From NCBI GenBank assembly GCA_963665295.1, contig OY762209.1, positions 1,888,001-1,952,000 on the forward strand: a DNA stretch of 64,000 nt, written 5' to 3'. The position numbers and the translations under genes were made by a program. This document shows, piece after piece, positions 1 to 64,000 of the stretch. The notes under the pieces were generated by a model that did no database searches, was not told the origin of the DNA, and was given only the letters and a program-made list of their open reading frames with translations. Source of the stretch: Syntrophorhabdaceae bacterium. Lineage in GTDB: Bacteria > Desulfobacterota > Syntrophorhabdia > Syntrophorhabdales > Syntrophorhabdaceae. Position 1 is the first letter of the stretch. Each line of letters begins with the position of its first letter.

Positions 1-326
1 AGTTCGGCAATCCCTTCTTTTCCGCCGGCAGTTATGCCGTCCATATTGCCTTTGAAAAGTGATGCGAAGGGTTCCCTATCCTTCCATTCAGGATGCTTTG
101 CGGCAAGCATCTTCACGCGATCGAGGGTGAAGAGGGCCTGAAAATAATGGGGGTGCTCGGCCCAGAGTGTACCGTCGTTGTCAAATGCTGCAATGCGCTC
201 GGCAGGTGGTATGTAGTCTGACGAGCCTTCTCTGGTCACCGCGCCGACGAATCTCATGATAGCTGTTTTGGCGGGACTATCATTCCAGGAAGGCAAAGGG
301 TCCGGGGTTCTTGGAATCATCACCAT
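1..326 (-). CDS. HAD-superfamily hydrolase / acid phosphatase-like, 5' part (runs off window edge)
   Basis: Not in ORF track. Manual minus-strand translation: MVMIPRTPDPLPSWNDSPAKTAIMRFVGAVTREGSSDYIPPAERIAAFDNDGTLWAEHPHYFQ..., with HAD motif I FDNDGTLW. Start is 326 or 320. Confidence 0.8.
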   Translation of the reverse strand, partial: MVMIPRTPDPLPSWNDSPAKTAIMRFVGAVTREGSSDYIPPAERIAAFDNDGTLWAEHPHYFQALFTLDRVKMLAAKHPEWKDREPFASLFKGNMDGITAGGKEGIAE

Positions 327-609
327 GCACCGGAGGTTAAGAGACAACCTCGAGATTTTTATTCATGATTTTACCTTGTCTTGAGCAATAATTACCACGA
401 GAATTGTACGATAACAAGAAGAAATAGAATAGTTGATTGCAGAAAGAAAGATATTTTTGTGCACATACACAAAAATATAGGGTAGGTGATCAAGTTCATA
501 ATAGAATTGCTCGGGTACTTTGAGACTGTGGAGCAGGGGAGAAAATCGGGTTCATATTCGGTCCCCTTGTCTTTTATCATAGATTCTTTCGCGAAGGAGC
601 CTATCACGC

Positions 610-1748
610 TAGTGTACTGTCTCACTAATAGCTTTACAATTACCCTTGGCTATGCTATCATAGTGCATGTGGAATCCAGCCAGTACGCTAGACATGACGG
701 AAGAGCAGAGAAAGACATTGGAAACATGGGTCAAAGCAAAGAAGACTCCCCAAAGGGTGGTTCTACGCTCCCGCATCTGCCTGCTCGCGGCAGAAGGGAT
801 GTCCCATAACGCCATAGCGAAGAGGCTCAATACCTCCCGCCCTACGGTGATATTGTGGGTAGGCCGCTTCAGAGAACAGGGCCCCTCGGGCTTATCGGAG
901 GACGCACCCCATGGGCCGAGTTCAAGGCGCCTTAACCCGGAGATAGTGCGCACCATCGTGGAAGCCACGCTCCATACAACTCCCAAAGATGCTACTCAGT
1001 GGTCCACCCGCACCATGGCAAAGGAGAAGGGCGTGAGCCATGCCACCGTGCAGCGCATCTGGGATGCCCATGGACTACAGCCCCATCGGGTAGAAACTTT
1101 CAAGCTGTCCAGAGACAAGAAGTTCGTGGAGAAACTGACCGATGTGGTGGGCGTCTATCTCAATCCTCCCGACAAAGCGGTGGTACTCTGTGTGGATGAG
1201 AAAAGCCAGGTGCAGGCCCTGGACCGGACCCAGCCGGGATTACCGATGAAGAAGGGGCGCTGCGGCACGATGACCCACGACTACAAAAGGAACGGCACTA
1301 CCTGTCTTTTTGCCGCCCTCAATGTTCTGGAAGGAAAAGTCATAGGCTCCTGCTATCCCCGCCACAGAAATACCGAATTTCTTAAGTTCCTGCGTACCAT
1401 AGACCGTCAGGTGCCAAAGGGCCTCGATGTCCATATGATTCTCGACAACTACGGAACTCATACCCACCCCAATGTGAAAGCATGGCTCGAAAAACACCCC
1501 CGTTTCGTTCCCCACTTTACACCCACAAGCTCGTCGTGGCTTAACCTGGTGGAGCGCTGGTTCGGGGAGATCACACGAAAGAGAATTCGTCGCGGCATCT
1601 TCAAAAGCGTTCAGGAACTGGTGACCGCCATCGAAGAATATATTCGCTGCAACAACGAAGACCCCAAACCCTTCGTATGGACCAGGAAGGCCGAGGAGAT
1701 ACTTGAAAAAGTGAATCGCTGTAAAGGCGTTACTGAGACACTACACTA
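610..1748 (+). mobile_element. IS630-family insertion sequence (coordinates include the duplicated TA)
   Basis: 30-bp imperfect IRs: CTAGTGTACTGTCTCACTAATAGCTTTACA (609-638) versus reverse complement of 1720-1749, CTAGTGTAGTGTCTCAGTAACGCCTTTACA. CTAG target with TA at both ends. Confidence 0.93.
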
Positions 1749-1749
1749 G
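667..1749 (+). CDS. IS630-family transposase
   Basis: N-terminal HTH; DDE motifs CVDEKSQ, ILDNYGTH, WLNLVERWF; single 360-aa ORF. Confidence 0.95.
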   Translation: MWNPASTLDMTEEQRKTLETWVKAKKTPQRVVLRSRICLLAAEGMSHNAIAKRLNTSRPTVILWVGRFREQGPSGLSEDAPHGPSSRRLNPEIVRTIVEATLHTTPKDATQWSTRTMAKEKGVSHATVQRIWDAHGLQPHRVETFKLSRDKKFVEKLTDVVGVYLNPPDKAVVLCVDEKSQVQALDRTQPGLPMKKGRCGTMTHDYKRNGTTCLFAALNVLEGKVIGSCYPRHRNTEFLKFLRTIDRQVPKGLDVHMILDNYGTHTHPNVKAWLEKHPRFVPHFTPTSSSWLNLVERWFGEITRKRIRRGIFKSVQELVTAIEEYIRCNNEDPKPFVWTRKAEEILEKVNRCKGVTETLH

Positions 1750-1905
1750 GATTGCACGATAAGCGGGAACCTAGGGCCGATGAAGCTCAGCCGGAAGCTG
1801 AGATCGAGGAGTGGCAAAGACGGTTTCTCGCACCCGAGGACGATCAGTTCGTGGAACTCATGGCCATGGAAATTATGAATCGATCAGGGCGCAGGCGATA
1901 GATCA

Positions 1906-2103
1906 CTACTTGCTGCTTTCCCGCAATTCTTTAAACTTCTTTCGAGCCACCTCTCCGATTTCCCTCTTGCTCCGCCTCAGTAATTCTACTTCGGACTCTG
2001 TCAGCATCCTCGGTGTTAAGTAAGTACCGGGCTTCGGATTGAGTAAGGCAGTCGAAGGAGTGAGCGAACTTTTCCTTCCACCAGTCTTCAAGCTCTTTTC
2101 CAT
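1906..2103 (-). CDS. small hypothetical protein overlapping the PRTase 3' end
   Basis: GAGGAG RBS 5 nt before ATG; charged helical C-terminus MLTESEVELLRRSKREIGE. Confidence 0.35.
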   Translation of the reverse strand: MEKSLKTGGRKSSLTPSTALLNPKPGTYLTPRMLTESEVELLRRSKREIGEVARKKFKELRESSK

Positions 2104-2675
2104 GTTTACTCCTCAGTTGTTGTAATGTACCACTTCGCAATAGTGCCGCCCATACCAATGAAATCGTCCCCAATCAGATATTCTTACCCTTCTATCGCGT
2201 TACCGTCAAAAAGCGGCTGTCCGGCAAGGCGGCCAAACCCATCCTATCCCGTATGCTCCGCTATATTTGTCTGAACTATTCTGTTTTCCACTTCAAGGCC
2301 AAGATTGTCGGCAATCTTTTCGGCAAGCGCTTCCGGGATCGCGTTTATGCCCTCGCCCTCCAAGGTGTGAACACTGATAAGAATGGGCTTTCTTCCGCGC
2401 AACAGCGTCTTGAGTGCTTCTATGGAGTCAGGGTTAAGGGTATCATTCACAAGAATAGACGCGGCCTCTGCATCTCCCGTCTTTGCCGCCGTATAAAAGG
2501 GATGCTTTTTCACCGATGTCTCTGTCGTGTGAATGATGACATCCGGGAAGTCGAATAGGGGCTTACGAAAGGGTTTCGGAAACAATCCGGGCCAAAGCCG
2601 ACGAAACACGATCTCGATATCGGATAATGACTTCGCTTCCTGTACAGCTTTTACCCACCATTCTTTTTCGTCCAT
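1931..2675 (-). pseudogene. phosphoribosyltransferase-like pseudogene
   Basis: ORF 2244-2675 continues in frame through TAG and TAA: HTG*DGFGRLAGQPLFDGNAIEG*EYLIGDDFIGMGGTIA (PRPP-binding DDxxxxGxT motif). It then shifts to the frame of ORF 1931-2173 (LQQLRSKHGKELEDWW...). Confidence 0.75.
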
Positions 2676-2811
2676 ATTGAAATCATATCAACTATCAGTT
2701 CAAAGGGCAAGATGATGAGTGGCAAGAAGAGGCACCGCATCTAACCCCCCTTACGAAATATTGTTGGACCTTCTTAACTTTGGAAGTAGTCGTTATTATT
2801 AATGATGTAGA

Positions 2812-2903
<92 letters not shown>

Positions 2904-3449
2904 TTAATTGAAAAAACTTTCGGAGCAGCGTTTTGCTCTTGTCTTCGAGAATACCCCCTCTGACCTCGGCCTTGTGGTTCAGGGGGAGACTGTTTATATC
3001 GACTACTGAACAGAGGCCGCCTCTTTTTGCATCGAAACAGCCGAAAACCACCGTCTTTATTCTTGCCTCCACAAGGGCGCCCGCGCACATGACACAGGGT
3101 TCCATGGTCGCGTAGAGGGTGCATCCCGTGAGGCGATAGTTGTCGAGGACCTTCGCCGCCTCGTTCATGGCAAGGATCTCCGCATGGGCCGTCGGCGAAT
3201 TGAGGTGAATGGTGAGGTTGTGCGCCCGGGCGAGCACCTTGCCTTCGGGGGACACCACGACCGCGCCCACGGGCACTTCACCCTTGTCAAAAGCCTTGCG
3301 GGCCTCGTCGAGACACATCTCCATAAAGAACTCGTCTTCCATCGCGATAAATATACCTTTGATTCATCACAAAATCAATGATATTTGCCGGAAGAAGAGT
3401 GTGGCGCGCCGTGGACGGGGTGCTTACAATGGTAACATAAGGAGAGAAT

Positions 3450-4409
3450 ATGAAAGATATGCCGGGTTTGAGGCCGAAGGTCTCCATAATAGGAGCGGGG
3501 AATGTGGGGGTGCGCTACGCCTTCGCCCTTATCATGAAGGGGCTCGCGAGGTCGGTGGTCATGGTGGACCTCGACAGGAGGAGGGCCGAAGGGGAAGTGA
3601 TGGACCTTTCGAGCGTCATGCCCTATATCCCTCCGGTAAATATCAGCACCGGGGACTATGACGACCTCGAAGGTTCGGACCTCGTGGTGATCTCGGCGGG
3701 TCGGAAGCAGAAGCCGGGTCAGGGCAGGCTTGATCTGGCCGCGGCAAACGTCGTCCTTTTCAGGGAGATGGTGCCGGAGATCATGAAGGCGAGCCCGGAC
3801 TCGATCTGGCTTGTGGCGGCCAACCCCGTGGACGTGCTCACCTATGCCGCGCTCACGATCTCGGGGAAGCCGTGGCAACAGGTGATAGGCTCGGGCACCG
3901 TTCTCGACAGCGCCCGCCTGAGGCTCCTCCTCTCCGAGAGGTGCGAGATCGATGCGAGGAATATCCACGCCTACATCCTGGGTGAGCACGGGAAGAGCGA
4001 GTTCGCCGCCTGGAGCAGGGCCCTGGTGGGCGGCGTGCTTTTCGAGGATTACTGTCCCATGTGCGGCCGTTGCCGTGATTATCACGAGACACGCCTTTCC
4101 GTCTTTGAGGAAGTCCGCGATTTTGCGGAAAAGGTCATTGAGAGAAAGGGCGAAACCTCCTACGGGGTCGCCCTTGCCATGGTGAGGATCACCCAGGCGA
4201 TCCTGAACGACGAAAACTCGGTCCTTCCCGTCTCCTGCTATACAGACGGCTATAATGACGTGAGCGGCGTCTGCCTCAGCGTGCCTTCCGTGATAAACCG
4301 GACGGGCGTGAGAGAGCTTATCCGCATACGGCTGAGTGCGGAGGAGACGAAGAGCCTCCATGAATCGGCGCGGGCTTTGAAAGAGGTCATAAAGGAAACG
4401 GGACTCTGA
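3450..4409 (+). CDS. ldh: L-lactate dehydrogenase
   Basis: GAGNVG Rossmann motif, QKPGQGRLDL substrate loop, NPVD, LDSAR, GEHG. Start may be 3459. Confidence 0.88.
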   Translation: MKDMPGLRPKVSIIGAGNVGVRYAFALIMKGLARSVVMVDLDRRRAEGEVMDLSSVMPYIPPVNISTGDYDDLEGSDLVVISAGRKQKPGQGRLDLAAANVVLFREMVPEIMKASPDSIWLVAANPVDVLTYAALTISGKPWQQVIGSGTVLDSARLRLLLSERCEIDARNIHAYILGEHGKSEFAAWSRALVGGVLFEDYCPMCGRCRDYHETRLSVFEEVRDFAEKVIERKGETSYGVALAMVRITQAILNDENSVLPVSCYTDGYNDVSGVCLSVPSVINRTGVRELIRIRLSAEETKSLHESARALKEVIKETGL

Positions 4410-4431
4410 CAGGCGACGCCTGCCCGGAGCG

Positions 4432-5877
4432 TCACGTCTTCTTCGGACCGAAGAGGGCGCCCAGGACCTGCACGAAGGGATTGCCTTTCAATTCGTCGAT
4501 ATGACACACCTTTGCCGGCTGCTTGATGACGTCGGAGAAGGTGGGGTAGATGTGGATCACCGAATCGAGTTTGTATAAAGGTATATCGAAGGTCTTGGCA
4601 ACCTGGATTTCATGGATCACGTCGCCCGCGCGGCTCCCCAGGATATGGGCCCCGAGGATCTTGTACCGGTCGTTGCATATGATTTTGGAGAGTCCGAACC
4701 CTTCCATGTCGGTTTTCCCCCTGTCCGTGTTCCCGTATTCCCAGCGGTAGACCCTTACCTTTTCCCCGTATTTCTGCCGCGCCTCGTCTTCCGTGAGGCC
4801 CGCGTGGGCAAGTTCCGGGTCGGTGAACATACACCAGATGTAATGCTCGTAGTCCGCATGTTTCTTTATGGGCAGCAGCGCGTTCTGCGTCGCGATGCGG
4901 GCCTGGTATTCCGCCATGTGAGAGAACTGGTAGGGTCCCACCACGTCCCCGCACGCGTAAATATTGGGAGAGGACGTGCGAAGCGCGTCATCCACGGCGA
5001 TCCCTTTCGGAGAATGATGGACCCCGGCCTTTTCCAGTCCGAGGCCTTCCGTGTTCACCACGCGGCCCACGGCAACGAGGATGCTCTCCGCCGTGACGGC
5101 CCGCGTCTCCCTATCCGGTCCTTCCACGGTAAGGGAGATCATGCCTTCTTCCTGGGAAAGGCGCACAGCCTTTGTCCTGGTGAGAAGGACGAGTCCCTCG
5201 TCGGCCAGCCTTCGGGCAAGGAGGTCCCTCAGTTCCTTGTCCTCCCGGATCATGATCTGCTCCGCCATCTCGACGATGGTGATATGAACGCCGAGGCGGC
5301 TCAATGCCTGGGCGAGTTCCGTGCCGATGGGACCGCCGCCGAGAACGATCATGGACCGGGGCAGTTTCTTCAGCTCGAAGGCACTCTCATTGGTGAGATA
5401 GGGGACCGTGTCGATGCCCTCGATGGGGGGGATAAAGGCGGACGAACCGGTGGCGATAATGAAGCTCTCCGCGGAAAGGGTTTCTCCCTCGACTTCGATA
5501 TGGTGGTTGTCGGTGAATACGGGGCTTCCGAAGACAATCTCCATACCGCGCTCGCGGAATACCTCCGGCCGGTGGCCGTCGTAGACCTTCCTGACGACAT
5601 TCCGGACGTGGTCCATTACGTATTCAGGGTTTACGGAACGAGGAGGGCCTTCGGCGAGCCCGTATTCGGACCCTCCCTCCCCGGATGCGTAGCGGCATAT
5701 GTTGGCTGCCTTGATGAGGGCCTTGCTCGGCACACATCCTGAATGGGTGCATTCGCCCCCGAGCATCCTGTGCTCTACGAGGGCGACCTTCTTGCCCAGG
5801 CCCGCGGCCATGGTGGATGAAACCATTCCCGCCGCGCCGCCGCCTATAACGATAAGATCATAATCGAAAGATGACAT
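4432..5877 (-). CDS. pyridine nucleotide-disulfide oxidoreductase (dihydrolipoamide dehydrogenase / mercuric reductase-like)
   Basis: GGGAAG, GGECTHSGCVPSK redox disulfide, GGGPIG, GD, HIYPT. No C-terminal CC pair of MerA. Confidence 0.88.
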   Translation of the reverse strand: MSSFDYDLIVIGGGAAGMVSSTMAAGLGKKVALVEHRMLGGECTHSGCVPSKALIKAANICRYASGEGGSEYGLAEGPPRSVNPEYVMDHVRNVVRKVYDGHRPEVFRERGMEIVFGSPVFTDNHHIEVEGETLSAESFIIATGSSAFIPPIEGIDTVPYLTNESAFELKKLPRSMIVLGGGPIGTELAQALSRLGVHITIVEMAEQIMIREDKELRDLLARRLADEGLVLLTRTKAVRLSQEEGMISLTVEGPDRETRAVTAESILVAVGRVVNTEGLGLEKAGVHHSPKGIAVDDALRTSSPNIYACGDVVGPYQFSHMAEYQARIATQNALLPIKKHADYEHYIWCMFTDPELAHAGLTEDEARQKYGEKVRVYRWEYGNTDRGKTDMEGFGLSKIICNDRYKILGAHILGSRAGDVIHEIQVAKTFDIPLYKLDSVIHIYPTFSDVIKQPAKVCHIDELKGNPFVQVLGALFGPKKT

Positions 5878-6055
5878 TCCTTACCCCCATTTTACTGCCT
5901 TCGATCTGTCCGGATCACACGAATATAGTGACCGCCCCGGCCTTTGTCAACGATCCCGGCTGCGACGTCCCCTCGAGGGCCCGCGTTACCGCGCGGAAAT
6001 GAAGGGAAGGAGGGAGGGCACACATTATGGCGGGGAGGAAATCTTATTGCGAAGA

Positions 6056-6064
6056 TGCTATAAT
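6056..6064 (+). promoter_or_regulatory. extended -10 promoter element of protease 1
   Basis: TGCTATAAT about 34 nt upstream of ATG 6098; the same element precedes the paralogue (8991-8999). Confidence 0.5.
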
Positions 6065-6097
6065 CTCCTTATATTCGCATTATCGGAGGAAGGAACC

Positions 6098-8869
6098 ATG
6101 GCAACAAGCGCCTCAAGAACCATGTCTTTGATCGGTGTGATGCTCTTTGCGCTGGCGTTTACGATCTTTTTGCCGGGAAACGCCCGCGCCGGTTCATCGC
6201 CCGTGGTGGAATGGTCTCTTGACGCCCGACTGGTCGTGCCGGGGGACGGGCTGTCCGAGGCCGCCTCCTCTGAGGGGGCTGCCCGGCAAGTCAACGCCCT
6301 GACGTCGAAACTCGGCGCAAAAGGCGTAAAGACCGAAGCACGCGTCCTGTCGAGGGATGACAGGGGGGTGACCTACGGGCTCACGGCCTCCGGAACGGGT
6401 GATGTGGATACCTTTCGCTCGATCCTCTATTCGGTGGCGCAGCCCCATTACCACGTCCTCGGCGGGGTGACCGAGATGGAGATCGAGAGCGGGGCCGCCG
6501 CCGGAAAGGACGCGACCATCGTCCTGGAATCGAACCCCTCCACGGGCTATGGCTGGAGAGTAGCCTCCGGAAGCGGTATGGTGGAGGCCGCGCCCAATGA
6601 GTACCGGATGCATACCCGCGGTTATGGAGCCCCCGAGCGGCAGGTCCTCCGCCTGACTTCGGGCGGGACAGCCGGCGGGCCCATCAAACTCGTGTACAAG
6701 CGTTTATGGGAGGATACGGCCCCCACGGGGAGCCTGAAGGTCAAACTCTCCGCACTTCCCGCGAGACTTGACCTGAGCGATCCCAATACGCCCGCCGTGC
6801 CGACCGCCATGCCCGCGGGTGTAACCCATGACGAATTGTTCCCCTCTACCCCTGAAGGGGGCCTTCCCGCCCATTTCGACTGGCGAGACTCCGGCATCGT
6901 TCCCGCGGTCCGCGACCAGGGTTACTGCGGGAGTTGCTGGGCCTTCGGCACCGTGGGGATCATGGAGTCCGCTCTCTGGAAGAATGGCGTGGCCGATGTG
7001 GACCTGTCCGAACAGTTTCTGGTTTCGTGCAATAAGGATGGCTGGGTCTGTTCGATCGGCGGGTTCACAGCCCACAAGTACCACTATGACACCCTGGCAA
7101 AGAACCAGAAGACCGTGGGCGCGGTCCTTGAGACCGTCAAGCCTTACACCGGAACCAACGGCACATGCAGCACGGGCGACTACAACAAACCTTACAAACT
7201 CACCGGCTGGGAATTCATCACGGGCTCCGAGTCCACCATGCCCACGGTGGACCAGATCAAGAACGCCATTTACACCTATGGTCCTGTTACGGCGGGGGTT
7301 TGCGCGGGGAACGCGTGGGATTATTATTACGGTTCACCGGGCGTGCTTACCACGGATGAGACGTCTCAGTGCGCCCCCTACACCACCAACCACCAGATTA
7401 TCCTTGTCGGCTGGGACGACGACGGAGGTTACTGGATACTGCGGAATAGCTGGGGCGCCGATTGGGGCTATGACGGCTACATGTACATCAAGTATGGTAT
7501 CTCCCGCGTGGGAGAGGGTACGTCATGGGTGACGACCCCCCTGGCCGGGCCTACGCTCAGCGTCTCCAAGACCGGGGGCGGCTCGGGTACGGTGATAAGT
7601 TCTCCCGCGGGCATAAACTGCGGGTCCACGTGTACCCGCCAGTTCGCGACAGGCGAGGTGGTCACTCTCACTGCGACGGCCGGCTCGGGAGCGACCTTTG
7701 CCGGCTGGAGCGGCGATTGCAGCGGCACGGGCGCCTGTGTGGTAACCATGGACGACGCAAGGTCGGTGACCGCCTCGTTCACAGTGAATACCTATAACCT
7801 TGCGGCGTCGATGACAGGGTCCGGGGGCGGCACTCTCGTTGCCACGGGACTCACGTGCAACGGCAAGAGCTGTTCCGGGTCATACCCGTATAATACACAG
7901 GTCACCATAGCCGCCACGGCGGACGCAGCGTCCACATTCACCGGCTGGACAGGATGCACAAGCTCTTCGGCCTCCCTGAAAGGAGTGAAAAGCAAGGCCG
8001 GGACCGGGACTCCCGTTTCCCGGACGCTCACGAAGGGCGGGAAATCCGCTTCCGCCCAAAGCACATGTATGGTGATGATAACGGGTGATAAAACAGTAAC
8101 CGCGAATTTTGAACCCGGAAAGACCCTCACCGTGACGAAGACAGGCTCGGGCGCGGTCACAAGCTCCCCTTCGGGCGTCAACTGCGGCTCCACATGCGCG
8201 ACGCCTTTCCAGGTCGGAACCGAGGTGACCCTCACCGCGACCCCTGCCGCCGGTTATGGCTTTGCCTACTGGTCGGGCGCGTGTACCGGCGCCGCACTCA
8301 CGTGCAAGGTCGTTATGAATGACGACACCCAAGTGGCAGCCCTTTTTAATTCGACCAAGACCAGGAAGTTCACTCTTTCAACAAGCAGGAAGAAGGTGAA
8401 TTCCGGTGACGGGACTATCGCCGGTTCCGACGGCATCATCGACTGCGGGAAGACGTGCAGCAAACCGTACTATCCGGGCGCTCCGGTTACCCTCACCGCA
8501 ACACCTGCCGCCAATTCCGTTTTCACGGGCTGGGGCGGGGCGTGTTCGGGCACGGAGACCTGCAGCGTCACCATGGATAAGGCGACCAAGGTAACCGCCA
8601 CCTTTGTGGGTCCTTATACCCTGAAGGTCAACAAGTCGAGCAAGAAGAAGGGGACGGGCCTCGTGACGAGCTCTCCGGCAGGGATTTACTGCGGGGGCAC
8701 ATGCAAGCAGAAATTTATCTACGGGACCCGGGTCACCCTCACCGCTGAAGGCGCGGGGGGCTCCACCTTTACGGGGTGGACCCCGGAAAAGATATGCACG
8801 GGCACAGGCACGTGCACGGTAGAGATGATTGCGGCGAAAACAGTGACGGCCACCTTCACGGGACCATAA
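6098..8869 (+). CDS. secreted C1A (papain-family) cysteine protease with N-terminal I42/chagasin-like domain and C-terminal divergent InlB B-type repeats
   Basis: RBS GGAGGAAGG before ATG 6098; signal peptide (ARA); ESNPSTGYGW; DQGYCGSCWAF, NHQI, RNSWG; about five repeats of type GxGxVxSxPxGIxCG...VTLTA...FxGWxGxC. Confidence 0.88.
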   Translation: MATSASRTMSLIGVMLFALAFTIFLPGNARAGSSPVVEWSLDARLVVPGDGLSEAASSEGAARQVNALTSKLGAKGVKTEARVLSRDDRGVTYGLTASGTGDVDTFRSILYSVAQPHYHVLGGVTEMEIESGAAAGKDATIVLESNPSTGYGWRVASGSGMVEAAPNEYRMHTRGYGAPERQVLRLTSGGTAGGPIKLVYKRLWEDTAPTGSLKVKLSALPARLDLSDPNTPAVPTAMPAGVTHDELFPSTPEGGLPAHFDWRDSGIVPAVRDQGYCGSCWAFGTVGIMESALWKNGVADVDLSEQFLVSCNKDGWVCSIGGFTAHKYHYDTLAKNQKTVGAVLETVKPYTGTNGTCSTGDYNKPYKLTGWEFITGSESTMPTVDQIKNAIYTYGPVTAGVCAGNAWDYYYGSPGVLTTDETSQCAPYTTNHQIILVGWDDDGGYWILRNSWGADWGYDGYMYIKYGISRVGEGTSWVTTPLAGPTLSVSKTGGGSGTVISSPAGINCGSTCTRQFATGEVVTLTATAGSGATFAGWSGDCSGTGACVVTMDDARSVTASFTVNTYNLAASMTGSGGGTLVATGLTCNGKSCSGSYPYNTQVTIAATADAASTFTGWTGCTSSSASLKGVKSKAGTGTPVSRTLTKGGKSASAQSTCMVMITGDKTVTANFEPGKTLTVTKTGSGAVTSSPSGVNCGSTCATPFQVGTEVTLTATPAAGYGFAYWSGACTGAALTCKVVMNDDTQVAALFNSTKTRKFTLSTSRKKVNSGDGTIAGSDGIIDCGKTCSKPYYPGAPVTLTATPAANSVFTGWGGACSGTETCSVTMDKATKVTATFVGPYTLKVNKSSKKKGTGLVTSSPAGIYCGGTCKQKFIYGTRVTLTAEGAGGSTFTGWTPEKICTGTGTCTVEMIAAKTVTATFTGP

Positions 8870-8990
8870 CCCGAACCGCCGAAGCGGAAGATCACCGCAA
8901 GAGAATGAGGCAATCGTCGCCCTTCCCGGCGGCAGGCAGGTCGGGCGTTGCGGTCCATTGCAGATATTGGTTCCCCATCGATCGCCAAAG

Positions 8991-8999
8991 TGCTATAAT
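8991..8999 (+). promoter_or_regulatory. extended -10 promoter element of protease 2
   Basis: TGCTATAAT upstream of AGGAGG RBS and ATG 9042. Confidence 0.5.
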
Positions 9000-9041
9000 C
9001 TTTTGCTCCGGAAAATAACAAAGTCAAGGAGGGAACCCCCC

Positions 9042-11030
9042 ATGCCTGCAAAGGGCTCGAAAACCGCAGCGCTCATCAGCCTCATCGTTTTTGCCCTCGT
9101 ATTTGCGTTCCTGCCCGTGGGCAGCGCTCGCGGCGACTCATCATCGCCGGTGGTGGAATGGTCCCTTGAGGCGGAACTGCTTGTCCCGGTTGACGGGGGT
9201 GTTGACCACATGAGCGCCCTCACCTCGAAACTTAATGCGAATAACGCCAGGTCGGACGCGAGGGTCATCGCTTCCGACGAAAGAGGCGTCACCTATGCCT
9301 TCAAAGCGTCGGGAAAGAGCGACGTGAATGCCCTCCGCTCCGTCCTTTATACGGCCGCCGCGCCCGGGTTCAGACTCCTCGGAGGAGTGACTGAGATGGA
9401 GGTCAGGGGGCGGGCTTTGGGTAAACAGAACACCACCATCATCCTTGAATCAAACCCCTCCACCGGATATGGCTGGAGACTCTCCCCGGGGAGCGCGGTG
9501 ACGCGGAGCGCCCCTGACAGGTACGAACACGCCCGCGGTTATGGTGCTTCTCAACGCCAGATCCTCCTCCTGACCTCGGACGCGACCGGGGAAGCGCCCA
9601 TCAAGCTCGTATATAAACGTTCTTGGGAAGACAGGGTCCCGACGCGGAGTCTGAAACTCTCCTTCCCGCTTTTGCCTGAAAAACTCGACCTCAGCAACCC
9701 CGATACGCCCGTTGCCCCGGTTGTCGCGGAAGAAGACAGGGTGCAGGAGAGCGCCTTTCCTGCCCTTTCCGTGGACCTGCCCTCCCACTTTGACTGGAGG
9801 GAGTCAGGCATTGTCCCCGCAGTCCGCGACCAGGGTTACTGCGGGAGTTGCTGGGCCTTCGGCACCGTGGGGATCATGGAGTCCGCTCTCTGGAAAAACG
9901 GCGTGGCAGACGTGGACCTGTCCGAACAGTTCCTCCTTTCGTGCAACAAGGACAAGTGGAACTGCGAGTCCGGAGGGTTTACCGCCCACAAGTACCACTA
10001 TAACACCACGGGACAGAAGCAGAAGACCGTGGGCGCGGTCCTCGAGGCCGCCAAGCCCTACACCGCAACGGACGGCACCTGCGGTACGACTGACTATAAC
10101 AAGTCCTTCAGGCTGACGGGCTGGAAATTCATTACGGGCTCGGAGAAGACCGTAGCCACGGTTGAACAGATAAAGAACGCCATTTACACCTATGGCCCGG
10201 TCACCGCAGGGGTCTGCGCGGGTAGCGGCTGGGACGATTATGCGGGCGGCGTGTTCTCCACCGACGAAACGTCCGAGTGCTGCGACCCGGGCGAGAAGGG
10301 CTGCACGAACCACCAGATTATCCTCGTGGGCTGGGACGACGAAGAACAATACTGGATACTGCGGAACAGCTGGGGTGAAGGCTGGGGGATAGACGGCTAT
10401 ATGCACATCAGGTACGATATTTCCCGCGTGGGCGAGGGGACCTCATGGGTTACCACCAAAGGCACGCTTACGCCCTCCATAGTCATCGATTCGCCGACCC
10501 TGCCGGATGGCGAGGTCAAGGTGGCCTACGTGACGGCGACCATGTCGGTGGTAAACGGCACGGGCCCCTACAAATGGGCGGCTGCCCCGGGAAGCGCGGT
10601 CCCGGCCGGTCTCAAGCTCAAGACAGGCAAGGATACGAGTATTGTTACCATTTCGGGAACACCTTCCAAGGCGGGTTCCTATAGCTTCACCGTGCGGGTG
10701 ACGGATAAGGACCAGAGGTCGGAAGACCAGGCCCTCACAGTTGTCGTCTATCCGGTACTCGCTGTCTCTCCCGACAAATTACCGAATGCCGTGGTGGGGA
10801 CAGCTTATACGCAGGCCCTCGCAGTCACGGGAGGAAGCGGCGCGGGTTACCAGTATTCAACTGTGGGGAAGACGCCTTCCTGGCTAACGGTGAGTTCTGA
10901 AGGCGTCATTGCAGGCACGCCTACCACGGCGGGAAGCTGTCAGGTCAGTGTGAGGGTAACGGACAGCCTTGGAGGATCGGTCATGAAGAGATACACTATT
11001 AAGGTTGCCAAGGCCCCTGCCGCGTTGTAG
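9042..11030 (+). CDS. secreted C1A cysteine protease paralogue with I42-like domain and two putative Ig (He_PIG-like) domains
   Basis: Same ESNPSTGYGW, DQGYCGSCWAF, NHQI and RNSWG motifs. C-terminal LPDGEVKVAY...ISGTPSKAGSYSFTVRVTD and LPNAVVGTAY...IAGTPTTAG...VRVTDS. Confidence 0.88.
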   Translation: MPAKGSKTAALISLIVFALVFAFLPVGSARGDSSSPVVEWSLEAELLVPVDGGVDHMSALTSKLNANNARSDARVIASDERGVTYAFKASGKSDVNALRSVLYTAAAPGFRLLGGVTEMEVRGRALGKQNTTIILESNPSTGYGWRLSPGSAVTRSAPDRYEHARGYGASQRQILLLTSDATGEAPIKLVYKRSWEDRVPTRSLKLSFPLLPEKLDLSNPDTPVAPVVAEEDRVQESAFPALSVDLPSHFDWRESGIVPAVRDQGYCGSCWAFGTVGIMESALWKNGVADVDLSEQFLLSCNKDKWNCESGGFTAHKYHYNTTGQKQKTVGAVLEAAKPYTATDGTCGTTDYNKSFRLTGWKFITGSEKTVATVEQIKNAIYTYGPVTAGVCAGSGWDDYAGGVFSTDETSECCDPGEKGCTNHQIILVGWDDEEQYWILRNSWGEGWGIDGYMHIRYDISRVGEGTSWVTTKGTLTPSIVIDSPTLPDGEVKVAYVTATMSVVNGTGPYKWAAAPGSAVPAGLKLKTGKDTSIVTISGTPSKAGSYSFTVRVTDKDQRSEDQALTVVVYPVLAVSPDKLPNAVVGTAYTQALAVTGGSGAGYQYSTVGKTPSWLTVSSEGVIAGTPTTAGSCQVSVRVTDSLGGSVMKRYTIKVAKAPAAL

Positions 11031-11190
11031 AACGGCCCCTTCCTTCCGGTGCGGGCCTGTCGGTCGAAAGGCGACCGGCAACCCGGGCCTTGCGCCGGCT
11101 AAAGAATTCGGAACTACGGTATGAGGCCGGGTATCCCGGGAGTAATCCGTCGCGAATTTCGGAAGCACGTGCACAATGGAGGGTGGTGTC

Positions 11191-12009
11191 CTAATTTGCC
11201 TTAAGTAAATCCTTCACACTCCAAATATGATCTGTGATTCCTGCGGCCATTGCGGGAGTAACCCTAAGAGAGCTATGTACCCTCACGAAGTTATAATGCG
11301 CGAAGTGGAGCGCTACAGCAGCCTTGAGGTTCTCAAGCTTCTTACTAAAGGCATTAGTCAGACGAGTCAACCGGCGCATTTGCATTCTCATAGTCAGGTT
11401 TTGCCGTTCAATATATGATGTGGATATTTTGGACACATCTGGCCGACCGGATACGACTATCCGATCAGCCTTAATCACGTGCGGGGGGCTATACCTTCCC
11501 GGCCCGATAGGCTCAGCCTCATAGGCTTTTACCACTTGTCCATAATCCACTTCTGCACCGAATGCTAACTCAACCGCATCCACATAAGCGGACAGTGCAT
11601 CACTACTTATCTGCACTCTGTTCTCTAGCCTCTCCGATAGGTCGCTCATAAACGCACAGGCATTTTGAATTGATCTCTTGCCTACCAAATAAGCAGGGAT
11701 GAGCTTGCTATCTGCATCAAGGGCGACCCATACCCATTGATCGCCCACTTCAAACATATTATCGTTTTTAGTAAGGTGCCGTTGTTTCTTCCCAACATAA
11801 CACCATATTTCATCTACCTGGATATTCTCACATTGTAAGTGATTCATTGTGGAATCCATAATGTCTTCGCAATTCTGACCGGTGCGAACCATGAGGCGCA
11901 TAATCGTGTCTCTATGAATACCCGTCATACGCTCGACCGACCGTATAGACGTACCCTCGACTAATGCGCCTATTGCCATTGCCCGTTTCTCTGCCGATAA
12001 AATATTCAT
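11191..12009 (-). CDS. IS1-family DDE transposase
   Basis: GGAGG RBS then MNILSAEK; HTH (EGTSIRSVERMTGIHRDT); QVDEIW, SSDA, YIERQNLTMR, NAFSKK, YNFVRVH. Stop codon lies inside the IR. Confidence 0.9.
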   Translation of the reverse strand: MNILSAEKRAMAIGALVEGTSIRSVERMTGIHRDTIMRLMVRTGQNCEDIMDSTMNHLQCENIQVDEIWCYVGKKQRHLTKNDNMFEVGDQWVWVALDADSKLIPAYLVGKRSIQNACAFMSDLSERLENRVQISSDALSAYVDAVELAFGAEVDYGQVVKAYEAEPIGPGRYSPPHVIKADRIVVSGRPDVSKISTSYIERQNLTMRMQMRRLTRLTNAFSKKLENLKAAVALHFAHYNFVRVHSSLRVTPAMAAGITDHIWSVKDLLKAN

Positions 12010-12046
12010 TGCAAAACCTCCCGTTGCCGTATACAATTAGGGATAG

Positions 12047-12116
12047 CGGAGCGCAGGGGTATTGAACCCCTAACGAACGGGTGTAAGCCCCGATCTGAGT
12101 CCCCAACTCGCGCCCC
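12047..12116 (-). ncRNA. tRNA-like cloverleaf (non-canonical; Val/TAC-like loop) in the transposase leader
   Basis: GGGGCGC/GCGCTCC acceptor stem; GAGT-TGGGG-ACTC D-like arm; CGGG-GCTTACA-CCCG anticodon-like arm; AGGGG-TTCAATA-CCCCT T-arm; ends G-CTA. Confidence 0.7.
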
Positions 12117-12195
12117 ATGACTTAGTAGGGGAACAGGTTGCTTGGTCAGCTTGTTTCCCTTTTCTTTTTGGTTGGTTATCGACTTCATGCAGACT

Positions 12196-12224
12196 ATTAT
12201 AATAAATTTATTATAATATGTCAA
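12196..12224 (-). promoter_or_regulatory. consensus sigma70 promoter for the tRNA-like RNA and transposase, overlapped by a palindromic operator
   Basis: Minus strand TTGACA (12224-12219), 17-nt spacer, TATAAT (12201-12196). Perfect 24-bp palindrome at 12195-12218. Confidence 0.8.
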
Positions 12225-12242
12225 CAATATACCACTTGAAAT

Positions 12243-12260
12243 TATAATTTTTTTATTATA
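12243..12260. promoter_or_regulatory. second operator-like palindrome upstream of the RelE-like gene
   Basis: TATAAT-N6-ATTATA, same half-sites and spacing as 12198-12215. Confidence 0.55.
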
Positions 12261-12265
12261 TAGTT

Positions 12266-12646
12266 ATGAAAGAATGGACCTTCAAGGTATTCGTTGAAAA
12301 TGGCTATTGTGACTTCGTTGAAGAGTGGGAGAAGAGACTTCCTACAAAGGCGAAAGCCAAAATGCATTGGCTAATAACGGAGATGCAAAAAATAAAAGAC
12401 TGGACACAAACGAAATATTTTCGTCCCCTCACCAATACGGAGGGAATATGCGAGTTGAGGTTCCAGGTTGGCAACGCGCAATATAGACCTCTAGGTTGTT
12501 TTGGACCTGATGATGGTTGTTTTACCTTGTTGATGGGAGCAAAAGAGGTCGGTGGGAACATTATACCAAAAACTGCTATCTGGACAGCGACAAAAAGAAA
12601 AGTCATGATCGGCAAAGACAGGAGGCATGTCGATGAGTACTATTGA
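12266..12646 (+). CDS. type II toxin, RelE/ParE (Gp49/HigB-like) family
   Basis: 126 aa; FRPLTNTEGICELRFQVGNAQYRPLGCF...LLMGAKE; lies directly upstream of and overlaps an HTH gene. Confidence 0.8.
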   Translation: MKEWTFKVFVENGYCDFVEEWEKRLPTKAKAKMHWLITEMQKIKDWTQTKYFRPLTNTEGICELRFQVGNAQYRPLGCFGPDDGCFTLLMGAKEVGGNIIPKTAIWTATKRKVMIGKDRRHVDEYY

Positions 12647-13187
12647 TAAACGCAAGAATAGACTATTGGAAGAACTGCAAGACAAAGAATACAGGGACGC
12701 TTATACTTCTGCGGCGGTTGACATTGGAATAGCATTTCAGATAAAGGCGTTAAGAGAGCAAAGACAATGGACTCAGATGGAATTTGGTAAAATAGCGAAA
12801 ATGGCACAAGCAAGAATACATGAGCTAGAAGATCCCGATAGGCCGCCAAGCCTAAGAACATTGAAGAGGTTGGCTAACGCATTTGATGTGGGGTTAATAG
12901 TCAGATTTGTTCCAATAAGCGAAATAGTTAAATATGATCTAGATTTGTCTGATTCTCACTCTATGGCCCTATCCTCTAACTCTGCGGGAGTTAATAGCTA
13001 CAAGGACGATGCTTATTTCAGGAAGCCAGAAGGACAAGATTCTCTTGAACTATTTATGCCTTCTCCCCCCAAAGGGCAATTTCTAGGAGCTGGAGGGAGC
13101 CAAATAATGGATATGGACACGTTTAAGCAGTCCAGAAGCCAAACCGGGTTATCATTGGGTGAAAATAATGAAGCTGCTATCCGTTGA
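12633..13187 (+). CDS. XRE-family HTH antitoxin/repressor with C-terminal extension
   Basis: IAFQIKALREQRQWTQMEFGKIAKMAQARIHELE...SLRTLKRLANAFDV; GGAGG RBS at 12621. Confidence 0.85.
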   Translation: MSTIDKRKNRLLEELQDKEYRDAYTSAAVDIGIAFQIKALREQRQWTQMEFGKIAKMAQARIHELEDPDRPPSLRTLKRLANAFDVGLIVRFVPISEIVKYDLDLSDSHSMALSSNSAGVNSYKDDAYFRKPEGQDSLELFMPSPPKGQFLGAGGSQIMDMDTFKQSRSQTGLSLGENNEAAIR

Positions 13188-13827
13188 TCTAGCGCAAGCA
13201 TGGTGGTATGGACAACTGAAAGATTTTAATCCAAGGGGGGCTGCATGGTTGTCCATCCTTACGCCATGGTTATCGGAGGTTTATGGTTTGCAGCCAATGC
13301 AGCCCATAGAAGAGGAAGCTAAACAGGGTGCCATCAAATTTAAGAAGGGAATATACTCTCTTGCTAAAGGAGGGTTACCGATTGAAATAAGCCAATTATC
13401 TTTTTTTCCCGCTGGAATAGGAGCGCAAACATCGCACTCTACAGAAGCCTGTGAAACATTTTTGGTCGATTTGTTTACTAGACTTGCCGTAACTTTTGGT
13501 GTTCTGGAATATAGAGAAGTTATACAACGGAAAAGGTATTTCAGCCAGGTTTGGGTTAATACCGACAAAAACATAGAATTGCTCAACCCCAAACTAAAAG
13601 CGATTACGGAGTACCTTTCTAGCGAGGTTGAGGAAGGAAAGTTAAAGTTTGAAGCAGGCGGTATATCGTTTTGGCCAGACCAAACGGCGAAGTTTCCACC
13701 ATCGGCATTTGTTTTCGAAAGGGCAGGTAATATACCATTTTCGGAAAATAGGTACTTTTCTAGGGCGCCATTGACGACGGATAAACACCTTCATTTGCTA
13801 GAGATGTTGGAGAACATCTTGGCCTGA
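13168..13827 (+). CDS. hypothetical passenger protein
   Basis: 219-aa ORF overlapping the XRE gene and coupled (TGATG) to the next gene; no motif recognised. Confidence 0.7.
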   Translation: MKLLSVDLAQAWWYGQLKDFNPRGAAWLSILTPWLSEVYGLQPMQPIEEEAKQGAIKFKKGIYSLAKGGLPIEISQLSFFPAGIGAQTSHSTEACETFLVDLFTRLAVTFGVLEYREVIQRKRYFSQVWVNTDKNIELLNPKLKAITEYLSSEVEEGKLKFEAGGISFWPDQTAKFPPSAFVFERAGNIPFSENRYFSRAPLTTDKHLHLLEMLENILA

Positions 13828-14126
13828 TGGATGCCCAACTAAAAGAAACATTAGAAAAGCTTCATAACTGTATTGCCTCCTTCATTGAAGACGTTGTTGT
13901 CGTGGAGAAGTTTGGTAATAAAACGGTGTGGAGCGGCACAGTATCGGTATATGAGATTAAAGGCCATCCCCAAGCCACCAAAGCCTATGCGTGGTCTTCG
14001 CCTATCGAAGGCAGCACAAAGAGACGGTATTATGCCGTGCTTCATATCCCGCCCGTAGATTCTCCGGAGAAGGCGGTAAGGGCGGCGATAGTTCAAGATA
14101 GTCGATCCAAAAGGTTAACATCATAA
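13827..14126 (+). CDS. hypothetical passenger protein
   Basis: 99 aa; VWSGTVSVYEIKGHP...YAWS...AVLHIPPVDSPEKAVRAAI; translationally coupled to the upstream gene. Confidence 0.75.
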   Translation: MDAQLKETLEKLHNCIASFIEDVVVVEKFGNKTVWSGTVSVYEIKGHPQATKAYAWSSPIEGSTKRRYYAVLHIPPVDSPEKAVRAAIVQDSRSKRLTS

Positions 14127-14150
14127 ACATTTACCTTAAGGGAGGTTTAA

Positions 14151-14915
14151 ATGGAACAGTTAGCTTTGATTCCTCACACGGTAGGAACCACACTTATTCA
14201 TCAAAGAGCTATGGATGGTTATGTAAACGCTACCGCCATCTGTAACGCCGCTGGCAAGAAATTCAATGATTATTCAAGGCTCAGCGTTACGAAGGCTTTT
14301 ATAGAAGAGCTTTCCGGGGCGGCGGGAATTCCCGCCGACCTGTTAATCTTCACTGTTACAGATGGTCCGATGCACGGACGTGGAACATGGGTACACCCTG
14401 ACGTGGCGATAAACCTTGGGCAATGGTGTTCCCCTAAATTTGCGGTTGCAGTTTCTCAGTGGGTTAAAGAATGGATTGCCAACCGATCAAAGCCGCAAAA
14501 CATGCCTTACCACATTCAGAGGTATCTGGCTAATAGAGGCGAGATACCTCCCACGCATTTTTCTATGTTGAATGAAATGATTTTTGCCCTAATAGCCCCG
14601 TTAGAGTCTGCGGGGTATACCATTCCCGACGACATGGTTCCTGATATATCGGCAGGAAGAATGTTCTGTAAGTGGCTAAGGGATGAGAAAGACATTGATA
14701 CAGATATGTTGCCCACTTATAGACACGTGTTTGAAGATGGTCGCACCGTCTTCCCCAAACTTTATCCCAATGAGGTCCTTGCTGACTTCAGAGATTATTT
14801 TCACACTAGATGGTTGCCAGAAAAGGCAGAGGCTTATTTTGGGGATCGAGACCCAAAAGCCTTGCCATATCTTAAGAAAGTTCTTCCGAAGGAACCCAAG
14901 AAGTTGAAGTCATGA
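14151..14915 (+). CDS. KilA-N domain DNA-binding protein
   Basis: IHQRAMDGYVNATAICNAAGKKFNDYSRL...GTWVHPDVAINLGQWCSPKFAV; GGAGG RBS. Confidence 0.88.
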   Translation: MEQLALIPHTVGTTLIHQRAMDGYVNATAICNAAGKKFNDYSRLSVTKAFIEELSGAAGIPADLLIFTVTDGPMHGRGTWVHPDVAINLGQWCSPKFAVAVSQWVKEWIANRSKPQNMPYHIQRYLANRGEIPPTHFSMLNEMIFALIAPLESAGYTIPDDMVPDISAGRMFCKWLRDEKDIDTDMLPTYRHVFEDGRTVFPKLYPNEVLADFRDYFHTRWLPEKAEAYFGDRDPKALPYLKKVLPKEPKKLKS

Positions 14916-15061
14916 AATAGCATTTTTTGTGCCACGGAAAGGAACTCTGGATTTCAAATTAGGACACCACCCAATAGAGCATCCTTTTGACATTCGCCCC
15001 CCCTTTCAGGGTATATTAATGGAGTTTTGCTGTTTTCATGATTGATTGCGTGTAACTTTAT

Positions 15062-17296
15062 ATGGCCGAATCCACGAAACCTTTTGACAATACATCTTCC
15101 CCGGGGGAAGTACTCTCCGCATGTTTTGGCTATGAGACCTTCCGCGAGCACCAGGAAGAGGCCATAACCCAGGTCATGGCGGGAAAGGACGCCTTTGTCC
15201 TCATGCCCACGGGGAGTGGGAAATCCATTTGTTACCAGATTCCCGCCATAATGCGTTCGGGGGTGGGCGTGGTGATTTCGCCCCTCATCGCCCTGATGCA
15301 GGACCAGGTGGACGCGGTGCGTCAGTCGGGGGTCCGGGCAGGTTTCCTCAATTCCACCTTGACCTACGGGGAAGCCCGCAGGGTGGAGGAGAAGATGATA
15401 GCGGGCGAGTTGGACCTGCTCTACGTAGCGCCTGAGAGGCTTGTCACGGAGGGCTTCATGAGGGTCCTGGGGGGCACGAAAATAGCGCTCTTCGCCATAG
15501 ATGAAGCCCATTGCGTTTCCCAGTGGGGGCACGATTTCAGGCCCGAATACCTGAAGCTCGGCATCCTTCCGGAACAGTTCCCCCACGTGCCGCGCATTGC
15601 GCTCACGGCCACCGCGGACGAGGTCACGAGAAAGGAGATTATCGAGAAGCTCCACCTCGAAAAGGCGAGGCAGTTCATTTCAAGTTTTGACAGGCCCAAT
15701 ATCCGCTACAGGGTCGAGGTGAAGCAGAACGAGAAGGCCCAGTTGCTGGAGTTCCTCCGCCTGGAGCATCCGGGCCATTCGGGGATCGTTTATTGCATGA
15801 CGAGAAAGAAGGTGGACGAAATCGCGGAGTTCCTTTCCGGTAAAGGTATAACCGCCCTTCCTTATCACGCGGGCCTCGACCGGGATGCGCGGTTGAAGAA
15901 CCAGAGACAATTTCTCGGCGGCGACGGCATAGTCATGGTGGCTACCATAGCCTTCGGCATGGGCATCGACAAGCCCGATGTCCGTTTTGTAGCCCACCTG
16001 AATCTGCCGAAAACCCTGGAGGGTTACTATCAGGAAACGGGCCGCGCAGGGCGTGACGGGGATGCGGCCGACGCCTGGATGATATACAGCCTTGCCGACG
16101 TTATCATCCTGAGGCAGATGCTCGAGGGCTCCCAGGGGGACGAAGAGTACAAGTTCATTCAGCGCCGCAAGATGGAGGCCATGCTGGGCTACTGCGAGAC
16201 TTCGAAGTGCCGCAGGCAGGTGCTCCTCGGTTATTTCGGTGAAGAACTTGCCCTTCCATGCGGGAACTGCGACATGTGCGAGGGGAAGATCGAGACCTGG
16301 GACGGGTCGTCCGTTGCCCGAAAGGCCCTGTCCTGTGTAAAGGAGACGGGCCAGATGTTCGGGTCCCAGTACCTGATTGATGTGCTTATGGGCAAGGAGA
16401 ACGAAAGGATCCGCCGGTTCGGTCATGACAGGACCTCCGTATTCGGAACCGGAAAGGACCTCTCCCTGGCCGAATGGAAATCCGTATTCCGGCAACTGGT
16501 CGCCCAGGGTCTCCTGAGTGTCAGCATTGAGGATAAAGGCGGTTTCAAGCTGACCCCCGCGAGCCGTCCCGTGCTGAAAGGTGAACAAGGGTTCGAGCTT
16601 CGCAAAGACCCGGTCCCCGTGAGAAGCAAGGCAAGGAAGACCGCGGGCAAGGGCGCGGCATCGGCGGGAAAGGAGCGCTCCGGGGCTGCCCCGGGGTCGT
16701 TCCGAAACGAGGTTTTTGAAAAACTGCGCGCCTTGCGGCTCAGGATAGCGAAGGAGCAGGGCGTGCCCCCTTACGTGATATTCCACGACAAGACATTATG
16801 GGAGCTCATAGAGGTGTGTCCCCGGTCCCTGGAAGAGATGAAGGACGTGTCGGGCATAGGCGGGAAGAAGATAGAACAATACGGCGATCTGTTTCTTGAG
16901 GTCATGGTGGAGTGCAGCGAAGGACTCAGGAACGGTTCGGGTCCCGCAGAGCAGGGCGCGGGCCATAGGGCAACGGGTGGTTCGTCCCGTGAGGGCCGGG
17001 AGAACGAGCCTGCCGACACCCCCGTTCCGTGTAACGCCATCTCCATCGAGGAGGCCATCATGTTTATAAAGAAGAGGCCCCTGGTAATGCGCGATGAAGA
17101 GATCGACGATGAGAGTATCCTGAAGATAAGGGAACGATACCGAAGGGCTTATGAACCATGGAGCGCGGACGAAGGGGACTTGCTGCTCAATCTCTATAAC
17201 AGAATAAAGGAGCCCAAGGCGCTGGCCATGATCTTCCAGCGCCAGCCTGACGCGATCGAGTCGCGTATCAGGCAGCTTACCGGATTAAAGAAGTGA
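15062..17296 (+). CDS. recQ: ATP-dependent DNA helicase RecQ with HRDC and extra C-terminal domain
   Basis: MPTGSGKS, DEAHCVSQWGHDFRP, TATA, QETGRAGRDG, Zn-binding Cys cluster, RQC, HRDC (VPPYVIFHDKTL). Confidence 0.96.
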   Translation: MAESTKPFDNTSSPGEVLSACFGYETFREHQEEAITQVMAGKDAFVLMPTGSGKSICYQIPAIMRSGVGVVISPLIALMQDQVDAVRQSGVRAGFLNSTLTYGEARRVEEKMIAGELDLLYVAPERLVTEGFMRVLGGTKIALFAIDEAHCVSQWGHDFRPEYLKLGILPEQFPHVPRIALTATADEVTRKEIIEKLHLEKARQFISSFDRPNIRYRVEVKQNEKAQLLEFLRLEHPGHSGIVYCMTRKKVDEIAEFLSGKGITALPYHAGLDRDARLKNQRQFLGGDGIVMVATIAFGMGIDKPDVRFVAHLNLPKTLEGYYQETGRAGRDGDAADAWMIYSLADVIILRQMLEGSQGDEEYKFIQRRKMEAMLGYCETSKCRRQVLLGYFGEELALPCGNCDMCEGKIETWDGSSVARKALSCVKETGQMFGSQYLIDVLMGKENERIRRFGHDRTSVFGTGKDLSLAEWKSVFRQLVAQGLLSVSIEDKGGFKLTPASRPVLKGEQGFELRKDPVPVRSKARKTAGKGAASAGKERSGAAPGSFRNEVFEKLRALRLRIAKEQGVPPYVIFHDKTLWELIEVCPRSLEEMKDVSGIGGKKIEQYGDLFLEVMVECSEGLRNGSGPAEQGAGHRATGGSSREGRENEPADTPVPCNAISIEEAIMFIKKRPLVMRDEEIDDESILKIRERYRRAYEPWSADEGDLLLNLYNRIKEPKALAMIFQRQPDAIESRIRQLTGLKK

Positions 17297-17350
17297 CCCT
17301 AGAGTGTTTCAAAGGGGTGAAACATAGGGGAGACGAAAGGGAAAAGACGT

Positions 17351-18205
17351 ATGAACGAGTACAAAGACAGCAATCTTATGGTCGATCTTACAAAGAAGGT
17401 ATATACGCCGGAGGAAGCAGGTTTTATCCTGGACAGGCTGGAGTATGCATGTCAGGAGGGCATCGTGGAGGCCCGGTCGGAGAGCACCCCTTCCCTGCTT
17501 TCATCATACAGGGGCGTCGAGGAAAAAGGGATCACCCCTAAATGGAACGTGAAGGTCTACGGGTACAATAAGAAGAAAGGCGGCCACAGTGTGGTCTGCA
17601 TCGATATGCACGTCCTCGGGAGACTGCTCGAAGCGGATTACGAGAGCTTTGTCCCGCCGGACCTCAAGGTCCTGAGGATCGACGACGCGGGCGGGGGTTT
17701 TCCTCTGTGCGGGGTGATGGTAGGGATATCCGACGAAGGGACCGTCCAGACGGCCGTGGTGCCCGTGGAATACTTCAGGAACGATACGGACAACGCCTTC
17801 GAGACAAAGCGGTACCTCGATATATACCAGGACCTGGCGGTAAGGGTTTTGCAACGGTTTGACGCGTCTCCCTCCACGCACCGCATAGAAATATGCAGCG
17901 GCCATATAAACCAGCCTCTCAGGGATAAGTTGAGGCGCCTCGGATACGACGTGCGGGTCACAGAGATCAAGGGCATGTTGCAGGACACTCTCGAAGAGCT
18001 GTACAGGGAATATGTCAACGGGGAGGTCGGTTCGGACGTCTATTACGACCCGAAGGGCGTGAAGGTATCCGAGATCCCGACCAGATACCGGGCTGCCCTC
18101 GAATACGGCCGCAAACATTGTCCGGACAAGATCAAGACCGGGTGGAACAGCCCCAACAAGTCGGGCAACCGGTCCAACCGGCGCGCCTTTCAGATACCGG
18201 GTTGA
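17351..18205 (+). CDS. hypothetical protein with RNase HII-like N-terminal catalytic motif
   Basis: 284 aa; RIDDAGGGFPLCGVMVG resembles the RNase HII GxDEAGRG..GP motif. Confidence 0.6.
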   Translation: MNEYKDSNLMVDLTKKVYTPEEAGFILDRLEYACQEGIVEARSESTPSLLSSYRGVEEKGITPKWNVKVYGYNKKKGGHSVVCIDMHVLGRLLEADYESFVPPDLKVLRIDDAGGGFPLCGVMVGISDEGTVQTAVVPVEYFRNDTDNAFETKRYLDIYQDLAVRVLQRFDASPSTHRIEICSGHINQPLRDKLRRLGYDVRVTEIKGMLQDTLEELYREYVNGEVGSDVYYDPKGVKVSEIPTRYRAALEYGRKHCPDKIKTGWNSPNKSGNRSNRRAFQIPG

Positions 18206-18501
18206 CCGTCTTCCGTGCTGCGGGGTCCACCGGGCCCCTGTATTCACGGGTTGTCCCCTTGAATTAGTACCAAATTATCACCAGTAAAATGTAAGGCTAT
18301 TCCTTATGATGATGTAACCTTGTAATATCACATGTTGTTTGTGCAAAACAGGGCGCTATTTACCTGAACGGCCGTTCGTTTACGGCATTGTTTCCCTTGC
18401 CGTTCTGTGCTACAAACTCATTATTGTTTCATCAAAGTTGTACTTGAAACACTCCGCGGGCTACCAGGGCGGTGAAAAGTCACCAAAACATCGAGGTTTT
18501 G

Positions 18502-18678
18502 ATGAATACCATCGTATGTCCTTACTGTGGCAAAGATGTGGCTCTTATCAGGTACGGCGGGGCGTGGATAGGCGTATGCTGTCACAGAATTATATACAAT
18601 GAGGAAGAACTGCCGGGGGACAAATCAATAAACAGGGATATGGCCGCGGTGGAATTGGAACACGACTCTCCCTCGTAA
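18502..18678 (+). CDS. small Zn-ribbon-like hypothetical protein
   Basis: GAGG RBS; MNTIVCPYCGKDV...GVCCH. Confidence 0.6.
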   Translation: MNTIVCPYCGKDVALIRYGGAWIGVCCHRIIYNEEELPGDKSINRDMAAVELEHDSPS

Positions 18679-18765
18679 GCCATGGGAGGACGATCGGAAA
18701 TCTCTTCGCGCCATTCTCCACTCTGTGGCGCAAATATTACTATTGATCGATAGGGACGGCGGTTC

Positions 18766-20046
18766 ATGGATATAAGGTCACTTATTCCGATTTTTGATTT
18801 TTTGCCCCATGCAATCTTTGCGGTGGACGGGCAAAAGAAGGTTGTTGCCTGGAACAGGGCCATGGAAGCGATGACGGGGGTGAAGAGGGAAGACATCCTC
18901 GGTTCCGACGACTATGCCTATGCCGTGCCCTTCTACGGAAGAAAAAGGCCCGTCCTTATCGACCTCGTGGCGGGTGAAAACCGGGAAGAGGAAAACCTTT
19001 ACAATCAGGTAGAGAGGCAGGGTAACATCCTGTATGGAGAGGCATACGCTCCCGTGATGAACGGGGGCGCGGGCGCCTGCCTCCGGGGCGTCGCCGTGCC
19101 GCTGCGGGACAATATGGGCGTCTATCTCGGAGCGATCGAATCCATCCACATAACGGACTGCCGGACCGTCGGGAAGGGGCCCGGTGAATGGAAGGAAGGA
19201 TTCGACGTCTTCTTCGAGGAAGCGGCCGACCCTGCATTCCTCTTTGACGGTCATGTTTTTACGGACTGCAACCAGGCCGCGGTGCGGATCACGGGTGCAA
19301 CGCGCAAGGAGCAGTTGGTCGGGATGAACCCCATCGCCATGTCCCCGGACCGGCAGTGCGGCGGCCGTTTATCGCACGAAATGTGGCAGGAACACGTGAA
19401 TACGGCCATGGGGCAGGGAAGCAGCCGGTTTGAATGGATGTACCGTTCCTTCCAGGGCCCCACGCTCTGGACCGAAGTCTCGCTTACGGCATTGCCGGAT
19501 CAGGGAGAGAAGACCCTCTACATGGTCTGGAGGAATATGGGGCACCCCAACTGGGCGGGGGAAAGATCGGGGGCCGGGTTCGAGGAGAGACTAAGGGAAA
19601 AAGAGGAGGAGCTGCACCTTAAATCCCGAAATCTCGACGAAATCAACGCGGCGCTGAGGGTGCTTCTCGATGAGAGGGAAATCCATAAGGTCCGGATTGA
19701 AGAAAAGATACTGTCCAATGTAAAAGACCTGGTCTCGCCCTATATCGAAAAACTGAAGAAATGCTTGCCCGATCCCAATCAACTGATGTATCTGGACATA
19801 ATCGAGGCAAACCTCAACGAAATAGTTTCACCTTTTCTCCAGAAAATGCGCCTGCAATACGCCCACCTCACGCCCACGGAAACGGGCATAGCCCATCTCA
19901 TCAAAGACGGCAAGAGCACGAAAGAGATAGCCGAGATACTCCACATGTCCTCAGGAGCCATCAATTTTCACAGGAACAATATAAGAAAGAAGCTCGGACT
20001 GGTCAAAAAGAAGATCAATCTCAGGTCCCATCTTTTGTCCCTGTAA
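18766..20046 (+). CDS. PAS-PAS-LuxR HTH transcriptional regulator
   Basis: PAS motifs WNRAMEAMTG and DCNQAAVRITG; C-terminal LTPTETGIAHLIKDGKSTKEIAEIL...FHRNNIRKKLG. Confidence 0.9.
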   Translation: MDIRSLIPIFDFLPHAIFAVDGQKKVVAWNRAMEAMTGVKREDILGSDDYAYAVPFYGRKRPVLIDLVAGENREEENLYNQVERQGNILYGEAYAPVMNGGAGACLRGVAVPLRDNMGVYLGAIESIHITDCRTVGKGPGEWKEGFDVFFEEAADPAFLFDGHVFTDCNQAAVRITGATRKEQLVGMNPIAMSPDRQCGGRLSHEMWQEHVNTAMGQGSSRFEWMYRSFQGPTLWTEVSLTALPDQGEKTLYMVWRNMGHPNWAGERSGAGFEERLREKEEELHLKSRNLDEINAALRVLLDEREIHKVRIEEKILSNVKDLVSPYIEKLKKCLPDPNQLMYLDIIEANLNEIVSPFLQKMRLQYAHLTPTETGIAHLIKDGKSTKEIAEILHMSSGAINFHRNNIRKKLGLVKKKINLRSHLLSL

Positions 20047-20054
20047 CGGACCTC

Positions 20055-20095
20055 CAGGGATTCAATTTCACTTATACACCATAACTAAAAACTAT
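20055..20095 (-). promoter_or_regulatory. LysR-type operator motif copy, -35 missing
   Basis: ATAGTTTTTAGTTATGGTGTATAAGTGAAATTGAAT then diverges from consensus; 184 bp from the LysR start. Confidence 0.55.
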
Positions 20096-20270
20096 ACCCC
20101 CTCCCGTGTAAAGGTTTGATAAATCTCACGTTTCGCCGAATATCACGAAAAGTAAGACAAAGACACTGTTTTTTTTCGTGCCTCGCGTACCTTTTTTGAA
20201 ACAAACTCGGAAAAAAGCGGAGAATAAGGCCTTGACATGAAATCGTTATCGTTTATGCTATTCTACAGAC

Positions 20271-21179
20271 AAAACATTATGTTCTCCTACTCACTAAACT
20301 CCTTGATCGTGTTCTACGAAGTCGTAAAACTGAACAGCTTTTCCAAGGCTGCGGACCTGCTTTTCATGACCCAGCCGGGCGTGTCGAACCATGTGGCCCA
20401 ACTGGAGGCCCAGACGGGGAGCAGGCTCCTTACACGGGAAAAGGGCGCGTGCAGACTCACCAAGGAGGGAAAGGCGGTCTTCAGGTATGCGGAGAAGATA
20501 GAGACCATGGCAAGGGGCCTCGAGAATACCATAAGGGGCATAAAGCAGGAATCCGTCCCCTCTTTGAGGCTCGCCACGAGCCCCATATATTCGAAGGTCA
20601 TGCTCCCCTTTATCCTCGGCACCTTTCAGAAGGACAACCCCGATATCTCCATCGCCCTCGACATGGGGACCTCCCACGACCTTGTGGATTCAGTCCTTGC
20701 CATGAAGAACGATGTGGTAATCGCTGCTGCGGAGAAGACCTCGAAGAACCTCTCCGTATTCCCTCTCGTGAAAGAGGAACTGGTGGCCATAGTGCCCACC
20801 AACCATCCCTTCTCCATAAGGACGTCCATATCCTTACGGGAGATGGAGGGACGTCCTCTGATCGTACGGGAGAAAGGGTCCGCCACGAGGCATGCGGTAC
20901 TTGCCGCCTTCGAGTCGATGAAGATAAAACCTTCCGTCCTCATCGACATGAAGAGCACGGAGTTCATAAAGGAGTGGGTATCTCAGGGCAAGGGCAAGTC
21001 GATCCTCATCAAGAGGGCCGTATCGGCCGACGACCTCAAGCACCTCAAGGTCATACCCCTGGATGAGGACCTTTCCCTTAACGTGTCCATGCTCTTTTTG
21101 AAGGCGAGGAGATACGACCTCGCCATCCGGAAGTTCGTCCACCACGTGGAGGAGCTTAAATCGAAGTATGTGTTGTAAA
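20271..21179 (+). repeat. ~909-bp near-identical inverted duplicate of 36712-37620
   Basis: Identity runs from AAAACATTATG to TGTTGTAAA; about seven synonymous differences found by eye. Confidence 0.92.
20279..21178 (+). CDS. LysR-family transcriptional regulator (copy A)
   Basis: NSFSKAADLLFMTQPGVSNHVAQLE HTH; 299 aa; protein identical to 36713-37612. Confidence 0.95.
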   Translation: MFSYSLNSLIVFYEVVKLNSFSKAADLLFMTQPGVSNHVAQLEAQTGSRLLTREKGACRLTKEGKAVFRYAEKIETMARGLENTIRGIKQESVPSLRLATSPIYSKVMLPFILGTFQKDNPDISIALDMGTSHDLVDSVLAMKNDVVIAAAEKTSKNLSVFPLVKEELVAIVPTNHPFSIRTSISLREMEGRPLIVREKGSATRHAVLAAFESMKIKPSVLIDMKSTEFIKEWVSQGKGKSILIKRAVSADDLKHLKVIPLDEDLSLNVSMLFLKARRYDLAIRKFVHHVEELKSKYVL

Positions 21180-21218
21180 AATAAGAGTTCACTACTATTT
21201 TAGAGCGAGGAGGCGGAT

Positions 21219-21527
21219 ATGGGTATCCATAGTGATGTGTATGAGTTTGCCGCGAGGGCAGGGGCGTTTGAGGGATTTGTGTACCGGAGGGACGGAATCG
21301 ACGCCCCATCGCTCAGTAAATGGGTGGAGCACCTGGAAAAGGGCTACCGGTCGTTGCCTCCGGAGGTCAGGAAAGAGTTGCAGAACTTGAGCGACGGCAC
21401 TATAGGCCGGGCGATCCGGTCCCTTGTCCCCGCCATCAGCGAAGAGGACGAGATCATCAAGAAGCTGAGAGGGATGATCGGAGGGAAGATGCCTGACTCG
21501 GCCGATGACTTTTCCCGGGTGAGATAG
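21219..21527 (+). CDS. hypothetical protein
   Basis: GAGGAGG RBS; 102 aa; MGIHSDVYEFAARAGAFEGFVY. Confidence 0.75.
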   Translation: MGIHSDVYEFAARAGAFEGFVYRRDGIDAPSLSKWVEHLEKGYRSLPPEVRKELQNLSDGTIGRAIRSLVPAISEEDEIIKKLRGMIGGKMPDSADDFSRVR

Positions 21528-21556
21528 AGTATGGTACGTGGTCCGGGCAATCCTTG

Positions 21557-22147
21557 ATGGCCCTCGCCCTTTTTGATTTTGACGGTACCATAAGTTTCAG
21601 GGACAGCTTCGCGGGTTTCATCAAGTACCTCGTGGGACCGGTCAGGTTCTACCTCGGGGTCACATGTTTGATTCCGGTGGTGGCAGGCTTCTTTCTGGGT
21701 CTGGTCCCTGCGTGGCGCGCAAAGGAGATGATGTCCATATTCTTCTTCCACGGCCGGGATTTGCGCCAATTTCAGGAACTGGCCACAAGGTACTCCCTGG
21801 AAGAGCTTCCGAAGATCGTGAGGCCTGCGATGATGGAGCGGATCGACCGGCACAGGGAACAGGGGGATACGGTGGTGGTGGTCACGGCCTCCCTTGAATG
21901 CTGGCTCAAGGCCTGGTGCGAAGCCCGGGGGGTCCACCTCATAGGGACGCAGCTCAAGGTGGAGGGGGGACGGGTTTCAGGACGGTTTCTCACGAAGAAC
22001 TGCAGCGGCCGGGAGAAGATAAGGCGCATCGAAGAACGTTTCAACCTTTCCGATTTTGACTACATTTACGCCTACGGGGACAGCACGGGCGACCGCGCCA
22101 TGCTCTCCATAGCGAACGAAGCCTACTACCGGGGAAAACGCGTCTAA
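21557..22147 (+). CDS. HAD-IB family hydrolase
   Basis: LFDFDGT, VVVTAS, K, AYGDSTGD motifs. Confidence 0.9.
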   Translation: MALALFDFDGTISFRDSFAGFIKYLVGPVRFYLGVTCLIPVVAGFFLGLVPAWRAKEMMSIFFFHGRDLRQFQELATRYSLEELPKIVRPAMMERIDRHREQGDTVVVVTASLECWLKAWCEARGVHLIGTQLKVEGGRVSGRFLTKNCSGREKIRRIEERFNLSDFDYIYAYGDSTGDRAMLSIANEAYYRGKRV

Positions 22148-22194
22148 TATCGCACTCCCTTGAAGAAGAGAAGGGCTCTCCTTTACATGCTCCC

Positions 22195-22971
22195 TTACTG
22201 CGGGGCGGACAGCAACACTATGCCGTCCCCGATGCAGTTGCACGGTTCGGCAAGGTCTACTGAAAATCCTGCATCTTCCGCTGTTTTTGCGAGCCAGGCC
22301 ATGCTTACGGGATACTCGTTGTCCCTCTTCATGATCAGGTCTCCGGCTCTGGACTCGTTTTCCGCACAGAAGATACCGGCCTCTCTCGATCTTTCTATTT
22401 CCTCTTTTCCGAGACCTCCAAGGGCAGCCCAGAAGGTGCTGGAATACCCTTCCAGTTCCCTCAGGGACCAGCGGTTCCGGGTAAGGGCCAGGAGTTCCAC
22501 CCTTCCGAAGGATTCGGGGAGAAATATATCCGCCACGCACACCTTGCCCTTTGAGGGTAATTTCCCTCTCAATACCCTCAGGAAATCCGCCTTGGTCTCA
22601 AGGGGGTCGGTTACGTGGTGGAAGGAGTAAAGGAAGATCGTCATATCCGGCAACTGCTCCAGATTTCCCACGTAACCCACCATGTCATCCTTGAGGAACG
22701 CCGCGTTGGCAGGGGCCGTGGACCGGGCGAGGGCGATCATCTCATCTCTCATGTCTATGCCGGTGACCCGGCATCCGGGGTTTTCCCGGGCGAGGCGGTT
22801 TGCGGTCGCCCCCGTTCCCGCGCCGAGGTCAACCAGTGTTTCCGGCCGGCAGAGCTTCACAATCTTGCTTACCCCGTTCTGCAATGCCATGTAATAGGAA
22901 GACTGTCCCAGAAACTTTCTGAACATCTCCTCCGTCCTGTAAAAACTGGGGGTCCTGTCGTAATCTGTCAC
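22195..22971 (-). CDS. class I SAM-dependent methyltransferase
   Basis: GGAGG RBS then GTG; VDLGAGTG, TGID, YSFHH. Confidence 0.85.
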   Translation of the reverse strand: MTDYDRTPSFYRTEEMFRKFLGQSSYYMALQNGVSKIVKLCRPETLVDLGAGTGATANRLARENPGCRVTGIDMRDEMIALARSTAPANAAFLKDDMVGYVGNLEQLPDMTIFLYSFHHVTDPLETKADFLRVLRGKLPSKGKVCVADIFLPESFGRVELLALTRNRWSLRELEGYSSTFWAALGGLGKEEIERSREAGIFCAENESRAGDLIMKRDNEYPVSMAWLAKTAEDAGFSVDLAEPCNCIGDGIVLLSAPQ

Positions 22972-23054
22972 CTGTAACCTCCTCGGGCGTTTTGTCTGCG
23001 GCGTTCCGGGTTGCTCACCGCCCTTTACACAATAGGATACGGGAACAGCCTTTG

Positions 23055-23095
23055 TGTCAATTCAGTTCTTTTTATGGGCCATAAGGAAAAACCAT
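23055..23095 (-). promoter_or_regulatory. LysR-type operator plus -35 for the methyltransferase gene
   Basis: ATGGTTTTTCCTTATGGCCCATAAAAAGAACTGAATTGACA. Confidence 0.75.
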
Positions 23096-23216
23096 GGAGG
23101 CCTGAATGCCCGCCGCTACTGAAAACGGGCGGGTGACGGGCTTATTTCCTATTGACAGAAACGCATTTCCTGTGCAGTTATCTTTAAGGGACAAATCTTT
23201 GAGGCAGGTGAGCCGA

Positions 23217-23837
23217 ATGGGCCGGAAGAAAGGGGGCCTTGTTTTCAACAGATCTTTGGAGAGGGCATTGCAGATACTGAACGCCTTCGATGGCCGGAGA
23301 CGGGAGCTGAGCATGACCCAGATCTCGAAGGCCCTGAGCCTGCCCACGGCCACGGTCCTCAGACTTTGCTCGACCCTGGTAAGATATGATTTTCTGAAAC
23401 ACGACATGGATTCGAAAAGGTATTCCCTGGGTCCCAGGTTGTCCGAACTGGGAGTCCTTGTGCCGGGCCCCTCTTTTCGGAAAAGAAGGGCTTCGGTAAG
23501 CATGTCCATGGAATCGGGAGGAGATGCTCTCGAGAAGGCCGCCCTGAAGGAGGACCGGATCGGACCGAGGGGGCGCGCCGACAGGCCGGACTTGGGGAGG
23601 AATGCGGTTTCTCGTCCGACAGTCCGTCGCATGGCGGTGGTGGTAATGTGTGATGCCCCTGAGGGCAAGGACGTCCGCGAGTATATCATCCTTGAGCCGG
23701 AGACCATGTTTGAGGAGATTGCCGCGTTTATCGAGAAGCGGAGCTTCAGTGGGCGGCAACTCGCGGGGAGGATCGGGTTCGGCGAGGACACGGCCCCTGC
23801 AAGACCCGGCAAACCGGACAAGAAGGCCTTCAGATGA
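23217..23837 (+). CDS. IclR-type HTH protein lacking the normal effector domain (chimeric or degenerate)
   Basis: NRSLERALQILNAF...SLPTATVLRLCSTL...RYSLGPRLSELG followed by unrelated sequence. Confidence 0.6.
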   Translation: MGRKKGGLVFNRSLERALQILNAFDGRRRELSMTQISKALSLPTATVLRLCSTLVRYDFLKHDMDSKRYSLGPRLSELGVLVPGPSFRKRRASVSMSMESGGDALEKAALKEDRIGPRGRADRPDLGRNAVSRPTVRRMAVVVMCDAPEGKDVREYIILEPETMFEEIAAFIEKRSFSGRQLAGRIGFGEDTAPARPGKPDKKAFR

Positions 23838-23941
23838 GGATGCAGGCAACCTGCCGGGGATACTGAGGAAGAGGGGTTTTTCTTCCCGATGGCCCTTGAA
23901 GGCCCCGAAGCAGGCGAGACCAATGACGATAAGGGTGTAAG

Positions 23942-24457
23942 ATGAGCGATCTTCTGATACTTGTGGACAAGGACGACAACATTGCGGGATACGAAGAAAA
24001 GGAGCGGTGTCACCTCATTCCCACGAAACTCCACCGCGCCTTCTCCATCTTCATTCTTAGCCCGGAAGGGAAGATGCTCATCCACCGGAGAAGCCTCCTG
24101 AAGAAGACGTGGCCCGGTTTCTGGACAAACGCGTGCTGCTCCCATCCGAGAAAAGGTGAGTCCCTGGATATGGCCGTCGCGAGGCGGCTTCAAGAGGAGT
24201 TGGGTTTTGTGACGACCGTGACCCCCCTCTTCGCATTTCGCTACGAGGCAGACTACGACGGCACATACGGGGAGAACGAAATCGATCACGTGTTTCTGGG
24301 CACCTACGCCGGTGAGATCAAGGCGAACGCCGACGAGATCGACGAGTGGAAGTTCGTGGACATAGAGGCCTTGAAGGCGGAGATTTCGGCGGATAGTGAA
24401 AGATTCACCCCATGGTTCAAGAAGGCATTGCCGGGCGTACTGGCGTATCTTCTCTGA
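23942..24457 (+). CDS. idi: isopentenyl-diphosphate delta-isomerase, type 1
   Basis: LHRAFSIF, WPGFWTNACCSHP, RRLQEELG, ENEIDHVF, FTPWF. Confidence 0.93.
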   Translation: MSDLLILVDKDDNIAGYEEKERCHLIPTKLHRAFSIFILSPEGKMLIHRRSLLKKTWPGFWTNACCSHPRKGESLDMAVARRLQEELGFVTTVTPLFAFRYEADYDGTYGENEIDHVFLGTYAGEIKANADEIDEWKFVDIEALKAEISADSERFTPWFKKALPGVLAYLL

Positions 24458-24504
24458 TCCCGTTACGGTCGCGGACGTGACGCCCCCGCTTAACGGGAAA
24501 GCCG

Positions 24505-25137
24505 TCAGGGCGAGGCGGGTTCCTTCCCGGGGACTTCTTTCCTCTGCCAGAAAAGGGTCGTCCTGATCCTTTCCAGGATGGGTTGCACCATGGCGGGGTT
24601 TTTGATCGTTTCCGTCTCCCTCCATCCTCTCCAATCGCCCAGGAGTTCGTGGTATAGGTCTGCGCAGGCCCGGTGGTACAGGACTTCGGTGCCGGGGCTG
24701 GTCCGGGACGCACACCTCGTGAGCGCGTCGTAGAGCCGGTCGCGCTCCGTCTCGCTCTCCGCGTTAAAGACGATTACCTTTGTGCCCTTCGTGGGGTCGG
24801 CCGATCCGAACCTGCCTTTGATATCCATATCGCCGAGATAATCGTTCTCAAAATCACTGAGGAACCGGGTGCACTCCTCCATATCGGCGAGAGGCACGAC
24901 CACCTTCCAGCATTGGTGCGCCCGCCCGAGGCTGATCTCGGACCTCCCTTCCTTGAGCTGTTCATAGAGGCTGGTGATGCAGGGAACACACCTTCCGTAG
25001 ATATCGCTTTTGGTCCTCTTGAGGCCGGGGTTGGTTTCGAAGCTTACCCATTTCGCATCGTTCCTTGCGAAGTACCGCCTGTCTATGTAAAGCCTGCCCA
25101 TAGGTCCGTCCTTTGGAGGCCCGTCGCCCGCCGTCAT
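24505..25137 (-). CDS. hypothetical protein
   Basis: Protein-like 210-aa ORF (WVSFETNP, GRCVPC, HRACADLY); start may be 25101. Confidence 0.7.
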   Translation of the reverse strand: MTAGDGPPKDGPMGRLYIDRRYFARNDAKWVSFETNPGLKRTKSDIYGRCVPCITSLYEQLKEGRSEISLGRAHQCWKVVVPLADMEECTRFLSDFENDYLGDMDIKGRFGSADPTKGTKVIVFNAESETERDRLYDALTRCASRTSPGTEVLYHRACADLYHELLGDWRGWRETETIKNPAMVQPILERIRTTLFWQRKEVPGKEPASP

Positions 25138-25248
25138 CTTTTTTCCGAACCGGACCGGCGGCGCCGCGCGAGTCGCCCGTATTGTATATATATGCAGATA
25201 TTATGATTCCCGAACGGGGACTGTCAATAATATTGGTGAAATAGGGTC

Positions 25249-25289
25249 ATAGGTTTTTCTTATGCACCATAAGAAGAACTGAATTGACA
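25249..25289 (+). promoter_or_regulatory. LysR-type operator plus -35 for the CoA-ligase operon
   Basis: ATAGGTTTTTCTTATGCACCATAAGAAGAACTGAATTGACA; 37/41 identical to 37795-37835. Confidence 0.8.
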
Positions 25290-25465
25290 TATGGCGCACG
25301 GCAACGGTTTATTGTTATGAAAGAACACTGAATGAACACGTGTTTCGGTGTGTGTACACCAATGGGGGCAAGGTGCCCCGGGACTTACGGACCGTGTTTC
25401 CATCGAGCTGTTCTGTCACAGGCGGATGCACCATAGCCAATTCCAAGCAGCAGGGGAGGTAAACC

Positions 25466-26773
25466 ATGGAGTACTGGAACGCGTACACGGAGACATTACC
25501 CCGGGAGACGCTGAACAAGGTGGAGTTGAAGTATTTTAAGGACCTCGTTTCCTACGGCAAGGCCCATTCCAATCTTTACAAAGAAAAACTGAAGGGGATA
25601 GAGGCAGGGGATATCAAGACCTTCGAAGACATCAAGAAGGTCCCTTTCACCTACAAGGAGGAACTCCGGAAGTGGCAGGAGGATGTGACCCCCTTCCCCT
25701 ACGGAGGACTCCTGGGCGTTCCCATCGAGGAGGTATGCACCTTCAGGCAGACAAGCGGCACCACGGGCAAACCCGTCTATGTGCCCGAGTCCTACGAGAG
25801 CTGGCAGTGGAGGATCGAATCATGGTGCCACATACTCTATATGGCAGGCTTCAGGCCCCGCCACAGGCTCTTCCTTCCCTTCGGGTATAACGTGTACGTG
25901 GCATTCTGGGAAGCCCACTACGCAGCCGAGAAACTCGGGTGTGAGGTAATCCCCGGCGGCGCCTTGGATACCAAGGGCAGGGTCAACAAGATCCTCGAAC
26001 TCAAGGCCACCGCTATGGCGGGCACCCCCACCTATACCCTCAATATCGCCCAGGAAGCCATGTCCATGGGCATCGACCCCAAGACCTTCGGGATCGAGAG
26101 GATATTGGGCGCAGGCGAGCCCCTTCCCGAGGCGACCCGTAAAAAGATAGAAGACACCTATGGATGCAAAATGTTCGACCATATAGGCTCCACCGAGACC
26201 TGCGGCTTCGCGGGCATGTGCGAGGCCCAGCAGGGACTCCACATCATCGAACCCCTCTTCCTCGTAGAGTTCCTCGACAGAGAGACCCTCTCCAAGGAAG
26301 TAGCCGAAGGCGAGCAGGGCGTCCTTGTAGTAACCCCCCTGGGAAGGCACTCCTTCCCTGTCATACGGTTCAACACCAACGACGTGGCGGTAAAGGGCCC
26401 CTCCACCTGCGAATGCGGAAGGACCTCCCAGAAGATGATGGAGATCGTGGGAAGGGTAGACGACATCACGAAGATACGGGGCGTCCTCTTCTCCCCCAAG
26501 ACGGTGGAGCAGCTCGTGAGATCGGAATTCCCCGAGATCAAGGAATATGAGCTTGTCGTAACCCGTGAAGGGATCATGGACAAGATCCTGGCACGGATCG
26601 AGGTAGATCCCTCTCTCTCCCCCCAGGAAGCCGAGGCGGTCGCGAAGAGGCTCTCCGAAAGGCACAAGATAAAGACGAACCTCTCCTGCACCACGAAGGT
26701 GGAACCCGCAGGCGCCCTCCCGAGGTATGAGCTCAAGGCGAAGAGATTCAAGGACATGAGGGGAGCGCACTAA
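25466..26773 (+). CDS. phenylacetate-CoA ligase (PaaK)-family aryl/acyl-CoA ligase
   Basis: QTSGTTGKP, GAGEP, DHIGSTE, IRFNTND, GRVDD, KAKRFKD. Confidence 0.88.
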   Translation: MEYWNAYTETLPRETLNKVELKYFKDLVSYGKAHSNLYKEKLKGIEAGDIKTFEDIKKVPFTYKEELRKWQEDVTPFPYGGLLGVPIEEVCTFRQTSGTTGKPVYVPESYESWQWRIESWCHILYMAGFRPRHRLFLPFGYNVYVAFWEAHYAAEKLGCEVIPGGALDTKGRVNKILELKATAMAGTPTYTLNIAQEAMSMGIDPKTFGIERILGAGEPLPEATRKKIEDTYGCKMFDHIGSTETCGFAGMCEAQQGLHIIEPLFLVEFLDRETLSKEVAEGEQGVLVVTPLGRHSFPVIRFNTNDVAVKGPSTCECGRTSQKMMEIVGRVDDITKIRGVLFSPKTVEQLVRSEFPEIKEYELVVTREGIMDKILARIEVDPSLSPQEAEAVAKRLSERHKIKTNLSCTTKVEPAGALPRYELKAKRFKDMRGAH

Positions 26774-26796
26774 ATAACTAACGGAGGTGGCCGTAA

Positions 26797-26949
26797 ATGG
26801 ACGAGATAAGAAAAGAAATAGATAACCTTCAGAAAAGCGCGGAGAGGCTCAAGGCCCTCGCGGACGGCAATAACGCCATAAAGAAGAACGCGGAGATCAT
26901 CCTTACGTTTCTTTATATACTGCAGTTCATCACACCTGCGGAAGATTAA
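26797..26949 (+). CDS. 50-aa small protein
   Basis: Below the ORF-track cutoff. GGAGGT RBS; MDEIRKEIDNLQKSAERLKALADGNNAIKKNAEIILTFLYILQFITPAED*; fills the operon gap. Confidence 0.75.
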   Translation: MDEIRKEIDNLQKSAERLKALADGNNAIKKNAEIILTFLYILQFITPAED

Positions 26950-26998
26950 TACCCGTGACGTGTGAAGAAAAGATAACTACATTAAAGGGAGGTTCATT

Positions 26999-27763
26999 AT
27001 GGGATCAGAAGGTAAGCTTGCACTCGTAACAGGCGCGTCAATGCCCCACGGCATCGGGAGGGCCGCAGCCCTGGCCATTGCCAGAGATGGGGCGGATGTG
27101 GTGGTAACAGGCTTCAACAACATGGACGGCGTGGAGAAGGTAGCGGCTGAGATCCGCGCCATGGGCCGCAAATCGATGGCGATCAGGATGAACGGAAGAG
27201 ACTATGGGGACGTACAGAAGGGTTTCGCCGCCATCAAGGCGGAAATGGGTCCTGTAGACATCCTTGTCAACAACGCAGCCCAGATGCGCCGCATGGTGAC
27301 CATTGCGAAGACCAACGTGGAAGACTGGGACAACGAGGTGAAGCTCTGTCTCAACTCCGCCTTCTACTGCATCAAGGAGGCATGGGCCGATATGACGGCA
27401 AAGAAGTGGGGACGCATCGTCAACATGTCCTCAGTAGCGGGCGTCATGGGCGGTTCCGGCCAGTCGAGCTACGGCGCGGCCAAAGCGGGCCTCATAGGCA
27501 TGGCAAAGTCGGCGGCCCTCGAAGGCGCACGGCACGGCATCACCGCCAACGTGGTCTTGATAGGCACGGCCAATACGGAGGCCTACTATGAGCCCATCCC
27601 CGAAGAGACCCGTCAGAAATTCGAGAAGAGGATCGCCCTTCGCAGACCTGCCGAGCCTGCAGAGATAGGCGAGGCCATCGCCTTCGTCGTATCCGACAAA
27701 GCGGCATACATGACCGGCGCCGTCGTCAACATGATGGGCGGACTCGATCTGTTTGTATTTTAA
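26999..27763 (+). CDS. short-chain dehydrogenase/reductase (FabG-like)
   Basis: TGAS..GIG, NNAA, SS, YGAAK. Confidence 0.92.
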   Translation: MGSEGKLALVTGASMPHGIGRAAALAIARDGADVVVTGFNNMDGVEKVAAEIRAMGRKSMAIRMNGRDYGDVQKGFAAIKAEMGPVDILVNNAAQMRRMVTIAKTNVEDWDNEVKLCLNSAFYCIKEAWADMTAKKWGRIVNMSSVAGVMGGSGQSSYGAAKAGLIGMAKSAALEGARHGITANVVLIGTANTEAYYEPIPEETRQKFEKRIALRRPAEPAEIGEAIAFVVSDKAAYMTGAVVNMMGGLDLFVF

Positions 27764-27773
27764 GGAGGAACAC

Positions 27774-28976
27774 ATGAACAAGTATACGAAAGCCTACATC
27801 CCTTACAAGGGCTATTATTCAACCCCCTTCTCACGCTGGCAGGGGAGCATGCAGAACGACAACGCCGTGGAACTGGCAGCAAAAACGGCAAGGAGATGGT
27901 TCCTTGAGAAGAACCTTGACCCCACGGTCATGGATTACATGTATTTCGGTTCCACCGTGGCCCAGAACCACTGGTTCTGTGCCCACAACTACGCCGCCGC
28001 CATGCTGACGGATGACCAGAAGTTCGTGCCCGCCCTGTTCGTGAACCAGGCGTGCGCCACATCGACCACGATCCTGAACCTTATTGCAAAGGACCTGGAG
28101 CTCGGCGTCTACGATGTAGGGTATGCCCTCATGGCGGACCGCTGCTCCAACGGACCCCACACCACGTGGGCAGACCCCTTAGGTCCCGGCGGCCAGCCCG
28201 ACAGGGAAGACTGGAACATGGATAACTTCAGCGGCACCCCGAGACACCGCGCTGCCATGGTGCAGACCGCGGAGAACGTCGCCAAGGAAGTGGGGATCAC
28301 GAAGGAAGAGTGCGACACGGTAGTCTTACGCCGTTTTCAGCAGTACCAGGACGCCATCGCCAACGACCGCGCATTCCAGAAGCGTTACATGTTCTCCCCC
28401 GAGGTCACGGTGACCAGGAAAAAGACCAAATTGATGGAAGTAGATGAAGGTTGGACCCCCACCACGGCGGAAGGTCTGGCCAAGCTGAAACCGGTCGTAC
28501 CCGGCGGCTGTCTCAGCTTCGGCGCTCAGACCTTTCCCGCCGATGGTAACTGCGGGATCATCGTTACCACGAGGGACAAGGCGAAGGAGTTGAGCGCGGA
28601 CCCGAAGAGGGAGATTCAGATCGTCTCCTACGGCTTCGCCCGCGTAAAACCCATGTTCATGCCTGCTGCCCCGATCCCCGCCTCCGAGATGGCCCTTGCC
28701 AACGCGGGTCTCAAGGTATCGGACATGAAGGCCATAAAGACCCATAACCCCTTCGCGGTCAATGACCTTGCCTTTGCGAAGAAGTTGGGCTACGATGTGA
28801 TGAAGATGAACAACAACGGAAGCTCCCTGATCTATGGTCATCCCCAGGGACCGACCATAGGCAGGGCGGTATGTGAGCTTATCGAAGAGCTGGTCCTCCT
28901 GGGAGGAGGCTACGGGCTCGTGACGGGTTGCTCCGCCGGTGATACGGCGGCTTCCCTGGTGCTGAAGGTAGACTAG
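27774..28976 (+). CDS. thiolase-family protein (divergent motifs)
   Basis: NQACATS, TAENVA, HNPFA, GHPQGPT, GCSAGD; AGGAGG RBS. Confidence 0.88.
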   Translation: MNKYTKAYIPYKGYYSTPFSRWQGSMQNDNAVELAAKTARRWFLEKNLDPTVMDYMYFGSTVAQNHWFCAHNYAAAMLTDDQKFVPALFVNQACATSTTILNLIAKDLELGVYDVGYALMADRCSNGPHTTWADPLGPGGQPDREDWNMDNFSGTPRHRAAMVQTAENVAKEVGITKEECDTVVLRRFQQYQDAIANDRAFQKRYMFSPEVTVTRKKTKLMEVDEGWTPTTAEGLAKLKPVVPGGCLSFGAQTFPADGNCGIIVTTRDKAKELSADPKREIQIVSYGFARVKPMFMPAAPIPASEMALANAGLKVSDMKAIKTHNPFAVNDLAFAKKLGYDVMKMNNNGSSLIYGHPQGPTIGRAVCELIEELVLLGGGYGLVTGCSAGDTAASLVLKVD

Positions 28977-28994
28977 GTAAAGGACGCAAATTCC

Positions 28995-29023
28995 GGGGGG
29001 CCGTAAGTCCGGCCCCCCTTTTT
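28995..29023 (+). terminator. rho-independent terminator
   Basis: GGGGGGCCG-TAAGTC-CGGCCCCCC-TTTTT. Confidence 0.85.
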
Positions 29024-29119
29024 GCTACACCCGGTATGGCTTTATCCGGGGGTAACAACAGGACGGACGGCGCCCGCGCCCTCCGCGCGGGGCATAGTCA
29101 CTAATTGTTGGGAGGTACA

Positions 29120-29833
29120 ATGGATTTCACACACCTGTTCAACGGCCCTTTCTTTTTCGGCCTGCTTAACATCATCTTCATCAACATCATCCTTTCAGGA
29201 GACAACGCAGTGGTCATCGCCATGGCGGTGAGGTCCCTTCCCCCCAAGGAAAGACAGTGGGGCATCATACTGGGTACCGCAGGGGCGGTGCTGCTCAGGA
29301 TAGCCCTTACCTTCGTGGCGGCAAAGCTCCTTGAAGTCTCCTTCGTGAAGCTCGCGGGCGGTCTTCTCATCCTCTGGATTGCCTTCAAGCTCCTCCTCCC
29401 TGAACCGGAGGGAGACAACGTAAAAGAGGTACATGGCCTCCGTCAGGCGGTCATCACCATCCTCATGGCAGACCTCGTAATGAGTCTCGATAACGTACTC
29501 GGCGTGGCGGGAGCCGCGAACGGGAACCTTCTTCTTCTCCTCATCGGACTTGCCACGAGCATCCCCATAGTGGTATTCGCGAGCAACATCATTACAAAGC
29601 TCATGGACCGCTTCCCGGTGATCGTCCTCCTGGGCGCCGCCGTACTGGGCAGGGTAGCGGGAGAGATGATCATGAGCGATCCCTGGATGGTGCGCTCCGT
29701 GTTCCACGGACATCCGGGTCACCTCCTCGACTATACGGTGCAGCTTGCCCTTGCCGTGGGTGTCGTGGTGGCGGCGAAGATGTGGGTGAAGGTGAAGGTT
29801 CGGACGGCGAAGCCCGCAACAGCGGTGGATTAA
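29120..29833 (+). CDS. TerC/YjbE-family membrane protein
   Basis: LSGDNAVVIA and ADLVMSLDNVL motifs; multiple TM segments. Confidence 0.9.
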   Translation: MDFTHLFNGPFFFGLLNIIFINIILSGDNAVVIAMAVRSLPPKERQWGIILGTAGAVLLRIALTFVAAKLLEVSFVKLAGGLLILWIAFKLLLPEPEGDNVKEVHGLRQAVITILMADLVMSLDNVLGVAGAANGNLLLLLIGLATSIPIVVFASNIITKLMDRFPVIVLLGAAVLGRVAGEMIMSDPWMVRSVFHGHPGHLLDYTVQLALAVGVVVAAKMWVKVKVRTAKPATAVD

Positions 29834-29933
29834 AAGAGACAGACCGGCTATCAGGGGATGATCATGGTCCGGCGCGCCCCAGCTCAAAAGGGAGGGGCTA
29901 CGCGAAATCGGACCATGGTCATCCTTTTATTCT

Positions 29934-31139
29934 TTACACGTTTGTGAGTATGTGCCCCAGCTTCTCCTGTTTTGTCCTGAGGTACACGATATTGTGATCG
30001 GTGGGCGACATTTCGAGGGGGACCCTTTCCACTACAGTCAGCCCATATCCTTCAAGGCCCAGTATCTTTCGGGGGTTGTTAGTGAGGAGCCTCATGCGTC
30101 GGACCCCGAGGTCATTGAGTATCTGCGCGCCTATCCCGTAATCCCTGAGGTCGGGGGAAAACCCCAGGGCAATATTCGCCTCCACCGTGTCGCGCCCCTT
30201 GTCCTGCAGGTTATACGCCCGGAGCTTGTTGAGAAGGCCTATGCCCCTTCCCTCCTGTCTCATATAGACGAATACGCCCTTCCCCTCCTTCCCGATCATG
30301 GCGAGGGCACGATGCATCTGCTCTCCACAGTCGCACCTCAGAGAGCCCAGGACGTCGCCTGTAAAGCATTCCGAGTGGACCCGCACGAGGACCGTATCAT
30401 CGGGCGTAATCTCTCCCTTCACAAGGGCGAGGTGAGTCTCTTTATCTACATCGTTGTCATATCCCACCAATGTGAATTCACCGCCGTACCTTGTAGGTAT
30501 TCTCGTCTGGGTGGCCCTTCGCACGAGTTTTTCATGTTTCATCCTGTAGGTGATGAGGTCCGCGATGGTCCCTATTTTGAGGTCGTGCCGCTTCGCGAAC
30601 CGTTTGAGGTCCACCATTCTCGCCATGGTACCGTTCTCTTTCATGATCTCGCAAATGACGGCCGCCGGCTTCAACCCTGCAATCCTTGCCAGATCGATGG
30701 ACGCCTCCGTGTGACCGACCCTGACGAGCACTCCGCCCTGTCGCGCCATGAGAGGGAAGACGTGCCCCGGTTTTGCAAGGTCGGCAGGCCTCGATCCGTC
30801 GGCTATGGCTACCTCGACGGTTTTTGCCCGGTCATGGGCCGATATACCGGTGGTTACGCCCTCTCGTGCCTCTATGGAGACGGTGAAGGCCGTATTATGG
30901 GCCGACGTATTCTCTCGCACCATTAAAGGAAGGCCGAGGCTCCTGACCTTCTCTTCCGTGAGGGGAAGACAAATAAGGCCGCAGGCGTACCGGGCCATGA
31001 AGGTGATTATCTCGGGTGTGGCCTTTTCGGCGGCCACCATGAGGTCCCCTTCATTTTCCCTGTCCTCGTCGTCAACGATGATGACCATTTTTCCGTTCTT
31101 TACGTCTTCAATTACGTCTTCGATATTTGAAACTGCCAT
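29934..31139 (-). CDS. ribBA: bifunctional DHBP synthase / GTP cyclohydrolase II
   Basis: [25 protein letters not shown]...[17 protein letters not shown]. Confidence 0.96.
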
Positions 31140-31345
31140 ATGTGCCCCCTTTTATCTGTTCATGCGGTCCCACGGGTGTAACGAAGGGTTTCGGGCAGGG
31201 AGGATGGAGGGTTCATGTCACTTCATCTTGCAGGGACCGATGGATCATCCTTTCCCGGAGACGGGTTTACGACGGAACCTGCGCTTACGGTCAGGCCGGG
31301 CAACACGGCGATCAGGCGCGGGATGGTCTCCCGTCTCCTGCGCCG

Positions 31346-31392
31346 GGATGGGATAACCGGTTCCCCAAGGGGTGTGTCCGGTTATCCCATCC
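31346..31392. terminator. strong intergenic hairpin (15-bp perfect stem)
   Basis: GGATGGGATAACCGG-N17-CCGGTTATCCCATCC, 40 nt after the stop of the Tm-1-like gene; no U-tract. Confidence 0.5.
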
Positions 31393-31431
31393 AACGACAC
31401 TGTCTCACTCAAACCGTAAGCAGCTTTATGC

Positions 31432-32643
31432 TCAACTCCTTTGCAGCGAACGGGAAACGTTTTCCAGAAAAGCGTCCATAACGGCATCGGTAAATTTCTC
31501 TTCAAGCACGTGGGCATCTACCTTGACAACTTTGAACTTGCCGTCGAAGGCCGAGATCGCCTCGATGAATCCCTGGTCTGCGTCGGGATTGTACAGGGCG
31601 CCGCCCACCTGATCGTGTACACCGAAGCCGCGCATGGGTATTACCACAGTGACGGGTCCCTTGCTCCTCGCCAGTTTTTCCCCTACTTCCTTTCCTACCC
31701 GCGTGAGTTCTTCCTTGCTGGACCGGTAAAGGGCTACTGCCCGGTTATGAGGCTGAACCACCCGTCCCGGATATTTTCCGGGCGCCGCGGCGATGAAATC
31801 ACAGGAGCCGGGGATAAAGACCTGGGGCAGGCCCAACTTTCCGGCATTCTCATAGCGGTCGTCAGGGGGAAAGGAGTCCCCGCCCCCGAGACGGTCAAGC
31901 CAGTCACTCGCAAGCTCGATGACCCCGCCGTCGATATAGCCGTCCGCAAGGACCTGTTCGAGACTTGCAGGGCCGAACCCGAAACAATGGAAGGTCATGG
32001 GCTGATAACCGGCGTCGGTAAGACGGTCCCTTATCCTTCTGTTTGCATCCTCGGTGGTGCCTTTGGCGCATACCGCCACTACTTTCTTGTCTCCCGTTTC
32101 CGACGGTATCTCCACATTCGCCATTCCCACCACGCCCCCGCAGGCCCTGGAAAAGATTGTCCGTGTAAGGCGGTTCACTCCGACCACATCGGTGACCGAA
32201 TGGTACATGCAGATATCTTTAGTTCCTACCGCAGGTCCCACTACGGCCGGATTGCCTGCCTGCGAAGACACCATGAACTTCGGTATGCCCACGGGAAGGG
32301 CGCGCATTACGCCGGTTCCCATGGCTGTACCCATGCCGCCCCCGATGCCGAGGATGCCATGGATCTTGTCTTCCAGGTGGAGTTTGAGCGCTATGTTGCC
32401 TGCTCCCTGGGTCATGAGTCCGAGCGCCTCGGCCTCAGCGGGGATCTTCCTTACCGCATCGATCGAAGAACCGGCCGCCTCGGCGACTTCCTCCCGGGTT
32501 ACGTCGGCCTTTATGGTCGAGGACCCCAGTATTCCCGCGTCGAGCAACATGGCCTTTGCCCCCAGAAGCTCTATCTGTTCCTTTGCAAAGGCCACTTCCG
32601 TGCCCTTCGTATCCAACGTTGCCACTACAAGGATTGTCTTCAT
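31432..32643 (-). CDS. Tm-1-like ATP-binding domain protein (UPF0261)
   Basis: VVATLDTKGTE, GIGGGMGT...MRALPVGIPKFMVSS, SVTDVVGVN. Confidence 0.88.
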   Translation of the reverse strand: MKTILVVATLDTKGTEVAFAKEQIELLGAKAMLLDAGILGSSTIKADVTREEVAEAAGSSIDAVRKIPAEAEALGLMTQGAGNIALKLHLEDKIHGILGIGGGMGTAMGTGVMRALPVGIPKFMVSSQAGNPAVVGPAVGTKDICMYHSVTDVVGVNRLTRTIFSRACGGVVGMANVEIPSETGDKKVVAVCAKGTTEDANRRIRDRLTDAGYQPMTFHCFGFGPASLEQVLADGYIDGGVIELASDWLDRLGGGDSFPPDDRYENAGKLGLPQVFIPGSCDFIAAAPGKYPGRVVQPHNRAVALYRSSKEELTRVGKEVGEKLARSKGPVTVVIPMRGFGVHDQVGGALYNPDADQGFIEAISAFDGKFKVVKVDAHVLEEKFTDAVMDAFLENVSRSLQRS

Positions 32644-32924
32644 CTCTTCCACCCCTTTTTTATCTGACGGTTTCGCTTCTAAGCCGCCCTGTTTCCTGCT
32701 TACAGGGCGCGGGCAACAAAACATTTGGTGAGACAGCGATCCGGACTCTTTTGTCCCTCCCCGCTTTGCATACCGTAAACCTGACCTTCAAGACCCGGTT
32801 TCCTCCCAGGTACGCATGAAACCCGTGCAAAGTTCGGACAGTTCACCCTAGCTCATGAGACCCTCCCTTTTTTTATGCCAATATCCCTGTGTTTCTGTTA
32901 TATTAAGAAGCATATTTCCCCATA

Positions 32925-32965
32925 GATCAACTTAGTTTTACTTATATCCCATCAGTAAATGTTAT
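32925..32965 (-). promoter_or_regulatory. LysR-type operator plus -35 upstream of Tm-1-like/ribBA genes
   Basis: ATAACATTTACTGATGGGATATAAGTAAAACTAAGTTGATC. Confidence 0.6.
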
Positions 32966-33155
32966 CCTCATCATTCCCGTAACCGCACCGTGTTTCGCCG
33001 GACCGGCATCGGCGGAACACGGTGCGGGAGGCCGGGGGAAGGAAGGCGTTGTCCGCCGGATGAGGTGTGGCAGTGTACAGGTCCCGCAAAGTCCGGCCTC
33101 ATGTGCCGGTGCAGATCCCGATGCCGGTCAGAGGAGCGCCGGTCTTATGGACGGG

Positions 33156-34055
33156 CTAGAGGACATATTTCAATTTAAGCTCTTCTATGTGGTGCACGAA
33201 CCGCCGGATGGCGAGATCATATTTTCTGGATTTCAGAAATACTACGTACACATCCAGCGACAGTTTCTCCTTCAATGACAATACCTTGAAATGTTTAAGG
33301 TCTTCCGGCAACACAGCCCTCTTGATAAGAATGGACAGGCCTTTGCCCTGGGATACCCACTCCTTTATGAAATCCGTGCTTTTCATGTCGATGAGGACGG
33401 AAGGCTTCGCTTTCACCGCTTCAAGGGCTGAGAGGACAGTCTTCCGTGTGGCGGACTCCTTTTCCCTCACGATCATGGGGTAGCCATCTATTTCCCGGAG
33501 CGATATGGAGTCTTTTCCAGCGAGGGGATGATTACGGGGCACTATCGCCACAAGTTCCTCTTTCACAAGAGAGAACTCCGCGAGGTTCTGGGGAATCTTC
33601 TCCGTGGCTACGATCACCACGTCATTCTCCATGACGGACAGGGTCTTTATCAAATCGCCCGAGCTTCCCGTATCGAGTTTTATCATCACGTCCGGATTGT
33701 CCTTCTGAAATGTGCCGAGTATGAAGGGCACCATTATCCTCGAATAGACGGGGGTAGTCGCCACCCGGAGCAACGGGGCGGGCTCCTGCCGTATGTTTCT
33801 GATGACGGTCTCCAGGCCCCTCGCCATGGCCTCTATCTTCTCTGCATACTTGAAGACGATCTTGCCCTCTTTCGTGAGCGTGCATACCCCGTTTTCCCTC
33901 TTTATGAGTCTGCACCCGGCCTGGGCCTCGATCTGGGCCACGTGTTTGGAGACGCCGGGTTGCGTGATAAAAAGCAGGTCTGCCGCCTTGGAAAAACTGT
34001 TCAGTTTTGCCACTTCGTAAAAAACGATCAAGGAGTTCAATGAATAGGAGAACAT
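33156..34055 (-). CDS. LysR-family transcriptional regulator (copy C, diverged paralogue)
   Basis: 299 aa from MFSYSLNSLIVFYEVAKLNSFSKAADLLF; colinear with copies A and B. Confidence 0.94.
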   Translation of the reverse strand: MFSYSLNSLIVFYEVAKLNSFSKAADLLFITQPGVSKHVAQIEAQAGCRLIKRENGVCTLTKEGKIVFKYAEKIEAMARGLETVIRNIRQEPAPLLRVATTPVYSRIMVPFILGTFQKDNPDVMIKLDTGSSGDLIKTLSVMENDVVIVATEKIPQNLAEFSLVKEELVAIVPRNHPLAGKDSISLREIDGYPMIVREKESATRKTVLSALEAVKAKPSVLIDMKSTDFIKEWVSQGKGLSILIKRAVLPEDLKHFKVLSLKEKLSLDVYVVFLKSRKYDLAIRRFVHHIEELKLKYVL

Positions 34056-34281
34056 GATTGTTTCCTCGTTTAATTGAGCTGGTCTTGCGTAATGAGTCTG
34101 TATTCTAGGACAATTAGACAGTAGATTAATTCGCAAAGTCAAGAACCTATAATCGGAGCCGGTGACGGTTTGTCCGGAATTACGCACAGAAGGGGGACCT
34201 CCTTGTCACGCTGTTCTACCACGTTTCGCAACGAAAATGAAGGAAACAGGCATTCCGGAGGGCGGGAAGAGAATAGCGCTT

Positions 34282-34313
34282 ATAGGTTTTTCTGATGGGT
34301 CATAACAAATATT
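34282..34313 (+). promoter_or_regulatory. partial LysR-type operator motif
   Basis: ATAGGTTTTTCTGATGGGTCATAACAAATATT; no TTGACA. Confidence 0.55.
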
Positions 34314-34547
34314 ACGGGGGCCTCCCGGGTGCGGAAAAAGGGGGTCCGGCGCAGTATGAAAGGCCGTGGGTGTCATCAAGCCCCCCGTTCGGCCCACGAG
34401 GGGCGGTGCCGCCCGGTGCCCGGTGCCCCGTCATCCATGGAGTGGCGCGGGAGGTTCCATTCATGGTAAAAGAATTGAGGATGGGCAACTGTATTGTGCC
34501 GCCGTCGGGGTCTCCCGGGCGCGATCTTGAGGAAGGAGAGATGCGAT

Positions 34548-35066
34548 ATGAATGATTCCGTGTTGGATGGCAAAAGGATTCTTGCCGTGGACGATGAGCC
34601 GGATGTTCTCGGTATCCTGGAAGAGGAAATCATGGACGCCTGTCCCAACTGCGTGTTTGAAAAGGCCGTCAATTATGAGGACGCGAAAGAGATGATCGGG
34701 TCGGAGTCGTATGATGTCGTCATTCTCGACATTATGGGCGTACGGGGGTTTGACCTCCTCGATATCGCCGTACAGAGGGGGTTGAAGGCGGCGGTGCTCA
34801 CAGCTCACGCCCTGTCGCCGGAAATGCTGGCCCGCGCCGTGCAGATGAAGGCCAGGGCTTACCTGTCGAAAGAGAAACTCGGTCAGATAGTCCCCTTTCT
34901 CGAAGACCTGGTGAGCTACGATTATGAATCAGGTCTGTATCATGTGTTTCCCGACAGCCCCGGTCCAAGGCAGGAAGGGGAAGGGGAAGGGACGAAAAGG
35001 CAGGCGGGTGACGGCAGGGACCAGCTCAGAAAGCCGACGGTATCGTGGTATGGCAAGCATTCCTGA
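34548..35066 (+). CDS. response regulator receiver protein
   Basis: ILAVDDEPD, VILDIMG, LTAHA, YLSK. Confidence 0.85.
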   Translation: MNDSVLDGKRILAVDDEPDVLGILEEEIMDACPNCVFEKAVNYEDAKEMIGSESYDVVILDIMGVRGFDLLDIAVQRGLKAAVLTAHALSPEMLARAVQMKARAYLSKEKLGQIVPFLEDLVSYDYESGLYHVFPDSPGPRQEGEGEGTKRQAGDGRDQLRKPTVSWYGKHS

Positions 35067-35100
35067 CCGATGACGCGTGCGGGGCGGGTGAGCCGCTTCT

Positions 35101-35847
35101 TCAGGACTGTATCCTGCGGAAGAGGAAACTCCCGATCCCGGTAATCGTCGCGGCCACGAGAACGAGCATGGCGGAATCGGTAAAAAGGCCCATATGACCT
35201 CCCCCGGTCATCACTGTCCGCAGTGCATCGACGCCGTAGGCGAGAGGGTTTGCCCAGCAGACGATGGTCATTGCCCTGGGGAGGCTCTCCATGGGGAAAA
35301 GGGCACCGGATAGAAAGAAAGTGGGCATCACAAGGAAGTTCATGATAAGTTGAAACCCCTGGGTGTCCTCGATAAGGCATGCGATAGCCGTTCCGAAAGC
35401 GGTAAACGTTACGGCTATGAGCGCCATGTAGACCGGGACGAGAGGGAGGAGGGCAGGCTCCGGGGGCCTGTAACCCACGATAAGACAGAGAAAGAATACG
35501 ATCATCCCCTGAAATACCGCCACTGTCGCAGCCCCCAGGGTCCTTCCGATCATGATGCGGGTTCTCGACACGGGTGCCACAAGAATCTCCTTGAGAAAAC
35601 CGAACTGCCTGTCCCAGAGTACTTCGATGCCGGAGAAGGTGGCGCTGAAGAGGATGCTCATGGCGATGATCCCCGGTGCGAGGAACTGGATGTAGTTGCC
35701 TCCTCCGGCCTTCGCGTATATGGGGCCGAAGCCGAACCCGAGGGCCACGAGGAACAGGAGGGGCTGGCCCAATGAGCCTATGATCCTGGATTTGGACCTG
35801 AAATACCGCTTCAACTGCCTGAGCCAGAGGATGTAGATCACATTCAT
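35101..35847 (-). CDS. ABC-2 type transporter permease (DrrB-like)
   Basis: FLAPGII, DRQFGFLKEILVAP, FLSGALFP, NPLAYGVD. Confidence 0.92.
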   Translation of the reverse strand: MNVIYILWLRQLKRYFRSKSRIIGSLGQPLLFLVALGFGFGPIYAKAGGGNYIQFLAPGIIAMSILFSATFSGIEVLWDRQFGFLKEILVAPVSRTRIMIGRTLGAATVAVFQGMIVFFLCLIVGYRPPEPALLPLVPVYMALIAVTFTAFGTAIACLIEDTQGFQLIMNFLVMPTFFLSGALFPMESLPRAMTIVCWANPLAYGVDALRTVMTGGGHMGLFTDSAMLVLVAATITGIGSFLFRRIQS

Positions 35848-36662
35848 CTGTTTCTGCCCCGCATAAATTTCCGCTGGACCCTCATGCGCTCCAGGGGGTT
35901 TGCCTCTTCGGCCCTGAGGCCGCGACCGGTGAGGGCGATAAAGGCGTCCTCCAGGGAGCTAGTGCCTGTCTTTTCCTTCAATTCACCGGGGGTCCCGTCG
36001 GCAACGATCCGTCCCCGGTCTATGATGGCGATGCGGTTGGCCGCTCTTTCCGCTTCCTCCATGTAATGGGTGGTAAAAAAAACGGTTACCCCCTCGGACC
36101 GGTTGAGTTCCTTGATGTGGCCCCAGATGAGGTTCCGCGTCTGGGGATCGAGGCCAAGAGTGGGTTCGTCAAGAAAGAGGACTATGGGATGGTGAAGGAG
36201 GCCTCTCGCAATTTCGAGCCTCCGCTTCATTCCACCGGAAAAGGTCTTGACGAAGTCGTCTTTCCGGTCCCACAGTTCCACAATGGAAAGGAGCTCCCTT
36301 ATCCTCGGTTTCCTTATCTCTTTCGGGACGTTATAGAGTATGCCATGGTACTCCATGTTCTCGTAGGCGGTAAGTTCTTCATCGAGGCTCGGGTCCTGAA
36401 ACACGATTCCGAAGGTCCGGCGTACCTTGTGGGGAGATGTGGCAGGATCATGGCCGTTCATGGAAATCCTCCCGCTTGTGGGGCGAAGAAGGGTGGTGAG
36501 CATCTTGATGGTCGTCGACTTTCCCGCCCCGTTCGGGCCGAGAAAGGCGAAAATCTCCCCTGCCTCGATGGAAAAGGTCAGGTGGTCGACGGCCACGAAG
36601 TCGTCAAACATCTTGGTGAGGTCGTTTACGCTGATAATATGCTTCTTGTCTGCTTCCGTCAT
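35844..36662 (-). CDS. ABC transporter ATP-binding protein (DrrA-like)
   Basis: GPNGAGKS, FSGGMKRR, LFLDEPT, TTHY. Confidence 0.94.
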   Translation of the reverse strand: MTEADKKHIISVNDLTKMFDDFVAVDHLTFSIEAGEIFAFLGPNGAGKSTTIKMLTTLLRPTSGRISMNGHDPATSPHKVRRTFGIVFQDPSLDEELTAYENMEYHGILYNVPKEIRKPRIRELLSIVELWDRKDDFVKTFSGGMKRRLEIARGLLHHPIVLFLDEPTLGLDPQTRNLIWGHIKELNRSEGVTVFFTTHYMEEAERAANRIAIIDRGRIVADGTPGELKEKTGTSSLEDAFIALTGRGLRAEEANPLERMRVQRKFMRGRNR

Positions 36663-36712
36663 CCGTCCTGCCCTCGATCGGTCAATCTTGCTTCATCCGG
36701 TCCGGTACGCCT

Positions 36713-37612
36713 TTACAACACATACTTCGATTTAAGCTCCTCCACGTGGTGGACGAACTTCCGGATGGCGAGGTCGTATCTCCTTGCCTTCAAAAAGAGC
36801 ATGGACACGTTAAGGGAAAGGTCCTCATCCAGGGGTATGACCTTGAGGTGCTTGAGGTCGTCGGCCGATACGGCCCTCTTGATGAGGATCGACTTGCCCT
36901 TGCCCTGAGATACCCACTCCTTTATGAATTCCGTGCTCTTCATGTCGATGAGGACGGAAGGCTTTATCTTCATCGACTCGAAGGCGGCAAGTACCGCATG
37001 CCTCGTGGCGGACCCTTTCTCCCGTACGATCAGAGGACGTCCCTCCATCTCCCGTAAGGATATGGACGTCCTTATGGAGAAGGGATGGTTGGTGGGCACT
37101 ATGGCCACCAGTTCCTCTTTCACGAGAGGGAATACGGAGAGGTTCTTCGAGGTCTTTTCCGCAGCAGCGATTACCACATCGTTCTTCATGGCAAGGACCG
37201 AATCCACAAGGTCATGGGAGGTCCCCATGTCGAGGGCGATGGAGATATCAGGGTTGTCCTTCTGAAAGGTGCCGAGGATAAAGGGGAGCATGACCTTCGA
37301 ATATATGGGGCTCGTGGCGAGCCTCAAAGAGGGGACGGATTCCTGCTTTATGCCCCTTATGGTATTCTCGAGGCCCCTTGCCATGGTCTCTATCTTCTCC
37401 GCATACCTGAAGACCGCCTTTCCCTCCTTGGTGAGTCTGCACGCGCCCTTTTCCCGTGTAAGGAGCCTGCTCCCCGTCTGGGCCTCCAGTTGGGCCACAT
37501 GGTTCGACACGCCCGGCTGGGTCATGAAAAGCAGGTCCGCAGCCTTGGAAAAGCTGTTCAGTTTTACGACTTCGTAGAACACGATCAAGGAGTTTAGTGA
37601 GTAGGAGAACAT
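36713..37612 (-). CDS. LysR-family transcriptional regulator (copy B), divergent from the ppc operon
   Basis: Protein identical to 20279-21178. Confidence 0.95.
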   Translation of the reverse strand: MFSYSLNSLIVFYEVVKLNSFSKAADLLFMTQPGVSNHVAQLEAQTGSRLLTREKGACRLTKEGKAVFRYAEKIETMARGLENTIRGIKQESVPSLRLATSPIYSKVMLPFILGTFQKDNPDISIALDMGTSHDLVDSVLAMKNDVVIAAAEKTSKNLSVFPLVKEELVAIVPTNHPFSIRTSISLREMEGRPLIVREKGSATRHAVLAAFESMKIKPSVLIDMKSTEFIKEWVSQGKGKSILIKRAVSADDLKHLKVIPLDEDLSLNVSMLFLKARRYDLAIRKFVHHVEELKSKYVL

Positions 37613-37794
37613 AATGTTTTCTTATTAAGATTAAACGGAAAATCATGGCGGCCTGTCAAGGCATTATCTGCCCCCGCACGGGGCTTATGTATTTAAAAGA
37701 GGACATAACCAATCATTATAGTAAGTTAAATATCACTATGTTGCAAAATAGTACAATGACGGTAAAGCCCATAAATTGAGGAAGAAGCACCGGT

Positions 37795-37835
37795 ATAGTT
37801 TTTTCTTATGGAGCATAAGAAGAACTAAATTGACA
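37795..37835 (+). promoter_or_regulatory. LysR-type operator plus -35 for the ppc operon
   Basis: ATAGTTTTTTCTTATGGAGCATAAGAAGAACTAAATTGACA. Confidence 0.8.
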
Positions 37836-38013
37836 CCCCCCGGGATCGGAGATTTACTAGATGCATGAACACCGGCTCAGGTGAAAAGGGAAAATCCGAT
37901 ACCTGCAAAATACTACAAACCGACGATACTGTCAATAATTCCGCCAAAGAGACGGAACAACGAGGACCGGTAAATTGTGCAGATAACACCAAACTACGCA
38001 AAGGGAGGTATGT

Positions 38014-39429
38014 ATGGATTTAAGGGACTACGTGTCATTATGCGAGAAGGTAGGTCAATTAAAAAGAGTGAAAGCCGAAGTTGACTGGAATCTTGAAATT
38101 TCCCATATCGCGAAGGTCGTGGAGGAGAAATCGGGTCCGGCCCTGCTTTTCGAAAAGGTGAAGGGATATAGCAGCCCGGTGCTCACGGGCGCCTTCGGCA
38201 CCACCGAGAGACTGGCGATGATCCTCGGACAGAAGCCGGACATGTCCATGGTTCAGCTCACCAGGGAGTGGGTGAACCTCTCAGTCAAAGGGGTGATCCC
38301 CGCAAAAGAACAGAAAGACGGTCCCATCTTCGAGAATATCGTTGACGGAAACAAAGTGGACACCTTCGCCTTTCCCTCACCGAAGTTCTACGAACTGGAC
38401 GGCGGACGCTATTTCGGCACCGCGGTGTTCATGGTCATTCAGGACCCGGAGACAGGCGACGTGAACCTCGGCACATACCGGATGGGCATCCTTGACGAAA
38501 AGACCGTGGGCGTTCAGATCCTCAAGGGAAAGAAAGCCGACAGGATCATGAAGAAATACGGGAAGGCCGGCAAGAAAATGCCCGCATGCGCCATCATCGG
38601 CGGTGACCCCCTGCACATCTTTGCGAGCGCCGCCACGGTAACGGGCGCGAAGAGCGGATATGATGTGGTAGGCACCTTGAGGGGCGCGCCGGTGGAAACG
38701 GTAAAATCCCAGATTCACGGGCTTCCCATTCCCGCAGGTGCGGAGATTGTGCTGGAAGGTGAGATCGATCCGAGCCAGCTCAGAAACGAAGGGCCCTTCG
38801 GAGAATACACGGGCTACTACACGGAAGAACTTATCAAACAAATCCCGAAACCCGCTCTGGATATCCAGCGGGTGTACCACAGGAACAACCCGATCCTCTG
38901 GGAGACGAGCGTGGGCCGTCCCGTGGGCGACCAGCACATGCTCTATGCCTTTACGCGGAACGCCTCGCTCTGGAGCGATCTCGTGAAAATGGGAATCCCG
39001 GGTGTCAAGTCCGTCTATACCATGCCGGAGGCTTCGGGGCGCTTCATCGTTGTGGTTTCCGTGAAACAGGCATATCCCGGCCATTCCGACCAGGTAGGAG
39101 CGGCGGTGATCGCGAGTAACACGGGCACCTATGGAATCAAGATGGTGATCATCGTCGATGACGATATCGAAGCAGACGACCTTCCGAGAGTCTGGTGGGC
39201 ACTCGGTACCCGTTACCACGCAAGCAGGGGCACCCAGATTATCAACAGAGGCAGGTCAACCCCACTCGACCCGTCTATCGGTGCCGACGACGATAAGTTC
39301 ATCATGTCGCGTATCATCCTCGACGCAACCATCCCCTACGATTGGAAGATCAAACCCACGGAGATCAAGCTCAACGAGGCTATGGCGGCGCAGGTACAGT
39401 CAAGGTGGGCCGAGTACGGCATAGACTAG
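38014..39429 (+). CDS. ppcB: phenylphosphate carboxylase beta subunit (UbiD family)
   Basis: MDLRD...EVDWNLEISH...GPALLFE; NLGTYR; EGPFGEYTGYY; 471 aa; operon order beta-delta-alpha-gamma-UbiD-UbiX. Confidence 0.85.
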   Translation: MDLRDYVSLCEKVGQLKRVKAEVDWNLEISHIAKVVEEKSGPALLFEKVKGYSSPVLTGAFGTTERLAMILGQKPDMSMVQLTREWVNLSVKGVIPAKEQKDGPIFENIVDGNKVDTFAFPSPKFYELDGGRYFGTAVFMVIQDPETGDVNLGTYRMGILDEKTVGVQILKGKKADRIMKKYGKAGKKMPACAIIGGDPLHIFASAATVTGAKSGYDVVGTLRGAPVETVKSQIHGLPIPAGAEIVLEGEIDPSQLRNEGPFGEYTGYYTEELIKQIPKPALDIQRVYHRNNPILWETSVGRPVGDQHMLYAFTRNASLWSDLVKMGIPGVKSVYTMPEASGRFIVVVSVKQAYPGHSDQVGAAVIASNTGTYGIKMVIIVDDDIEADDLPRVWWALGTRYHASRGTQIINRGRSTPLDPSIGADDDKFIMSRIILDATIPYDWKIKPTEIKLNEAMAAQVQSRWAEYGID

Positions 39430-39503
39430 GCGGCATTACGGGCCCCGGCAGGTATAACGCCCATGCCCGGGGCCCGGCAACAGACAAAAAGGAGGAGATC
39501 GCA

Positions 39504-40061
39504 ATGGCATTTGAAAAAGACATAAACAATGCCCAGGAAAGGGCACGGAAGGTCAAACTCTTCGGTCACGACATTCACGGCGTGTTGACCAACAACAGCC
39601 TCACCTGTGACATCGAAGGGAACAGGCGCTACGGCTTCTGGCACATGGACGGCTTCGGGGACCTCTCCCTTACCGCAAACGAGATGAAGATCGCCTTTCT
39701 CGATACCACTTCCATTGACGGAGAAGGGCTTTTCAGGGCCAAAGAGCTTAAACTCGACAAGTTCTACTACGCCATTAAGGACAAATCGGCGAAACTCGAC
39801 GAACTGGTCAAGGAAATGGGCATAACCTATGCCGACGTGGGGTACCTCGGCGCGGAGATTTCCGACATTCCCATAATGAAGAAGGTCGGTTTCGGCGTTG
39901 CCACGGCCGACGCCATTGATGAAGTGAAGGCCCTCGCCTCCTACGTGACGAACAATGCCGCGGGTAGGGGAGCCATGAGGGAGACCTGCGAAGTTATCCT
40001 GAGGGCCATGGGCAAGTGGGATGGCTGGGTCGAGAAAGTAACCAAAATGGGATACAAATAG
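39504..40061 (+). CDS. phenylphosphate carboxylase delta-like subunit 1 (KdsC-type HAD, degenerate motifs)
   Basis: GGAGGAG RBS; HDIHGVLTN; YLGAEISD; AGRGAMRE. Confidence 0.78.
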   Translation: MAFEKDINNAQERARKVKLFGHDIHGVLTNNSLTCDIEGNRRYGFWHMDGFGDLSLTANEMKIAFLDTTSIDGEGLFRAKELKLDKFYYAIKDKSAKLDELVKEMGITYADVGYLGAEISDIPIMKKVGFGVATADAIDEVKALASYVTNNAAGRGAMRETCEVILRAMGKWDGWVEKVTKMGYK

Positions 40062-40071
40062 GGGGTGAGCC

Positions 40072-40602
40072 ATGGGTAAAGCAGAAGCCATAGAAAAAGC
40101 GAAAAAGGTGAAGTTCGTCATTCTCGACATACACGGGGTACTGACCGATAATACCCTTTATTACACGCAGGAAGGGACCAAATCGGAGTCCTTTTCCCTT
40201 CACGACCGCCTGGGCATAAGGGCCCTGACGGAGCAGGGCATACCCGTCTCCTTTCTCACCACGAAGATATCCCGCGCCGACGAGCAGATGGGAAAGATCT
40301 ACGGCATTCCGCCGGAGAGACTCTGGGGCCAGGGGGCAAAAATGGCGAGGATCGACCAGTTTCAGCAGGAGACAGGCTACAAGGACGAGGATATCTGCTA
40401 TGTGGGCGACGAGATGATCGACCTCGCGGTAATGAAGCGTTCCGGGTTCTCCGCAGCCCCTGCGGACGGTTCTCAGGAGGCAAGAGGCGTGGCGGACTAT
40501 GTGACGAATGCAGGCGGCGGCAAAGGGGTAGTGCGGGAACTGGCCCAATTCATACTTGAAGCACAAGGAAAATGGAGCAAATTCGTAGAAGAGTTCAAAT
40601 AA
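40072..40602 (+). CDS. phenylphosphate carboxylase delta-like subunit 2 (KdsC-type HAD)
   Basis: ILDIHGVLTD; YVGDEMID; GGKGVVRE. Confidence 0.82.
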   Translation: MGKAEAIEKAKKVKFVILDIHGVLTDNTLYYTQEGTKSESFSLHDRLGIRALTEQGIPVSFLTTKISRADEQMGKIYGIPPERLWGQGAKMARIDQFQQETGYKDEDICYVGDEMIDLAVMKRSGFSAAPADGSQEARGVADYVTNAGGGKGVVRELAQFILEAQGKWSKFVEEFK

Positions 40603-40617
40603 CTGGAGGAAAGCGGT

Positions 40618-42063
40618 ATGGCCAATAAATATTACAAAGACAACAGAGCATTCATAGAGGCGTTGCAGAAGACAGGCGACGCGATAGTGGTGGACCAGGA
40701 GGTCGATTGGGACCTCGAAATGGGCGCCATAGTGAGAAGGGTGTGCGAGAGGAAAGGTCCGTCCCCCTATTTCAAGAAGATAAAGGATTATGAAGGGTTT
40801 GAGGCAGTGGGCGCGCCCCTGGCGAATTACCGAAAGCTCGCGGTAGCCATGGGTCTCGATCCGGAAACCCCGGTGCCCGGTATTGCCGCCGAGTATCTCA
40901 AGAGGGCCGCTACCCAGCCTATCATGCCGAAGATCCTGGACAAGAAGGACGCTCCGGTGAAGGAGGTAATCCTTCAGGGCGATGACGCCAATATCATGAA
41001 TCTCCCCGCCCCCATGGTGCACGACGGCGACGGCGGCAGATACATATGCACCTGGCACTTCGTGGTGGCCAAGGACCTGGATACGCCCACCCTCAATTGG
41101 GGCATGTACCGCCAGATGCTCTTTGATGAAAAAACCATGGTAGGCCCCGTGCTACCCTTCTCCGATATGGGCAAGATGTTTTACAACAAGTACACGCCGA
41201 GAAACGTGCCCATGCCTTTCGCCACGGTCATAAACCCTGATCCTCTTTCCGCCATCGCGAGCTGTGCTCCCACGTCGCTGCCGGAAGACCAGTTCACGGG
41301 CATGCTCATGGGCGAACCGGTGGAGGTGGTAAAGTGCGAGACCTGCGACCTCTATGTGCCGGCCCACGCGGAAATCATCATCGAAGGCGTGATAGTGCCG
41401 AACGTTCAGATAGAAGAAGCGCCTTTCGGAGAGTACACGGGGTACAGGACCAGCCCGAGGGAAAAGAGGGCCGTGTACCGGGTAAAGGCCATCACCATGA
41501 GAAAGAAACCGATAATGTCGGTCTCCAATATGGGTATCCCCACGGACGAAGGGCAGCTTCTCAGGTCGTTCTCTCTTGCCCTTGAAATGGACAAACTCCT
41601 GAGGGAGCAGGGTATCCCCATAACGGGCGTCTACATGCTTCCCGAATCGACCCATCACCTGGTGGTTGTGGGCGTGAAACCGGCTTATGCGAACATCGCG
41701 ACCCAGATAGGGCAGATCGTTTTCGGAAGCAAGCTGGGCCCCTGGTTCCATATGGTGGTCGTAGTGGACGAAAAGACGGATATTTACAGCAAGGATGAGC
41801 TTATTCATGCCCTGAGCACGAAGTGTCACCCGAAAAACGGTATCAGGGTGACGGAACACGGCGTGGGCACCCCCCTCAACCCTTACGCGTCACCTGAAGA
41901 AAGGAAGTTCGGGATTGGAGGCAAGGTAGTCTTCGATTGCCTTTTCCCGCCGGAGTGGCCTGCATCGATGGTTCCCATCAAGGTTTCCTTCGACAACGTT
42001 TATCCGAAGGAGATACAGGACAAGGTCATTTCCAACTGGACCAAATACGGATTCAAGGATTAG
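40618..42063 (+). CDS. ppcA: phenylphosphate carboxylase alpha subunit (UbiD family)
   Basis: DNRAFIEAL..TGDA...EVDWDLEMGAIVRR; NWGMYR; EAPFGEYTGYR. Confidence 0.85.
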   Translation: MANKYYKDNRAFIEALQKTGDAIVVDQEVDWDLEMGAIVRRVCERKGPSPYFKKIKDYEGFEAVGAPLANYRKLAVAMGLDPETPVPGIAAEYLKRAATQPIMPKILDKKDAPVKEVILQGDDANIMNLPAPMVHDGDGGRYICTWHFVVAKDLDTPTLNWGMYRQMLFDEKTMVGPVLPFSDMGKMFYNKYTPRNVPMPFATVINPDPLSAIASCAPTSLPEDQFTGMLMGEPVEVVKCETCDLYVPAHAEIIIEGVIVPNVQIEEAPFGEYTGYRTSPREKRAVYRVKAITMRKKPIMSVSNMGIPTDEGQLLRSFSLALEMDKLLREQGIPITGVYMLPESTHHLVVVGVKPAYANIATQIGQIVFGSKLGPWFHMVVVVDEKTDIYSKDELIHALSTKCHPKNGIRVTEHGVGTPLNPYASPEERKFGIGGKVVFDCLFPPEWPASMVPIKVSFDNVYPKEIQDKVISNWTKYGFKD

Positions 42064-42072
42064 GAGGCATCA

Positions 42073-42327
42073 ATGGCTGAATACGATACATATGTACTGA
42101 CAGACTTCGCGGATTTACAGGAAGACGTGGAGATTACCGGCGTGATAAGGGACCTTGCCCCTGGCAGGAAGAAATACCGTTCCACTTACGCAAGGTTCAA
42201 AGTGTCCAAAACTGCGGGTAAATATCCCGACAAACTGCAGGTAAGGTTGGGCAGGGGGCAGCTTGTTCCTACGCCTTGTTCCATAGAAGTGCTGGAATTT
42301 TTCAGCGTCATACCAGAGGGATTATAG
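42073..42327 (+). CDS. phenylphosphate carboxylase gamma subunit
   Basis: 84 aa directly after alpha; IRDLAPGRKKY...YPDKLQVRLGRGQL. Confidence 0.82.
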   Translation: MAEYDTYVLTDFADLQEDVEITGVIRDLAPGRKKYRSTYARFKVSKTAGKYPDKLQVRLGRGQLVPTPCSIEVLEFFSVIPEGL

Positions 42328-42328
42328 C

Positions 42329-43666
42329 ATGGTCGAGTCACTGAGGGACTATCTGAGCTTGATGGAACAGGCGGGCCAGGTCCTGAGGATAAAGGAGAAA
42401 GTCCAGAGGGACGACATCCCCGAACTGATAGAGAACCTCTCCAGGCGCCGTAAGGTGCTGCTCTTCGAGGCGGTGGAACACTACGCATGCCGGCTTGTGG
42501 CGAACCTTGCGCCGACGCACGATGCTTTCAAGATACTCTTCCGGACAGAGGACCCTTACGAGTTTTTCGTGCGCGGCGTTCAAAAGGTGAAAAAAACGGT
42601 GGTGACCGCGAGAAGGGGGTTTCAGACTATCAGGATGGCGGAAAAAGACCTTATGGACTTTCTCCCCGTGCTTAAGCATTACGAGTTGGATTCCGCGCCC
42701 TTCATCACGAGCGCAATCATCTCGGCCGCCGACCCGGACACGGGCGCGATGGGCCGGGGAATACACAGGATGGAGTACAGGGGAGGGAACCGGTTGGGTA
42801 TCACCCTCCTTAACCCGCCCCTTACCACCATCTTTCGTAAATATATTGAAAGAGGGTTGAAGATGCCCGTGAGCATCAGCATAGGCGTTGACCCCGGCAT
42901 GTTCATCGCCATGGCCCTCAAGGTGCCCCAGGGGGGCGACAAACTCGAGGCCGCGGGTGGATTGAGGGGCGAGGCGATAAGGGTTATCCCGTCCTTTGAT
43001 ACCCATGTGGAGGTGCCGGAGTCATGCGAGTTTCTCCTTGAAGGGTATGTGGATGAGACGCGTATGAAACAGGACGGTCCTATGGGTGAGATAAGCGGCT
43101 ATTACATGTCTCTCCATGAGACACCGACGGTGGTGGTGGAAAGGCTCTCTCACGTGGAGTCCCCCATATACCATGCCCTTCTCCCCACGTGCCCGGAAGC
43201 GGACATGTACCTTACTTTTATAAGCAGGGCCCACATCGAGGAGAGTTCGAGGAAACTTTTCTCTTCCATTACAAACCTTACCTTCGTACCGAAGACCTTC
43301 GGGTCGTCCCTCGTGGTAAATGTGGCGCCCACGGAAAAATTCAAGATAAGAAATATGATCCTTTTTCTGCTCACATTCCAGATGATCAAGAAGGTGGTGG
43401 TAGTTGACGAGGACGTCAACCCCGAAGACCTGAGCGATGTGGAGTGGGCGGTAATTACACGGTGCAGGGCAGAGGAGGACATCATCATCCTCGACCGCCT
43501 GCAGGGGCAGCCCATCGACCCCACAGCCCAGGAGGTTTACGGGGTGAGCAAGATGGGGATCAATGCCACTCAGACGGGCAAAAACATTCAGGCCAGGGCG
43601 CGCGTTACAGCAGGGGACAGCCAGAGAATCAAAAGTATCTTACAATCCATGGGAGGCGTGGAATGA
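42329..43666 (+). CDS. UbiD-family (de)carboxylase
   Basis: GRGIHR, DGPMGEISGYY, KKVVVVDEDV, VEWAVITR. Confidence 0.88.
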   Translation: MVESLRDYLSLMEQAGQVLRIKEKVQRDDIPELIENLSRRRKVLLFEAVEHYACRLVANLAPTHDAFKILFRTEDPYEFFVRGVQKVKKTVVTARRGFQTIRMAEKDLMDFLPVLKHYELDSAPFITSAIISAADPDTGAMGRGIHRMEYRGGNRLGITLLNPPLTTIFRKYIERGLKMPVSISIGVDPGMFIAMALKVPQGGDKLEAAGGLRGEAIRVIPSFDTHVEVPESCEFLLEGYVDETRMKQDGPMGEISGYYMSLHETPTVVVERLSHVESPIYHALLPTCPEADMYLTFISRAHIEESSRKLFSSITNLTFVPKTFGSSLVVNVAPTEKFKIRNMILFLLTFQMIKKVVVVDEDVNPEDLSDVEWAVITRCRAEEDIIILDRLQGQPIDPTAQEVYGVSKMGINATQTGKNIQARARVTAGDSQRIKSILQSMGGVE

Positions 43667-44244
43667 GCAGGATCGTGGTGGGAATATCAGGTGCAACGGG
43701 AGTGGTATACGGGATAAGGATGCTGAAGGCCCTCTATGAGAGCGGCGTGGAGACCCATCTCGTGATTACTCAGTCGGCTGTGAGAAACTTGTGCATCGAG
43801 ACAAAGTACACCATGGCCGACCTTGAGCCTTTTGCCTCGACAACCTACGAGATAGACGACGTGGGGGCGGCCATAGCGAGCGGTTCCTTCAAGGTCGACG
43901 GCATGGTCATAGCTCCATGCTCCATCAAGACCCTCTCGGCTGTTGCAAATTCCTTTAACTATAACCTCCTCGTGAGGGCAGCGGACGTGAACCTGAAAGA
44001 ACGGCGGCGGGTCATCCTCATGGTGAGGGAAACACCCTTTCACGAGGGACACCTTGAGCTTATGCTCCGGGTGAGCCGGATGGGCGGCGTGATTATGCCT
44101 CCGGTCCCGGCCTTTTACCATATGCCGAAGACGATCAACGATCTGATCGATCAGAGCGTGGGCAAGGTGCTCGACTTTTTTTCCATCGATGCCCACCTGT
44201 TCACGAGGTGGGGAAGCAAGGAAGAGATAAGGGTCGTGAACTGA
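43663..44244 (+). CDS. ubiX: flavin prenyltransferase
   Basis: VGISGATG, IASGS, APCSIKTLS, RAADVNLKERR, RETP, PPVPAFY; ATGA overlap with the upstream gene. Confidence 0.94.
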   Translation: MSRIVVGISGATGVVYGIRMLKALYESGVETHLVITQSAVRNLCIETKYTMADLEPFASTTYEIDDVGAAIASGSFKVDGMVIAPCSIKTLSAVANSFNYNLLVRAADVNLKERRRVILMVRETPFHEGHLELMLRVSRMGGVIMPPVPAFYHMPKTINDLIDQSVGKVLDFFSIDAHLFTRWGSKEEIRVVN

Positions 44245-44268
44245 ACCCGGAGAAAGAGTGAAAGAGAG

Positions 44269-44646
44269 ATGAAGATAAAAGGCAAGGTAGTCAAAGGCGT
44301 AGGCGAATCTCCGGGTTTCCTTTCCATCGGCTGGGTGGACGAGCAGTTGCGGGAGAAGCTCAAGTTTCAGCCCTATCGGGGCACCCTGAATCTGGCCGTG
44401 GAGGCCGCAGACATTCAGGGCATCCTGAAGGAAAAGGGCAGGGACAGACTTGTCTCAAAGGAACAGGGGTTTTGTGATGCGATCCTTGTGAAGGGCAGGA
44501 TAAATGACATCTATGAATGCGGGGTCGTTATTCCCCTTGTGGAACAATACGACGAAAGGCTTTTGGAAGTTGTGGCGCCGGTCCACCTGAAGCGTGCGCT
44601 TCAGGTGGACGACGGTGACGAGGTGACCTTAAGTCTGGATATCTGA
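44269..44646 (+). CDS. ribK: CTP-dependent (archaeal-type) riboflavin kinase
   Basis: GKVVKGVGE...FQPYRGTLNL...LEVVAPVHLK...DGDEV. Confidence 0.82.
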   Translation: MKIKGKVVKGVGESPGFLSIGWVDEQLREKLKFQPYRGTLNLAVEAADIQGILKEKGRDRLVSKEQGFCDAILVKGRINDIYECGVVIPLVEQYDERLLEVVAPVHLKRALQVDDGDEVTLSLDI

Positions 44647-44803
44647 CCGCCTCTGAGTGAACTTCTCATCATTGAGAGGGAGAACGGTAGTGCCCCTTCA
44701 GTAAGGAAGGGACAGTACCGTTTCCCGCCGAAGGGTATTTTTGGAAACGTGAGGGGAGACTTTGGCTCCCCGGCGGGATAAACACATAAAAAAAGGGGGA
44801 TTT

Positions 44804-45916
44804 ATGGAGAATCAAGAGACAGCCAGCAAGATCGGCATCGGCCCTGAAGGCAGAATGGGCGGATTTATTCAGTTCATCGTAATTGCGGCCCTCGGCACCA
44901 TGGTATTCGTATATGGCGTATCACCGGAGACGATCGTCTTCAAGTTCCTTCCGGGAACGCTCATCATGCTTATCGTGATGGGACAACTCGCTCTTCTGGG
45001 GGACAACTGGCCGCTCGCACCTCCCGGGGGAAGCTGGGCGCCCGGAAAATCGCGTCTGGCAGCGGGCCTGGGGATGACGCTCCTCTGGGCTGTTCTTACT
45101 ACGGCCATGCTTCTCTTCATGATGTACGTCGCGCCGAAATGGGATATGGGACCTCTCTATCTCTGGTTCGGGGCCATAGGCTTCTGGGCCACCCTTTTAT
45201 ACGGGATAAACTGGAACGGCTGGCCCCTTAAGGGAAGGCTGCCCCCGTGGGGTGTGGCAACAGGGGGGTTCGTGATTATCATGATCGTCGCCATGCTGAT
45301 CTGGAATTTCCTCACCAACCTTGACGGGACGCCCTTTGAGAATACGCCCATCAACCACAAGGGGCCCTTTAATGTGAACTGGCTCACGGGATACATAGTG
45401 TGGTCCATTGCGTGGTTTTTCGTATTCAGCCCGGTCTTCAACACCCAGGGGTTCCCCTTCACCAGATGGCGCCATCCGCTGGGGGCGCTGGGTCAGACCA
45501 TACTTGCCCACATCCTCGGGCTCATATGCTGGAACGGGAGTCTGGCCCTCGGGATGAGCCCGTCCTTTTCTTTCGGGGCAGTGGCATCGTCTATTATCTT
45601 CTGTTCCCTGGTCTATTCATGGCATTTCCAGTTCTGGGGAATATCGAAGCTGACCAACGGCACAAGGGCAATTGCGGCCATGGTCACCATATTCGTGATA
45701 GTCGCCGTCTGGATCGGCATATGCAACGTGGTGCTCAAGGCCGCGGCCAACAGCATTGCGGCCCTGAAGCTCCCCGCGGACATCAACATTCTTATCATCT
45801 ACCTTAACCTGTGCATCGTGGGACCCGCGTTGATTGCCCATAACGCATTCTGGCTGAGGTGGCCCCTCACGCTGCCCGCGCCTCCGGGAACACCGCCTCC
45901 GGAACAGAGCGCCTGA
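44804..45916 (+). CDS. polytopic membrane protein, putative transporter
   Basis: About 10 hydrophobic segments with recurring W/F-P-L/F motifs (NWPL, GWPL, GFPF, RWPL). Confidence 0.75.
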   Translation: MENQETASKIGIGPEGRMGGFIQFIVIAALGTMVFVYGVSPETIVFKFLPGTLIMLIVMGQLALLGDNWPLAPPGGSWAPGKSRLAAGLGMTLLWAVLTTAMLLFMMYVAPKWDMGPLYLWFGAIGFWATLLYGINWNGWPLKGRLPPWGVATGGFVIIMIVAMLIWNFLTNLDGTPFENTPINHKGPFNVNWLTGYIVWSIAWFFVFSPVFNTQGFPFTRWRHPLGALGQTILAHILGLICWNGSLALGMSPSFSFGAVASSIIFCSLVYSWHFQFWGISKLTNGTRAIAAMVTIFVIVAVWIGICNVVLKAAANSIAALKLPADINILIIYLNLCIVGPALIAHNAFWLRWPLTLPAPPGTPPPEQSA

Positions 45917-45946
45917 GAGAAGAGAGATAATGAGGGGGCATAGCCG

Positions 45947-46360
45947 ATGAACGCGAACGATTGGGGTAAAGAGAGCCGGCCGGTCCGCTCCCGCACCATG
46001 TCGGAAAGCCGGGGGGACCTTGAGATTACGGCAGTGGTCTACGAGCTCGACACTGATTGCCTTGTCATACTCTACGGAGGGACGAGGCCCCACATAGGCG
46101 CGGTGGGCATGGGGCAGGCAAGGCCGAGTCTCAAAAACCCGGAAGAGGCCTCTGCTACGAGCTCGGTCTTCACCTACGTGGGCCACAAGGAAGACATGGT
46201 GGCAAAGGCGGTGTCAGAGGACCTCACCCGCAGAACGGGAAGGAACACGGTCGTCGTGGCCGGCATCCATTGGGATGATTTGTCCGAGGCTGGCATAAAC
46301 CATATCAGGAGTGCGTGCCATGCCCTGACGGACCGGATAGTGAGCGAACTTTCTGCTTAA
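45947..46360 (+). CDS. LpdD-like prenylated-flavin chaperone
   Basis: LYGGTRPHIGAV, GHKED, VVAGIHWD; located in a UbiD/UbiX operon. Confidence 0.72.
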   Translation: MNANDWGKESRPVRSRTMSESRGDLEITAVVYELDTDCLVILYGGTRPHIGAVGMGQARPSLKNPEEASATSSVFTYVGHKEDMVAKAVSEDLTRRTGRNTVVVAGIHWDDLSEAGINHIRSACHALTDRIVSELSA

Positions 46361-46385
46361 GGCAGTACATTGAACCTCCTTGCGA

Positions 46386-46424
46386 TGCCCTCCTGCCCCC
46401 GCCATATACGGGGGCAGGAGGGCA
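46386..46424 (+). terminator. hairpin at the end of the ppc operon
   Basis: TGCCCTCCTGCCCCCG-N7-CGGGGGCAGGAGGGCA, 16-bp stem; no U-tract. Confidence 0.55.
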
Positions 46425-46509
46425 GGACAAGACCGGCAACCCGTCGCGGCGGGGCGCGATAGGGGCCCACTTTTTGACAACTGCCGCTTGTTGTGCTAAA
46501 CCAATACCT

Positions 46510-46698
46510 ATGAAAGTCGAATACAACGGCAAAATCCACGAATTCGAAAAGGCAACGACCGTCCGCAGGCTCCTTGAGCAGATGTCCCTCAATAGGGAAT
46601 CCCATCTCGTGGTGGTAAACAACAAGCTCGTTACCGAAGATTCCCGGCTGGAGAGGGATGACGAGGTAAAATTGATAAGGGTCATTTCCGGCGGATGA
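46510..46698 (+). CDS. ThiS/MoaD-family sulfur carrier (TtuB-like)
   Basis: 62 aa ending VISGG; overlaps the ttuA start (ATGA). Confidence 0.85.
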   Translation: MKVEYNGKIHEFEKATTVRRLLEQMSLNRESHLVVVNNKLVTEDSRLERDDEVKLIRVISGG

Positions 46699-47645
46699 AA
46701 TGCAGGGTCTGCGGCGAGGCCGCAACCATCAGCCTGAAAGCGTACAACACCGCCTTATGCGCTCGTGACTTCAACGCCTTCCTGGAAAAAAGGGTCAACA
46801 CCACCATCGAGAAGTACCATCTCATCGAGGAAGGGGATAAACCCATTGTCGCCATATCGGGCGGAAAGGACAGCCTTTCCCTCTGGTACATAATGAACAA
46901 GCTTGGCTATCCGGCCGACGGGATTTACATCGACCTCGGCATCGAGGACTATTCCGGGCCCTCCCTGGGCAAGATCAGGACCGTGGCGGACACCTTGAAG
47001 AGAAAGGTCTACGTTTTTCCTTTCCGGCAGGTTTTCAATAAAGGGATCGAGGAGTTGGCGAGGGTGATCAGACGCCCCCCGTGCTCCGCGTGCGGCATGA
47101 TAAAACGGTACATCATGAACAGGGTGTGCATGGACAAGGGCTACAATACCCTTGTAACGGGCCACAACCTCGATGATGAGGCCGCGGCCCTTTTCGGAAA
47201 TGTCCTTTACTGGAAGGACGAGTACCTCTGGAAAAAGAATGTGGTCCTCGAAGGGACGGAAGGCCACCTCTCGAAAAAGGTAAAGCCCCTGTTCCTCTGC
47301 TCGGAGCGGGAGATGGCCGCCTATGCCATTATCAACAACATCGATTATATCTATGAGGAATGCCCTTTCTCGGTGAACGCCAAGTCTCTTACCTACAAGG
47401 CCATGCTGAACAAGCTCGAAGAGAAGTCGCCGGGCACAAAGCTCCAGTTCATAAAGGGTTACCTGAAGCAAGTGAAGGAAGGGGAGAGGAAGGACGGCGG
47501 CTACTGCGAGACGTGTGGATACCCCGGTTACGGGGGCGTGTGCAACTTCTGCAGGATGCTCGAAAGGTTTCATATAGACCCCAACATATCATTTGAGGAG
47601 TATGGCTCGTGTGACCTTGACACCCCGCAAGAAGTAGTGACATAA
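46695..47645 (+). CDS. ttuA: TtuA/Ncs6-type tRNA 2-thiolation sulfurtransferase
   Basis: CRVC...C; SGGKDS PP-loop; CSACG; TGHNLDD; ECP; CETCG...CNFC. Confidence 0.8.
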   Translation: MKCRVCGEAATISLKAYNTALCARDFNAFLEKRVNTTIEKYHLIEEGDKPIVAISGGKDSLSLWYIMNKLGYPADGIYIDLGIEDYSGPSLGKIRTVADTLKRKVYVFPFRQVFNKGIEELARVIRRPPCSACGMIKRYIMNRVCMDKGYNTLVTGHNLDDEAAALFGNVLYWKDEYLWKKNVVLEGTEGHLSKKVKPLFLCSEREMAAYAIINNIDYIYEECPFSVNAKSLTYKAMLNKLEEKSPGTKLQFIKGYLKQVKEGERKDGGYCETCGYPGYGGVCNFCRMLERFHIDPNISFEEYGSCDLDTPQEVVT

Positions 47646-47651
47646 TCTCAC

Positions 47652-49028
47652 ATGAGTATGATAGACAGCTTCTCTCAGCTAATTTTCAACGTATATGAAG
47701 CATTCACCGTCGCCTTGTTCGTGAGGGAACGGGAAAACCTGAGGTGTATCTCTTCCGTCACCTTTTCCACGAGTTTCGACAGGTCGAGGACGCTCCCCGT
47801 GGAAGGCAGTCTCCCCGGATGGGTCCTGAAGCACAACGAGCCCCTCATCGTCCCGAACTTCGACAAAGACGAGGAGATACTCGGGTATTACGGGAGCCGG
47901 GAAGACATAAAGTCCTTCATGGCCTACCCCGTGGACCAGGACGGCGTGCTGGTGGTGGACAGCAAGAAGAAGTACGTATTCACCGACAAGGAAAAAAAGA
48001 TCCTGGGCGGTTTCGCCTCCATGCTCCACAGGGAGATCGAACGGGGCAGGACGGGCGAGGACATAGAGGACAGGCTCGACGAATTGTACGCCGAAAAACG
48101 GATCGTCGGCCTTTTTGCCGAACTCAACAGGTTGAAGATTTCCGTGCACGACATCTTCAAGGAGGCCCTCCACTATTCAGGGGCGGATTTTTGTTTCGTG
48201 GGGATGGAGAGGAACGGCAGGATTTTCGTGTATGACATTTTCGGGATCGCCCCGGAGGAGTATGTGAAAAAGGAGTGTCCCCTCCGGGAAAGCATCGCGT
48301 CCCTCGTGATGGAAGGCGGCGGGGAGTTTCTCCTTCCCCACAGCAGCGGATACCTGAAGGAAAAGCCCCTCTTTTTTCCGGGCGAACAGTTGAAGACCCG
48401 CCAGTTCTTCGGTTTCCCCCTTATCGCGGACGACATGATCCTCGGGGTAATGGGCTTCGGCTCCCTGTCCGACGCACCCCTCAAGGAGGGCGCCATCGGC
48501 CTTTTGCGGAACGTCGCCTCTCTCCTGTCCCTCTACTATGCATACCTCTGGATGCAGGACCACCTGGAAAGGGTGAAGGAATTTGAACCGGTGACCGGTT
48601 CCATCCAGTTCACCACATTCCTGGGGATTGTGGAAAAGATGATTATCAAAGGGGACAGATTCCATCTTTTGTCGGTGAAACTTCCCCATATCAATGTGTA
48701 TAATAAGAAGATGGGCTTTGAATTCACCAATGGCGTCCTGGGTCAGGTCGCGAAAGTCATACGATACTGCGTGGGGAACGGCGCTTTTATCACGAGAAAA
48801 GGGGGCGGACACTTTTACGCCCTTGTAAAGGGCAGCGACCCCGTGGAGATGCGGAACATCATCAAGCTCCTTAACCATACGATCCGCAAGAGCGTATTTG
48901 AGGACAGGACGTGGGACACGGATTCAGCGGTCGAAGCGGGTTCGTCCTATTTTCCCGAAGACGGCCGGGACCTATGGACCCTCATCGACAAGACGGAACC
49001 CAAAAAAACTAAGACAAGCCACCATTAA
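47652..49028 (+). CDS. GAF-GAF protein with degenerate GGDEF domain
   Basis: GWVLKHNEPLIVPNFD, IKSFMAYP; C-terminal NKKMGFEFTN...RKGGGHF in place of GGDEF. Confidence 0.75.
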   Translation: MSMIDSFSQLIFNVYEAFTVALFVRERENLRCISSVTFSTSFDRSRTLPVEGSLPGWVLKHNEPLIVPNFDKDEEILGYYGSREDIKSFMAYPVDQDGVLVVDSKKKYVFTDKEKKILGGFASMLHREIERGRTGEDIEDRLDELYAEKRIVGLFAELNRLKISVHDIFKEALHYSGADFCFVGMERNGRIFVYDIFGIAPEEYVKKECPLRESIASLVMEGGGEFLLPHSSGYLKEKPLFFPGEQLKTRQFFGFPLIADDMILGVMGFGSLSDAPLKEGAIGLLRNVASLLSLYYAYLWMQDHLERVKEFEPVTGSIQFTTFLGIVEKMIIKGDRFHLLSVKLPHINVYNKKMGFEFTNGVLGQVAKVIRYCVGNGAFITRKGGGHFYALVKGSDPVEMRNIIKLLNHTIRKSVFEDRTWDTDSAVEAGSSYFPEDGRDLWTLIDKTEPKKTKTSHH

Positions 49029-49037
49029 GGAGGGGGT

Positions 49038-50069
49038 ATGGAATTTTTGAAAAAATTGTTTGGCTTTCTCTCGACCCATCTAGCTATGGACCTCGGGACA
49101 GCAAATACGCTCATATATATGAAAGGCGAAGGGGTCATCCTCAATGAACCTTCGGTGGTGGCCATAGACAACTATACGGGAAAGGTGATCGCAGTCGGCA
49201 AAGAGGCAAAGGAATATATCGGCAGGACCCCTCCGAACATCAGCGCCATAAGGCCTCTCAAGGACGGCGTTATTGCGGATTTTGACGTGACCAAGGCGAT
49301 GATCAAATATTTCCTTACTATTGCGAGCAGGGACAGAAAGATCTCGAAACCGAAAATGGTGGTGGGCGTGCCCTCCGGCATTACCCAGGTGGAAAAGAAG
49401 GCTGTAATCGACGCATGTTTCCAGGTAGGCATCAGGGACGTGTTCCTTATCGAAGAACCTATGGCGGCGGCCCTCGGCGCGGGAATGCCCATAGAGCTTC
49501 CCAAGGGGAACATGGTGGTCGATATCGGAGGCGGGACCACGGAAGTCGCCATTATAAGCCTCTCCGCAACGGCCTACAGCGAATCCCTCCGTGTCGCAGG
49601 GGACGAGTTGGACGAATCGATCATGCGGTATCTCCAGAAGAAGCACCAGGTAGCCATAGGGGTAAGCGCGGCGGAGAAACTGAAGATTGAATGTGCCTCC
49701 GTGCTTTCCAATGATTCGAGGCCCGAAGGCATGAGCGTGGTGGGGAAGGACCTTCTCACGGGCATCCCCAAGAGTCTCAAGATAACAAAGGAAGAAATCA
49801 GGGAATCCATCGAGGAACCCATATCCGCCATCATCGATGCAGTGAGAAGGGCCCTGGAGAAGTTGCCCCCCGAGTTTGTCTCGGATCTCAATGAGTCGGG
49901 CATGATCCTCACAGGGGGCGGCGCGCTCCTCAAGGGTCTCGACCGGAGGATCGAGGCCGAGACGGACATCAAGGTCTACGTCACGGACGATCCCCTCCTC
50001 TCCGTAGTGCTCGGGGCCGGTCAGGCTTTGGAGGACATGGCGAGGTACAAGAAAGTCTTCATTTCCTGA
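49038..50069 (+). CDS. mreB: rod shape-determining protein MreB (no mreCD adjacent)
   Basis: DLGTANT, EPSVVA, RPLKDGVIADF, EEPMAAA, DIGGGTTE, LTGGGALL. Confidence 0.93.
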   Translation: MEFLKKLFGFLSTHLAMDLGTANTLIYMKGEGVILNEPSVVAIDNYTGKVIAVGKEAKEYIGRTPPNISAIRPLKDGVIADFDVTKAMIKYFLTIASRDRKISKPKMVVGVPSGITQVEKKAVIDACFQVGIRDVFLIEEPMAAALGAGMPIELPKGNMVVDIGGGTTEVAIISLSATAYSESLRVAGDELDESIMRYLQKKHQVAIGVSAAEKLKIECASVLSNDSRPEGMSVVGKDLLTGIPKSLKITKEEIRESIEEPISAIIDAVRRALEKLPPEFVSDLNESGMILTGGGALLKGLDRRIEAETDIKVYVTDDPLLSVVLGAGQALEDMARYKKVFIS

Positions 50070-50179
50070 CCGTCATCCGAATCTTCCCTGAGGGGCCTGT
50101 CCCTTAAAAAGGGGCGGGCCGCGGTTCTTGAAATTCTTCTTTGTAAATCCGCCTTTTATCGCTATAATGTAGGCGCTCT

Positions 50180-50872
50180 ATGGAAGACTATACCACCTTC
50201 ACCGTCCATGATCTGCCGAAGCCCGAACGGCCGAGGGAGCGGCTTCAGCGATTCGGCTCCGAGGCCCTTTCGTCCCAGGAACTTCTTGCCCTCATAATCG
50301 GGCGGGGCGTATCAAAGCGCTCGGTCATGAGCATCGCCCAGGAACTGATGACCCGGTTCGGAAGCATCAAGGCCCTGGGAGAGGCGACCATAGAGGAGCT
50401 TTCGAGCATCAGGGGCATAGGTATCGCGAAAGCGGCCCAACTCAAGGCCTGCTTTGAACTTGCGAAAAGGCAGGAACTGGAGAAGGACCTCGGCGATTAC
50501 CAGATCACGGACCCCGAGAGCGTGGTGCGGGTGCTCCGGACAAGCATCACGGAAAAGGCCAAGGAACATTTCAAGCTTATTCTCCTCAATACGCGCAACA
50601 AGATCATCCGCATCGGCACCATCTCCGTGGGCACCCTGAACGCGAGCCTCGTCCATCCCCGGGAGGTCTTCAAGGAGGCCCTCATTCACAACGCCTACTC
50701 GGTAATCCTCGCCCACAACCATCCCTCCGGCGACTGCGAACCCTCGGAGGAAGACATCCGCATAACCAAGCGCCTGAGAGACGCGGGCAGCATCATGGGC
50801 GTCGAAGTGCTGGATCACATCATCGTGAGCACCACGAGTTTCTTCAGCTTCAAAGGGAAGGGGCTGATGTAG
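50180..50872 (+). CDS. radC: RadC/JAB-domain protein
   Basis: ERPRERL, HhH, VHPREVF, AHNHPSG..EPS.ED, LDHII. Confidence 0.94.
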   Translation: MEDYTTFTVHDLPKPERPRERLQRFGSEALSSQELLALIIGRGVSKRSVMSIAQELMTRFGSIKALGEATIEELSSIRGIGIAKAAQLKACFELAKRQELEKDLGDYQITDPESVVRVLRTSITEKAKEHFKLILLNTRNKIIRIGTISVGTLNASLVHPREVFKEALIHNAYSVILAHNHPSGDCEPSEEDIRITKRLRDAGSIMGVEVLDHIIVSTTSFFSFKGKGLM

Positions 50873-50913
50873 CTGAAAGCAGTCGGGAGTCAAGGGCCGG
50901 GAAGGGCCCGGCT

Positions 50914-51390
50914 TCAGAACACCCCCGCTTTTACCCCTTCGGCTATGGTCTCGCCCAATTCTATGCAGCGGGACAGGATTTCGGGGGTTATCACTCCTTT
51001 GGCGATGATGGGGTTTTGCACCTTTTTCAGGCGGTATCCCTTTAAGATGCGTTCGATCTGGTTGAGGGCGAAGGTGCCGTCGTTACCCGCGCTGATCACT
51101 ACCGCATAGGGTTTCTTCATTACCCGGACGTCCTCCCGGACGGCCTCGTAGGTCCTGTCGAAAAGGTCCTTGATTGCCCCCGCCATATACCCGAAGTATT
51201 CGGGGGAGCAGATGACCATGGCACTGCAATCCCTCATGTCGTCGGCCGTGGTGTCGCCCGCCCGCTTGAATACCGCTTCCGCGCCTTCCGCCCGGCTGAC
51301 CCCTGACGCCACCGCCTCCGCCATCTTTTGCGTGTTGCCGGTCTGGGAGTGAAACGTCACAAGTATCCTGACCCTGTTTCCTGGTTCCAT
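50914..51390 (-). CDS. flavodoxin-family protein (WrbA-like)
   Basis: SQTGNTQKMA, SPEYFGYMAG. Confidence 0.88.
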   Translation of the reverse strand: MEPGNRVRILVTFHSQTGNTQKMAEAVASGVSRAEGAEAVFKRAGDTTADDMRDCSAMVICSPEYFGYMAGAIKDLFDRTYEAVREDVRVMKKPYAVVISAGNDGTFALNQIERILKGYRLKKVQNPIIAKGVITPEILSRCIELGETIAEGVKAGVF

Positions 51391-51669
51391 GGTGATGGCT
51401 CTCCTTGATCCGGCCCTGGCCGGGATCGAGCCCGCGCGGGGCCTTGCAGAGATATTGTATCACCTCTTGCGCGGGCTGCAAGGAAAATGTAGTACCACTG
51501 CCCGGGCCTGGAGAGGGGGCAGGTCTCCACGCAACGCGAATCCGTCCACGGACAGGCCTCCAGACTTTCAACCGGTGTGACTCGCTGCGTAATGTATCAT
51601 CTAACTAATTGGAATAACATAATGTTTAAAGACAATCCACCTGGTGAAATATTCCGTTCGGTCGGAATT

Positions 51670-51696
51670 TAAGACAATGCGTCAATCGGACGATAA
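51670..51696 (+). promoter_or_regulatory. sigma28 (FliA)-like promoter of the MCP gene
   Basis: TAAG-N15-GACGATAA versus consensus TAAA-N15-GCCGATAA, 52 nt upstream of a chemoreceptor. Confidence 0.6.
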
Positions 51697-51748
51697 GCAC
51701 TTCTGTATGAACTGGATAGCAACAAAATAATCTTGTCCGGAGGCAGAC

Positions 51749-53665
51749 GTGCAGATCTCTTACATCAATAAGTTACCCCTGTCAAAGAAGATAGTGGGGA
51801 CAATCATATTTGCCGTGTTGTTTACGAGTATTATCATCTCTCTCACAGGCTATTTCATTCTTTCCCGTCACCTCAACCAACAGGCAAAGAAAGAGGTCAT
51901 GACCGCTTCATGGGTCGTCGAATCGCACCATAACCTCCTGAAGGAGAAAGTCCTCATGACCGCCTCGCTGCTCGCGGGTAACCCGAGCGTGGCAACGGCC
52001 CTGAAGGAGGGGAAGGGTGAATTTCTCCGGGAACTGGCCGGGAACATCGTAAAGGAACAGGAGGGGATGCTCATTACCATTGCCGATAAAGACGGAGTTG
52101 TTGTGGCGCGCGGCCATTCCGACAAGAAAGGCGACAGCGTCGTCAACCAGATAAACGTGAAAAAGGCCCTCGCCGGTGAAGCTTCCACAGGCATAGAAGA
52201 GGGGACGGTGGTGAAACTCTCGCTTCGCGCGGGTTACCCTGTGAAGGTGGGGGGCGAGATCGTGGGGTCCATCACTACCGGGATCAACCTCTCCTCGGAC
52301 AATGGTTTTGTGGATGCCATGAAAAAGCAGCTCGGCACGGAATGTACCATCTTTCATAACGACACGAGGGTCTCTACCACCATAATGAAGGACGGCAAAC
52401 GGATGACGGGGACAAAGATGGACAATCCCGTGGTCATCGACACGGTATTGGCCAAAGGCAGAACCTTCCACAACATAAACACCATAATGGGGAAACCCTA
52501 CGACACGGTGTACCTGCCCCTCACGGGAGCCGGAGGGCAGATCATCGGTATGCTCTTCATAGGAAAGGACCGGGGTCACATCACCAAGGCCTATACGGGT
52601 ATCATCGTGTCTCTCCTGATCGCCATATGCGTCACCGCGGCCCTGTTGATCACTGCGGGTATCTTTGTGACCCGCTCCATTGTGCGACCCATAAACAACG
52701 TGGCCGAAGTCTTCAAGGGAGTGGCGAACGGCGATCTGACAAAGAGAACGGAAGTGGAGTCCCGCGACGAAATAGGCCGGATCGGCTCATACCTTAACCG
52801 TTCGGTGGATAACCTCCACGGGATCATCGCCAAGGTCGGGGAGAGCAGCACAAGGATTTCGTCCACGGCAAACACCCTTGACGCCGCCGCCGCGGAGATG
52901 GCAGGCGCCATCGAGCGGGCCGCGTCCCAGGCGGATTCGGTTGCCACAGCGAGCGAAGAGATGTCCACAACCTCCACGGAAATTGCGCAGAACTGCGTTA
53001 AGGCCGCAAGAAGCTCCGAGAAAGCCCATAGTTCCGCCGTTACCGGGGCAAAGATCATCGAGAGGACCATAGAGGTGATGAACCGCGTGAACGGGAGGGA
53101 GAAGGAGTCTGCGGCCATCATAATCAACCTCGGAAAACGATCGGACCAGATAGGCCAGGTCATTGAACTGATAAACGACATTGCCGAACAGACCAACCTC
53201 CTGGCCCTGAACGCCGCGATAGAGGCTGCCCGCGCCGGTGAACACGGGAGGGGGTTTGCCGTGGTTGCCGACGAAGTGCGTAAGCTCGCGGAACGGACGG
53301 CTCAGGCAACGAAGGAGATCGGGAGTACCATCGAGACCATGCAGTCCGAGACACGCAGCGCGGTGATTTCCATGGAGGAAGGGGTCGCGGAAGTGGAGCT
53401 CGGCACCAAGGAGACGTTGAAATCAGGCGACGCCCTGAAGGACATCCTCCAACAGGTGAGCACCGCGAGCGCTGAGATCAACCAGATCGCCGTCGCATCG
53501 GAACAACAGACTTCGACTGTCAACGAGATCGCGAACAACATCCAGGAGGTTTCCGGGGTAATGCAGAAAATGGCCGGGAGGATACAGGACAACACGGGGG
53601 AGTACTCGGACCTGTCAGGCCTCTCCAGGGAACTTGAAAAACTGATAAAACGCTTCACGGTCTAG
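51749..53665 (+). CDS. methyl-accepting chemotaxis protein (Cache sensor, HAMP)
   Basis: Two TM segments, [48 protein letters not shown]. Confidence 0.96.
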
Positions 53666-53878
53666 CGTCGAAAAGCAAGGCGCATTCCTGACAACCGCCC
53701 CGCCCGCCTTCATTGCGGACGGGGCGGTTTCGCGACGTGGTGCGCCGCCTGCCCGCCCACTGGCGGAAGGCCCTTACCGGTGTTATATTCTATCCATGAT
53801 GACCCGGGCCGGCTCGCGTTTCGCAACGGTTGACGAGACCTCTCCTCTTCCCCGGAAATCGCAAAAAGGGGTGTGCTT

Positions 53879-54286
53879 ATGAAGAAATATATCTTGACTG
53901 TGGTGCTCACGCTCATTGCTCTTACCTCGGGCATGGCAAGGGCACAAGACCCGCACATGATGACAAAGGAGCAGCTTGTTCCCATGCTGGGGAAGGCCGG
54001 TGTAATCATCATCGACGTGCGGACGAAATATGACTGGGATAGCAGTAAGGTGAAGATCCCCGGGGCCGTGAGGGAAGAAGGCATGAGATTCGCCTCGTGG
54101 ATGAAGAAGTACCCCAAGGACAAAACAATCGTCTTCTACTGTGCCTGAGTGAACGATACGGCAAGTGTCAGTTTGACACAGGCATTTCTGAAAGCGGGAT
54201 ATGAAAAGGTTTACTATCTGAAAGGCGGCGTAAGGGGCGCATGGGAAGACTGGACAAAGGCCAGTTGCCCTACGGAGCCCAAGTAG
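53879..54286 (+). CDS. exported rhodanese-like selenoprotein (YCA-Sec; UGA at 54146-54148)
   Basis: Signal peptide, IIDVR, KIPGA, IVFYCA then TGA. The frame continues VNDTASVSLTQAFLKAGYEKVYYLKGG...W...PTEPK*, completing the rhodanese fold. Confidence 0.85.
54149..54185 (+). promoter_or_regulatory. putative bacterial SECIS element
   Basis: GTGTCA-GTT-TGACAC hairpin (54165-54179) beginning 16 nt after the UGA, with G at the start of the loop. Confidence 0.65.
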
Positions 54287-54317
54287 CCGGTTGCGGTGAA
54301 CCGTCCGGAACCCCTTC

Positions 54318-54809
54318 TCACCAGACGAGGTTGAGCGTGTCGCGCCATTTCGCGGAAAGCCTCGTGCCGAGGGACACCCAATGGCGGCTCTTAGAGGGCG
54401 AGAAAAGGACCGCCGCCGACAGCAGGGATATGGCAGGGTCCAGATAGATGCTCCACGACGCCATGGTAGAGCCGATCGCCCCGAAACAGCCGCACTCTAC
54501 GTCCATCCCCCGTGAGAGGAGGATGGCCTTGGTGATCAGGAATGAAATACCCAGCAAGCCTACGCCGAGGGCGCACAAGCGGGTGAGCACGCCCAGGAGC
54601 AAGCCGAGGCCTGTGGCCAGCTCAATGAAGGGAAGGGCCCAACCGAAGGCGATGGCGAGCGGTCCCGGCAGTATGTCCATGTTGTAGACCATGGCCACCG
54701 AGTAATGCCGGATATCGACGAACTTCCCGAATGACGAGACGAGAAAAGTGACGGCGAGAATCACACGGCAGGCAAGTATGATGTGCCGGTTTTCCAGTAT
54801 CTTGTTCAT
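54318..54809 (-). CDS. MauE/DoxX-family redox membrane protein
   Basis: RVILAVTFLVSSFGK, LPFIELATG, ECGCFG. Confidence 0.85.
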   Translation of the reverse strand: MNKILENRHIILACRVILAVTFLVSSFGKFVDIRHYSVAMVYNMDILPGPLAIAFGWALPFIELATGLGLLLGVLTRLCALGVGLLGISFLITKAILLSRGMDVECGCFGAIGSTMASWSIYLDPAISLLSAAVLFSPSKSRHWVSLGTRLSAKWRDTLNLVW

Positions 54810-55075
54810 AGTGAACACTCCAGAGGGAAATCCTTCATATTTTGCTTCTTTTCCATAACCTCACCAGGTCCTCATATACGTGTCCGGACAAGGGCATATA
54901 TTGCCCGGGGAAATTCACGAAGAATTGATTCGCAAACCTCATATATAAGGTGGGTCCCGTTCTTGCCGAATGCAAGGGTGCAACGGGGCAAGATGTGCGC
55001 GGGAGTGAAAGGGGGGAGGGACGCGGGAGTCCAGGGATATGAGACAAAGCGGAAGCGGGTTATACGTTTGGGGGA

Positions 55076-55341
55076 AGGCGGTTGGGGAGGGGGCTTCCCG
55101 GCGGACTTCGCGGCGCTCCGGTTTTACCCTTTGCGCGGTTCCGCTGCCCTCGATGCTCAGTGCGCAGGGAGTTTCAATATAAATGTCCATTGGCAGCCCG
55201 CAAAGCCTGCCGGTTATGACGAGCCTGATCCTCCTGTCCGGCGCATCGTGCCGCGAAAGGCGCGGCACCGGTCACCGGAGCCGGCAGGGTCCCAAAACCT
55301 CCACGAAGCTCGCCGCCGCGAAACCCCCTCCCCAACCGCCT
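55076..55341. repeat. 266-bp segment bounded by GC-rich inverted repeats (MITE/REP-like)
   Basis: AGGCGGTTGGGGAGGGGG (55076-55093) and its exact reverse complement (55324-55341); imperfect pairing continues inward. Confidence 0.55.
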
Positions 55342-55611
55342 AGATAGAAGGGGGTAGGCGGAGGGTATTACTGATTGATATCTGTGAGTTGGAGATGACG
55401 TCTTCTGAGCAGATGTTCGCACGTTTCCGCGGTGCGCTTTGACGGTCTTATATGTTTCATAGTTCGTTTCAATAAAAAGATTACTTAGCGGTGAACGAAA
55501 TCGAGTATAATGTAGCAAGAGCGGTTGTGAAATGTCAGCGAGGTTAAGGGAGGGGAAATCAATACTAAAACACCGCAGGTAGTAGAGAATTTAGATAACC
55601 TCGATGTCACG

Positions 55612-57330
55612 GTGCACTCTAATGAAAGAGCCTTTTCGAGTCTAGGTGCTATATATACACCGGTCGAATTCGCCGGTTTTCTCGTAAAATGGGCTGTTCA
55701 AACCGCCCAGCAAAAAGTGCTGGATGTGGGCATCGGCGATGGCGTTTTTGTATTCAAGACATTCGAACGATTGATTCAACTTCGTTCTGATCACAAAACC
55801 GCACAGGAACAAATATTCGGTTCCGAAATTGACTGTACGACTTACAATCGGTTCCTGGACTTGTGTACTCGCAAGGGACTGCATTTTCCTCATTTACGTA
55901 GCGCAGATTTTTTTACTCTTGAGTTCCCTATGGTTGATGCGATCGTGGGGAATCCTCCTTACGTAAGACGAGCGGCAATCCAGGACGTAGACGACATACG
56001 TAGCTCCATCTTTGAACGGGATGGTTTGATCGGCAAGAATTTATCGAGATTAACCGATTTATGCGTCTACTTCCTGTTATACGCCTGCCAATTTCTTAAG
56101 GTAGGCGGAAGACTTGCGGTCATAACTGCTGATTCTTGGTTGGATGTGGGTTACGGAGAGGGGTTTAAAAAGTACCTACGAGACAACTTTGAAATTGAGC
56201 GACTTATTGCTGTTGACAGGCAGGTTTTTCGAAATACTGAAGTCAAGCCGGTATTAATCCTTGCAACAAAGACCGCCGCTCAGAAAGGTTTAGGTAGCAC
56301 TTACTTCGTAAGGCTAAAGAACGGTTTGTCAATTGACCATGGAATGCGCACAGAAGAGACCACCGGAGAAAATGACTTAATTTGTTCTCGAATCCAAACC
56401 TCAGAGATGGATGAGCGTAGTTCCTGGAGCTTTCACTTTAAGAAAGCCTCCGAATTCAACTTCCTCGCAAGCCATAAACTAATGGTCGCAATGGAGAGCG
56501 TTGCACAGACAAGAATTGGTGTGCAGACTCTCGCCAAACCTTTTTTTATTCTATCAACGGAACGAGCAAGAGAATTGAACCTCGAGCCACGTTTTCTCGA
56601 AACAATCGCTTTGTCTCTCAGGTATTTTGCTTCACCCGTCATAGAATCCCGGTCAGAGAGTCCCCACATGTTGTTTTATTGTTCTGATCCAAAGGAGAGT
56701 TTGAAGGGGACTAATGCTCTGGCTTACATCTTGGATGGGGAATCGGTGGAGGTACCGATAAGGGGGAAAGCCACCCGGGTCAAGGGTTACCACTCTAAAG
56801 ATCGTATCGTTCGGTCGTCTCGAAGACAATGGTATGACCTTAAGACGTCCATAGAAAGACGCGGTCGGGCAGCTATCTTAATTCCAAGACTGATCTACAA
56901 GACATATCGTGTGATATGGAACAAAGCCAGCCTGGTGCCCGGGGAGCTCTTTATTGAATTTCTACCATTTTCGGCCATTATTAGGCCGGAGGTCCACCTA
57001 GCTATTCTGTCAAGCTCTCTGACTGAAACCATGTTGCGAATACGGACCCACGTATACGGCGGCGGGACATATAACATAAACCCGGGGCAGATTGGTAAAA
57101 CTCCAGTGCTTAATGCGGAAGTCATAGATGAACAACAACGGGACGATTTGTGTCGAGCATATACGGAGTATGTCTGTGGAAAAGGCCGAGAGGCGATAGA
57201 TACAATCGTCTATCGCATATTGGGGATTGACGAACGCCAGCGAGAAAGGCTGGAGACGATGTTGAAAGATTTACTTCTGATAGCGACGTCCGCCAAGAAG
57301 CCGCATTTAGCGAATCCACATAGTGTCTAG
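55612..57330 (+). CDS. N6-adenine DNA methyltransferase (gamma-class order) with C-terminal TRD
   Basis: GAIYTP, VLDVGIGDG (motif I), ADFF, IVGNPPY (motif IV), GGRLAVIT; start codon uncertain. Confidence 0.88.
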   Translation: MHSNERAFSSLGAIYTPVEFAGFLVKWAVQTAQQKVLDVGIGDGVFVFKTFERLIQLRSDHKTAQEQIFGSEIDCTTYNRFLDLCTRKGLHFPHLRSADFFTLEFPMVDAIVGNPPYVRRAAIQDVDDIRSSIFERDGLIGKNLSRLTDLCVYFLLYACQFLKVGGRLAVITADSWLDVGYGEGFKKYLRDNFEIERLIAVDRQVFRNTEVKPVLILATKTAAQKGLGSTYFVRLKNGLSIDHGMRTEETTGENDLICSRIQTSEMDERSSWSFHFKKASEFNFLASHKLMVAMESVAQTRIGVQTLAKPFFILSTERARELNLEPRFLETIALSLRYFASPVIESRSESPHMLFYCSDPKESLKGTNALAYILDGESVEVPIRGKATRVKGYHSKDRIVRSSRRQWYDLKTSIERRGRAAILIPRLIYKTYRVIWNKASLVPGELFIEFLPFSAIIRPEVHLAILSSSLTETMLRIRTHVYGGGTYNINPGQIGKTPVLNAEVIDEQQRDDLCRAYTEYVCGKGREAIDTIVYRILGIDERQRERLETMLKDLLLIATSAKKPHLANPHSV

Positions 57331-58068
57331 CAAAGATTCCTTATTTGTTATTGCTGTCAGGCATTCCGTATAATAGTCTTTGAGCATTAAGTCTTGATAT
57401 TGGATTATTTCCATCCGCCATTCGCCTTTCTTTCTAATCTCTATGTATTTGTCCCAAAAAAAATTTGCGGCAATCAACTGGCATGTCAAGAAAAGTTCCA
57501 TAGGCCTATGCTCGAGTCTCGGGAGATTAACCTTCTTTGGATGCCAACATAGTTCATATTCTTCCGGTACTCCTCCGAATTGAAGGTGAAATTTAGGCCC
57601 GCACTTCTGCTCTGAATCTGCTCTGTCCAAATGAAATCGAGAGACCACGCGACCAGATTGATTTCTCTCCGGATCAGAGAGCCTTTCCTGCACGTGAGCT
57701 GAATCCCTATTTTGATCAAATATGGTTTCTTCATGTGTGCTCCAGATGCGCACTTTTATATCCTGCTTGACCGGGGCATTACTGTCTTCCCATCTGATAT
57801 CACAGTATACATCAACCTGAACCTTAATTCCGTTAGGAATTTGGATTGGTTTGAATTTCAGAGGTTGGGCGTGGTCTATGGTGTATCCCCAAGGTTCCGG
57901 GGTAAAGCCACGCGTGCGATTCCTTTGGGCATAGTCATACTCCTTCTTTGTTGTCTCAACTTGGGCTTGAGCCGCAGGGAGTACAATTTGATGACTACTG
58001 TCCAAAATCTCGTTATACACCTTTCCCACGTGCCTTAGTGAGGTCCCAACCCTTCTGGCATCCATCAT
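57307..58068 (-). CDS. hypothetical protein, candidate effector
   Basis: 253 aa; ATGA-coupled to the receiver gene; RFHLD...GPKFHLQFGG...LPRLEHRPME motif. Confidence 0.75.
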   Translation of the reverse strand: MMDARRVGTSLRHVGKVYNEILDSSHQIVLPAAQAQVETTKKEYDYAQRNRTRGFTPEPWGYTIDHAQPLKFKPIQIPNGIKVQVDVYCDIRWEDSNAPVKQDIKVRIWSTHEETIFDQNRDSAHVQERLSDPERNQSGRVVSRFHLDRADSEQKCGPKFHLQFGGVPEEYELCWHPKKVNLPRLEHRPMELFLTCQLIAANFFWDKYIEIRKKGEWRMEIIQYQDLMLKDYYTECLTAITNKESLLDTMWIR

Positions 58069-59135
58069 TTTTGCGACTCCCACAAGTCATTGACTATCCG
58101 GAGCCCGTCAGGGTCAACATGATCTTCATCGAAATTAGGCGATTCTTTGATCGCTTTAAAAGAAACTCGTGCCTGATCCATAATGGCTGGTCTGGCGTCT
58201 GGATAATACGGTATAGAGTTTTGTTGTTTGACGGGCATATTCAGAATATAGCAGACCCAATCCGCAATGGGGCTCCCATCAACAAGGCACATCGCGGGAT
58301 CAAGGGTGTCGGGATATTTCATGTGGTAGGCTTTTGCGAATTGCTCAGAGATACTGCCAGTCAACTTTTCACTGGAGATCAATATCTGTGCGATACTGAA
58401 AAGCCTACCACGCCACCATCGTTCACGATAATCGCCGAAAATACCCTTGTATCTTGATGCCTCCACAATCTCTTGAACTCTCTCTGAGCGAAACGATTCA
58501 AGACTGATTCCCAATCGAGTTGCTGCAGTCAAATCGTCGTAAAGTATACCTGGATATCTAAGAACCACATTGCGTAGCCAGTTAGCGGTCTGAGGAACAT
58601 TCCAGACACCCTTTACAACAGGCAATCCTGTTTCCTTCAGCAGATCTACCTCATCTTCCTCGGCCTGGATGAGTTTCAAAACGGCCTTCCAATCCTGGCC
58701 TTGTATCGCGTCAAGGCCCTTAAATCCAGTAATTAGGTCCACGATTTGATTTCTGACTTTGTCAGCGTCCTGATAAATGTCATCCTTATACACAATCAGG
58801 TCCACATCGGTGCTATTCATCAACCGCTGTACGTTCCCAGTAATAACCTCTGGCTTCGTCACCATCACTATGGGGCAGGCGGGATTTCTCATTCGGACTT
58901 CGGCGGCCAAAGTGCTGCCGAAATAGTCGATGGGCTTACCGTCTATGGATGCAGTTGACAAGTCGTGATCTATCAATAGCATATCCGCGCTGTTGGTTAG
59001 ATTCGCAAAGTTTTCTGGAGGTTCAATTAACTCGACCTCGAGGCCACCGGACTCGTTCAATAGCTCCTGCACCTTATGGGCGAAGCGACCCCGTTCAAAG
59101 ACTTCGTCGTCGATATAAATCACCTTATATGCCAT
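58065..59135 (-). CDS. receiver-domain protein with uncharacterised C-terminal region
   Basis: KVIYIDDE, LLIDHDL, PIVMVT, VYKDD; overlaps the kinase stop. Confidence 0.8.
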   Translation of the reverse strand: MAYKVIYIDDEVFERGRFAHKVQELLNESGGLEVELIEPPENFANLTNSADMLLIDHDLSTASIDGKPIDYFGSTLAAEVRMRNPACPIVMVTKPEVITGNVQRLMNSTDVDLIVYKDDIYQDADKVRNQIVDLITGFKGLDAIQGQDWKAVLKLIQAEEDEVDLLKETGLPVVKGVWNVPQTANWLRNVVLRYPGILYDDLTAATRLGISLESFRSERVQEIVEASRYKGIFGDYRERWWRGRLFSIAQILISSEKLTGSISEQFAKAYHMKYPDTLDPAMCLVDGSPIADWVCYILNMPVKQQNSIPYYPDARPAIMDQARVSFKAIKESPNFDEDHVDPDGLRIVNDLWESQK

Positions 59136-61356
59136 CAAGAGTTCTCCTTTCAGGTAAAACAATCTCTATGCATGTCTTCCACGGCAAGTCGATGTCAATG
59201 AATCTTGCCTTTCCGGCATAGAGTTCCAGTATGTCCCGCACGACAGTAAGTCCGAGGCCCGTGCCGATGCCCAGCACTGGATTCGGGAGGCTCGTGGTCA
59301 CAAATGGTTTAAATGACGATTCTCGGTGAACTGGGTCAAGACCTACCCCTGTATCCTTCATTCGTATGCTGAGAATGCCATCCTTTCTATCCGCCTCTAC
59401 TGCAATGGACCGCTCGGTCCGCCCATGAACCGCCTTGAGTGCATTCGACAGGATATTGATCAGTACTGCGTAAAGCTCTGACAAGTATATGGGAGGCGTA
59501 TGTAAGCTAGGTGGGACATTATTCTCGAAATCCACGTGGTTCTTCACCATATAGTACGACATGGCCTTCTTCACGTTTTCAACGACGGCACGCAACACCT
59601 GTCGTTTGCGGCTCTTGCGACTTTCAGGAGAAAGTAAGAATCCCAACTGTGAAACCTGCAACTTAACCATTTGATGCCAGTCTGAAACTCGTTCAATGAT
59701 GTCATCATATCTCTCGTGGACAGCCTCCGGTATTTCGGACCGCAGGTGAACTAGCTCGCCTTGCGTCTCTAAGACCGCCCCGAGCAAAGCCTGCAACTGA
59801 TGATTCATAATGATTATGGTTGTCCCAGCCGACGCGAGGATTCGCAACATGGATATCTCGCTAATATGTTCTTCCTCCTGCATGCGTGCTTGTTGAGCGG
59901 CTTTCTCCATGATTTCGATGATGGCCTTACGACTCAACTCATTGACGTTAGGCAATTCTTGAAGTGCCGCTTGCGCATATCCAATAATCTCAGCAACAGT
60001 TTGTGGTTTCCGTAGCTTGGCACTTTCCTTTTGCGAGGCCACAAACGCGGCATATTTCAGAGTCATCCAGTACATACCATTTTGAACAAAACGGCGAAGA
60101 AGAGTCACTGTGGGGGTCTCAATGAGTCGTTCTCGGCTGATGTTTGTGCCGACAGCCGTATGTTTCAACTGGGACAGTGCAACCGCCCCGAATACCTGTT
60201 GATTCTTCGGTATAAATAGAAAGGGACGACCCGATAGCCTTTTGGCGAACTCCCTTAAAGGCTTGGCCGGAGAAATATCTTTTGCGATATCAATGTTTTT
60301 TGCGGCATACCAGTCGAGTCGTAGCCAGTCGTCGCCTTCATCCCCATAAGGAAAAACTCGGAAACCGTCAAGATAGATTCTTACTCCGCCAGATGAGCGC
60401 CCTTTTCTCTGAGCTTCTCGTACTGTAAAAACGGAATCTTTAAAATAGTCTGAGGAGTAGACCATGAAGTAGACTCTAAAGCTTGCACCTTCGAGACCTT
60501 TATATCTATTTTCGTGATCTACGAAAGTCTCACTTTCATCAGTCCTCAAAAGGGTGATGTCATAGCGTGCCTCCCCAGTCGCATCAATCGTTCCATCTAG
60601 TTTAGCCCATGCTGCATTGAAAAACCTCTCTTCCAGTCCGCTCGAAAACTCATCTATCTCGTGCGAGCCCTCCACGACTAGCTTGAAAGCGAATCCTGGA
60701 TCCGCGACGGCTCCTTCATCTCCTTGACTCGTAGGCTTAGTTATTAAATCGGGAAATGGGGTCTGTAAGCCTAACAGGTCACGTTGAAGATCATTTATTT
60801 CCCCAATGGTCCAGGCGTCGCGCGCCTTTTCGATAAATAATAAAACACCTGTCTGCCTTTGCTCCGGCACATCCTGCCTGGAATAGGACACCGGCGTGTC
60901 CGACAAATCCTGACCCGGAAGAAACTGCTTCTCCCAATCAAACTCCACTGTAACCTTTTCTTTTTGGCCGTCGGCTGTCCTCGCCACCGATTCCATTGTA
61001 AGCCTACCGCCTAATCGTCTTGCGGCGAATCTCCCTATCCCCTTTGCGCCAGTTAACGATCTACGACAGTGCCTTGATACAGGATTCCTTGTCTTTGCGT
61101 CAGTAGCTATACGCATCCAATTGTCCTGTATTTCCTGAAACGTCATGCCATGGCCGTCATCTTCCACAATAATAGTCCCACCGAGTCGGCCTATATTATT
61201 AAGAGTGACGCGAACTGTTGTTGCATCTGCGTCGTATGCGTTTTTCACAAGTTCGGCCAAGGCGATAGAAGGCTTTGTGACTAACTGTTCGCCAAGTTGA
61301 AAAAGTAGACTACTATCGATTGAAAATCTGAAGCTGCCCTTACTCGCGTTTTCCAT
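59125..61356 (-). CDS. GHKL (MORC/HSP90-like) ATPase fused to a histidine kinase
   Basis: N-terminal ELVKNAYDADA, EDDGHGM, GAKGIGRFA; middle GVRIYLDGFRVFPYG..DDWL; C-terminal ASAG...NHQL H-box, NILSNA, DTGVG, FVTT, GTGLGL. Confidence 0.88.
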   Translation of the reverse strand: MENASKGSFRFSIDSSLLFQLGEQLVTKPSIALAELVKNAYDADATTVRVTLNNIGRLGGTIIVEDDGHGMTFQEIQDNWMRIATDAKTRNPVSRHCRRSLTGAKGIGRFAARRLGGRLTMESVARTADGQKEKVTVEFDWEKQFLPGQDLSDTPVSYSRQDVPEQRQTGVLLFIEKARDAWTIGEINDLQRDLLGLQTPFPDLITKPTSQGDEGAVADPGFAFKLVVEGSHEIDEFSSGLEERFFNAAWAKLDGTIDATGEARYDITLLRTDESETFVDHENRYKGLEGASFRVYFMVYSSDYFKDSVFTVREAQRKGRSSGGVRIYLDGFRVFPYGDEGDDWLRLDWYAAKNIDIAKDISPAKPLREFAKRLSGRPFLFIPKNQQVFGAVALSQLKHTAVGTNISRERLIETPTVTLLRRFVQNGMYWMTLKYAAFVASQKESAKLRKPQTVAEIIGYAQAALQELPNVNELSRKAIIEIMEKAAQQARMQEEEHISEISMLRILASAGTTIIIMNHQLQALLGAVLETQGELVHLRSEIPEAVHERYDDIIERVSDWHQMVKLQVSQLGFLLSPESRKSRKRQVLRAVVENVKKAMSYYMVKNHVDFENNVPPSLHTPPIYLSELYAVLINILSNALKAVHGRTERSIAVEADRKDGILSIRMKDTGVGLDPVHRESSFKPFVTTSLPNPVLGIGTGLGLTVVRDILELYAGKARFIDIDLPWKTCIEIVLPERRTLDGI

Positions 61357-61505
61357 GATATATCAGCCGCCGTTCACCGTGTCTAGGCCTCCAATGAGAC
61401 GCATTTAACCAGCGTTTCGCTATCTTTGTTTGATTATCGTGTAATTCAAACTGATTTGCAAGCAGAAATCTTAATTCTCCCGGGCGAAGCCGGAGAATGA
61501 GACGT

Positions 61506-61678
61506 TAGTGCGCTATCTCAAAGAAGTTTTGCCATGTTGTATCCTCCATGGCTTGATCATAAAGCAAGTGTTTGCAGCCCTCAGTCCCGATTTGGCGGGA
61601 GAGGTGGCCGATAGCTTAATTGTAAAGCCTTTACTGAGATATCACTTTTGTGGCGCAGGCCCCTGAGGTACTACACTA
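61506..61678. mobile_element. IS630-like relic / MITE
   Basis: Left TAGTGCGCTATCTCA and right TGAGGTACTACACTA(G) resemble the IS630 ends at 610/1748. Internal TGTAAAGCCTTTACTGAGA (61621-61639) resembles TGTAAAGGCGTTACTGAGA (1720-1738). Confidence 0.4.
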
Positions 61679-61905
61679 GCGAGCCTCAACCACCCCTTCC
61701 ACTTTGTTTGATGCACTGCGATTTCAGTTCGTAATAATATCGGTGTGATGTCGCAAAGGGTGATAGTCATGCAGGACGGGACTGGCGTTTGTCCTCGAAT
61801 TGAGTTGTCCTGAGGAAAAAGCCACATAACGACTTCGAAAAAGTCAAACTATCCCAGCTTGTCATGAACCCATTATCTCGCAAACCCTTCGCGAATGATT
61901 ACCGC

Positions 61906-62481
61906 CTACCTTCTCCCTTCAAGCTCTTCCCAGAATTTTGATTCTGTTTCTATCAGCCTTTCTATGTAGCCGTCGTCGCGGTCTATGGGGAGGTGGATTT
62001 CGGGGCGGCCGGGGAGGTAGCACCAGAAATCTATTCGGGAGAGGCCTGTGACGGCGAGGATGTGCTGGAGTTGCCCTATGTAGTATCCGGGGGGGCGGCC
62101 CTTGTTTGTGGCGTGCTTGTACGCGCTCGTACCGCACTTTATTTCGATTACCGTGTTGCCGTCGTGGGCGAGGCCGTCGAGGCTCGCTCTCATCCAGTCA
62201 ATCTCTTTGCTTTCGAGGCATACGGGCCGGACCTTGATCCCGGTGAACCGCTCGTAACGGCTCCTTGCCTCGGGCTCCAGTTGAGTGCCGCGGCGCATGG
62301 CCTCATTCATCCTGACTTTTGACTCGTTGAGTTTCTCTTTGAGGAGCCACTCACGGCTCTTCCAGGGGTTTTCGTCCATGATGGCAGGGGCGTCCGAGGC
62401 GCCGATGCCCCGGCTTCTCCAGGCATGCCATTCCGGGCTCCCCTGGTCGAGGTCAACGATCTTATATGGGTATTCTACCAT
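61906..62481 (-). CDS. YqaJ / lambda-exonuclease family nuclease
   Basis: QGSPEWHAWRSRGIGASDA, GTQLEPEAR, ASLDG, IEIKC, YIGQLQH. Confidence 0.92.
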   Translation of the reverse strand: MVEYPYKIVDLDQGSPEWHAWRSRGIGASDAPAIMDENPWKSREWLLKEKLNESKVRMNEAMRRGTQLEPEARSRYERFTGIKVRPVCLESKEIDWMRASLDGLAHDGNTVIEIKCGTSAYKHATNKGRPPGYYIGQLQHILAVTGLSRIDFWCYLPGRPEIHLPIDRDDGYIERLIETESKFWEELEGRR

Positions 62482-62657
62482 TGCGATTTTAGTTCAGGTC
62501 TGCATCCGATAATATCAGGGACGGCATCCACCTCAATACTATGCTTACCGAAGATTTTTGTCAATTAAAACATGAAGATGATAGGCCGGTGAAACCGGCG
62601 GCGCGGGATGGACGGTGAGAGCCCGGCACGGGTCGGCACGGACGGACCGGCGTGGTC

Positions 62658-62939
62658 CTATCCGAACCGGTGGCTTACCCCGTAGCCGCCGGTGGGGAAG
62701 CGCCACTCAATGTTGAGGTGGGGGCAGCCTATGCGGCAGGAGCCGCACTCCAGACAGCCTTCGTAGGCCACCACTATCCTGTCTTTTTCCAGGCGATACA
62801 CGTTGGCGGGGCAGAAGTAGAGGCAGGGCTGGTCTTCGCACCTGGTGAGACAGGTCTCACGGTCGATGATCTTTATATGGGGCGTTTCGTCTACCCGGAA
62901 ACGGTCGAGAAACAGCTTGTCTTCCACTTTTACTGTCAT
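62658..62939 (-). CDS. fixX: ferredoxin-like protein FixX
   Basis: CLYFCPANVY, GCLECGSCRIGC, WRFPTGGYGV. Confidence 0.88.
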   Translation of the reverse strand: MTVKVEDKLFLDRFRVDETPHIKIIDRETCLTRCEDQPCLYFCPANVYRLEKDRIVVAYEGCLECGSCRIGCPHLNIEWRFPTGGYGVSHRFG

Positions 62940-64000
62940 TTCACGCTCCTTAGTCCGTCCCACAGCAGTTTCAGTATCTTCAAAGGGGAGATTTGCTTCC
63001 GTATTTTCAGCCATATGGCGTGTTGCTTCTCCTTCTTGGCTACGCCGTCCACAGTGAGCATCTCCCTTGCGGCAAAGGCCCCCAGTTCGGGGAGAGTGGT
63101 GAATATCTCGTGATGGTGAAAACGAAACCCGTTGAACCGTCTATACTTTTTGAGGTCCTTTGTGATATAGGACTCCTGAAGCCTCAACCCGTAACCCTCG
63201 AGGCCCCGGGCACTCAAATCGCCCTTTGCGAAGGCTTCCATAACGGCTTCCGCGGCAAACCGGCCCGAGGTCATGGCCATGTTCGAGCCTTCCCGATGGA
63301 GGGCGTTGAAGAGCATGCCCGAATCACCGGTGATAAGGTATCCGTCTCCCGAAAGCCGGGGGATGGCGTCGTAGCCGCCCTCGGCGATCCAGTGGGCCAT
63401 GTACTCCTTCGGCTTACCTCCCCGGATCAGGGGGGCGACCATGGGATGGTTCTTGAAGGCTTCCACCATTTCGTAAGGTTTTACCTTTCTTTCCGCGAAG
63501 TCGGAGAGGTTCGCCCCGATGCAGAGGGAGAGGGAGTTCTTGTTGGTGTAAATGACCGCGATGCCGTCCATGCCCTCGGTGACGGACCCGATGATCTCGG
63601 TGGTCACGCCCTGGGATGTGTCCACGTTGAACCTCTCATTGATGGTCTCCTCGGAGAGTTCGATCACCTCTTTCACCGCGAGGGCCACGTCCCGGGATTT
63701 CGGCTCGGGCCGGAAGCCCGTCCTGGCGGCGAGGGCGGAGTTGATGCCGTCGGCGAGGATCACGACCTTGGCCTGCACGTCCCCGTCGGGCCTGTCGGTC
63801 CTGACCCCTGTGACGGCGCCGCCCGCCCCATGGCGGAGCAAGTCCGTGACCACTGTGCCGGTGACTACGAGGGCGCCTTTTTCCCTGGCCCTTGCGGCAA
63901 ACCATCGGTCGAATTTTGCCCGTCCCACGGTAAATGCGTTGAGGGAGAGGGCGTCGTAGAAGGCCTTGTCCCTGAAGGCGACGCTGAAACCTCCGCCTTC
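62936..64000 (-). CDS. fixC: FAD-dependent oxidoreductase FixC (5' end outside window)
   Basis: RAKFDRWF, ILADGIN, ALAVKEVI, EYMAHWIAEGG, GDSG, REGSNMAMTSG; adjacent to fixX. Confidence 0.88.
   Translation of the reverse strand, partial: EGGGFSVAFRDKAFYDALSLNAFTVGRAKFDRWFAARAREKGALVVTGTVVTDLLRHGAGGAVTGVRTDRPDGDVQAKVVILADGINSALAARTGFRPEPKSRDVALAVKEVIELSEETINERFNVDTSQGVTTEIIGSVTEGMDGIAVIYTNKNSLSLCIGANLSDFAERKVKPYEMVEAFKNHPMVAPLIRGGKPKEYMAHWIAEGGYDAIPRLSGDGYLITGDSGMLFNALHREGSNMAMTSGRFAAEAVMEAFAKGDLSARGLEGYGLRLQESYITKDLKKYRRFNGFRFHHHEIFTTLPELGAFAAREMLTVDGVAKKEKQHAIWLKIRKQISPLKILKLLWDGLRSVK

What the first reader, a model, noticed from the sequence alone, without database searches (positions are those of the whole stretch)
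12047..12116. tRNA-like RNA embedded in the 5' leader of the transposase
Seen: a 70-nt cloverleaf on the transposase strand between the promoter and the RBS, ending 37 nt before the ATG. It has a full 7-bp acceptor stem and 5-bp T-stem with TTCAATA loop. It departs from a normal tRNA: no 8/9 linker before the D-like stem, an out-of-register CTTACA anticodon loop, and a G-CTA end. It sits well inside the IRs, so it is part of the element and not an integration site. Inference: a transposon-encoded tRNA mimic that could be an RNase P/Z processing signal controlling transposase mRNA, a decoy or substrate for the RelE-like toxin or host anticodon nucleases, or an RNA partner of the transposase. 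This is my top candidate for an undescribed system here.
Basis: partly seen in the sequence, partly recalled or inferred. Interest (0 to 1): 0.85.

Follow-up and report, generated by a model that had tools for sequence, protein, structure and literature searches.

The report
Transposon-borne alanine-type tRNA-like gene
A small RNA shaped like an alanine transfer RNA, with a loop that would read stop codons, is a conserved built-in part of a family of jumping genes, where it sits just ahead of the transposase gene and is faced by an opposite-strand RNA gene; what it does is still unknown.

Summary
The 70-nt cloverleaf at 12047-12116 (- strand) is real and not chance. It lies 37 nt upstream of the ATG of an IS1-family transposase, inside a 3,790-bp transposon (11182-14971; 17-bp inverted repeats, 8-bp target duplication).

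Homologous cloverleaves precede related transposases in 22 of 80 genome loci and 28 of 80 metagenome loci (49 distinct sequences).
- Pairing holds in 92% of cells, and 14 of 20 pairs show compensatory changes.
- G1-C72, G2-C71 and G3·U70 are invariant; A73 occurs in 48 of 49; CCA is encoded in 16 of 49.
- The anticodon-like loop reads N-Y-[U/C]UA-C-A, that is UUA or CUA, stop-codon-reading triplets.

In 96 genomes of the host's order all 6 strong matches lie beside the transposase. The bearers form one transposase clade, 45 of 49 rows. It is therefore a selected, element-borne, alanine-type irregular tRNA, not a decaying captured tRNA.

New here: an opposite-strand promoter and an intrinsic terminator bracket it, implying a cis-antisense RNA.

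It is not tied to the RelE-like toxin, and the transposase shows no systematic stop-codon recoding.

Closest precedent: the irregular "allo-tRNAs" reported near transposons and toxin-antitoxin loci. This one has a different structure (7/5 stems, no long variable arm). Its function is inferred, not shown.

The parts
11174..11181 (.). Left copy of the 8-bp target-site duplication (CAATGGAG)
   Evidence: flanks CAATGGAG | element | CAATAGAG, 7 of 8 identical. 35 of the 37 complete elements examined have perfect 8-bp duplications.
11182..11198 (.). Terminal inverted repeat at the transposase end (GGTGGTGTCCTAATTTG); it overlaps the transposase stop codon TAG
   Evidence: (pair I2, 18 nt, 100% complementary). 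The family consensus is GGTAGTGTCCTAATTTG.
11191..12009 (-). IS1-family DDE transposase, single ORF of 272 aa (ATG 12009-12007, TAG 11193-11191)
   Evidence: Pfam DDE_Tnp_IS1 41.6 bits against a cut-off of 24.1. NCBIfam transpos_IS1 70.7 bits, below its cut-off of 100. Full-length relatives at 53-82% identity.
12009..12037 (+). Promoter-like site on the opposite strand (TTGCAA-17-TACAAT) pointing into the cloverleaf; its -10 ends 9 nt from the cloverleaf's 3' end
   Evidence: 9 of 12. The same arrangement scores >=8/12 in 41 of 49 relatives, against 9 of 49 on the sense strand. The -10 ends 5-12 nt from the cloverleaf in 34 of 49 (mode 9 nt). L008 has a perfect TTGACA-17-TATAAT.
12017..12022 (-). 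Ribosome-binding site GGGAGG of the transposase
   Evidence: Read from the sequence.
12047..12116 (-). The tRNA-like RNA: 7-bp acceptor stem with G3·U70, reduced D arm with no 8/9 linker, anticodon-like arm with loop GCUUACA, 3-nt variable region, canonical T arm, discriminator G
   Evidence: covariation; strand test; 84.5 bits with family model R2; next hit in the genome 35.9 bits.
12127..12170 (+). Intrinsic terminator for the opposite strand (14-pair hairpin plus TTTTCTTTTT), starting 11 nt beyond the complement of G1
   Evidence: An equivalent hairpin with a T-run on the opposite strand scores in 18 of 49 relatives by a strict automatic test, against 4 of 49 on the sense strand; more are visible by eye.
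12196..12224 (-). Consensus sigma-70 promoter (TTGACA-17-TATAAT) that would drive leader, cloverleaf and transposase
   Evidence: 12 of 12. Conserved in L006/L028.
12266..12646 (+). gp49/HigB (RelE-like) toxin homolog, passenger gene
   Evidence: Pfam PF05973, 1.1e-7.
12627..13187 (+). HTH (Xre/HigA-like) antitoxin-type protein, passenger gene
   Evidence: Pfam HTH_31 and HTH_3.
13159..13827 (+). 222-aa protein with no known family, passenger gene
   Evidence: No Pfam hit. Homologs in L028, L045 and L067.
13827..14126 (+). 'p99', a 99-aa protein that travels with this transposase family whether or not the cloverleaf is present
   Evidence: tblastn finds it in 48 of 80 genome loci: 21 of 22 with the cloverleaf and 27 of 58 without. 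No Pfam family. AF2 model pLDDT 85, helix-4 strands-helix, with no convincing structural match.
14151..14915 (+). KilA-N domain protein, passenger gene
   Evidence: Pfam PF04383, 4.1e-23.
14955..14971 (.). Second terminal inverted repeat (CAAATTAGGACACCACC)
14972..14979 (.). Right copy of the target-site duplication (CAATAGAG)

Best explanation
SHOWN. The cloverleaf is a real RNA gene under selection. It is an irregular, alanine-type tRNA-like RNA and a fixed component of a family of 2.1-4.8-kb IS1-family transposons with 17-bp inverted repeats and 8-bp target duplications. It keeps the parts of a tRNA that tRNA enzymes recognise:
- a 7/5 acceptor-T minihelix, a canonical T loop and GG in the D region;
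- the AlaRS identity set G2-C71, G3·U70 and A73 (A73 is G in the window copy).
Its anticodon-like loop has the fixed form N-Y-[U/C]-U-A-C-A.

INFERRED, how it most likely works.
1. It is transcribed with the transposase from the upstream promoter, or by read-through from upstream passenger genes.
2. It folds into an L-shape and is cut out by RNase P at its 5' end and RNase Z/E at its 3' end.
3. That cut separates the transposase message from upstream transcripts and fixes a short 5' end for it.
4. It also releases a stable ~70-nt RNA that AlaRS can probably charge.
5. A short RNA made from the opposite strand is exactly complementary to the cloverleaf; its promoter sits 9 nt from the cloverleaf's 3' end and its terminator just beyond the 5' end. 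This RNA would pair with the sense transcript or collide with its transcription, and so hold down processing and transposase expression, as antisense RNAs do in other insertion sequences.

OPEN. Whether the released RNA then acts on the ribosome as a UAA/UAG suppressor.
For: Reality and selection:
- 49 distinct homologs; 92.2% of cells paired against 77.1% in shuffles; 14 of 20 pairs with changes on both sides; 0 of 500 shuffles reach any of the five measures; slid registers give 46-65%.
- Median pairwise identity is 71% in the core, against 53% in the 60 nt upstream and 57% in the 35 nt downstream.
- The strand is the transposase strand: acceptor and T stems hold 58 G·U cells and 2 A·C cells.

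Tied to the element:
- Family model R2 gives one hit in the own genome at 84.5 bits, the next at 35.9.
- In 96 genomes of the order, 6 hits score 77-88 bits and all 6 lie next to the transposase; the other hits printed score <=38 bits, and all 24 of these checked are ordinary tRNA Lys/Trp/Ala.
- Bearers form one clade of the transposase tree, 45 of 49 rows, SH-aLRT 91.
- It lies inside the IRs and target duplications.

tRNA and alanine features:
- G1-C72, G2-C71 and G3·U70 in 49 of 49, while pairs 4-7 covary.
- A73 in 48 of 49; CCA encoded in 16 of 49; GG in the D region in 49 of 49; UUCRANY-type T loops.
- ARAGORN of the 49 at default threshold: 4 as tRNA-Stop(tta), 1 as Pyl(cta), 1 as Leu(cag).

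Co-transcription: a 12/12 promoter lies upstream, and no sense-strand terminator was found between it and the ATG.

Antisense unit. The promoter keeps its distance to the cloverleaf, not to the ATG.

Sister clades use something else at the same place: alphaproteobacterial relatives have a divergent gene and a palindromic operator-like repeat. This fits a regulatory role for this slot.
Against: - No RNA data: no transcript ends, no processing, no charging have been seen.
- RNase P/Z processing does not need G3·U70, A73 or the YUACA loop, so a cis-processing role alone leaves the most conserved features unexplained.
- The antisense promoter in the window itself is only a 9/12 match, a score that also occurs by chance in this region.
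- The automatic terminator test is positive in only 18 of 49.
- The window copy departs from the family at two of the conserved positions. G73 and C33 each occur in this form in 1 sequence only, so this particular copy could be less active.
- The D-like and anticodon-like helices pair less well (78% and 82%) than the acceptor and T helices. In one subgroup ('group B') the D arm is replaced by an unpaired GAUUGGUU stretch.
Confidence: 0.5

Rival explanations
1. It is a working nonsense-suppressor tRNA(Ala). After processing and CCA addition it is charged by AlaRS, delivered by EF-Tu, and inserts alanine at UAA/UAG (anticodon UUA, or CUA in some relatives), for the element's benefit.
For: - Alanine identity set invariant; A73 in 48 of 49; CCA encoded in 16 of 49.
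- A 7-nt loop in which positions 34-36 are UUA in 41 and CUA in 6 of 47 parsed loops, the only variation being U/C at 34.
- ARAGORN reads 5 relatives as Stop(tta) or Pyl(cta).
- One relative (L127) has an in-frame TAA in its transposase beside a tRNA-Stop(tta).
Against: - Position 37 is C in 45 of 47 loops; from general knowledge, working tRNAs have a purine there.
- U33 is present in only 30 of 47, with C33 in 16, including the window.
- No systematic in-frame TAA/TAG: 4 of about 158 transposase genes hold any in-frame stop, and only 1 of these is a TAA/TAG in a bearer.
- The transposase stop codon is not restricted to TAG/TAA: 10 of 49 bearers use TGA.
- The missing 8/9 linker and the reduced or absent D arm are unusual for ribosomal function.
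Confidence: 0.2
2. It forms an RNA-only addiction pair. The tRNA-like RNA is a stable, harmful product (a mis-reading or synthetase-titrating tRNA mimic). The exactly complementary opposite-strand RNA is its short-lived antidote, so cells that lose the transposon are penalised.
For: - The antisense promoter and terminator bracket just the cloverleaf.
- Expression of irregular tRNAs arrested growth or killed E. coli, and such tRNAs cluster with toxin-antitoxin loci (PMC5389517).
- In the window and in L028 the same intergenic slot also borders a protein toxin-antitoxin pair.
Against: Nothing shows toxicity, or different stabilities of the two RNAs. An antisense RNA is equally expected for plain control of transposase expression. 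The C33/C37 features argue against efficient decoding.
Confidence: 0.1
3. The product that matters is only the opposite-strand RNA, an RNA-OUT-like inhibitor. The tRNA likeness of the sense strand is a relic of the DNA it evolved from.
For: The promoter and terminator are placed for the opposite strand. In the anticodon-like arm, A·C cells (38) are as common as G·U cells (34). The A·C cells would be G·U on the other strand.
Against: - G3·U70 is invariant in 49 of 49 and would be an A·C mismatch on the other strand.
- Acceptor and T stems hold 58 G·U against 2 A·C.
- The T-loop sequence, A73 and encoded CCA make sense only on the transposase strand.
Confidence: 0.07
4. It is a decoy or substrate for the neighbouring RelE/HigB-like toxin or for host anticodon nucleases.
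For: In the window the toxin gene is transcribed divergently from the same intergenic region. The loop sequence YUACA is conserved as if it were recognised by something.
Against: tblastn finds the gp49/HigB homolog in 2 of 22 genome loci with the cloverleaf, and the HTH partner in 3 of 22. From general knowledge, RelE-family toxins cut mRNA on the ribosome, not tRNA loops.
Confidence: 0.03
5. It is a captured host tRNA that is decaying, or the apparent structure is a by-product of a 73-aa ORF (12006-12227, - strand) that runs through it.
For: - tRNA finders fail on the window copy.
- An ORF of 71-87 aa spans the region in 7 of the 22 genome loci examined, and the window has a 73-aa one.
- The window copy carries G73 and C33.
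Against: - Retained in 45 of 49 rows of a deep transposase clade.
- Compensatory changes in 14 of 20 pairs.
- Core lengths of 68-72 nt differ by non-multiples of three.
- The ORF's frame relative to the transposase ATG differs between the window and L022 (read from the sequences).
Confidence: 0.03

Closest known systems
Allo-tRNAs and other irregular tRNAs near toxin-antitoxin loci and transposon genes (Mukai et al. 2017, NAR 45:2776, PMC5389517; reviewed in PMC7609411)
   Same: - Non-canonical bacterial tRNAs, some with G3:U70 and some with a UUA anticodon, found in soil and sediment bacteria beside toxin-antitoxin genes or a 'transposon-related protein'.
- Their function is unknown, and the authors suspected it is not ordinary translation.
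- Relatives of this very transposase carry such tRNAs upstream: L149 has an 8/4 tRNA(UUA) with a long variable arm, and L157 and L099 have long-arm tRNA(UAU).
   Different: - The RNA here has a 7/5 acceptor/T branch, supported by covariation of the outer T pair (A-U, G-U, C-G, U-A).
- It has a 3- to 6-nt variable region and no long arm, no 8/9 linker, and C at position 37.
- The passages I read do not describe its fixed place in a transposase leader, the bracketing antisense unit, or the defined transposon (IRs, 8-bp duplication). I did not see that paper's figures or supplements.
tRNA-Ala and the tRNA-like domain of tmRNA (AlaRS substrates)
   Same: Acceptor end GGGGC...GCUCCA with G3·U70, G2-C71 and A73 (in relatives), a canonical T arm, and CCA encoded in 16 of 49.
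   Different: - The anticodon-like loop is UUA/CUA rather than NGC.
- The D arm is reduced.
- There is no mRNA-like domain or pseudoknots, and no tRNA or tmRNA is called here by ARAGORN.
- The host's own tRNA-Ala scores only <=38 bits with the family model.
tRNA-like processing modules in longer transcripts (MALAT1 mascRNA; bacterial tRNA-mRNA co-transcripts)
   Same: A tRNA-shaped element inside a longer transcript that RNase P/Z could cut to set the ends of the neighbouring RNA. For MALAT1 a natural antisense transcript that affects this cleavage is reported (PMC4824109, seen only as a search listing and abstract start).
   Different: Only a functional analogy. The Rfam mascRNA-menRNA model gives 15.5 bits against a gathering score of 42.5. 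The setting here is bacterial and transposon-borne, with an aminoacylation identity set.
IS10 RNA-IN / RNA-OUT antisense control of a transposase (recalled, no call)
   Same: An outward-facing promoter near the transposase start makes a short, terminator-ended RNA complementary to the transposase leader.
   Different: Here the antisense RNA would cover the tRNA-like element rather than the RBS and start codon, and its promoter overlaps the start codon region. Nothing here has been shown experimentally.
IS1 family insertion sequences
   Same: DDE_Tnp_IS1 domain, short terminal inverted repeats, and 8-bp target duplications.
   Different: - A single ORF rather than InsA/InsB with a frameshift.
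- 2.1-4.8 kb long with passenger genes (p99, KilA-N, P63C, toxin-antitoxin) and an RNA gene.
- The NCBIfam IS1 equivalog score is below its cut-off.

Membership tests
Canonical bacterial tRNA | Recognised by tRNA gene finders or the Rfam tRNA model | tested here: not met
   ARAGORN gives no call for the window copy at default or -ps95. The Rfam best match is tRNA-Sec at 21.2 bits against 47. 0 gathering-level Rfam matches in 20 related loci. ARAGORN of 49 family members.
Canonical bacterial tRNA | 7-bp acceptor stem, 5-bp T stem and 7-nt T loop of the UUCRANY type | tested here: met
   (99.7% and 99.2% of cells paired).
Canonical bacterial tRNA | Two-nucleotide linker (positions 8, 9) and a normal D arm | tested here: not met
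   The D-like stem starts right after the acceptor stem. In one subgroup the D arm is an unpaired GAUUGGUU stretch.
Canonical bacterial tRNA | Anticodon loop with U33 and a purine at 37 | tested here: not met
   The window loop is GCUUACA (C33, C37). In the family U33 occurs in 30 of 47 and C37 in 45 of 47.
AlaRS substrates (tRNA-Ala identity set) | G3·U70 wobble pair | tested here: met
   49 of 49, including the window.
AlaRS substrates (tRNA-Ala identity set) | A73 discriminator and G2-C71 | tested here: inconclusive
   G2-C71 in 49 of 49. A73 in 48 of 49, but the window copy has G73.
AlaRS substrates (tRNA-Ala identity set) | Actual charging with alanine | not testable with these tools
   Needs an acid-gel or in vitro aminoacylation assay.
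Allo-tRNA (Mukai et al. 2017) | 12-bp acceptor branch in 8/4 or 9/3 form | tested here: not met
   The outer T-stem pair covaries as 7/5 (C-G 26, A-U 9, U-A 5, G-C 2, G-U 2, U-G 1). An 8th acceptor pair would be G-G or G-A in L022, L046 and L044 (read).
Allo-tRNA (Mukai et al. 2017) | Long variable arm (serine type) | tested here: not met
   The variable region is 3-6 nt and the whole RNA 68-72 nt.
tmRNA | tRNA-like domain split between the two ends, with a tag reading frame and pseudoknots | tested here: not met
   ARAGORN searches for tmRNA and reported none. The cloverleaf is one contiguous 70 nt.
IS1 family transposon | DDE_Tnp_IS1 transposase | tested here: met
   Pfam 41.6 bits against a cut-off of 24.1. 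The NCBIfam equivalog gives 70.7 bits, below its cut-off of 100.
IS1 family transposon | Terminal inverted repeats and an 8-9-bp target duplication | tested here: met
   17-bp IRs. 8-bp duplications are perfect in 35 of 37 complete elements and 7 of 8 in the window.
Cis-antisense control of a transposase (RNA-OUT type) | An opposite-strand promoter and terminator that define a short RNA complementary to the leader | tested here: inconclusive
   Sequence signals are present and positionally conserved. No transcript data.

The most novel reading that the evidence does not exclude
The transposon carries an all-RNA addiction or control module. A stable, alanine-charged tRNA mimic with a stop-codon anticodon is harmful or at least active on the translation apparatus. 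It is neutralised by a dedicated antisense RNA made from a promoter-terminator cassette that brackets exactly the tRNA-like gene. This would be a tRNA-based toxin with an antisense antidote. It would also explain why irregular tRNAs (this class, allo-tRNAs, tRNA(ACU)) recur in this transposon family and next to toxin-antitoxin genes.
Probability: 0.1. Interest if true: 0.9.

Novelty: new variant of a known kind. Interest (0 to 1): 0.65.

Why it matters
Irregular tRNAs near transposons and toxin-antitoxin genes have been reported since 2017 without a defined genetic vehicle or role. This finding supplies one, in four parts:
- a transposon family with clear ends and target duplications, found in many phyla;
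- a tRNA-like gene held in a fixed slot ahead of the transposase over long co-evolution;
- an alanine identity set and a stop-codon-type loop;
- an opposing antisense cassette.

That turns an open question into simple experiments: are these RNAs processing signals, regulators, real suppressors or toxins? If the RNA is charged and decodes, mobile elements could spread stop-codon read-through. If it is a processing or antisense switch, it is a new way of controlling a transposase. The family also has no Rfam match at gathering score and is mostly missed by the tRNA finder used here, so it would be easy to overlook in genome annotation.

Tried and rejected
- RNA evidence: the look-up of sequencing runs listed no RNA holder for 11181-12400. 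Read laying was therefore not used, since DNA contigs cannot show RNA ends.
- Earlier notes of this scan: nothing near the place or by words.
- Recoding: I looked for in-frame TAA/TAG in about 158 transposase genes and found 4 with any in-frame stop, only 1 a TAA in a cloverleaf-bearing locus. A dedicated read-through role for the transposase gene was dropped.
- Transposase stop codon: TAG in 31, TGA in 10, TAA in 8 of 49 bearers. The TAG excess is explained by the IR motif AAATTAGGACAC.
- 8/4 or 9/3 (allo-tRNA) folding: rejected by covariation of the outer T pair.
- Coding reading of the 73-aa ORF through the cloverleaf: rejected, because length differences are not multiples of three and the frame relation to the ATG is not conserved.
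- Complementarity of the YUACA loop to the IR, the RBS region or the trailer: by eye, only 4-nt matches; nothing convincing.
- p99: no Pfam family; no PDB sequence match; Atlas gives only 'hypothetical protein' clusters; Foldseek best E = 0.13; VIA-align best Z = 5.2, cystatin-like topology only. Its function is left open. It is not specific to cloverleaf-bearing elements.
- Literature: six searches found no paper describing a tRNA-like gene in an IS1-family transposase leader or an antisense cassette around one. Only PMC5389517 and PMC7609411 bear on it. Their figures and supplements were not seen and may show loci like these.
- The automatic terminator count is conservative, because the MFE fold often adds an outer helix. 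I did not refine it.
Full report
**The observation.** On the - strand, window 12116->12047 reads as a 70-nt cloverleaf:
- acceptor stem GGGGCGC/GCGCUCC, with a G·U at the third pair;
- a D-like stem GAGU/ACUC directly after it, with no 8/9 linker;
- an anticodon-like arm CGGG-GCUUACA-CCCG;
- a 3-nt variable region;
- T arm AGGGG-UUCAAUA-CCCCU;
- discriminator G, followed by CUA.

It ends 37 nt before the transposase ATG (12009-12007). ViennaRNA returns exactly this cloverleaf as the MFE structure at -35.4 kcal/mol; shuffles gave mean -24.0 and z = -3.75, and 1 of 200 folded as well. The cloverleaf is kept when the whole 205-nt leader is folded.
- ARAGORN finds only a tRNA-Ser at 2812-2903 in the window. 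It calls this site only at -ps90, and then as 'tRNA-Val(tac)' in a register shifted by one.
- The best Rfam match is tRNA-Sec at 21.2 bits against a gathering score of 47.

**The surroundings.**
- The downstream ORF (11191-12009, -) is a single-ORF IS1-family transposase. Pfam DDE_Tnp_IS1 gives 41.6 bits against a cut-off of 24.1. The NCBIfam IS1 equivalog gives 70.7 bits, below its cut-off of 100.
- Upstream on the same strand lies a 12/12 consensus promoter at 12224-12196.
- Divergently transcribed are a gp49/HigB-like toxin, an HTH protein, a 222-aa protein, a 99-aa protein ('p99') and a KilA-N protein.
- This block has 41-50% G+C, against about 60% in the flanks.
- It is bounded by perfect inverted repeats at 11182-11198 and 14955-14971 and by an 8-bp duplication, CAATGGAG / CAATAGAG.

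The mobile unit is therefore a 3,790-bp transposon, and the cloverleaf lies well inside it. The genome holds one copy of this element. Two 47-49%-identical paralogs elsewhere lack the cloverleaf.

**The element family.** Relatives of the transposase were fetched from 61 related genomes, from genome contigs (best 80 of 556) and from metagenome contigs (best 80 of 588). In 36 of the 80 genome loci both ends lie within the DNA fetched. The IR consensus is GGTAGTGTCCTAATTTG, and the elements are 2.1-4.8 kb long. Counting the window as well, 35 of 37 complete elements have perfect 8-bp target duplications, and the window and L028 each match at 7 of 8. p99 is found in 48 of 80 genome loci, namely 21 of 22 with the cloverleaf and 27 of 58 without it. 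It is thus a partner of the transposase, not of the RNA.

**Conservation of the cloverleaf.** A covariance model built from four seeds found the element directly upstream of the transposase, on its strand, in 22 of 80 genome loci. It found 30 hits in 28 of 80 metagenome loci; L119 and L135 carry two in tandem. Together with the window and L008 this makes 54 hits and 49 distinct sequences.

On the 49-row alignment:
- 92.2% of cells form pairs, against 77.1% in shuffles.
- 14 of 20 pairs show changes on both sides, in 114 cells.
- 0 of 500 shuffles reach any of the five measures. Sliding the partners by 1-3 columns gives 46-65% paired.
- The acceptor and T helices are 99.7% and 99.2% paired; the D-like and anticodon-like helices 78% and 82%.

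This alignment was fitted to the model, which favours the structure. The slid-register control and the plainly visible compensatory changes (for example the outer T pair A-U, G-U, C-G, U-A) do not depend on that fitting.

The core is also more conserved than its flanks. Median pairwise identity is 71% in the core, 53% upstream and 57% downstream.

**Which strand.** In the acceptor and T stems there are 58 G·U cells, which pair only on the transposase strand. There are 2 A·C cells, which would pair only on the other strand. The T-loop motif, A73 and encoded CCA also belong to the transposase strand.

**What kind of RNA.**
- G1-C72, G2-C71 and G3·U70 are invariant in 49 of 49, while pairs 4-7 covary.
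- The discriminator is A in 48 of 49; the window copy is the one G.
- CCA is encoded in 16 of 49, and GG sits in the D region in 49 of 49.

From established knowledge, G3·U70 with A73 and G2-C71 is the identity set of alanyl-tRNA synthetase.

The anticodon-like loop is 7 nt long with the fixed form N-Y-[U/C]-U-A-C-A. Positions 34-36 read UUA in 41 and CUA in 6 of 47 parsed loops. Position 37 is C in 45 of 47, and U33 is present in 30 of 47. ARAGORN independently reads four relatives as tRNA-Stop(tta) and one as tRNA-Pyl(cta). No related locus reaches an Rfam gathering score: 0 matches in 20 loci.

**Exclusive link to the transposase.** The 49-sequence model R2 scores the window copy at 84.5 bits, and the next hit in the 5.5-Mb genome at 35.9. 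In 96 genomes of the same order, six hits score 77-88 bits, and all six lie next to the transposase. The other hits printed score <=38 bits, and all 24 of these checked are ordinary tRNA Lys, Trp or Ala.

On a 152-row transposase tree the bearers form one clade of 49 rows, 45 of them with the RNA (SH-aLRT 91). One bearer, L124, lies outside it. Of the four rows in the clade without the RNA, L107 has only 36 nt of upstream DNA in its contig.

A decaying captured tRNA is therefore rejected. So is a coding reading of the 73-aa ORF through it, because core lengths of 68-72 nt differ by non-multiples of three and the frame relation to the ATG differs between the window and L022.

**A new feature: an opposing transcription unit.** On the opposite strand a promoter-like site points into the cloverleaf. 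In the window it is TTGCAA-17-TACAAT at 12009-12037, and its -10 ends 9 nt from the cloverleaf's 3' end.

Across the 49 sequences:
- It scores >=8/12 in 41, against 9 on the sense strand of the same 60 nt.
- The -10 ends 5-12 nt from the cloverleaf in 34, with a mode of 9 nt in 18.
- L008 has a perfect TTGACA-17-TATAAT.

The site keeps its distance to the cloverleaf, not to the ATG.

Directly beyond the complement of G1 lies an intrinsic terminator for that strand. In the window it is a 14-pair hairpin at 12127-12160 followed by TTTTCTTTTT. A strict automatic test is positive in 18 of 49 on that strand, against 4 of 49 on the sense strand, and more are visible by eye.

The predicted ~125-nt opposite-strand RNA folds as a complement of the cloverleaf plus the terminator. 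No RNA data are available to confirm it.

**What was tested and not found.**
- Link to the RelE-like toxin: its gene is found in 2 of 22 cloverleaf-bearing genome loci.
- Recoding: any in-frame stop occurs in 4 of about 158 transposase genes, and only one is a TAA in a bearer (L127). Transposase stop codons in bearers are TAG 31, TGA 10 and TAA 8. The TAG excess follows from the IR motif that contains it.

**Wider pattern.** More distant members of the same transposase family carry other odd tRNAs upstream:
- an 8/4 tRNA(UUA) with a long variable arm (L149);
- long-arm tRNA(UAU) (L157, L099);
- 73-77-nt tRNA(ACU) (L077, L081, L144, L179);
- tRNA(CGA) (L092).

In L081 and L092 they lie inside the IRs. 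These match the 'allo-tRNAs' and irregular tRNAs of Mukai et al. 2017 (PMC5389517; passages and section 16 read). That paper reports them near toxin-antitoxin loci and a 'transposon-related protein'. It notes G3:U70 and UUA-anticodon examples, and growth arrest on expression in E. coli. It suggests that the commonest group is not used for translation. The review PMC7609411 says the same (passages read).

The RNA studied here differs in structure: a 7/5 branch, no long arm, no 8/9 linker and C37. Six literature searches found no description of it, of its slot in an IS1-family leader, or of the antisense cassette. I did not see the figures or supplements of the two papers.

**Most likely mechanism.**

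Shown: a conserved, covarying, element-specific, alanine-type tRNA-like gene in the transposase leader, with promoter and terminator signals for an antisense partner.

Inferred:
1. It is co-transcribed with the transposase.
2. It is excised by RNase P and RNase Z/E. This separates the transposase message from upstream transcripts and releases a stable RNA that AlaRS can probably charge.
3. The antisense RNA, or its convergent transcription, restrains this.

A pure processing role does not explain G3·U70, A73 or the YUACA loop. C37 and the frequent C33 argue against efficient decoding. The trans-acting role of the released RNA (suppressor, synthetase-binding mimic, or harmful product with an antisense antidote) therefore stays open. 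The window copy has G73 and C33 where the family has A73 and mostly U33, so it may be a less typical member, although its transposase and IRs are intact.

Noticed in passing
L149:107-191; L157:474-563; L099:2339-2426 (c); L077:2789-2861; L081:2728-2803; L144:209-284; L179:530-606; L092:2820-2892: More distant members of the same transposase family (53-58% identity) carry other irregular tRNAs upstream: an 8/4 tRNA(UUA) with a long variable arm, long-arm tRNA(UAU), and short tRNA(ACU) and tRNA(CGA). In L081 and L092 they lie inside the element's inverted repeats. This may be the genetic vehicle of the published allo-tRNAs.
   Followed up: partly
L023-L025, L029, L031, L032, L027, L038, L046, L080, L022: about 250 to 110 nt upstream of the transposase ATG (alignment A3): In one subgroup the conserved leader starts with an RBS and a mini-ORF (ATGAGAAGAG..., about 10 codons ending in TGA). 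It then holds a hairpin whose loop, GAAUCGCCGC, is complementary to GUGGCGAUUC just 5' of the cloverleaf. That is a possible pseudoknot or alternative pairing.
   Followed up: no
window 13827-14126 (+): The 99-aa protein 'p99' (motifs LHxC...YAWSSPIEGSTKRRYYAVLH) accompanies this transposase in 48 of 80 genome loci across many phyla. It has no Pfam family. A confident AF2 model (pLDDT 85; helix, four strands, helix) has no convincing structural match.
   Followed up: partly
L033-L079 (alphaproteobacterial loci), 60-170 nt upstream of the transposase ATG: The sister clade lacks the cloverleaf. At the same place it has a divergently transcribed gene and a palindrome (TGTATGCA...TGCATACA) around a TTGACA promoter, which looks like protein-repressor control of the same slot.
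   Followed up: no
L135:513-586 and 594-666; L119:491-567 and 585-657: Two tRNA-like genes in tandem ahead of the transposase. In L119 the first copy has a different loop and is called tRNA-Leu(cag) by ARAGORN.
   Followed up: no
L127, transposase codon 107: A single in-frame TAA in a transposase whose own upstream RNA is called tRNA-Stop(tta). It may be a plain mutation, or the one case where read-through matters.
   Followed up: no
L023:3884-3960; L040:3835-3909 (c); L130:1591-1667 and 1683-1754: Ordinary host tRNA genes lie within about 60-100 nt of the transposase-side end of the element in three loci, hinting that some insertions land next to tRNA genes.
   Followed up: no
Own genome G000:C1:5326379-5327188 and 5329725-5330534 (L017, L020): Two IS1-family paralogs (47-49% identity to the window's transposase) have a TTGACA...TATAAT promoter ending a few bases before the ATG, which suggests a nearly leaderless mRNA. 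They have no cloverleaf.
   Followed up: no
window 8958-11030 (+) and 14954-15655 (-): The transposon sits between a 690-aa secreted papain-like cysteine protease gene, judged from its sequence motifs only, and an oppositely oriented 233-aa ORF. Both have about 60% G+C.
   Followed up: no
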